A stretch of 4,254 nucleotides of DNA from a virus (taxonomy: Duplodnaviria; Heunggongvirae; Uroviricota; Caudoviricetes), in IMG/VR virus record IMGVR_UViG_2531839233_000010. One strand, written 5' to 3'. The notes beneath the pieces are model-generated. The model made no database searches and was not told the origin of the DNA. It saw only the letters and a list, made by a program, of their open reading frames with translations. Shown in pieces: positions 1-4,254 of this stretch. How positions within the stretch are numbered: position 1 is the stretch's first letter; each line of letters starts with the position of its first letter. Both the position numbers and the translations under genes were made by a program.

Positions 1-1
1 A

Positions 2-166
2 TTACCTGTGACGGTAAAACTGCGCCTGACTGTGGCTGCACTCCTGCTGTTTCTGGTGGTGATGATGGATTTCACCAGCAGGATAATGTTGGTACTGACT
101 GATGGCGCTCTGGTCTGCGGCATTGTGGTATTGCTGTGGCCGATGATGAAAGAACAGAATGAATAA
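2..166 (+). CDS. 3' end of an upstream ORF (partial, start outside window); very hydrophobic C-terminus, product unknown
   Basis: Open frame from the window edge to TAA at 164-166, translating to ...LTVAALLLFLVVMMDFTSRIMLVLTDGALVCGIVVLLWPMMKEQNE with many CTG Leu codons. A second open frame (1-111, ...CDGKTAPDCGCTPAVSGGDDGFHQQDNVGTD, stop TGA 109-111) is also possible, so the frame is uncertain. By position a Q-type antiterminator gene would be expected here, but I cannot confirm that. Confidence 0.3.
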   Translation, partial: LPVTVKLRLTVAALLLFLVVMMDFTSRIMLVLTDGALVCGIVVLLWPMMKEQNE

Positions 167-169
167 TTC

Positions 170-196
170 TTGACTTTTTTGTTTACTGTTTATTAA
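170..196 (+). promoter_or_regulatory. Candidate sigma70 late promoter (pR'-like)
   Basis: TTGACT at 170-175 (same -35 hexamer as lambda pR'), 15-bp spacer, TATTAA at 191-196. It starts 4 bp after the upstream stop and sits about 175 nt upstream of a strong terminator, the geometry of lambda pR'-6S RNA-tR'. The short spacer and imperfect -10 keep confidence modest. Confidence 0.35.
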
Positions 197-352
197 AAAA
201 TCAACCGCATGGTGAATCCTCCTTGGAGGGGCTAAATGATCGAGTTTTAAGGGCACGTAGCGAGTTCTGTTTGATCATTGCAGAACTTAGCGGGAGGCGC
301 CATGCGTACATCACTAATGTTATTTCCTTCTATCATTTTCCTTGTGAGTTCT

Positions 353-379
353 GGCTGCGCATGGCGCGGCCTTTTTTTT
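353..379 (+). terminator. Rho-independent terminator (tR'-like, end of late leader transcript)
   Basis: Stem GGCTGCGC (353-360) pairs with GCGCGGCC (364-371): 8 bp including one G-U, loop ATG, followed directly by eight T (372-379). Confidence 0.7.
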
Positions 380-560
380 ATGACCTGCCACTGGCAGATG
401 GTCATCCTGTGATTTGATTCCGGTTCCGGCTTTTTAACTCTGTTCCTGTACACGGGAGAAATTCTATGTCGATTAATCGTTATGATATTGGTTACAAGAA
501 GTACCACGTATTGTGTTGAGATAGAAAGCATGGTGCCAGAGGTAAATGCAGCAGCATAAT

Positions 561-608
561 AAAAAAGAGCCAGCGCAGAAGAGAACGGGTAAAAGAGTCT
601 GCGCTGGC
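561..608 (-). terminator. Candidate rho-independent terminator for minus-strand transcription
   Basis: Perfect 11-bp inverted repeat GCCAGCGCAGA (569-579) / TCTGCGCTGGC (598-608) with an 18-nt loop. On the minus strand the hairpin is followed by TCTTTTTTATTAT (complement of 556-568); no T-tract follows on the plus strand. Confidence 0.45.
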
Positions 609-659
609 GTGGGGATATTCCCCGTGGAGAAATGATATGTAACACACATCGGGAACCTT

Positions 660-687
660 TCTATATAAACATTATCATTATTGTCAA
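660..687 (-). promoter_or_regulatory. Candidate minus-strand promoter facing the 561-608 terminator
   Basis: Minus strand reads TTGACA (complement of 682-687, perfect -35), 16-bp spacer, TATAGA (complement of 660-665). The -10 lacks the conserved final T, so this is weak. It would give a roughly 90-nt transcript ending at the 561-608 terminator. Confidence 0.25.
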
Positions 688-787
688 TCATAACAGTCAG
701 GTATTATGACGTTTATGCATCAGGGCCATCAGGAATTAACTGGTGGCTTTTTATTGTTGTCAGCTTCCGGATAACGGGAGACGGGGT

Positions 788-1003
788 ATGTACCAGATGG
801 AAAAAATAACAACAGGTGTGTCATACACCACGTCAGCGGTGGGGACGGGATACTGGCTACTGCAGTTGCTGGACAAAGTCTCCCCATCCCAGTGGGTGGC
901 AATAGGCGTATTGGGTAGCTTGGTGTTTGGCTTGCTGACGTATCTGACAAACCTTTATTTCAAGATTAAAGAAGATAAGCGTAAGGCTGCGAGAGGTGAA
1001 TAA
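788..1003 (+). CDS. S: Class II holin, phage 21 S21 pinholin family (71 aa; alternative start at 797 gives 68 aa)
   Basis: ORF ending TAA 1001-1003. Translation [71 protein letters not shown] closely matches the phage 21 S21 pinholin as I recall it (two TMDs, ...[21 protein letters not shown]-terminus). GGGAG at 776-780 lies 7 nt before ATG 788. Met1 and Met4 form a dual-start motif. The 743 start in the ORF track is upstream of the SD and unlikely. Confidence 0.9.
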
Positions 1004-1500
1004 TGTCGCCATCATTACGCAAGGCTGTTGCTGCTGCTATTGGTGGTGGGGCTGCTGCCATAGCGTCTGTGCTCATCACTGGTCCGAGTGGTGACGATGG
1101 CCTGGAAGGTGTCAGCTACATACCATACGAAGATATCGTTGGCGTATGGACTGTATGTCACGGACACACCGGAAAAGACATCATTCCCGGTAAAACGTAT
1201 ACCGAAGCAGAATGCAAAGCCCTCCTGAATAAAGACCTTGCCACGGTCGCCAGACAAATTAACCCGTACATCAAAGTCGATATACCGGAAACAACGCGCG
1301 GCGCTCTTTACTCGTTCGTTTACAACGTGGGCGCTGGTAATTTCAGAACATCGACGCTTCTTCGCAAAATAAACCAGGGTGATATCAAAGGCGCATGTGA
1401 TCAGCTACGGCGCTGGACATACGCTGGCGGTAAGCAATGGAAAGGGCTGATGACTCGCCGCGAGATTGAGCGTGAAGTCTGTTTGTGGGGGCAACAATGA
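1003..1500 (+). CDS. R: SAR endolysin (phage 21 R21-like, T4-lysozyme-type muramidase with N-terminal signal-anchor-release domain)
   Basis: 165 aa. N-terminal Gly/Ala-rich weakly hydrophobic segment ([20 protein letters not shown]) typical of a SAR domain. Lysozyme catalytic triad at the expected spacing (E35, D44, T50 in ...[23 protein letters not shown]...). Start ATG 1003-1005 overlaps the holin stop (TAATG). Confidence 0.93.
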
Positions 1501-1964
1501 GCAGAGTAACCGCGATTATCTCCGCTCTGGTTATCTGCATCATCGTCTGCCAGTCATGGGCGGTTAATCATTACCGTGATAACGCCATCGCCTATAAAGA
1601 ACAGCGTGATAAAAAAGTCAGTGAGCTGAAGCAGGCGACCGCCACCATTACTGACATGCAGCAGCGCCAGCGTGCTGCTGATGCACTCGATGCTAAATAC
1701 ACGAAGGAGTTAGCTGATGCGAAAGCTAAAAATGATGCTCTTCGGCGCAAGCTTGATAATGGTGGTCGGGTGTTCGTCAAAGGAAAATGCCCTGTGCCAT
1801 CCTCAGACGAAACCTCCAGCGCCTCCGGCATGGGCAATGATGCCACCGTCGAACTCTCTCCAGTTGCTGGACGAAACGTTCTCGGTATCCGGGACGGAAT
1901 TATCCGCGACCAAACAGCACTGAGAACGCTTCAGGAATACATCAGGACGCAATGCCTTCGATGA
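1497..1964 (+). CDS. Rz: Rz inner-membrane spanin (i-spanin)
   Basis: 155 aa from ATG 1497 (overlapping the endolysin stop TGA 1498-1500 as ATGA). N-terminal TMD ([15 protein letters not shown]) followed by a charged coiled-coil-like periplasmic domain. The 5' nucleotide sequence is near-identical to lambda Rz as I recall it. The ORF-track start at 1485 is a GTG extension. Confidence 0.9.
1717..1923 (+). CDS. Rz1: Rz1 outer-membrane lipoprotein spanin (o-spanin), embedded in +1 frame within Rz
   Basis: 68 aa: [44 protein letters not shown]... Signal peptide with lipobox VVGC and a Pro-rich mature region, as in lambda Rz1. AAGGAG sits 7 nt upstream of the ATG. Entirely nested inside Rz in a different frame. 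Confidence 0.85.
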
Positions 1965-2138
1965 TAGCGATAATTTTACTCATCATCCTTCACATCTGGC
2001 TCTGTAGACAGGGTGGTGCTCACTTCTGGAGTGAATCATGGTTAAACATCTCATTGCTGATGCTTGATATTGAGCATCTGGCGCGCGGTAAGGGGCTGCG
2101 TTGAGATAAGAGCCAGTCATTAAAAATACCTGGATTTA

Positions 2139-2162
2139 GCCTCGCATTCGCGGGGCTTTTTT
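2139..2162 (+). terminator. Rho-independent terminator downstream of the lysis cassette
   Basis: Stem GCCTCGC (2139-2145) pairs with GCGGGGC (2150-2156): 7 bp including one G-U, loop ATTC, followed by TTTTTT (2157-2162). Confidence 0.6.
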
Positions 2163-2174
2163 ATTGCCATTACA

Positions 2175-2200
2175 AAAGCCACTCCCTACAGAGTGGCTTT
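2175..2200 (-). terminator. Hairpin, possible weak terminator for minus-strand transcripts
   Basis: Perfect 10-bp inverted repeat AAAGCCACTC (2175-2184) / GAGTGGCTTT (2191-2200), 6-nt loop. The GC-rich core is flanked by an A-run on the left and T-run on the right, so the minus-strand RNA has the hairpin followed by UUUUGUAAU. Lies 13 bp after the plus-strand terminator. Confidence 0.35.
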
Positions 2201-2298
2201 GATAATGGCTTATACCCTACACGGGATAACTTAACTGATATCCCTTTTAACGGATAAAGGTATTCAAGCCTGACACATCATGCGCTGTATCGTCGCTG

Positions 2299-2363
2299 TA
2301 TTCCCGCATTAACCATGACCGTAGCCCGACGGGGAACTCCTTCTGCGCGAGTGTGCGGGAATA
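2299..2363. other. Long-range inverted repeat / structured element in the Rz-cos intergenic region
   Basis: TATTCCCGCA (2299-2308) is the exact reverse complement of TGCGGGAATA (2354-2363), enclosing a 45-nt GC-rich segment (2309-2353). The surrounding 2295-2460 stretch resembles, from memory, a lambda segment located between bor and cos. Confidence 0.4.
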
Positions 2364-2589
2364 ATCAAAAACGATGCACACCGGGTTTTTACCGCGCTAA
2401 TGATTCGCGGGTTTGTCCCTCATGCTCGCCAGTCCTGTGCGGGGGTGGAAGAAACAGGACACTCACACAGATTCTTGTGGGTCGATGCTATTCCTTTCTG
2501 GATTATCCCGATGCCATTCATGCAAGGGCTGTATCAGACGTTCGTCATGGCTTTCAGGCTGACGGCTCCTCCCGGTGGGGTGGCCTGCC

Positions 2590-2609
2590 ACGGGGCGGGA
2601 GCGTCGCGG
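2590..2609. other. Candidate cosN (terminase nicking site); predicted 12-nt cohesive end GGGCGGGAGCGT at 2593-2604
   Basis: ACGGGGCGGGAGCGTCGCGG matches the lambda cos context ACG|GGGCGGCGACCT|CGCGGG at the 9 left and 6 right flanking positions, with the central bases differing. It lies about 175 bp upstream of the Nu1-like gene start, as in lambda (cosN to Nu1 ATG about 190 bp). Confidence 0.5.
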
Positions 2610-2622
2610 AAAAAGGCTAGTT

Positions 2623-2665
2623 TTTGCATTTTTATCGGCCACCATCATCTTTGCATCTTATTGAT
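2623..2665 (+). repeat. Direct repeats TTTGCATYTT(T)AT, candidate cosB-like small-terminase binding elements
   Basis: TTTGCATTTTTAT (2623-2635) and TTTGCATCTTAT (2650-2661) lie 27 bp apart in the AT-rich stretch between the candidate cosN and the small-terminase gene. Confidence 0.3.
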
Positions 2666-2778
2666 TATTAATGGTTATTTGTTTTTTGTATGTCGAATTG
2701 AGTGTTTTTTGTTCGACATCGAACGCGTTTTCTTAAAGTTGTTCGCACGATGCATGTTTAAAGCTCTCCGGAGGAAAT

Positions 2779-3270
2779 ATGGATCATGAGTTGAAAAACC
2801 TGGTGCTGAATATTAATCAACTGGCGGCTTTATCTGGTCTGCACCGCCAGACTGTCGTGGCAAGACTGAAAAACATTCGTCCCGCTGGTGGACATGACAA
2901 ACTCAAGCTATACCGGTTGACCGATATTCTGACTGAATTTATGGGGTTACCACCGCCGGTTGCTGAGGGCGAAATGGATCCACATGAACGCAAAGCCTGG
3001 TATCAGTCTGAACGTGAGCGTCTTAAGTTCGAACAGGAAACGGCACAACTCATTCCGGCCAGTGATGTCAGACGGGAGTTTGCCATCTGGGCAAAAGCGG
3101 TCGTGCAGGTGCTGGAGACATTACCGGATATTCTGGAACGTGACTGTGGTCTGCAGCCTGCCGCTGTGAGCCGTGTTCAGTCCATTATTGATGATCTGCG
3201 CGATCAGATAGCCCTGCGGGTGACCGAAGCAGGTGCGGATGATGAGGAGGAATTACAGCAGGAGGAGTAA
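2779..3270 (+). CDS. Terminase small subunit (Nu1-like DNA packaging protein, N-terminal HTH)
   Basis: 163 aa. GGAGG at 2767-2771 lies 7 nt before ATG 2779. The N-terminus LNINQLAALSGLHRQTVVARL follows the lambda Nu1 helix-turn-helix pattern (VNKKQLADIFGASIRTIQNW), and the C-terminus is acidic. Position is immediately upstream of the large terminase with a TAATG overlap at 3268-3272. Similarity to Nu1 is by pattern, not high identity. Confidence 0.7.
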   Translation: MDHELKNLVLNINQLAALSGLHRQTVVARLKNIRPAGGHDKLKLYRLTDILTEFMGLPPPVAEGEMDPHERKAWYQSERERLKFEQETAQLIPASDVRREFAIWAKAVVQVLETLPDILERDCGLQPAAVSRVQSIIDDLRDQIALRVTEAGADDEEELQQEE

Positions 3271-4254
3271 TGCTGAATCAGGAAACCGCAAAGGCAGCAC
3301 GAACCGATTCAGGTTATATCCTTCGCGCACCGAGACGAATGCGGGTTGCTGATGCCGTTGCTCAGTATATGCGGGTGCCCATGGGGGCCGGGAACTCAGT
3401 CCCGTGGGATCCGCTGGTGGCACCGTATGTTATTGAGCCGATGAACTGCCTGGCCTCGCGTGAATACGACGCAGTGATATTTGTTGGCCCGGCACGAACC
3501 GGCAAGACTATCGGCCTGATTGACGGCTGGGTGATTTACAACGTGATTTGCGATCCTGCGGATATGCTGATCATTCAGATGACGGAGGAAAAAGCCCGCG
3601 AACACTCCAAAAAACGACTCGCCAGAACGTTTCGCGTCAGCCCGGAAGTGGTCAGTCGCCTGAGTCCGAACAAAAATGACAACAACGTTTATGACAGAAC
3701 ATTCCTTGCTGGCAACTACCTGAAAATCGGCTGGCCGTCAGTCAATATCATGTCCTCATCAGATTATAAATGCGTGGCGCTGACGGATTATGACCGTTTT
3801 CCGGAAGATATTGATGGCGAGGGGGATGCCTTCTCTCTTGCCTCAAAACGTACCACCACATTTATGTCCAGTGGTATGACGCTGGTGGAGAGTTCCCCCG
3901 GCAGGGATGTGAAGGATGTGAAATGGCGACGGACTTCACCGCATGAGGCTCCACCAACCACGGGGATACTGTCGCTCTATAACCGTGGCGATCGCCGTCG
4001 CTGGTACTGGCCCTGTCCACACTGTGGTGAGTATTTTCAGCCCTGCGGCGATGTGGTTGCTGGTTTCCGTGATATTGCCGATCCCGTGCTGGCAAGTGAG
4101 GCGGCTTATATTCAGTGTCCTTCCTGTTCAGGACGGATTATGCCTGAACAAAAACGTGAGCTGAACGGACGTGGGGTCTGGTTGCGGGATGCTATCACCC
4201 GTATGCTGATGCGCATGATGGGTATCAAAACCGATATCGTGGTTAGCGGCTCTT
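3270..4254 (+). CDS. Terminase large subunit, lambda gpA family (partial; 3' end beyond window)
   Basis: Uninterrupted frame from ATG 3270 to the window end (328 codons, checked codon by codon; not in the supplied ORF track). Walker A P-loop VIFVGPARTGKT. Cys cluster WPCPHCGEYFQPCGD...CPSCSG resembles the gpA zinc-finger-like motif (lambda ...ACPHCGEE...). Confidence 0.9.
   Translation, partial: MLNQETAKAARTDSGYILRAPRRMRVADAVAQYMRVPMGAGNSVPWDPLVAPYVIEPMNCLASREYDAVIFVGPARTGKTIGLIDGWVIYNVICDPADMLIIQMTEEKAREHSKKRLARTFRVSPEVVSRLSPNKNDNNVYDRTFLAGNYLKIGWPSVNIMSSSDYKCVALTDYDRFPEDIDGEGDAFSLASKRTTTFMSSGMTLVESSPGRDVKDVKWRRTSPHEAPPTTGILSLYNRGDRRRWYWPCPHCGEYFQPCGDVVAGFRDIADPVLASEAAYIQCPSCSGRIMPEQKRELNGRGVWLRDAITRMLMRMMGIKTDIVVSGS

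Follow-up and report, generated by a model that had tools for sequence, protein, structure and literature searches.

The OOP RNA of phage lambda is a cis-antisense transcript that works by way of RNase III and overlaps cII at the 3' end of that gene. The RNA considered here resembles it: it too is a short RNA of a phage, is transcribed antisense to a phage mRNA and has a promoter and a terminator of its own. A reading of it as an antisense regulator of the phage follows the OOP model, but for this RNA no cis effect is documented or needed. Closer in position are AsxR and AgvB, convergent sRNAs at the 'moron' site of EHEC lambdoid prophages, which are abundant on Hfq, as EcOnc32 is, act by sponging FnrS and GcvB, and have a conserved 42-nt 3' region. 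Convergent sRNA pairs in this site downstream of pR' have been described for prophage Sp3 and for seven other prophages (PMC4104026). PasA and PasC, known from EPEC E2348/69 (Pearl Mizrahi 2021; Zhu, Shabalina & Storz 2026 preprint), occupy the same slot in prophages PP2 and PP5, antisense to the late operon (PMC8550237). Both lie, in the orientation of EcOnc32, between the 3' end of a sialate-esterase gene and a class II holin gene. A different kind of relative is Esr41 (the same RNA as EcOnc14), an Hfq-dependent sRNA of iron acquisition encoded on island SpLE1/OI-43/48, 1.9 kb from iha, with chuA, cirA and bfr as validated, repressed targets.

EcOnc32 itself was reported as an orphan Hfq-binding site at Sakai 901574-901662 (minus strand), in prophage Sp3 (Tree 2014, PMC4104026, Table S2). 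It passed in 5/5 Hfq-CRAC replicates (Table S2), gave the second-highest signal among all 63 orphan sites (the EcOnc RNAs), was flagged as having a Rho-independent terminator and was verified by Northern blot at ~112 nt (PMC4104026). The name 'EcOnc32' was in no paper text in our literature search. Its existence is known; its function and family link are undescribed, and a catalogue number is its only name.

A leftward RNA gene on sequence with published data

The window, by which we mean the whole stretch of 4,254 nucleotides analysed, is the late region of a lambdoid prophage and has the following layout.

8-166: DUF3927 open reading frame
353-371: strong terminator (tR') that ends the short leader RNA of a pR'-type promoter
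between tR' and the holin gene: stretch of ~400 nt without a credible gene
788-1003: class II (S21-type) holin, ATG at 788
1003-1500: endolysin with a SAR-type signal-anchor N-terminus
downstream of the endolysin: Rz/Rz1, then the small and large terminase genes

A search for tRNA genes in the window gave none. Positions 200-800 are 100% identical to prophage Sp3 of E. coli O157:H7 Sakai (NC_002695.2 901219-901819), and positions 170-800 are 100% identical to prophage PP4 of EPEC E2348/69. Since RNA-protein interaction data have been published for both Sakai and E2348/69, a prediction made from this sequence can be checked on identical DNA. The carriers are numerous: positions 380-790 occur at 100% identity in 563 complete E. 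coli genomes, including O157:H7, O26, O103, O111, O55:H7 and EPEC strains, and a search with just the 156-nt sRNA region finds it in 603 of 5426 genomes, almost always as a single copy. A scan of one genome per species returned Esr41-type copies only, in one E. coli and one Shigella flexneri representative, and no copies outside Escherichia/Shigella. Among phages, the sRNA was present in a single record of the phage collection, Escherichia phage Evi, and in 71 IMG/VR viral contigs, where it occurs as three alleles.

The preliminary description had predicted, from a promoter and a terminator facing leftwards upstream of the holin gene, a minus-strand transcript of roughly 90 nt. By offset of the identical Sakai sequence, and on the assumption that the 2014 coordinates are those of the current Sakai record, the EcOnc32 Hfq-CRAC peak corresponds to window 555-643. 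The convergent neighbour EcOnc13 (Sakai 901332-901382, plus strand; PMC4104026) corresponds to window 313-363, the 3' end of PasD1, as the pR' leader RNA is named in EPEC; that it falls sensibly on the PasD1 terminator region serves as a check on the coordinates.

In EPEC the reads were assigned to an annotated open reading frame, E2348C_1013, and the RNA went unnamed (Pearl Mizrahi 2021, PMC8550237). Its RNA-seq baseMean is 2064, against 5 for the adjoining holin, and without Hfq it is 7.5-fold lower (log2FC -2.91, padj 1e-23); MgrR, FnrS, SdhX and PasA also fall in that table (PMC8550237). In RIL-seq it is always RNA2, the sRNA side of the chimera (fraction 1.0 in both conditions), it has a U-tract of 6 nt, and its read ends extend as far as 1060613, corresponding to the end of the U-run at window 560 (PMC8550237); the coordinate ranges given there are ranges of read ends, as the table legend states (PMC8550237). 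About 808,000 of 18.2 million fragments (~4%) in the activating-condition RIL-seq library involve it (PMC8550237), more than for ArcZ (147,000), CyaR or Spot 42 (129,000) among the rows listed, where RyhB has 26,000 (PMC8550237). Half of its partners (4/8) are CDS or 5' UTR, while the authors' rule asks for 67% (PMC8550237), and it is probably because its partner fraction is below this rule that it was not listed as a new sRNA.

Binding to Hfq, destabilisation in the absence of Hfq, a U-tailed terminator and the RNA2 position, which together mark the class of Hfq-dependent sRNAs, are all found for this RNA. A discrete minus-strand sRNA of ~90-110 nt is thus borne out by the Sakai CRAC peak and Northern blot and by the Hfq-dependent EPEC RNA, and the absence of a minus-strand transcript, the outcome that the preliminary description had named as its own disproof, is contradicted by the published Sakai and E2348/69 data. 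The predicted leftward sRNA gene is confirmed as real and was already catalogued, as EcOnc32. This is a rediscovery, in which the grammar of promoter and terminator alone led to a real sRNA. The gene and its parts are as follows, all on the minus strand.

700->671, minus: alternative overlapping promoter P2, CTGACT-18-GATAAT, listed by the consensus scan
687->682, minus: -35 hexamer TTGACA of promoter P1, invariant in the three sRNA alleles and in the Esr41 promoter
664-682, minus: Fur-box-like AATAATGATAATGTTTATA, 15/19 matches to GATAATGATAATCATTATC, lying over the promoter spacer
665->660, minus: -10 hexamer TATAGA of P1, after a 16-nt spacer (TATAAA in allele B)
560..653, minus: sRNA gene (EcOnc32; counted as 'E2348C_1013' in the EPEC data)
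634..650, minus: 5' hairpin GAUGUGU-GUU-ACAUAUC
621..650, minus: predicted seed region for entC -18..+9, with core ACAUAUCAUUUCUCCAC
633->624, minus: single-stranded AUUUCUCCAC, between the 5' hairpin and the small hairpin
611..623, minus: small hairpin GGGGA-AUA-UCCCC
569..608, minus: intrinsic terminator with an 11-bp stem and an 18-nt loop, a perfect inverted repeat (569-579/598-608)
597->580, minus: terminator loop CUCUUUUACCCGUUCUCU, 18 nt
561..568, minus: U-run UCUUUUUU, the 3' tail that binds Hfq; RIL-seq reads reach no further than 560

For the 3' end, position 560 is taken from the RIL-seq read ends; the 5' end is predicted at 650-653 from the promoter and from homology to the start of Esr41. 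On the minus strand UCUUUUUUAUUAU (568->556) directly follows the hairpin, whereas the letters after it on the plus strand are GTGGGGATATT. The 11-bp hairpin with its U-run is therefore terminator-like on the minus strand only, as had been described. The consensus scan left the terminator unlisted because its loop is longer than 8 nt. Folding of the 98-nt RNA 653->556 gives the 5' hairpin, the single-stranded stretch, the GGGGA/UCCCC hairpin and the terminator, at -34.9 kcal/mol as compared with -15.5 +/- 2.6 for shuffles (z -7.5; 0/200 as good).

The promoter elements that had been pointed out, TTGACA at 682-687 and TATAGA behind a 16-nt spacer, are likewise in place. The TTGACA is the only one in the window, where ~3 are expected by chance; its count is not above chance, and its occurrence taken alone is meaningless. 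P1 escaped the consensus scan because its -10, TATAGA, is without the conserved final T. Between the two overlapping promoters, P1 is kept in all alleles and in Esr41. For P2, allele C has TATAAT as the -10, and in allele B the -10 is destroyed. The predicted RNA is 91-94 nt long from P1 and ~105 nt from P2 (start near 664). The Northern band of ~112 nt exceeds the P1 prediction, and P2 fits it better; blots by the same authors size PasD1 about 8% high.

Kinship with Esr41 and the exchange of sRNAs in the slot

No Rfam family covers EcOnc32, and none reaches its gathering score in a scan at E <= 1. Matches to asX2, SorX, osmY and similar families were rejected as terminator look-alikes or noise. 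The full Esr41 model (RF02676, 1-74) was aligned by cmscan to 648->559 with 32.3 bits (E 0.0022), far under the gathering score of 102. In the alignment of their first 49 nt, EcOnc32 and Esr41 share 36 of 52 columns (69%, z 6.1), and the alignment score of the 5' domains is 15, as against a shuffle mean of -9.4 and a shuffle maximum of 3. Common to both 5' domains is CAUUU(U)CUCCA(C/U)GGGG.

The minimum-free-energy folds also have one architecture, in which a CU-rich single strand lies between the 5' hairpin and a small G/C hairpin, with a U-tailed terminator last. In the 5' hairpin, GAUGCU-CUA-GGCAUC in Esr41 and GAUGUGU/ACAUAUC in EcOnc32, the pairs are kept although both sides have changed; the small hairpin is GGGG-UAUU-CCCU in Esr41 and GGGGA-AUA-UCCCC in EcOnc32. 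These hairpins were compared directly, as a MAFFT and RNAalifold treatment of the alleles together with Esr41 misaligned Esr41, so that its pair counts cannot serve as a sign of covariation. The distance from TTGACA to GATG is 31 nt in EcOnc32 and 29 nt in Esr41. The terminators differ, with 11 bp and an 18-nt loop in EcOnc32 but 9 bp and a 5-nt loop in Esr41, and so do the locations, EcOnc32 lying not on SpLE1 but between pR'/tR' and the holin of a lambdoid prophage. Judged by sequence and architecture, EcOnc32 is a diverged paralogue of Esr41 in another mobile element; we call it a paralogue and not a member of the Rfam family because the mobile element is different and the score is below the gathering threshold.

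The surroundings of the gene can be read against prophage PP2 of E2348/69, which carries a different sRNA in the same slot.

380-490: counterpart in PP2 is the DNA just after PasD2, 94% identity
490/491: junction at which PP2 has a 1.75-kb sialate-esterase (nanS-p) gene that is absent from the window
491-575: the last ~85 bp of the PP2 esterase locus, including the terminator 3' arm and tail, 81% identity
576-793: no counterpart in PP2, no similarity (blastn)
794 onward: holin of PP2, 94% identity

Within this frame the RNAs themselves have little in common. The sRNA body is unrelated to that of PasA (global alignment z 1.6), and the score against PasC (z 4.4) is carried by a common 3' end, the terminator base and tail GCCAGCG...CGCTGGCTTTTTTTATTATGCTGC, the bodies being unrelated. 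Diverged copies of the sRNA also occur between stx2B and the holins of Stx2e/i-type prophages. Across the three IMG/VR alleles, identity to the window allele is 42-44/45 in the 5' domain (653-609), 37-41/47 in the promoter and 25-36/41 in the terminator, and the upper stem and the loop differ in allele C. The identities by segment point to the 5' seed domain as the part under strongest constraint.

Predicted pairing with host messages

The RNA is ligated in vivo to the 5' region of entC both on Hfq and on RNase E. In EPEC RIL-seq, 263 entC 5'UTR::sRNA chimeras were recorded, in all three libraries (odds ratio 14, p 4e-165; PMC8550237), and in EHEC an RNase E-CLASH hybrid read joins ECs0632 to EcOnc32 (Waters et al. 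2016 table). The ECs0632 part of that hybrid is entC 5' UTR sequence through the AUG. A duplex of sRNA nt 4-33 (window 650-621) with entC -18..+9 is predicted at -27.6 kcal/mol (z -4.6; 0/1000 shuffles as good), and the target stretch, GUGGAGGAUGAUAUG, holds both the Shine-Dalgarno sequence and the AUG. Esr41 reaches only -17.4 kcal/mol on the same target, and this poor pairing suggests that specificity for entC is EcOnc32's own. The chimeras prove proximity; regulation of entC we infer from the chimeras and the duplex together. Chimeras of EcOnc32 with chuA, cirA or bfr, the targets of Esr41, were not among the RIL-seq rows listed. In the literature that we searched there is neither the kinship with Esr41 nor the duplex with entC nor the possible Fur box discussed below; together these three make a modest, testable functional hypothesis.

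Other partners fit the 5' domain less well. The start region of rpoS has 537 chimeras but an odds ratio of only 2.8, and dnaK and an nleB pseudogene are further RIL-seq partners (PMC8550237); rpoS, dnaK and nleB show no pairing with the 5' seed. Predictions of full-length duplexes with the RIL-seq partners were uninformative (long-range loops, z ~0) and were redone with the 5' domain and with the loop. The terminator loop may be a second pairing site: its duplex with the rpoS ribosome-binding region is predicted at -19.7 kcal/mol and is matched by 1.5% of shuffles, that with the dnaK AUG is matched by 4.7%, and that with nleB, matched by 12%, is no better than shuffles. Pairing of the loop with the rpoS and dnaK start regions is a speculative lead. 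The RNA is very abundant on Hfq, and some of its recorded partners may be background.

Competing readings and a proposed mechanism

It had been suggested that the transcript, as an antisense of the late leader, could modulate lysis genes. It would then be a cis-antisense RNA to the Q-antiterminated late transcript (560-653), and RNase III or transcription interference would tune holin, endolysin and the timing of lysis. Complementarity is bound to be perfect, as the late leader contains the gene, with tR' (353-371) on one side of it and the holin ATG (788) on the other; convergent 'moron'-site pairs are found in many lambdoid prophages with their position conserved (PMC4104026), and such a role is compatible with one in trans. 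However, 135 nt would separate the duplex from the holin start downstream, so that it would not touch the holin ribosome-binding site, and late-leader chimeras are not listed: every recorded partner is a host or effector mRNA encoded in trans. Within the RNA, conservation is highest in the 5' seed, and prophages that some strains carry in degraded form (e.g. Sp3 in PV15-279) express the RNA strongly. Moreover, the site holds unrelated sRNA bodies between conserved flanks (PasA, PasC, AsxR/AgvB, EcOnc32), and the exchange of unrelated bodies in one slot suggests that the cargo is selected for its seed and not for its antisense relation. We therefore do not favour control of the lysis genes, which we consider unlikely, and regard host mRNAs such as entC as the most likely targets. 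The divergent, Q-independent holin promoter that had also been proposed is not supported: TTGTCA (681-686) and TATTAT (702-707) are present as sequence, but their 15-nt spacer is poor, a terminator-like hairpin and T-run on the plus strand (722-750) come before the holin, and the holin is essentially silent in EPEC (RNA-seq baseMean 5; PMC8550237).

The shared convergent position downstream of pR' and the great abundance on Hfq might equally suggest an anti-sRNA of the AgvB/AsxR type, a sponge that titrates core sRNAs. We think this very unlikely, as the RNA has no match to the AgvB or AsxR families (RF02702/RF02703) at E <= 1, is ~95-110 nt long where those RNAs have 51-60 nt, and is always RNA2, with another sRNA in none of the 8 EPEC interactions summarised (PMC8550237). 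Very unlikely, too, is an mRNA for a 132-aa protein, of which the transcript would be the 5' part, in place of a non-coding RNA. The open reading frame in question (247-645, minus strand; ECs_0817, E2348C_1013, WP_012578864.1), overlooked in the preliminary description, is called a hypothetical protein by the NCBI pipeline, which has annotated it in hundreds of genomes, and its GTG start at 645 is just within the transcript. Yet no Shine-Dalgarno sequence precedes that GTG, the frame crosses a strong terminator while RNA read ends stop at 560, it spans the esterase-deletion junction (490/491) and the antisense of tR'/PasD1, and its PP2 equivalent is frameshifted with an internal stop. Pfam gave nothing above threshold for the 132-aa frame or for the 72-aa frame (473-691), which had rightly been dismissed as a protein gene. 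The 132-aa frame is very likely an annotation artefact, and in thousands of genome records the annotation thereby hides EcOnc32 under a spurious 'hypothetical protein'. Equally improbable, in our judgement, is a stable but functionless by-product RNA made from a fortuitous promoter and the leftover terminator of an esterase gene. The 3' arm and U-run do lie in the block (491-575) that is ~81% identical to the nanS-p esterase 3' end elsewhere, and the TTGACA count is not above chance. Against this, the 5' domain is conserved though promoter spacers and terminator tops have diverged between alleles, it is homologous to that of a functional sRNA, Esr41, and the specific entC chimera is reproducible in two strains and by two methods.

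The reading that we prefer, and hold to be very probably right, is an independent unit at ~653-560 on the minus strand that encodes a trans-acting, Hfq-dependent sRNA with a sigma-70 promoter, whose -35 is perfect, and a terminator of its own, and that is EcOnc32, a paralogue of Esr41. The gene entC is the first of the enterobactin operon. We propose that the 5' domain of the sRNA (ACAUAUCAUUUCUCCAC and its flanks) pairs over the Shine-Dalgarno sequence and AUG of entC, and that this pairing, by the canonical route and with the help of Hfq, would block entC translation, recruit RNase E for decay of the mRNA and lower enterobactin synthesis. Such a role in iron economy would parallel the repression of chuA, cirA and bfr by Esr41. 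In the lysogen, where pR' transcripts end at tR' (353-371), the sRNA gene would be read without opposition; after induction, Q-modified polymerase would traverse it from the opposite side and probably silence it. If true, the reprogramming of siderophore synthesis by an sRNA from a prophage, in EHEC and EPEC, would extend the picture drawn for Esr41 and AsxR of how phages control the iron economy of their hosts. RyhB, the core iron sRNA that Fur represses, is a possible functional analogue: EcOnc32 is likewise an Hfq sRNA in contact with iron-acquisition mRNA, and a Fur-box-like sequence lies over its promoter. The two sequences are unrelated, and the candidate Fur box of EcOnc32 is a consensus match only.

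More speculatively, that Fur-box-like sequence may make expression iron-responsive, and the start regions of rpoS and dnaK may pair with the 18-nt terminator loop as a second site. It is tempting to join all of this into one scheme, in which a Fur-controlled, prophage-borne Esr41 paralogue throttles enterobactin by covering the entC ribosome-binding site and uses its unusually large terminator loop as a second seed (rpoS/dnaK), in a slot that serves as a swappable sRNA cassette, in which lambdoid phages trade seeds on a common terminator module (PasA, PasC, AsxR/AgvB, EcOnc32). We offer this full scheme tentatively, as one that may well prove wrong in some part. The Fur match of 15/19 was reached in 3/300 shuffles of the whole window and in 6/3000 local shuffles, and in the divergent allele B the Fur consensus is again matched there at 15/19, in a shifted position; a second 15/19 match, at window 1969-1987, weakens the significance of the one at 664-682. 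Expression is possibly under Fur control, the candidate box being a consensus match. Repression of siderophore synthesis by an sRNA that is itself derepressed through Fur would be counter-intuitive.

RNAs and a reading frame around the sRNA

Three annotated or recognizable features surround or overlap the EcOnc32 sRNA (560-653, minus strand):

177-382 (core 207-379), plus strand: short pR' leader RNA, known as PasD1 in EPEC and EcOnc13 in Sakai
247-645, minus strand: 132-aa hypothetical protein, ECs_0817 / E2348C_1013 / WP_012578864.1 (RefSeq)
491-575, junction at 490/491: 3'-end remnant of a sialate O-acetylesterase gene (nanS-p/SASA)

The pR' leader RNA, oriented convergently to EcOnc32, ends 3' at the tR' terminator hairpin (353-371), and its STnc100-like match in the Rfam scan, at 37.7 bits, falls short of the gathering score, which is 47. 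The esterase remnant is ~81% identical to intact nanS-p/SASA loci. In the reference, prophage PP2 of EPEC E2348/69, the 1.75-kb esterase gene is present, whereas the window has a clean deletion of the same gene.

The 132-aa ORF, carried as a RefSeq annotation by hundreds of genomes, overlaps the sRNA terminator and the deletion junction, as well as the sequence antisense to tR'. A Pfam search of the ORF found no domain, its PP2 paralogue is broken, and it is probably spurious. Because this ORF is annotated there, EcOnc32 was counted as a CDS in RIL-seq.

Related units in other prophages

PP2 carries a further unit, in tandem downstream of the sRNA PasA:

L002 (the PP2 locus) 2365-2480, minus strand: second promoter-plus-terminator unit

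It reads TTGACA...GCCAGCG-loop-CGCTGGCTTTTTTT and corresponds to the 'minor 236-nt' form of PasA; it resembles a duplicated sRNA cassette. Two Stx2-type prophages (L007 and L008) hold diverged copies of EcOnc32, 77-81% identical, lying antisense between the stx2B and holin genes, and the L008 copy differs at its 5' end. In prophage Sp5 the corresponding place is taken by AsxR.

Lysis cassette and downstream stretch

Features of this part of the window:

722-755, plus strand: terminator-like hairpin GCCAUCAG...CUGGUGGC, then UUUUUAUUGUUGU (sequence)
788-1003: holin, N-terminus MYQMEK
1003-1500: endolysin with SAR-type N-terminus
1717-1923: Rz1-like lipoprotein ORF, embedded in Rz
1969-1987, plus strand: GATAATTTTACTCATCATC, which fits the Fur consensus at 15 of 19 positions
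2138-2157, plus strand: strong terminator

The hairpin lies ~40 nt from the downstream holin ATG, and is kept in all three sRNA alleles. The holins of PP2 and PP5 are likewise preceded by an analogous hairpin. The one in the window may act as a further, Q-requiring late terminator, the second of its kind. From their sequences, the holin, SAR-type endolysin and Rz/Rz1-like ORF are predicted to form a phage-21-type pinholin lysis cassette, and the two in-frame Met codons of MYQMEK make a dual start possible.

Between Rz and the small-terminase gene, 800 nt (1965-2778) hold no convincing gene; this stretch includes the strong terminator, its Rfam matches are weak and at noise level, and cos is presumably located here. 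The Fur-consensus match lies just past the Rz stop codon, and as a second 15/19 match it makes the match at 664-682 statistically less telling.

Follow-up and report, generated by a model that had tools for sequence, protein, structure and literature searches.

In lambda and in the K-12 prophage DLP12, the late-operon position between the lysis and packaging genes is taken up by the Rz-bor-(p78/ybcV)-cos region, where bor is the textbook moron. Phages of the P22/phi191/ES18 type have the order Rz, terminator, rha, terminase; in ES18, a putative terminator after Rz/Rz1 is followed by rha and then by a sequence element that is described below. Phages are also known to carry cis-acting RNA structures, such as the RNase III processing hairpins of T7, lambda sib, and HK022 put. 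Such hairpins are imperfect, measure about 20 bp, have internal loops, and are placed between functional gene blocks on the sense strand of a long antiterminated transcript; the structures reported here would resemble them in these respects, but match no Rfam family by sequence or covariance model. A further class comprises the EHEC/EPEC prophage sRNAs (the anti-sRNAs AsxR and AgvB, Esr41, and PasD/STnc100), which are non-coding RNAs at conserved lambdoid positions. PMC4104026 (citing Juhala et al. 2000) and PMC3594210 deal with the morons of lambdoid phages and with their mosaic "boundary" sequences.

The DNA examined here, which we call the window, is a stretch of 4,254 nucleotides. Positions 42-4191 are 99.9% identical to E. 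coli O157:H7 chromosomes, where they are annotated as prophage Sp3 (Sakai). Sp3 is defective, being unable to excise, replicate, or package (PMC2669165), and the parts of the window under study are probably inert relics in Sp3 itself. An earlier note had described the Rz-to-cos interval as lacking bor and holding a few hairpins instead, an observation that we confirm in part and an interpretation that is partly supported. In itself, the finding amounts to ordinary lambdoid mosaicism in a dead prophage. The absence of bor stands. The interval does have contents, namely four modules in common with other lambdoid phages (Table 1). Breakpoints of homology at 1929, 2162-2166, 2191, 2253, 2281, 2388, and 2460 recur in unrelated phages, and the modules would circulate independently, each with plus-strand (late-operon) polarity. 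Overall, we consider it probable that 1965-2778 is a lambdoid prophage's non-coding late-operon junction between lysis and packaging genes, assembled from these circulating modules, a picture that includes the cis-acting RNA proposed below.

Table 1. Features of the lysis/packaging junction and its anchors (window coordinates)
Feature	Position	Strand	Basis or remarks
Rz (i-spanin) gene	1497..1964	+	left anchor; ORF list, PGAP "lysis protein", Sakai ECs_0820/ECs_0821
Rz1 lipoprotein ORF	1717-1923	+	embedded within Rz
Module 1 (M1)	1929-2162	+	Rz end, 50-codon ORF (coding doubtful), canonical intrinsic terminator
Candidate 50-aa ORF	1952-2104	+	ECs_0822 / WP_001139679.1 / phrog_11822; overlaps Rz stop; hydrophobic N-terminus
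Hairpin 1, intrinsic terminator	2138..2162	+	closes lysis cassette; terminator scan, fold, conservation
Module 2 (M2)	2166-2252	+	conserved 44-nt hairpin, then small hairpin
Hairpin 2, long conserved hairpin	2166..2209	+	inverted repeat, folds, 24 variants
Hairpin 3, weak, GGGATA/TATCCC + T4	2223..2248	+	part of module 2
Module 3 (M3)	2253-2461	+	last seven codons of rha-type gene joined to 181-nt element
3' relic of rha-type gene	2253..2273	+	GAT AAA GGT ATT CAA GCC TGA = DKGIQA*
Conserved structured element	2281..2461	+	53-sequence alignment, RNAalifold consensus, covariation
Element helix P0	2287-2293/2371-2377	+	consensus structure
Degenerate homologue of HK630 promoter upstream of bor	2295..2321	-	register from alignments A1-A3
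Element helix P1	2299-2305/2357-2363 and 2307-2310/2350-2353	+	consensus structure
Element apical pairing, CCC/GGG	2325-2327/2332-2334	+	consensus structure
Element helix P2	2392-2396/2406-2410	+	consensus structure
Element helix P3	2432-2438/2454-2460	+	conserved loop UGCGGGGGUGGAAGAAA
Module 4 (M4)	2462-2778	+	cosQ-like, cosN-like, and cosB-type sequence 5' of DUF1441 terminase gene
cosQ-like heptamer GGCTCCT	2564..2570	+	right-flank comparison; one mismatch vs GGGTCCT
cosN-like 12-mer GGGCGGGAGCGT	2593..2604	+	flanks ACG and CGCGG
Small terminase subunit (DUF1441)	2779..3270	+	right anchor; Pfam PF07278, 4.6e-44
Large terminase subunit	from 3270	+	annotations

A variable cargo position between Rz and the terminase genes

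Neither homology to Bor or its cassette nor any remnant of bor was found. Searched with lambda Bor by tblastn, the window gave a best E of 1.1 over 9 residues, and blastn with the lambda bor cassette returned only chance matches of 9-19 nt (E at least 0.8 throughout, for Bor and cassette). Lambda Bor has about 97 aa, and 1965-2460 contains no minus-strand ORF of at least 60 aa. The promoter region of the lambda cassette contains the direct repeat TGTTTAGGGTTTGTTTA, which we take to be a PhoP-dependent box; 1965-2780 has no equivalent of it. Unlike lambda and DLP12, the window lacks the bor ORF, the PhoP-box-like promoter region of bor, and homologues of p78/p79.

The trace left in the Sp3 lineage is that of rha rather than bor, because 2253-2273 correspond to the last seven codons of an rha-type gene with its stop. 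The Rha coding sequence of phi191 ends at the equivalent of window 2273 (L028 1521), as do those of L010 and L188, and in phi191 and L010 the window's 21 nt close rha with the element directly next. L188 has both flanks of the window (to 2162 and from 2253) around an intact rha (Pfam Phage_pRha) in place of 2163-2252. At this position the window, unlike the rha-carrying phages, has a 90-bp hairpin module and retains only the gene's last seven codons. In lambda, HK630, and K-12 DLP12, the immediate left neighbour of the element (window 2281 onward) is bor, in minus-strand orientation; the window instead has modules 1 and 2 and the rha relic there. Rz itself adjoins the element in VT2-Sakai, and other phages have other genes at that position. 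The variable cargo position is therefore real, since L188 holds rha and lambda and DLP12 hold bor in the slot. There was no clean deletion of bor in this lineage; the Sp3 slot holds only M2, and bor was therefore never needed to account for the gap. Of the slot bounded by terminators that the earlier note had pictured, the variable slot survives, and the two bounding terminators reduce to one at its left boundary. The 2162/2253 boundary, and more generally the left edge of the element at 2281, would be a recombination junction with differing cargo, namely rha (+), bor (-), other genes, or Rz directly, and in Sp3 only M2. The gap thus consists of reusable non-coding modules with exact junctions, a clean example of rha/bor swapping at one late-operon position.

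As with morons, variable cargo is inserted here among conserved genes of the late operon, and the same junctions turn up in many phages. Unlike morons, this position lacks a gene-promoter-terminator unit in the window: in 2163-2280 no promoter was found, and there is no ORF of at least 30 aa, except for one of 44 aa on the minus strand (2247-2381). This ORF matches no family and crosses the rha relic into the non-coding element, where indels occur. In addition, the conserved junction sequence itself covaries in the manner of an RNA, something that neither the moron nor the linker concept would lead one to expect. Guides against bor and p78 are non-essential in the lambda CRISPRi essentiality map; as we read it, they were aimed at minus-strand genes, and we draw nothing from them about the element.

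The sequence just upstream of bor in lambda-type phages and in DLP12 of K-12 shares 84-85% identity with window 2281-2388. The P3 hairpin of the element is recognizable in lambda too, and cosQ/cosN-like sites follow downstream. Because these sites lie upstream of the terminase ATG, at 2564-2604, the Rz-to-cos interval is about 600 bp long rather than the 815 bp given previously. GGGTCCT, the heptamer of close relatives and of lambda-type cos, is the cosQ of lambda (Feiss laboratory work); its cosQ-like counterpart in the window, GGCTCCT, differs by one mismatch. In a lambda-type site, cosQ stands about 23 nt upstream of the 12-nt cosN, and cosB and the small terminase gene follow. The window's heptamer stands 22 nt before ACG-GGGCGGGAGCGT-CGCGG, for which the lambda counterpart reads ACG-GGGCGGCGACCT-CGCGG. 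From there it is another 175 nt to the ATG of the terminase gene. The position of cleavage is putative, and two public records of relatives have their ends elsewhere nearby, at window 2587 and at 2753. Lambda-type cos occurs in two related loci, among them L010, and the window's variant in three others. Several cos phages have cos-like sites 45-130 nt 3' of the element, which is also found upstream of pac-type terminases. The small terminase subunit is of the DUF1441 type, as against Nu1 in lambda. Annotation pipelines have left this DNA blank or given it unsupported ORFs, some of them across cos. Two plus-strand ORFs (2315-2620, 101 aa; 2400-2789, 129 aa) were rejected because they traverse the non-coding element and cosN, and a Pfam and PHROGs search with every ORF of the interval returned only PHROG families built of the same unverified calls.

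The Rz end, a 50-codon ORF, and the terminator

Module 1 consists of the final 12 codons of Rz, a 50-codon ORF, and a terminator. Its homology has the same limits (1929..2162/2164) in five related loci, where it is combined with different Rz types and different terminases, and the mosaic junction falls directly after the T-run. The plus-strand terminator proposed earlier at 2139-2162 was upheld. It has a GC-rich stem, GCCTCGC/GCGGGGC, at 2139-2156, with the loop ATTC and a T6 tract at 2157-2162; the terminator scan gives 8 pairs (6 GC), a 4-nt loop, and the tail TTTTTATTGC. The fold has an energy of -14.7 kcal/mol (z -2.67) and is kept in all 22 DNA variants of the module, in which the sole stem change, C2145T, is wobble-compatible. 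By analogy with lambda, this terminator would halt polymerase that lacks Q modification, whereas Q-modified polymerase would pass.

The statement that the interval holds no convincing ORF proved contestable. The 50-codon ORF is called by PGAP, in GenBank phage records, and in PHROGs (match 4.5e-35), and a minority possibility that we take seriously is that the interval is partly coding: the ORF would encode a genuine small membrane protein belonging to the lysis cassette, with translation coupled to Rz, and 2138-2162 would be its terminator. Consistent with this idea, the sequence AGGA stands 4 nt 5' of the ATG, the ORF always accompanies the Rz end and the terminator, and its best-conserved part is a 14-residue hydrophobic N-terminal segment. 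The frame is open, at 50 codons, in nearly all of 63 database homologues, which share 62-96% identity (mostly at least 75%); among 20 aligned sequences it is open in 18, the exceptions being one that is frameshifted and one that is C-terminally divergent. The 22 DNA variants have neither indels nor stops within the ORF, whereas the adjacent non-coding stretch has indels. Against a coding function, apart from the frameshifted variant, the homologues are confined almost wholly to E. coli, and no Pfam family matches. The variable sites among the DNA variants are distributed 12/7/13 over the three codon positions, without a third-position excess, and unique codon changes are 10 synonymous to 25 non-synonymous, a ratio no better than those of the other two frames (12/21 and 7/26). 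Site variability is likewise the same in the ORF (23%) as in the adjoining non-coding DNA (22%). The codon-position and synonymous/non-synonymous tests are thus uninformative, favouring neither side: coding by this ORF is neither supported nor excluded by them.

A long hairpin and a covarying 181-nt element

The second hairpin, previously placed at 2175-2200, exists, but this segment is only the inner stem of a 44-nt structure. The 19-nt arms (2166-2184/2191-2209) enclose a 6-nt loop and form 7 bp, a conserved 2x2 internal loop (CA/GA), and 10 bp. Folding energies are -26.8 kcal/mol on the plus strand and -30.1 kcal/mol on the minus strand, with z about -7.5, and 200 shuffles produced no fold to match them. 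Among 24 variants of the sequence, the fold on the plus strand remains at -19 to -26 kcal/mol, whereas the minus-strand fold weakens to as little as -7.6; the compensatory and wobble changes preserve the plus-strand fold only. In relatives, the hairpin begins where a plus-strand gene ends, right behind its stop codon, and the record of phage Ayreon annotates it as a plus-strand "terminator". The terminator scan flagged it on neither strand: the plus-strand tail is UUAUAC, and the UUUUGU that follows the inner stem on the minus strand belongs to the outer stem. These variants and the position after plus-strand stop codons speak against the suggestion that the hairpin terminates minus-strand transcripts; it appears, from the pattern of substitutions, to be selected as a plus-strand fold. 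In this window the minus-strand fold is slightly the better one, and a U4 tract is present there.

The third hairpin of the earlier note (2223-2228/2239-2244, T4) is present and weak. Its fold, at -8.3 kcal/mol (z -2.1) and matched by 4 of 200 shuffles, is not by itself above chance, and with a 6-bp stem (3 GC pairs), a 10-nt loop, and only four Ts it falls short of a terminator and was unreported by the scan. The sequence is kept, together with the long hairpin and with little variation, wherever module 2 occurs.

The structured element is 181 nt long and has sharp mosaic junctions at both edges, with many different neighbours. It was found in 504 phage records, including lambda, Stx phages, and ES18, and in 4593 of 5426 (85%) complete E. 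coli genomes, with roughly 12,000 copies in E. coli. A scan of one genome per species added no diversity, because the non-Escherichia matches are almost all lambda control-DNA contamination (48.5-kb and about 3.5-kb contigs). The element has a fixed polarity: of 137 distinct contexts, 120 have an Rz or endolysin gene 5' of it in the same orientation and 1 has such a gene placed otherwise, and 49 have a terminase gene 3' of it in the same orientation and none has one placed otherwise. Indels of 1 nt and 10 nt in the alignment identify it as non-coding. Half-elements also occur: K-12 DLP12 has only the 5' 108 nt, and two other loci have only the 3' half. The 3' end is a hairpin without a U-tract.

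A consensus structure was derived with RNAalifold from an alignment of 53 distinct sequences. In its helices 97.5% of cells are paired, as compared with 34-52% for slid control structures, and 9 pairs show compensatory change; none of 500 shuffles was as good. On the plus strand there are 186 G-U cells and 11 A-C cells, which are not independent events and correspond to about 17 pairs with G-U states and about 6 with A-C. The consensus energy is -31.5 on the plus strand versus -9.6 on the minus strand. Folded as a single sequence, the element does not outdo its shuffles (z -0.41 plus, -0.21 minus), so the case for the structure rests on covariation. Most stems are invariant, with 74% mean identity per column, and part of this apparent conservation may come from recombinational homogenization. 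In the first collection, some positions in the 3' arms of helices P0 and P1 were fixed by the search pattern; a second collection, based on P3, contained further wobble-consistent variants and is only a partial remedy.

These substitution patterns suggest that the long hairpin and the 181-nt element may act in cis as RNA in the Q-dependent late transcript, plus-strand transcription and read-through of the junction both being presumed. Their most likely role would be as determinants of processing or stability, for example as RNase III-type or 5'/3'-end-protecting structures, which would uncouple the lysis mRNA from the packaging/morphogenesis mRNA. We propose, tentatively and at less than even confidence, that the element (lambda about 46,862-47,057, between bor and p78) and the 44-nt hairpin are an undescribed and functionally important cis-acting RNA of the late operon that directs the processing, stabilization, or translation of packaging/morphogenesis mRNA.

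The two structures could instead work as DNA, as recombination linkers or as protein-binding or promoter DNA (the bor upstream region), with no function as RNA. A role of this kind is conceivable because the lambda copy of the element includes an annotated minus-strand promoter, and it would fit the sharp mosaic edges with their many neighbours, the missing thermodynamic signal, and the L069 contig, in which two element copies flank a cargo ORF; experiments have shown Sakai prophages to recombine with one another within the homologous stx-to-nu1 region (PMC2669165). However, recombination alone predicts no compensatory double changes, the excess of G-U over A-C cells and the 22 kcal/mol gap between the strands in the consensus fold are equally unpredicted, and a linker needs no fixed late-operon polarity. 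Nor are the promoter hexamers the conserved part of the element; they are its least conserved part, and we rejected the HK630 "promoter" as the cause of its conservation. We therefore regard a purely DNA-level role as unlikely.

The structure itself, strand-specific and covarying, is widespread; it is present in lambda's late operon, in the most thoroughly studied of phages, and has neither an Rfam family nor an annotation. If the cis-acting RNA that we propose is real, it has been overlooked both in lambda and in the roughly 85% of E. coli genomes that carry it. It would then raise a testable question about the balance of lysis and morphogenesis mRNA in lambdoid and Shiga-toxin phages, and would give annotators a marker for the boundary between lysis and packaging modules.

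Minus-strand transcription and sRNA candidates

The idea that the interval is a source of short non-coding transcripts was not borne out. A consensus scan of 1965-2460 found no sigma-70-like promoter on either strand, and the lone candidate, the homologue of the HK630 promoter, is degenerate. The HK630 feature (L006 2015-2041) reads TGGACA-15-TACAAT and its homologue in the window CGGTCA-15-TACAGC; most Stx-phage copies have a degenerate -10, TACAGC or TACGGT, without the consensus final T or central bases. One could picture a promoter-terminator cassette that makes a minus-strand RNA of about 115 nt, from about 2290 to hairpin 2, given the minus-strand promoter annotated at the homologous place in HK630, the strong minus-strand fold of that hairpin with UUUUGU after its inner stem, and the sRNAs encoded elsewhere in this strain's prophages. 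We judge this very improbable. Besides the empty scan and the degenerate hexamers here and in most Stx-phage copies, the hairpin variants keep the plus-strand rather than the minus-strand fold, the PhoP-box-like promoter region that lies between element and bor in true bor cassettes is absent, no Rfam sRNA family reaches threshold, and the Sakai Hfq-CRAC supplement lists no candidate at these coordinates.

The Rfam search that the earlier note had suggested returned no family. With Rfam 15 on the whole window, and with permissive thresholds on 1940-2480, only sub-threshold chance matches fell in the interval. The Hfq-binding sRNA STnc560 scored 22.7 bits against a gathering threshold of 55; mir-458, AbsR28, and ST7-OT4_3 were far under threshold, biologically implausible, and rejected. 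No tRNA or tmRNA genes or tandem repeats were found in the interval, nor a free-standing sRNA gene with its own promoter and terminator in 1965-2460. In the literature we found nothing on ECs0822/0823 and no sRNA between the lysis cassette and terminase. The svsR sRNA, at the 3' end of cI, does not apply to the interval, nor do the Pas, AsxR, and AgvB sRNAs, which lie upstream of the holin gene. The sRNAs of the AsxR/AgvB, Esr41, and PasD/STnc100 types occupy the stretch from PR' to the holin gene (window 177-648) rather than a place behind Rz, and have their own promoters and terminators, whereas the features after Rz here have neither. Within that 177-648 region, the window carries weak homologues of two EHEC/EPEC prophage sRNAs.

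Source prophage and gene layout

Positions 42-4191 of the window match E. coli O157:H7 chromosomes at 99.9% and correspond, in strain Sakai, to prophage Sp3 (Sakai coordinate = window position + 901,019). Sp3 has neither a repressor nor replication genes nor an intact integrase; it neither circularises nor replicates, and it is not packaged (PMC2669165). Judged by alignment, neither end of the window is Sp3 sequence: positions 1-41 differ from all O157 copies, with a few more mismatches at 49-56, and 4175-4254 are 97.5% identical to yfjD, a chromosomal gene, which alters the TerL reading frame from 4192. The TerL/yfjD junction was found in no complete E. coli genome of the collection; this end is either a chimera or a rare rearrangement.

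Upstream of the holin gene, a weak STnc100 match at 177-382 (plus strand; 37.7 bits, below the threshold of 47) ends in a strong tR'-like terminator (353-371, then T8), and Esr41 weakly matches the opposite, minus strand at 559-648 (32.3 bits, below the threshold of 102). These matches represent the two convergent sRNAs that have been reported downstream of PR' in Sp3 and further O157 prophages; PasD, near Q and lpxR, is related to STnc100.

Coordinates of genes, modules and structures in the window and of ORF calls in homologous phage loci
Feature	Position	Strand	Remark
Class II holin	788-1003
Lysozyme RrrD	1003-1500
Rz	1497-1964
Rz1	1717-1923		nested inside Rz
DUF1441 small terminase subunit	2779-3270
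Large terminase subunit	from 3270
Module 1	1929-2162
Module 2	2166-2252		long hairpin and weak hairpin
Module 3	2253-2461
Hairpin 1	stem 2139-2156, T6 2157-2162	+	intrinsic terminator
Hairpin 2	2166-2184/2191-2209		19-nt arms
Hairpin 3	2223-2248
Element	2281-2461	+	181 nt
P0	2287-2293/2371-2377	+	RNAalifold; in long composite hairpin
P1	2299-2305/2357-2363 and 2307-2310/2350-2353	+	part of composite hairpin
Apical CCC/GGG		+	tip pairing of composite hairpin
P2		+	RNAalifold; small hairpin
P3	2432-2438/2454-2460	+	terminal hairpin; 15-nt loop highly conserved
ORF calls across element/cosN-like region	2315-2620, 2400-2789	+	window
ORF call, same region	2909-3157		locus L002
ORF call, same region	3084-3326		locus L001

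A mosaic interval between Rz and the terminase genes

Homology breakpoints in this interval fall repeatedly on the same bases in unrelated phages. The right edge of module 1 lies exactly at the end of the terminator T-run, beyond which relatives carry at least three different continuations, and module 2 is found alone in HK97-like and P22-like phages. Module 3 opens at 2253 with GAT AAA GGT ATT CAA GCC TGA, which is the 3' end of a genuine rha gene in phi191 and in loci L010 and L188; L188 carries an intact rha gene between the window's own flanks (up to 2162 and from 2253). In lambda, HK630 and K-12 DLP12, bor and its PhoP-box-like upstream region lie immediately left of the sequence starting at 2281, which in VT2-Sakai adjoins the Rz stop codon and in other phages follows different genes. 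These arrangements show a variable cargo position at this late-operon site, which in Sp3 holds non-coding filler only, with rha rather than bor as the sole gene trace. The earlier note's remark that bor is absent was correct, since neither Bor nor its cassette from lambda gave more than chance matches to the window, and alignment with lambda and DLP12 uncovered no deleted bor. Its proposal of a slot bounded by terminators was half right: the L188 swap establishes the slot, which is not enclosed by a terminator pair. Within the lambda bor cassette (minus strand, ca. 1925-1945 of the HK630/lambda-type locus L006), a PhoP-box-like direct repeat, TGTTTAGGGTTTGTTTA, lies between the element and the bor ATG; because the promoter annotated in HK630 sits apart from it, further upstream and inside the element, bor may have two promoters.

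The statement that no convincing ORF follows Rz can be defended, though it is not established. A 50-codon ORF (1952-2104) has been called by annotators; it has a four-codon overlap with the Rz stop, an AGGA placed 4 nt ahead of it and a hydrophobic N-terminus. Its frame stays open in nearly every one of the 63 database homologues, which come almost exclusively from E. coli. It always accompanies the final 12 codons of Rz together with the terminator, beside differing Rz types and terminases. Among 22 distinct DNA variants, the variable sites by codon position (12/7/13), the synonymous to non-synonymous ratio (10/25, close to the values for both alternative frames) and the site variability (23%, versus 22% in the non-coding DNA behind) resemble those of non-coding DNA or other frames, which leaves protein coding unproven.

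Hairpin 1 proved to be the plus-strand terminator that had been proposed, of textbook intrinsic type. The second hairpin, described as 2175-2200, is only the inner stem of a longer inverted repeat, whose fold energy (-26.8 kcal/mol on the plus strand, -30.1 on the minus) was equalled by none of 200 shuffles; the third is present, although weak (z -2.1). To establish the strand of hairpin 2, 24 sequence variants were gathered and folded on both strands. Compensatory changes occur, for instance an outer-stem A-T pair replaced by G-C and differing inner stems, and many changes yield plus-strand G-U pairs; the plus fold keeps within -19 to -26 kcal/mol, whereas the minus fold can weaken to -7.6. 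In several phages a plus-strand gene also ends where hairpin 2 begins, its stop codon coinciding with the hairpin start or directly preceding it, and hairpin 2 is annotated as a plus-strand terminator in phage Ayreon. Thus, the suggestion that it ends minus-strand transcripts is unsupported. Nor did evidence emerge for short non-coding transcripts: a promoter scan of the interval returned nothing, and the one minus-strand promoter candidate, a homologue of the promoter annotated in HK630, has degenerate hexamers here (CGGTCA-15-TACAGC, versus TGGACA-15-TACAAT in HK630). Rfam, tRNA and tandem-repeat searches of the interval gave no match; below the threshold of 55 bits, Salmonella STnc560 resembles 2048-2228 (plus strand; 22.7 bits). 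The STnc560 model likewise combines a terminator hairpin and its U-run with another long hairpin behind them, and by analogy may mark a comparable prophage junction in Salmonella.

A widespread structured element

Conserved copies of the element occur in 504 phage records, among them those of lambda, HK630, phages of the Stx1 and Stx2 types, ES18 and POCJ13. Of the complete E. coli genomes, 4593 out of 5426 carry it (median two copies, maximum 11), almost always unannotated; no Rfam family matches it. Both edges are sharp junctions, and its plus strand is the sense strand of the late operon. In 120 of 137 distinct contexts the same strand carries an Rz/endolysin homologue upstream (otherwise in one), and in 49 it carries a terminase gene downstream (never otherwise). 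Its downstream neighbours are cos (45-130 nt), a pac-type terminase gene (ca. 115 nt) or, in lambda, p78. Exact lambda sequence also turns up in many "genomes" assigned to unrelated bacteria (Pseudomonas, Cohnella, Flavobacterium and a range of MAGs; loci L029-L062), on contigs of ca. 48.5 or 3.5 kb, evidently from control-DNA contamination of public assemblies.

Fifty-three distinct copies were aligned by sequence only (MAFFT) and folded with RNAalifold. Compensatory double changes occur at nine pairs and 97.5% of cells are paired, these cells not being independent events and parts of two 3' arms having been fixed by the first collection pattern. None of 500 column shuffles reached any of five measures, and slid partners paired in 34-52%. 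Plus-strand G-U cells number 186 against 11 A-C cells, the two consensus folds have energies of -31.5 kcal/mol (plus strand) and -9.6 (minus strand), and copies gathered by a separate P3-based pattern added wobble-consistent changes to P1. Indels of one and ten nucleotides rule out a conserved ORF in the element. Because single-sequence folding energy is unremarkable, many stems are invariant, the counted cells are not independent and half-elements occur, action at the DNA level is a live rival, whether as a linker for recombination or as a promoter region. Recombination between Sakai prophages in this region has been observed (PMC2669165), and a linker would fit viral contig L069 (ca. 5050-6195), where two copies 950 bp apart flank a plus-strand ORF of >126 aa that looks like cargo inserted by recombination between them; a DNA-level role leaves the strand-specific covariation unexplained.

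Proposed role and cos-like sites

A plus-strand terminator closing the lysis cassette is followed by two structures selected on the plus strand, cos-like sites and the terminase genes, an architecture in which we have good confidence. By inference from lambda biology, any plus-strand transcription without Q would stop at tR' or at 2162, and Q-modified polymerase would read through, transcribing hairpin 2 and the element within the ca. 25-kb late mRNA. Their most plausible role would be to determine how this mRNA is processed or stabilised between its lysis block and its packaging block; the specific RNA function is less likely than not, and in Sp3 itself the structures are probably relics. The earlier observation was largely right and its interpretation partly so. 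As stated there, the finding is ordinary lambdoid mosaicism; what gives it value is the exact module map, together with the adjoining widespread, unannotated, covarying element.

The cos site had been placed at the terminase ATG; the cos-like sites lie instead at 2564-2604. In the window, in Sakai and in strain 10671 the cosQ-like heptamer (2564-2570) is GGCTCCT; lambda-type cos and the close relatives L001, L003, L067 and L129 have GGGTCCT instead. The change possibly inactivates the site, consistent with Sp3 being a defective prophage. Several GenBank phage records carry "hypothetical protein" ORFs that cross the non-coding element and the cosN-like site. The "putative late gene regulator" of Ayreon, which has a CxxCxGxG zinc-finger-like motif, starts just right of the element, and its sequence leaves similarity with the window at the cosN position.

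Follow-up and report, generated by a model that had tools for sequence, protein, structure and literature searches.

Several described systems resemble the element reported here, a segment of about 180 nt at positions 2281–2460 of the stretch of DNA that was analysed (the window, 4,254 nt). RNase III processing hairpins, such as those of the T7 R1.1 type, lambda sib, and the N-leader, stand between cistrons of a long phage transcript, as the element appears to, and have in common with it a pair of coaxial stems (in the element the 7-bp P1 and the 11-bp P2, 18 bp in all) interrupted by a fixed asymmetric 5/7-nt loop; a processed hairpin or pseudoknot at such a place could shield the upstream mRNA at its 3′ end. 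However, the element is much larger, with an additional hairpin, a pseudoknot, and strongly conserved loops, and no sequence similarity to these sites was found. EAR (the eps-associated RNA) and the put RNAs of phage HK022, which act in cis and modify the polymerase that is transcribing them, are likewise structured RNAs within or at the start of a long operon and without a gene of their own, and EAR too contains a pseudoknot. In contrast to them, the element has no Rfam match at E values up to 10 and lies in a late operon that is already antiterminated by Q, and HK022 itself lacks the element at this junction.

Closer in genomic setting are AsxR, AgvB, Esr41, and STnc100/PasD, non-coding RNAs that occupy conserved places in the late regions of the same lambdoid prophages. 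The anti-sRNAs and the Pas and EcOnc RNAs are 50–200 nt long, depend on Hfq, and have their own promoters and terminators, and the AsxR/AgvB and EcOnc/Pas sRNAs lie between pR′ and the holin gene (Tree et al., 2014), whereas the element follows Rz, contains no terminator, and coincides with no Hfq-CLIP peak. It also matches none of the models for AsxR/AgvB and Esr41/STnc100 (RF02702, RF02703, RF02676, and RF02076), and with its place downstream of Rz this led us to reject membership of these families. Finally, the orphan phage RNA motifs of the Breaker/Weinberg type in Rfam were likewise defined by covariation, conserved loops, and genomic context; the element differs from them in being absent from the 4,227 families of Rfam 15, yet present in the exhaustively annotated genomes of lambda and E. 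coli K-12. A cmscan search of the whole window at E values up to 1 returned nothing in 2281–2460, and at E values up to 10 there were only chance matches of 10–11 bits for the element alone and matches of only 10–13 bits for a divergent homologue (L236). A literature search that included the exact sequence found no prior description, and work on DRT3 and on Kiwa proved unrelated to the element, although the search left subscription journals mostly uncovered and an earlier description is possible.

Its open reading frames and an Rfam scan identify the window as the late region of a lambdoid prophage. A pR′-leader-like RNA on the plus strand (177–382) gives an STnc100-like Rfam match, and a second prophage sRNA, of the anti-sRNA/Pas/EcOnc group, lies on the minus strand at 559–648, where the northern probe for EcOnc32, an sRNA of the Sp3 prophage, matches positions 614–648; the window therefore corresponds to Sp3 of strain Sakai or to a prophage closely related to it. 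These are followed by genes for a holin (743–1003) and a SAR-type endolysin (1003–1500) and by Rz (1485–1964, plus strand), the last lysis gene 5′ of the element, with Rz1 (1717–1923, plus strand) inside it. On the 3′ side of the element are a Nu1-like small terminase gene (2779–3270, plus strand) and the start of the large terminase gene, and the gap of about 800 nt between Rz and the small terminase gene holds no credible gene. ARAGORN found no tRNA or tmRNA gene in the window, and no promoter-like site was found at 1900–2800. A scan for intrinsic terminators (a G+C-rich hairpin and a U run) found none within 2281–2460, its sites lying outside the element only, at 2138–2157 and 2710–2725. 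Chromosomes of E. coli O157:H7 contain the element with 100% identity.

A mosaic module between the lysis and packaging genes

More than 500 phage records contain the segment, and homology starts and stops at the equivalents of window positions 2281 and 2460 while both flanks change. In an alignment of seven diverse copies it sets in sharply at TGCGC (2281) and breaks off just as sharply at AACAGGA (2459), and the sequences beyond either border are unrelated. The extent given in the first-pass annotation, 2295–2465, fell slightly short on the 5′ side. By BLASTN, window positions 2281–2388 align to lambda (NC_001416) positions 46868–46974, between bor and lambdap78. The first-pass annotation had also remarked that the element persists here without bor, and this holds more widely: a tblastn search with lambda Bor gave no significant match in the window, and the element is found in many contexts that lack bor.

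Copies were collected from 120 viral contigs with a pattern for the 5′ half, from 120 with an independent pattern for the 3′ half, and further from 120 metagenome contigs with a relaxed pattern and from a scan of species-representative genomes. The module is always oriented as the lysis and terminase genes are. The nearest upstream open reading frame is usually an Rz homologue (in 63 related loci), and the other upstream neighbours are accessory genes such as rha and kilA, or bor on the opposite strand. On its 3′ side the module meets unrelated small terminase genes or cos. The downstream reading frames fall into at least five unrelated clusters, among them two Nu1-like families, a small terminase of the 933W type, HNH endonucleases, and a lipoprotein, and the distance to the next reading frame runs from 67 to more than 1,300 nt. 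One type of left flank is joined to at least six types of right flank, and the reverse is also true, so the segment behaves as an independent mosaic module. Tandem pairs, 0.95 or 1.8 kb apart, occur in several contigs, and in one locus (L014) each of the two copies follows an accessory gene.

The element is common within a narrow range of hosts. It is present in 3,852 of 5,426 complete E. coli genomes (about 71%), in up to six copies per genome, and it is carried by Stx phages; in K-12 MG1655 a lambda-type copy lies in DLP12 between borD and ybcV. Among the E. coli matches listed, nearly all have nothing annotated by PGAP under the element. Outside Escherichia, Shigella, and Salmonella only a Raoultella-type clade was found: wider searches of genome contigs and metagenomes, and BLAST with the Raoultella copy, mostly returned near-identical copies from E. 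coli phages, and most other matches in genome assemblies were lambda contamination or chance. The family is young and narrow (70–100% identity; Escherichia, Shigella, Salmonella, and Raoultella), and part of its conservation therefore reflects recent ancestry. A covariance model built from 31 copies (R1) scores the window at 206.8 bits, ES18 at 161.7, DLP12 at 134.5, and lambda at 129.8, whereas no score exceeds 5.5 bits at the corresponding junction in P22, HK97, HK022, and Gifsy-2. The absence of the element from these phages indicates that it is accessory rather than a universal lambdoid feature, and that late gene expression in itself does not require it.

As the first-pass annotation had supposed, the segment does not code for protein. 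All six reading frames are interrupted in most of 88 copies and none is open throughout, and the copies, 163–185 nt long, differ in length by non-multiples of three, with all residues modulo 3 represented. The annotations 'Rz-like spanin' and 'hypothetical protein' that some records place over the element are doubtful. We also considered a short open reading frame or Shine-Dalgarno sequence just 3′ of the pseudoknot and rejected it, since start codons occur there in some flank types and not in others.

The predicted fold and its covariation

The starting observation was a perfect inverted repeat of 10 bp, TATTCCCGCA (2299–2308) and TGCGGGAATA (2354–2363), which are exact reverse complements, followed by a smaller hairpin formed by CCGCG (2392–2396) and CGCGG (2406–2410); both are present as described. 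The lambda arms that the first-pass annotation had given, TATTCCCGGA and TCCGGGAATA, do stand at the homologous place, and the lambda alignment confirms that a C-G pair of the window is a G-C pair there, with pairing preserved. Neither the repeat nor the folding energy of the whole segment would be persuasive in isolation. At least one perfect 10-bp inverted repeat occurs in 28% of first-order Markov windows of this size, and the folding energy of the whole 196-nt stretch is unremarkable against shuffled sequences (z = −0.85). Since neither is significant, the case for a selected structure rests on comparison across homologues, in which the lambda swap turns out to be just one among many compensatory changes and the 10-bp repeat to be one helix, P2, of seven or eight.

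In a MAFFT alignment of 88 copies (A1), 95.5% of the cells at the proposed pairs can pair, and 21 of 43 pairs show both-sided changes, compared with 9.2 ± 1.7 in shuffled controls (none of 500 reaching the observed value) and 5–11 when the structure is slid along the alignment. A set of 31 de-replicated copies less than 94.5% identical to one another, with the divergent clade included (A2), gives a similar picture: 93.7% of cells pair and both-sided changes are seen in 23 of 45 pairs, against 12.0 ± 2.1 in shuffles (again none of 500) and 6–13 in slid controls, and the covariation score of 0.280 compares with 0.044–0.094 for slid controls. Covariation of the pairs thus clearly exceeds both controls, as the suggestion of a selected secondary structure had implied. 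Every helix is preserved with a different sequence in the divergent clade, and when diverged copies are folded independently, P1 and P2 form again. Plain mutual information corrected by APC told little, because two large subfamilies dominate it.

From these comparisons we derive a predicted fold, all on the plus strand, in which a hairpin domain at the 5′ end (P1-P2-P3-P3a) is followed by a variable hairpin (P4) and by a 3′ H-type pseudoknot (S1/S2). Applied to the 88 distinct copies, RNAalifold found P1, P2, and the 3′ hairpin that is S2, and P3/P3a, P4a, and S1 were added after inspection of variants. Its inner pairs (58–62/83–87 and 67–69/74–76 of A1) were replaced by P3 and P3a, which are preferred because they are supported by a natural deletion variant (P8983), by single-sequence folds, and by the variant L286. 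Two other candidates were set aside. A pairing of CACCGGG (2379–2385) with CCGGUG contains mismatches both in lambda and in the window, in contrast to the covarying S2, and a nut-like reading of P3a and AUUAAC as boxB and boxA is at odds with a P3a loop that varies freely and an AU that is paired.

The 5′ domain is closed by P1, in which GUAUCGU (2287–2293) pairs with ACGAUGC (2371–2377); other fully paired haplotypes are GUAUUGU/ACGAUAC, GCAUCGU/ACGAUGC, and GUACUGU/ACAGUGC, with GCACUGU/ACAGUGC in L236. Within it, P2 joins UAUUCCCGCAU (2299–2309) to GUGCGGGAAUA (2353–2363), the strands that contain the two arms of the original repeat. P2 has 18 fully paired haplotypes; examples are the C-G to G-C change in lambda, the alternation of U-A, C-G, and U·G at position 4, and a G-C to A-U change in the Raoultella clade. 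The 5′ side of the internal loop between P2 and P3 (2310–2319) reads UAAC NNN GAC, with column conservation of at least 0.9 except at NNN. P3 pairs CGUAG (2320–2324) with CUGCG (2343–2347); 95–98% of its cells pair, its middle pair is C-G, U·G, or U-A, and it is retained in P8983 although the tip hairpin is deleted there. That tip, P3a (CCC-GACG-GGG, 2325–2334), is 100% paired around a variable tetraloop (GACA, GACC, UACG, GAAA, and UUGC also occur), and in L286 CCC/GGG becomes CCAG/CUGG. The 3′ strand of P3 is followed by the conserved loop NGAGU (together 2343–2352), and the junction from P2 to P1 is the conserved AUCAAAA (2364–2370; at least 0.9 in each column). Taken alone, the 5′ domain folds at −33.6 kcal/mol (z = −2.70, with none of 200 shuffles as stable), and its minimum-energy structure is exactly P1-P2-P3-P3a.

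The variable hairpin is closed by P4a, in which GGG (2383–2385) pairs with CCC (2417–2419). It is 91% paired, shows G-C to C-G changes in three copies, and is seen in single-sequence folds of most types. P4 itself (2392–2410), the second hairpin of the first-pass annotation, is replaced in place by unrelated helices in other copies, namely UCUCAU/AUGGGA (P8983), CUGUG/CGCAG (L022), CAGC/GCUG (ES18), and CACGUU/AACGUG (L286). The 3′ strand of P4a continues into a conserved CUCAU linker (together 2417–2424), which leads to the pseudoknot. There S1 pairs CUCGC (2425–2429) with GCGGG (2439–2443), and S2 pairs UCCUGU (2433–2438) with ACAGGA (2454–2459), the last conserved bases of the module; the 3′ strand of S1 lies between the two strands of S2, so the stem strands follow the order S1-5′, S2-5′, S1-3′, S2-3′ of an H-type pseudoknot, with loops of 3, 0, and 10 nt. 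The third loop is the purine-rich GGUGGAAGAA (2444–2453), conserved at 0.8–1.0 among copies collected through the 5′ pattern, and its GAAGAA is kept in the divergent clade. S1 has nine fully paired haplotypes (among them GUCGC/GCGAU, CUCGC/GCGGG, GCGGC/GCCGU, GCCGC/GCGGU, and UCAGC/GCUGG) and S2 has ten (among them UCCUGU/ACAGGA, UCCGGU/ACCGGA, and CUCGAU/AUCGAG, and also AUGAA/UUCAU and CACUG/CAGUG). In A2 each of the 11 pseudoknot pairs, five in S1 and six in S2, shows both-sided compensatory change.

Could the segment instead be a conserved linker without an RNA function, kept through recombination or hitch-hiking, with structure as a by-product? The free exchange of flanks, the tandem two-copy loci that flank an inserted gene, and the apparent recombinants with a single mismatched S2 pair (for example UCCGGU/ACAGGA) would fit such a history, as would the dominance of subfamily linkage in plain mutual information. 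Nevertheless, pairing-preserving changes on both sides far exceed those in the slid controls, which keep the relatedness of the copies; G·U pairs are in excess over A·C, as is not expected for double-stranded DNA; and the P4, S1, and S2 helices have been rebuilt with unrelated sequences. We consider this explanation improbable.

The same excess identifies the folded strand. Among cells at the proposed pairs 409 are G·U and 63 are A·C or C·A (many of the latter at helix ends), which marks the plus strand as the one that folds; 95.5% of cells pair as plus-strand RNA and 86.2% as minus-strand RNA, and R1 scores the plus strand of the window at 206.8 bits and the minus strand at 3.3 bits. This is the strand transcribed by the late operon. 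Strand asymmetry cannot by itself separate RNA from single-stranded DNA, in whose hairpins G·T wobble is tolerated, and many phages have the element near their cos or pac site, so that a top-strand DNA structure serving, for example, as a priming or initiation signal in rolling-circle replication or packaging has to be weighed. It seems very improbable. The folded strand is the one read into the late transcript, H-type pseudoknots whose third loop is A-rich are an architecture typical of RNA, and the element is found beside terminases of both the cos and the headful type and, in lambda, at a distance of 1.5 kb from cos. The compensatory changes together with the pseudoknot make this DNA structure and the inert linker the least likely of the explanations, and the folded molecule is most likely RNA.

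Conserved loops and possible roles of the RNA

The comparisons give firm support to reading positions 2281–2460 as a structured, non-coding, accessory, and horizontally shuffled module, encoded on the plus strand at the boundary between lysis and packaging genes. Since the folded strand is the late strand, no promoter was found, and the flanks are not conserved, the RNA would most simply be part of the late transcript from pR′, in keeping with established lambda biology. An independent sRNA gene with its own promoter was rejected as a candidate, given the lack of a promoter at 1900–2800 and the differences in flanking sequence between copies.

The unpaired parts of the fold are conserved about as well as the stems. 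To avoid circularity, each half was scored on copies collected through the pattern of the other half: the CGCYG junction, UAAC...GAC, NGAGU, AUCAAAA, the linker ACACC, and loop 3 are each conserved at about 0.9 or above (0.8–1.0 for loop 3). Of 122 family copies collected with the independent 3′ pattern, 117 have the string TCTGCG.GAGTGT......ATAAT intact, and junction lengths are constant across clades. Such strong conservation suggests a specific partner, a ligand, or a catalytic core, since a mere nuclease barrier would not need it. At the same time, not every copy keeps the complete structure. Two G-to-A changes break S1 in the lambda-type copies of lambda and DLP12 (GCCAA/GCUGA), whose close relatives (L009 and E. 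albertii) retain it as GCCAG/CUGGC; one subtype lacks the segment from CCCUCAU to S1; and a few copies have only the 3′ domain, fused to unrelated upstream sequence. The full fold is therefore not indispensable.

One class of explanation that would account for the conserved loops is an RNA of the late operon that senses a ligand or cleaves itself, and so a new class of riboswitch-like element or ribozyme, in which loops, junctions, and pseudoknot would form a binding pocket or catalytic core and the output would be cleavage or a conformational change with an effect on the downstream packaging genes. A multi-domain fold with a pseudoknot, strongly conserved UAAC..GAC, NGAGU, AUCAAAA, and loop 3, junctions of constant length, an intergenic position within a long operon, and the lack of any matching known family are all in its favour. 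It is nonetheless rather unlikely, because the element shows no conserved expression platform (it is followed neither by a terminator nor, at any constant spacing, by a start codon or Shine-Dalgarno sequence), the next reading frame is at very different distances and belongs to unrelated genes, and copies in which S1 is broken or a domain is missing persist in nature. Moreover, Q-modified RNA polymerase ignores terminators.

A second alternative is an RNA that acts in trans late in infection, against the host or its defences, as a released decoy, a sponge, or a protein-binding RNA. Its logic would be analogous to that of the prophage anti-sRNAs, and prophage regulatory RNAs lie in the same window; the element resembles morons in being accessory and horizontally shuffled, it turns up very often among E. 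coli prophages, Stx phages included, and the structured 5′ and 3′ ends of the RNA coincide with the borders of conservation. It has, on the other hand, no promoter of its own and is absent from the Hfq-bound RNAs of strain Sakai, and we regard this role as unlikely. The Hfq-CLIP data (Table S2) come from uninduced O157 Sakai and show no EcOnc peak at the corresponding position; late transcription is off in that condition.

The reading that we favour, to which we would give a little less than an even chance, is that the element forms a nuclease-resistant domain of the late transcript, either a boundary or stability element or a processed, stable RNA. The placement of structure suggests as much: a stable hairpin begins 6 nt inside the 5′ border, the pseudoknot ends exactly at the 3′ border, and the whole lies in an untranslated gap, which argues for a role at the RNA level tied to ends and position. 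The element would be read from the plus strand within the Q-antiterminated late transcript, with no conserved promoter or terminator of its own, and would move between lambdoid phages as a unit, always to the boundary between lysis cassette and packaging genes. Its two ends, a stable hairpin on the 5′ side and the pseudoknot on the 3′ side, could confer resistance to RNase E scanning and to 3′ exonucleases. In one version the element would act as a boundary or stabiliser and let the lysis part and the morphogenesis part of a late mRNA of more than 20 kb decay separately; in another, an abundant stand-alone late RNA would survive processing and bind a partner through the conserved loops. Observations that run against this favoured reading are the lack of an Hfq-CLIP peak, the folding energy of the whole element (z = −0.85), the strong conservation of the loops, the recent ancestry of the family, the persistence of copies with a broken S1 or without the 5′ domain, and the absence of the element from P22, HK97, HK022, and Gifsy-2.

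A bolder proposal, possible but tentative, is that the element is the first known example of a functional class of RNA that is new, made abundantly from the late transcript and self-cleaving, responsive to a ligand or protein, or acting as an anti-defence decoy. If this were true, lambda and E. coli K-12 would long have carried an unrecognised functional RNA gene where lysis and packaging genes meet.

Significance for lambdoid phages

On the evidence of its sequences, the element credibly represents a family of structured RNAs that is new to lambda-like phages. The genomes of lambda, its relatives, and the Stx phages are among the best studied, and the stretch from lysis genes to cos has been treated in them as spacer or as doubtful small open reading frames. 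A pseudoknot RNA of about 180 nt that is supported by covariation would add a new part to the late operon and would correct the spurious open reading frame annotations placed over it. The interest of the element lies mainly in its unannotated presence in lambda, K-12, and Stx phages and in its immediate testability, as it is open to direct tests in lambda by standard genetics. It would give a tangible starting point for asking how a polycistronic late mRNA longer than 20 kb comes to be partitioned, stabilised, or exploited.

Sequences flanking the element

The interval between Rz and the conserved non-coding element on the plus strand holds a 50-codon ORF (1952-2104, +) that overlaps the end of Rz and is annotated as "hypothetical" in phage Ayreon, and 3' of it a good intrinsic terminator (2138-2157, +), consisting of AGCCTCGCATTCGCGGGGCT followed by a T run. 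Immediately 5' of the element lies a separate conserved block (2165-2280, chiefly 2191-2258), which also occurs at 92-99% identity in Sf6, HK022, HK620, HK140, and epsilon34, all of which lack the element itself. Within this block, the hairpin AAAGCCACTCCCTACAGAGTGGCTTT (~2197-2222) resembles a bidirectional terminator, and the last part of the block (2253-2280) is similar to the 3' terminus of a gene of the Rha family in phage P8983. Downstream of the element, GGGCGGGAGCGT followed by CGCGG (~2593-2604) resembles lambda cosN (GGGCGGCGACCT CGCGGG) and is probably the cohesive-end site, placed about 135 nt 3' of the element; phage Ayreon departs from the window sequence exactly at this site, where it has about 150 extra bases. 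The frames at 2315-2620 and 2400-2789, which the first-pass annotation had considered non-coding, both span the cosN-like site and are indeed not credible genes.

sRNA-like loci upstream of the holin gene

An STnc100-like RNA (177-382, +), scoring 37.7 bits and thus below the gathering score of 47, is closed by a terminator at ~352-382. It is the counterpart of the Hfq-bound EcOnc13 of Sakai prophage Sp3 and corresponds as well to the PasD/STnc100 class adjoining Q; its probable identity is the pR' leader or 6S-like transcript. An Esr41-like sRNA (559-648, -), whose 32.3 bits fall far under the gathering score of 102, runs convergently to the pR' leader. A convergent sRNA pair 5' of the holin gene has been described (Tree et al., 2014), and because the published northern probe for EcOnc32 matches window positions 614-648 except for one extra C, we assign the Esr41-like sRNA to that pair.

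Atypical copies of the element and probable artefacts

Some of the collected homologous loci carry the element twice in tandem (L014, at 5054-5239 and 6004-6189, and L257, L259, L282, and L319), with a spacing of 0.95 or 1.8 kb; in L014 an accessory gene precedes each copy, and lambda-like Nu1/A follow the second. In L191, L203, L204, L205, and L233 the element is truncated to its 3' part (half of the variable hairpin P4 plus the pseudoknot) and fused on its 5' side to unrelated, coding-looking sequence. Many of the genome_contigs loci L128-L183 are identical to lambda across the element and sit on contigs of 48 kb or ~3.5 kb in assemblies of unrelated organisms, including Pseudomonas, Cohnella, Flavobacterium, and Vibrio; these most likely reflect lambda spike-in or control-DNA contamination rather than biology. 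ORFs annotated directly on the element as "Rz-like spanin" or "hypothetical protein" (NC_004913, 58327-58572; NC_000902, ~27522-27634) are probably annotation artefacts.

Lambda-type copies

Lambda-type copies, among them those of lambda (locus L003, 1469-1634) and K-12 DLP12 (locus L188, 3510-3676), lack the CCCUCAU segment, and two G-to-A changes break stem S1 of their 3' pseudoknot. Partial degeneration of the copy in lambda itself is thus possible, which bears on the choice of experimental phage.

Follow-up and report, generated by a model that had tools for sequence, protein, structure and literature searches.

We found that positions 2564-2778 of the stretch of DNA analysed here (4,254 nucleotides from a Caudoviricetes virus record, henceforth the window) very probably form the cos region of a lambdoid prophage, with the elements arranged as cosQ-cosN-I2-cosB, and that in this copy the region is most likely a relic. 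The packaging module to which it would belong is of the type known from mEp460, cdtI, Fels-1 and Gifsy-2, i.e., a DUF1441-family small terminase subunit combined with a large subunit of the gpA family. The overhang variant itself is already known: natural cosN variants of this class have been catalogued before, and deposited phage genomes have the very same ends. The individual elements and the neighbouring genes are listed in Table 1.

Table 1 Predicted genes and packaging elements of the window in order of position; offsets (+) count from the first base of the predicted overhang
Feature	Position	Strand	Basis
Class II (P21-type) holin, first lysis-cassette gene upstream of cos	788..1003	+	Pfam Phage_holin_2_1, E = 1.1e-32; RefSeq annotation in O157 counterpart
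Endolysin (lysozyme RrrD-type)	1003..1500	+	Pfam Phage_lysozyme, E = 1e-45; annotated in O157 counterpart
Rz spanin	1497..1964	+	Pfam Phage_lysis, E = 2.4e-28
Rz1-like lipoprotein ORF embedded in Rz, other frame	1717-1923	+	...VVGC lipobox-like motif
cosQ-like heptamer GGCTCCT	2564..2570	+	6/7 match to GGGTCCT (G>C at 2566); ends 22 bp before the top-strand nick
cosN core, CG + 12 bp + CG	2591..2606	+	Unique match; predicted nicks 2592/2593 (top) and 2604/2605 (bottom)
Predicted 12-nt 5' cohesive end GGGCGGGAGCGT	2593..2604	+	AB285204.1 and OV696610.1 begin with the same 12 bases
I2-like A/T-rich segment CGCGGAAAAAGGCTAGTTTTTGCATTTTTAT... between cosN and cosB	2605..2642	+	2605-2625 nearly invariant in 99 unique relatives
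IHF-like site AATCAATAAGATG, candidate I1 analogue	2654..2666 (+62..+74)	-	12/13 match to WATCAANNNNTTR
Perfect 8-bp inverted repeat ATGTCGAA-N14-TTCGACAT, candidate cosB element for small-terminase binding	2690..2719 (+98..+127)	.	Repeat search
Small terminase, DUF1441 family, N-terminal HTH	2779..3270	+	Pfam DUF1441, E = 4.6e-44; ATG at +187
Large terminase, N-terminal 307 codons only (gpA ATPase domain)	3270..4191	+	Pfam GpA_ATPase, E = 1.4e-72
yfjD fragment, not part of cos	4189..4254	+	100% identical to the chromosomal gene; 66 bases joined to the truncated terminase ORF

The preliminary description had proposed a lambda-like cos site that keeps both flanks and differs from lambda at four positions of the overhang, and both points hold. 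Specifically, ACGGGGCGGGAGCGTCGCGG occurs once in the window (2590-2609, + strand) and reads as ACG-GGGCGGGAGCGT-CGCGG, with flanks ACG and CGCGG that are the same as in lambda. Compared with lambda bp 1-12 (GGGCGGCGACCT), the overhang is changed at positions 7 (C>G), 8 (G>A), 9 (A>G) and 11 (C>G), all differences being confined to bp 7-12, while the left half and both flanking CG dinucleotides are present (CG-GGGCGG-N6-CG at 2591-2606). The 16 specified bases, ACGGGGCGGNNNCNTCGCGG, matched the window once even when one mismatch was allowed, and dinucleotide-preserving shuffles of the window contained no match (0/200; chance expectation 0.00). When the right and left ends of lambda were joined and aligned with the window (alignment A1), the similarity proved real and extended past 2590-2609: a cosQ-like heptamer, the CCGGTG after cosQ and a GCTA in the I2 segment were common to both. 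The cosQ, I2, their spacing and the order of the genes (lysis genes, cos, small terminase, large terminase) are likewise lambda-like.

We examined the genes on either side of this region by means of Pfam and pairwise protein comparisons. About 800 bp of mostly non-coding DNA, with one small ORF for a hypothetical protein (1952-2104), separates Rz from the DUF1441 gene, whose start codon lies at nearly the same distance from the overhang as that of lambda Nu1 (+187 vs. +191). The terminase genes had been described as diverged members of the gpA/Nu1 type, which is correct for the large subunit but not for the small one. The first 307 residues of the large terminase clearly belong to the gpA family (E = 1.4e-72) while being 23% identical to lambda gpA and 77% to the large terminase (TerL) of cdtI. 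By contrast, the small terminase matches DUF1441 as its only Pfam family and lambda Nu1 matches Phage_Nu1 (PF07471); BLASTP of the window protein against Nu1 produced no alignment. DUF1441 proteins are annotated as terminase small subunits in mEp460, Ayreon, phi458, Gifsy-2 and Fels-1, and the window protein is 42% identical to the small terminase of cdtI. Judged by sequence, the DUF1441 subunit is thus a positional and functional analogue of Nu1 and not a member of its family.

The large terminase ends prematurely in the window. Its full-length homologue in O157 (700 aa) has both a GpA_ATPase and a GpA_nuclease domain, and the window protein is without the latter because of the junction with yfjD. 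This junction was absent from complete E. coli genomes and, in an exact search, from GTDB representative genomes; near position 4191 there may be either a real rearrangement or an artefact of the assembly or of the window.

The next elements to be considered were the packaging signals around cosN. The lambda cosQ, GGGTCCT, is said to have been placed at bp 48473-48479 by Wieczorek and Feiss in 2001. All of cdtI, Tritos, mEp460_4F5, PhiR40_1 and lambda have this heptamer in alignment A1, and among 78 related loci it was found in 71/78, the other 7/78 having GGCTCCT as in the window. These seven loci are 99.4-100% identical to the window, and the variant is limited to such loci. The Feiss laboratory saw no apparent natural variation in cosQ (PMC4669245). 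The simplest reading of this single G>C substitution, found as it is in a lineage that no longer functions, is decay; a lineage-specific change in cosQ fits a defective prophage whose packaging signals are degenerating, without amounting to proof of it.

Downstream of cosN, the I2-like segment is common to phages in which the following cosB and the small terminase diverge (e.g., cdtI and Tritos); in lambda, I2 spans about bp 18-50 (PMC4856287). A scan of the window alone for the IHF consensus was not significant (3 sites found vs. 4 expected). The IHF-like site is meaningful because its position is conserved among relatives: a perfect consensus on the same strand was present at +62 or +64 in 51/99 unique related cos sequences. 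The inverted repeat further downstream is accompanied by a third related copy, GTTCGCAC, at 2741-2748. It is perfect in 21/99 unique relatives, and the TGTCGA near +99 is kept across the family (99 unique relatives); Gifsy-2, whose small terminase is 48% identical, has GTGTCGAA-N14-TTCGACAC from +99 after its CCACG. We found no clear equivalent of R3 when searching +50 to +65 and could define no convincing R3-R2-R1 triplet in cosB. Both the IHF-like site and the inverted repeat are hence treated here as candidate cosB elements.

How these elements vary was assessed in two surveys of IMG/VR. In the first, 80 loci were collected through the small-terminase protein, so that the sample is unbiased as to the DNA site; the cos core was present in 78/80. 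Within 99 unique related cos sequences, cosQ, CCACG-GGGCGG, the CGCGG flank and AAAAAGGCTAGTTTTT were nearly invariant, with the cosN flanks and left half kept in all 99, and the spacer between cosQ and cosN and the right half of the overhang were variable. Such a pattern would be expected of functional islands. The overhang GGGCGGGAGCGT itself was found in 53/89 unique sequences with the window's type of I2. In the second survey, the search pattern fixed cosQ, the flanks and the left half, any right half being allowed, and there were at least 129 matches. The overhangs among the 129 matches listed were GGGCGGCGACCT (74), GGGCGGGAGCGT (21), GGGCGGCGCGCT (10) and eight other variants that made up the rest, making the window's overhang the second commonest of lambda type among the matches listed.

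Some IMG/VR contigs carried more than one such site. In IMGVR_UViG_2574179916_000005 (1-11983) a segment of 12 kb holds three cos sites of the window's type. The first lies in a prophage whose small terminase is of the DUF1441 family and whose TerL breaks off at aa 331; next comes an element that encodes an integrase, a primase/helicase-like protein and an SSB and has its own cos (8231), as well as a ClpP-capsid fusion gene, the third cos (10767) and a DUF1441 paralogue. This element looks like a capsid-forming satellite of the PICI type that uses the same type of cos as the window. In six other IMG/VR contigs, lambda-type cos sites occur as inverted pairs separated by 330-880 bp, and in every pair a GGCCGGAGAAATCCGGC-T-run hairpin comes before one of the two sites; here a satellite (PICI) cos possibly adjoins another cos.

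We also scanned the window for other features. Between 1950 and 2800 there were no promoter-like sites and two terminator-like hairpins, one of them being the right arm of the cosB repeat, and an Rfam scan gave sub-threshold matches only, none at cos. One of these, to the sRNA STnc100 (177-382, + strand; 37.7 bits vs. a gathering score of 47), is located upstream of the holin gene, about where the leader of a late operon would be. Two long ORFs on the + strand (2315-2620 and 2400-2789) cross cosQ, cosN and cosB, and the PhiR40_1 counterpart of the cos-spanning ORF is annotated as a hypothetical protein (XSB42407.1); these are probably spurious gene calls across cos DNA. A full-text literature search for GGGCGGGAGCG returned only papers on G-quadruplexes, on primers and on other unrelated subjects.

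The predicted nick positions could be compared with deposited genomes. The records of cdtI (AB285204.1) and Tritos (OV696610.1) start with GGGCGGGAGCGTCGCGGAAAAAGGCTAG and end with ...CTGCCACG (i.e., ...CCACG), and their first and last bases therefore coincide exactly with the nicks, which had been placed earlier from the window alone. This is strong but indirect support, as the starts of these records could have been chosen by analogy with lambda. Tritos is known to form virions and plaques (PMC9928086). Three further deposited complete phage genomes with named hosts (PhiR40_1, PhiR47_1 and PhiR55_1) are 99.5% identical to the window over 2588-2780, and the small terminase that they encode is the same as that of the window.

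By analogy with lambda, the site may be expected to work as follows in functional relatives. The small subunit would bind cosB, probably at the TGTCGAA/TTCGACA repeats between +98 and +127, and IHF would bend the DNA near +62, anchoring the large subunit together with the cosB-bound small subunit. The large subunit would then nick the top strand at 2592/2593 and the bottom strand at 2604/2605, leaving 12-nt 5' ends (GGGCGGGAGCGT), with the top strand of the virion DNA predicted to start 5'-GGGCGGGAGCGTCGCGG and the other end to read ...CCACG. Packaging would proceed rightward from the terminase genes, and cosQ would assist in ending it when the following cos is reached. Changes in the overhang would affect the annealing of ends to one another but leave the choice of DNA by the terminase as it is, the specificity of recognition presumably residing in the small subunit and cosB.

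The copy in the window does not appear to be such a functional relative. Over positions 42-4191 the window matches, at 99.9% identity, a prophage that many O157:H7 genomes carry, namely Sp3/CP-933K, which adjoins ybhC on the lambda attB side; the ends of the window (1-41 and 4192-4254) have no match to Sp3/CP-933K. Positions 1-41 are ~60% identical to O157 Sp3, and this looks like a mosaic boundary inside an ORF of the DUF3927 family (8-166), which speaks against O157 Sakai or EDL933 as the straightforward source. The Sp3 counterpart in O157 has a frameshifted integrase gene, a truncated bet and a split portal gene, and is without cI, O and P genes. Sp3 was found not to circularise, replicate or be packaged (PMC2669165), so that the prophage induction suggested as a test in the preliminary description would fail for the O157 counterpart. 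The cos of the window is thus most likely an unused relic, given the identity to Sp3/CP-933K, the G>C change in cosQ and the interruption of TerL after its ATPase domain.

Alternatively, the site may still function in trans. The DUF1441 terminase of a co-resident prophage, or the intact enzyme of the O157 prophage itself, would then nick it in situ and package the adjacent prophage and chromosomal DNA. We consider this unlikely. A suitable substrate would be there, since complete phage genomes have a cosN, I2 and cosB 99.5% identical to those of the window, and an enzyme may be at hand, since O157 strains retain a full-length TerL beside cos; moreover, prophages of strain Sakai were reported to make good each other's packaging defects, and for Sp4 DNA packaging through a shared putative cos has been proposed (PMC2669165). 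However, circularised, replicated or packaged Sp3 DNA was not detected in the same study, and lambda-type packaging terminates only at another cos that lies at the right distance and has a functional cosQ, and cosQ is altered here; in addition, the TerL of the window is truncated. We therefore retain the relic as the preferred reading of this copy.

A second question was whether the overhang diverged together with the terminase, as had been proposed from the diverged core and the diverged terminase genes. We found that the large terminases fall into two deep clades, that of lambda and that of the window. Among the matches listed, almost all loci of the lambda clade (69-100% identical to gpA) had the right half CGACCT together with a 23-bp spacing between cosQ and the nick and an I2 of the TTTTCGCTATTTATG type, whereas those of the window's clade (76-100% identical to the window's TerL) had a 22-bp spacing, an I2 of the AAAAAGGCTAGTTTTT type and at least eight different right halves. 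One locus among the matches listed is an exception, with CAGCGG beside a TerL that is 73% identical to lambda's. Within the window's clade, the same overhang occurs in cdtI with a TerL 77% identical, and other right halves occur with TerLs 79-82% identical. Lambda gpA, in turn, is only 23% identical to the window's TerL, yet the left half, the flanks and cosQ are common to both systems. Co-divergence hence stands for one part of the site and not for the other: in the sequences compared, cosB, I2 and the cosQ-cosN spacing co-vary with the type of terminase, but there is no such correspondence between the enzyme and the overhang's right half, as demonstrated by the cdtI match, the number of variants, Gifsy-1 (see below) and the CAGCGG locus.

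These data also bear on the claim that the window represents a packaging-specificity variant by virtue of its co-diverged core, which we did not find to be upheld: all the changes lie in bp 7-12, where they are tolerated, and TerLs that are 76-100% identical carry the eight or more right halves. Natural variation is common in bp 7-12, mutations there have minimal effect and C11G has no phenotype, and neither the lambda nor the N15 terminase exhibits cosN specificity in these positions (PMC4669245). Packaging specificity is instead attributed to the interaction of the small subunit with cosB (PMC4669245; PMC9026076). It is accordingly improbable that the four substitutions are a specificity determinant which co-evolved with the diverged TerL, such that the lambda enzyme and that of the window would not cut each other's sites. 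What such co-evolution would predict is partly seen, in that right halves of the GAGCGT type were found only with the non-lambda TerL clade and GGGCGGCGACCT only with TerLs 69-100% identical to lambda's (both among the matches listed), the two clades being so distant. The prediction nevertheless fails within the clade, where right halves vary freely between close enzymes and recur between more distant ones, and across clades, where Gifsy-1, with a lambda/21-type terminase, has an overhang (GGGCGGCAGCGT) one base from that of the window and where the one sampled CAGCGG locus has a lambda-like TerL; one of the four changes, moreover, is C11G itself.

We put forward, as a speculation that is unlikely to be correct, that right-half variants are not neutral drift but cohesive-end incompatibility groups, which would limit the annealing of hybrid chromosomes and their cyclisation among co-resident lambdoid prophages (e.g., in O157). 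As a separate part of the same speculation, the G>C change in cosQ of the Sp3 lineage would be a natural loss-of-termination allele within a TerL clade that is 23% identical to lambda's.

The length of the overhang needs to be considered as well. The mEp460_4F5 record (LR595868.1) begins 5 nt before the predicted nick, and it has 9 bp (GGGCGGGAG) instead of 12 between the ACG and CGCGG flanks; either its cohesive end is genuinely 9 nt long or cos was misassembled in this record. Gifsy-2 has CCACG-GGTGGCTTCGGGCT-CGCGG, i.e., its left half is non-canonical and its flanks are ~14 bp apart (690-760 of the retrieved locus), and both Gifsy-2 and Fels-1 have GGTACTCC where the canonical cosQ would be (in Fels-1 at about 600-720 of the retrieved locus). 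The DUF1441 clade therefore holds cos cores that are more divergent than that of the window, and a 12-nt overhang is not guaranteed throughout this clade, given the 9 bp of mEp460_4F5 and the ~14 bp of Gifsy-2. A real cos in the window whose cut positions or overhang length depart from the lambda-aligned 12 nt (e.g., 9-10 nt) would be in keeping with these cores and with the 9-nt end reported for Cr-LKS3 (PMC9303873). We nonetheless regard this as very unlikely, as 88/89 unique sequences with the window's type of I2 have precisely 12 bp between the two CG flanks, the termini of two deposited genomes fall on the 12-nt positions and the Feiss laboratory treats such ends as 12-nt.

Finally, that the likeness to lambda cosN is a chance resemblance with no role in packaging is hardly credible: the local GC richness (0.65-0.72 around cos) is all that speaks for it, against the absence of matches in shuffled sequence, the extension of the likeness to cosQ, spacing, I2 and gene order, and the strong islands of conservation in the 99 unique relatives. 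Two other modes of packaging, headful (pac) packaging and HK97-type 3' ends, were rejected in view of the gpA-family large terminase and the conserved cos islands.

Taken as a cos region, the site is of significance mainly for annotation, as it would give the ends of the virion genome for a large group of lambdoid prophages of E. coli and Salmonella, in which cos is often unannotated or covered by a spurious hypothetical-protein call. It also illustrates points that are already known, namely that cosQ, the left half of cosN and the flanks of the nicks stay constant across large terminases that are 23% identical while the right half drifts, and that specificity moves with the small subunit and cosB.

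How does the site compare with other known cos systems? A first comparison is with cdtI and Tritos, which have the window's sequence from the nick to about +35, including the 12-nt start GGGCGGGAGCGT, as well as the ...CCACG end, the cosQ spacing, a TerL 77% identical and a small terminase of the DUF1441 family. They differ from it in having the canonical cosQ (GGGTCCT), an unrelated cosB past about +35 and a small terminase that is 42% identical, and therefore their packaging specificity is probably different from that of the window. With lambda, the site has in common the GGGCGG left half, the CG flanks, the predicted 12-bp stagger, an A/T-rich I2 and an IHF-like site in cosB, along with a terminase operon ~190 bp after the nick, a large subunit of the gpA family and lysis genes upstream; the lambda cosQ heptamer is matched at 6/7 positions in the window and at 7/7 in its relatives. 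By contrast, the I2 and cosB sequences of lambda are unrelated to those of the window, its small subunit is of the Phage_Nu1 and not the DUF1441 family, its large subunit is 23% identical, its twofold symmetry is higher (10/16 vs. 8/16 bp) and its cosQ lies 23 rather than 22 bp from the nick.

The remaining systems combine these features in other ways. The overhang of Gifsy-1, GGGCGGCAGCGT, which the Feiss laboratory lists among the natural lambda-like variants (PMC4669245), differs from that of the window at position 7 only, and the CG flanks are common to both; unlike the window, Gifsy-1 has a Nu1/21-type small terminase, a TerL of the lambda clade and an I2 of lambda type, and its cosQ is canonical. 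The putative cos of mEp213 and LLS, GGGCGGCGCGCT, resembles that of the window in its TerL clade (79-81% identity), DUF1441 small terminase (~62%), left half, flanks, 22-bp cosQ spacing and type of I2, but not in the right half or in its shorter cosB (the small terminase starts at +130); the authors of the LLS/mEp213 work, citing Vahanian et al., call the 12-nt 5' overhang inferred or putative. The cyanophage Cr-LKS3 is distant in host and genome and has a 9-nt overhang (GGGCTCGCG), unlike the window, but its small terminase is also of the DUF1441 type (37% identity), and its reported 5' cohesive ends have the same two flanking bases and the same first four bases (PMC9303873).

Follow-up and report, generated by a model that had tools for sequence, protein, structure and literature searches.

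A putative cosB packaging-recognition site between cosN and a DUF1441 small-terminase gene in lambda-like prophages of Escherichia coli

The DNA between a predicted lambda-like cosN (2593-2604) and the small-terminase gene (2779-3270) of the 4,254-nucleotide stretch analyzed here (the window), that is, the interval 2605-2778, very probably serves as the cosB packaging-recognition site in a lambda-like prophage with cohesive ends that is common in E. coli, O157:H7 included. In lambda, cosB comprises the elements R3-I1-R2-R1, with I2 lying between cosN and R3, and is bound by gpNu1 and IHF. More than 100 loci related to the window share a position-fixed layout consisting of an I2-like segment, a top-strand R3 element, a bottom-strand IHF-consensus site, a bottom-strand R2 element, and a top-strand R1 element, which would correspond to lambda's R3-I1-R2-R1 order with different R sequences.

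Layout of the cos region

The genes and elements considered are as follows (bp n is window position 2592 + n, so that bp 1 is window position 2593).

788-1003: P21-type holin gene, upstream of the interval.
1003-1500: lysozyme gene, upstream of the interval.
1497-1964: Rz gene, upstream of the interval; a noncoding stretch then runs to the DUF1441 gene.
2564-2570, plus strand: cosQ-like heptamer GGCTCCT, a one-base variant of GGGTCCT; outside the interval, in the same cos.
2593-2604, plus strand: cosN, with the predicted 12-nt 5' cohesive end GGGCGGGAGCGT; as in lambda, ACG precedes it and CGCGG follows.
2605-2637 (bp 13-45), plus strand: I2-like segment CGCGGAAAAAGGCTAGTTTTTGCATTTTTATCG, containing one A5 and two T5 tracts.
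2634-2649 (bp 42-57), plus strand: R3 candidate ATCGGCCACCATCATC (core CCACCATCATC, 2639-2649), the proposed cosN-proximal small-terminase site.
2654-2666 (bp 62-74), minus strand: I1 candidate AATCAATAAGATG, one mismatch from the IHF consensus WATCAANNNNTTR; overlaps the second TTTGCAT repeat.
2689-2697 (bp 97-105), minus strand: R2 candidate, bottom-strand TTCGACATA (top strand TATGTCGAA); left arm of an inverted repeat.
2712-2720 (bp 120-128), plus strand: R1 candidate TTCGACATC, within the near-palindrome GTTCGACATCGAAC (2711-2724); right arm of the inverted repeat plus an extra TCGAA.
2728-2762, plus strand: conserved block TTTTCTTAAAGTTGTTCGCACGATGCATGTTTAAA, specific to "long" E. coli cos types.
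2766-2778, plus strand: translation initiation region, with the Shine-Dalgarno sequence GGAGG at 2770-2774 and a chance palindrome CTCCGGAG at 2766-2773.
2779-3270, plus strand: small-terminase (TerS) gene, Pfam DUF1441, 163 amino acids.
From 3270: gpA-type large-terminase (TerL) gene, with a PF05876 match.

The window corresponds to the late region of a lambdoid prophage. PHROGs assigns the DUF1441 protein to the small terminase subunit (phrog_141, E = 2.7e-77), while RefSeq and E. coli genome records label its gene "DUF1441 family protein" and carry no annotation of the cos. The stretch 2560-2800 was found with 100% identity in E. coli O157:H7 chromosomes and with at least 99% identity in 352 of 5426 complete E. 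coli genomes. Near relatives among phages were PhiR40_1 (98%), vB_EcoS-569R4, phi458, and mEp460/Ayreon. For comparison, 122 related loci were fetched, together with several phage records. The distance from cosN to the ATG was exactly 186 nt in 78 loci (57 distinct sequences). In this long type of cos the gene starts at bp 187; in short-type relatives it starts at about bp 130, and R1 overlaps the ATG.

The sequence ACG/GGGCGGGAGCGT/CGCGG (predicted nicks marked by slashes) occupies 2590-2609, the lambda counterpart being ACG/GGGCGGCGACCT/CGCGG (CGCGGG follows GGGCGGCGACCT in lambda). The predicted cohesive end differs from that of lambda at positions 7, 8, 9, and 11; that of Gifsy-1, one of the phages with lambda-like 12-nt ends, is reported to depart from lambda at positions 8, 9, and 11 (PMC4669245). 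The first letters of the phage cdtI record are exactly GGGCGGGAGCGTCGCGGAAAAAGGCTAGTTTTT, that is, the record begins at bp 1; the first base of the Hafnia phage yong2 record is bp 13, and the homologous 12 nt are annotated as the cohesive end in the LLS record. The window would thus carry a lambda-like 12-nt cosN, with CG-flanked nicks, just 5' of the terminase genes. The mEp460_4F5 record, whose first base lies 5 nt ahead of the predicted end and from whose cosN 3 nt are missing, was taken as an assembly artifact and rejected as evidence on the ends. A literature search for the 12-mer GGGCGGGAGCGT returned no relevant paper.

Upstream of the nick, lambda has GGGTCCT at the same distance (about 30 bp) as the heptamer of the window. 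Among the 78 related loci, GGGTCCT was present in 70 and GGCTCCT in eight, the window included. Given this cosQ variant, the cos of this prophage allele may not be fully functional.

On the other side of cosN, bp 1-34 were identical in the three E. coli terminase types described below (A, B, and C), and bp 1-33 were identical in cdtI. Many distant relatives have the motif TTTTT(G/C)GCATTTT(T)AT at the I2-like position, immediately 5' of R3, and this motif resembles lambda GGTTTTCGCTATTTATG. The I2 segment of lambda, which is essential and statically bent, is not a TerS site (PMC4856287).

In the mechanism that we propose by analogy with lambda, the winged-helix domains of the DUF1441 TerS would bind R3 (2634-2649, plus strand), R2 (2689-2697, minus strand), and R1 (2712-2720, plus strand), while IHF would bend the DNA at the consensus site between R3 and R2 (2654-2666). 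The A/T-tract I2-like segment (2605-2637) would join the complex to cosN, and the bound TerS would position the gpA-type TerL for nicking at 2593-2604, generating the 12-nt cohesive ends.

Recognition elements, IHF site, and motifs of the interval

Three zones recurred in 26 diverse loci, in short and long types alike: two top-strand zones, at bp 42-58 and bp 120-132, and between them a bottom-strand zone at bp 95-107. The plan was especially clear in Fels-1 and in Gifsy-2 (elements TCAGCACTGAA / TTCGACACTGAA). Fels-1 contains GCATCATCATCATG (top), an IHF-like site, AAGATGATGAT (CATCATC on the bottom strand), and TTCATCATCTT (top), and thus three copies of CATCATC oriented plus, minus, plus. 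Gifsy-2, for its part, contains GTCAGCACTGAA (top), the IHF-like AATCAATACATTT, TCAGTGTCGAA (bottom strand TTCGACACTGA), and TTCGACACTGAAC (top). Two related loci (L028 and L029) whose TerS recognition helix reads NRNL/M, not HRQT, carry GTGCAGCAG-type elements in all three zones.

Co-variation of the zones was analyzed in seven representative loci by column permutation (5040 permutations). Similarity was higher within loci than between loci both for R1 versus R2 (observed value reached by 5/5040 permutations) and for R3 versus the R1 and R2 zones together (observed sum reached by 48/5040). De novo EM motif discovery in 15 related cos regions confirmed three clusters of sites, at bp 40-62, 88-110, and 112-140. 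The EM motif was discarded as a guide to strand and boundaries, since it collapsed to the strand-symmetric AT[C/G]AT[C/G] because (CAT)n and its complement are similar, and a scan of the window with the EM matrix performed no better than scans of shuffled sequences. At the level of the family, the comparison clearly points to three related R sequences with R2 inverted, as in a complex cosB; the exact boundaries of the predicted sites are uncertain because (CAT)n-like sequence can be read in many registers.

In the window itself, R2 and R1 form a perfect 8-bp inverted pair, and R3 (CCACCATCATC) is divergent and closer to the R elements of relatives. At the R2 zone, (A/G)TGTCGA(A/T) was found at bp 95-107 in most relatives, among them Gifsy-2, LLS, mEp460-type loci, and Citrobacter and Enterobacter prophages. 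At the R1 zone, relatives have a top-strand R-like element at bp 120-132, which in Gifsy-2 is GTTCGACACTGAACGC; by comparison with it, the extra TCGAA of the window would be the tail of R1. Among alleles carrying the window's type of terminase (type A), bp 114-163, R1 included, were invariant; R2 was substituted internally in one haplotype (L082) and at its last position in five. The assignment of R2 and R1 is likely to be correct.

The R3 candidate coincides in position with elements of the CATCATC/CACCAC type in relatives (bp 42-58), and bp 45-57 were invariant in 15 type-A haplotypes. It matches the R1 and R2 elements of Fels-1 at nine of nine positions, while its likeness to the window's own R1 and R2 is weak (6/9 and 5/9, respectively). 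It is nevertheless acceptable as a member of the family because CATCATC-type and TTCGACATC-type elements co-occur in single cos sites of relatives: VT1-Sakai has CATCATCATCAT as R3, ATCATCATC as R2, and TTCGACATC as R1, and another locus (L019) has TTCGACATC as R2 and TTCATCATC as R1. We somewhat favor 2634-2649 as R3, the least secure of the element assignments.

Between R3 and R2, 19 of the 26 diverse related cos regions have a bottom-strand IHF-consensus match (no more than one mismatch) whose start falls at bp 61-64; 18 of these 19 have no other such match from bp 13 to the ATG, and one (L017) has one more. Lambda's I1 match shares this strand and likewise falls between R3 and R2. Among type-A alleles, the ATCAA half of the window's site (bp 66-74) was invariant. 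Across the whole window the IHF pattern was not enriched. The match at 2654-2666 is probably I1, which would give the interval the IHF site found between R3 and R2 in a complex cosB.

A preliminary description of this DNA had called the interval cosB-like and had placed in it four motifs differing from the lambda R sequence. The general proposal holds up: the position between cosN and the small-terminase gene, the rigid spacing, the IHF-consensus site, and the plus, minus, plus elements fit the lambda plan, and the recognition sequences are indeed unlike the lambda R elements. All four motifs are present. The direct repeats TTTGCATTTTTAT (2623-2635) and TTTGCATCTTAT (2650-2661) and the inverted repeat ATGTCGAA (2690-2697) / TTCGACAT (2712-2719) had been located correctly; the extra TCGAA lies at 2719-2723, not 2720-2724, and the palindrome CTCCGGAG lies at 2766-2773, not 2764-2771. 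As terminase sites the motifs fared unequally: ATGTCGAA / TTCGACAT coincides with the conserved R2/R1 pair, whereas the TTTGCAT repeats and CTCCGGAG do not stand as such. The likely R3 (2634-2649) and the bottom-strand IHF-consensus match (2654-2666) had escaped that description.

Chance levels were estimated from 1000 dinucleotide-preserving shuffles of 2620-2778 (35% GC, 44% T). Of the shuffles, 4.9% contained a perfect inverted repeat (8 bp or longer, loop of 3 to 30 nt), 11% a direct repeat matching the TTTGCAT pair in quality, and 52% a perfect palindrome of 8 bp or more. The proposed elements are short, and by sequence statistics alone the inverted repeat is the only marginally unusual motif (p about 0.05). 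The real support for or against the motifs comes from comparison with relatives.

That the TTTGCATYTT(T)AT repeats, and possibly CTCCGGAG, are the recognition elements of the small terminase is very improbable. The interval does hold two similar copies of 12 to 13 nt, 27 nt apart, and the first (bp 31-43) is invariant in type-A alleles and recurs in many relatives. However, this copy lies in the I2-like segment and is homologous in position and sequence to lambda I2, which is not a TerS site (PMC4856287). The second copy (bp 58-69) overlaps the IHF consensus, whose position is conserved, and no other spot varies as much: despite an identical TerS DNA-binding domain, alleles vary at 58, 61, 62, and 65, which are 4 of the 14 polymorphic positions in bp 35-135. 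It is also absent from the mEp460-type allele (type B) and from the relatives that keep copy 1. There is thus no conserved pair, and the TTTGCAT repeat as such is coincidental.

The palindrome CTCCGGAG is replaced by ATTCTGGAGCGG and CGTCAGGAGGGG in types B and C, respectively, and is of a kind expected by chance. GGAG, on the other hand, is present 5 to 8 nt upstream of the ATG in types A, B, and C. The palindrome is no more than the Shine-Dalgarno GGAG plus chance.

The ATGTCGAA / TTCGACAT pair might instead act as a hairpin, such as a stem-loop in the late transcript, a cruciform, or a weak terminator, or an unrelated dimeric regulator might use it as an operator; it would then not be a pair of terminase sites. 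An inverted repeat is kept with other sequences in Fels-1 (AAGATGATGA / TCATCATCTT), Gifsy-2 (TCAGTGTCGAA / TTCGACACTGA), and, imperfectly, type C, a pattern resembling stem covariation, and a weak terminator-like site was called at 2710-2725. Yet the predicted RNA fold of 2680-2740 is ordinary (z = -1.45; 20 of 200 shuffles fold as well), and the Rfam search gave no match at threshold, only subthreshold chance matches. In type B the arms match at six of nine positions and the 2710-2725 hairpin is absent. A hairpin does not predict the third copy of the motif at the R3 position, seen in Fels-1, Gifsy-2, type B, and others, and a terminator between cosN and the terminase genes would block expression of the late operon. 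We regard such a role as highly unlikely and retain the reading of the pair as R2 and R1.

Downstream of R1, the block at 2728-2762 is near-identical in types A and B and mostly kept in type C, despite differing flanks. At its position, Fels-1 and Gifsy-2 have unrelated sequence, and in short-type cos, where R1 overlaps the ATG, the segment is missing. A promoter scan of 2100-2900, which includes this block, found none. The sequence TTCGCAAGATG, common to the R2 zone of LLS and to bp 146-157 of type B, had suggested that the extra 56 bp or so of long cos are a duplication of the R2-R1 module; this idea was rejected, as the best offset gave 22/55 identities, a value reached by 30% of shuffles.

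Terminase types and the mosaic pattern of the cos region

The N-terminal 60 or so amino acids of TerS were modeled confidently as a winged helix-turn-helix (beta-alpha-alpha-wing-alpha), and long helices follow residue 68 in the full-length model. The best structural match of the N domain in the PDB was the solved DNA-binding domain of a lambda-type small terminase; RppC and TerS winged-helix domains were among the top matches, followed, after the small-terminase domains, by excisionase and MerR-type winged helices. At the sequence level, hhalign placed residues 9-52 in register with residues 2-47 of lambda Nu1, weakly (probability 9%), a profile search against PDB sequences gave no significant match, and a literature search for DUF1441 returned nothing relevant. 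On these models, TerS is Nu1-like in fold and architecture although it belongs to DUF1441 and not to Phage_Nu1, and it would qualify as a lambda-type (gpNu1-like) small terminase despite the weak sequence homology.

The 78 loci with the 186-nt spacing fell into two DNA-binding-domain types with near-identical C-terminal TerS halves: type A, that of the window (..LHRQTVVARLKNIRP..), and the mEp460-like type B (..VHRQTAAARLQNLPV..). In a third type, C (L098), cosN and the ATG are 196 nt apart; its C-terminal TerS half is likewise near-identical to those of A and B. Aligned along the cos region, the type A and type B sequences show the following segments.

bp 1-34: identical, covering cosN and the left-hand part of I2.
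bp 35-68: diverged.
bp 69-73: conserved (TTGAT).
bp 99-122: conserved.
bp 123-135: diverged, and different among types A, B, and C.
bp 136-170: conserved.

In phage cdtI, bp 1-33 match exactly, after which another downstream sequence and another TerS follow. Within type A, variation spares R3 (bp 45-57), bp 66-74, and R1 and is concentrated in the spacers.

In phage 21 and lambda, cosB and the N terminus of Nu1 co-vary, while the C terminus and gpA are interchangeable. Types A to C and cdtI resemble this swap in that they share cosN and I2 and differ in the DNA-binding domain and the R zones; a TerS DNA-binding domain and short DNA blocks changing together is the specificity pattern of lambda versus phage 21 (PMC9026076). 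We tentatively suggest that E. coli prophages may carry allelic "specificity cassettes" made up of the TerS DNA-binding domain and the R3 and R1 zones (types A, B [mEp460], C [L098], and cdtI) on an identical cosN/I2 backbone, which would amount to three or four mutually exclusive packaging specificities.

The strong divergence of bp 35-68, the greatest between types, would also suit a simpler cosB like that of phage N15, in which the R3 zone (2634-2649) would be the only one needed and R2/R1 and the IHF match would be accessory or relics. In N15 a single critical R3-like site suffices (PMC4669245, PMC9026076), and the R3 of the window does differ in sequence from its R2 and R1. N15 cosB and the PICI cos sites bound by Rpp-TerS share with the window a cosN-proximal R3-like site about 45 to 60 bp from the nick, but they lack the IHF site and the downstream inverted R2/R1 pair, both of which the window and its relatives keep (PMC9026076). 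Against such simplification, the R2 and R1 zones keep their positions in distant relatives and change together within loci, bp 123-135, too, change with the terminase type, the IHF site keeps its position in 19/26 loci, and bp 114-163 are invariant in type A. A simple cosB is thus unlikely, although less so than the two readings weighed above, and we keep to the complex R3-I1-R2-R1 plan.

Relation to known cos sites and implications

Like lambda cosB, the proposed site lies between a cosN with a 12-nt 5' overhang and the start of TerS (bp 187 here, bp 191 in lambda), contains R3 (plus), a bottom-strand IHF site, R2 (minus), and R1 (plus), and has an A/T-tract I2-like segment of recognizable sequence similarity. 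It differs in that its R sequences are unrelated to those of lambda (TTCGACAT / CCATCATC versus CGTTTCC(T/G)TTCT) and its elements are about 9 to 12 bp long versus 16 bp. Furthermore, R3 starts about 8 bp nearer to cosN, the center-to-center distance between R1 and R2 is 23 bp versus 42 bp, R1 is followed by about 55 bp of conserved DNA before the gene begins, and the TerS belongs to DUF1441 and that of lambda to Phage_Nu1.

Gifsy-2 and Fels-1 have the same TerS family (DUF1441) and the same positional plan as the window. The R2/R1 sequence of Gifsy-2 (TTCGACACTGAA) is near-identical to that of the window (TTCGACAT), and CATCATC of Fels-1 matches the window's R3. The differences from this Gifsy/Fels-1 type are a TerS 44 to 48% identical, an unrelated segment after R1, and the combination of two R flavors in the window. 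The Feiss laboratory has described the Gifsy-1 cosB as R3-I1-R2-R1, with R2 inverted (PMC9026076, PMC4669245), an assignment made, as is ours, by sequence analysis. Because that plan has already been stated for Gifsy-1, the site described here would be a further, well-resolved example of a complex cosB, with the sequence features expected of one, and involves no new mechanism. Modestly novel is the apparent series of DNA-binding-domain/R-zone cassettes on one cosN backbone. If the cassette reading is true, one winged-helix domain would read both R flavors in the window, the CATCATC type of R3 and the TTCGACAT type of R2/R1.

The analysis provides concrete coordinates for the putative packaging signal of a prophage family found in hundreds of E. 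coli genomes, O157:H7 included. The comparative map of I2, R3, the IHF site, R2, and R1, with type-specific R zones on a shared cosN, would offer a system for the study of specificity change in winged-helix TerS proteins, and it bears on the cross-packaging of prophages, cosmids, and satellites.

Elements between cosN and the small-terminase gene

The cos DNA that accompanies the three types of TerS DNA-binding domain (A, that of the window; B, mEp460-like; C, that of locus L098) shared one block located after the candidate R1, and T-rich units recurred in the same interval:

2728-2762, 35-bp block TTTTCTTAAAGTTGTTCGCACGATGCATGTTTAAA, near-invariant across terminase types A, B and C
2667-2683, T-rich unit ATTAATGGTTATTTGTT
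2697-2713, T-rich unit ATTGAGTGTTTTTTGTT
2735-2748, T-rich unit AAAGTTGTTCGCAC

The block was kept in all three types despite their differing flanks, and was absent from Fels-1, Gifsy-2 and the short-type relatives. No promoter-like site was found within it. A stretch of the block, TTCGCAAGATG, is also present in the R2 zone of phage LLS; duplication was tested as the source of this sharing, with a negative result. The T-rich units end in TTTGTT or GTTGTT and recur at a 30-bp spacing, each of them being followed by an R-like element containing TCGA. Such spacing may stem from a helical phasing of the sites, or else from an intrinsic bend in the DNA.

In the short-type relatives, in which the TerS ATG lies at about bp 130, an R1-like element was observed at the start of the gene:

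final ~12 nt up to and including the TerS ATG, R1-like TTCA(T/C)CATCATG, short-type loci

This element overlaps the TerS start codon in loci L017, L019-L022, L024-L027, L030, L031, L132 (LLS), L135 (mEp213) and L137 (yong2), whereas in the window, which is of the long type, R1 is shifted some 55 bp upstream of the ATG. Binding of TerS to the candidate R1 of the short types could repress its own translation.

Phage records that begin at or near cosN

The first 33 nt of the cdtI record (L136, AB285204; positions 1-184) are the same as window 2593-2625; beyond them lies a different cosB (GGCGGCGGCAACATG...), with a TTGAT site that matches the IHF consensus perfectly. Its TerS also differs from that of the window (42% identical), and cdtI would add a fourth cassette to those on the common cosN backbone. 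For its part, the mEp460_4F5 record (L001/L006, LR595868) begins 5 nt upstream of where the cohesive end is predicted, and 3 nt are missing from its cosN (GGGCGGGAGCG-CGG versus GGGCGGGAGCGTCGCGG). Both anomalies are probably artefacts of assembly at the physical ends.

The region upstream of cosN and across it

Four features were recorded downstream of Rz:

2138-2157, + strand, strong intrinsic-terminator-like hairpin, AGCCTCGCATTCGCGGGGCT then TTTTTATT
2315-2620, + strand, ORF of 101 aa, reaching or crossing cos
2400-2789, + strand, ORF of 129 aa, reaching or crossing cos
2564-2570, cosQ-like heptamer GGCTCCT, variant base C2566

The hairpin lies ∼175 nt 3' of Rz and ∼435 nt 5' of cosN; a late operon holding it requires read-through to the terminase genes. 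Both ORFs fall within or overlap the cos region and are therefore probably not genes. In the PhiR40_1 record, the counterpart of the 101-aa ORF carries a hypothetical-protein annotation.

The heptamer differs by one base from the cosQ of lambda, GGGTCCT. The variant was present in the window and in 7 other type-A loci, and GGGTCCT in the other 70 of the 78 related loci. Natural cosQ variation has been described by the Feiss laboratory as "not apparent" (PMC4669245). In the O157:H7 prophage allele with GGCTCCT, packaging termination might therefore be impaired.
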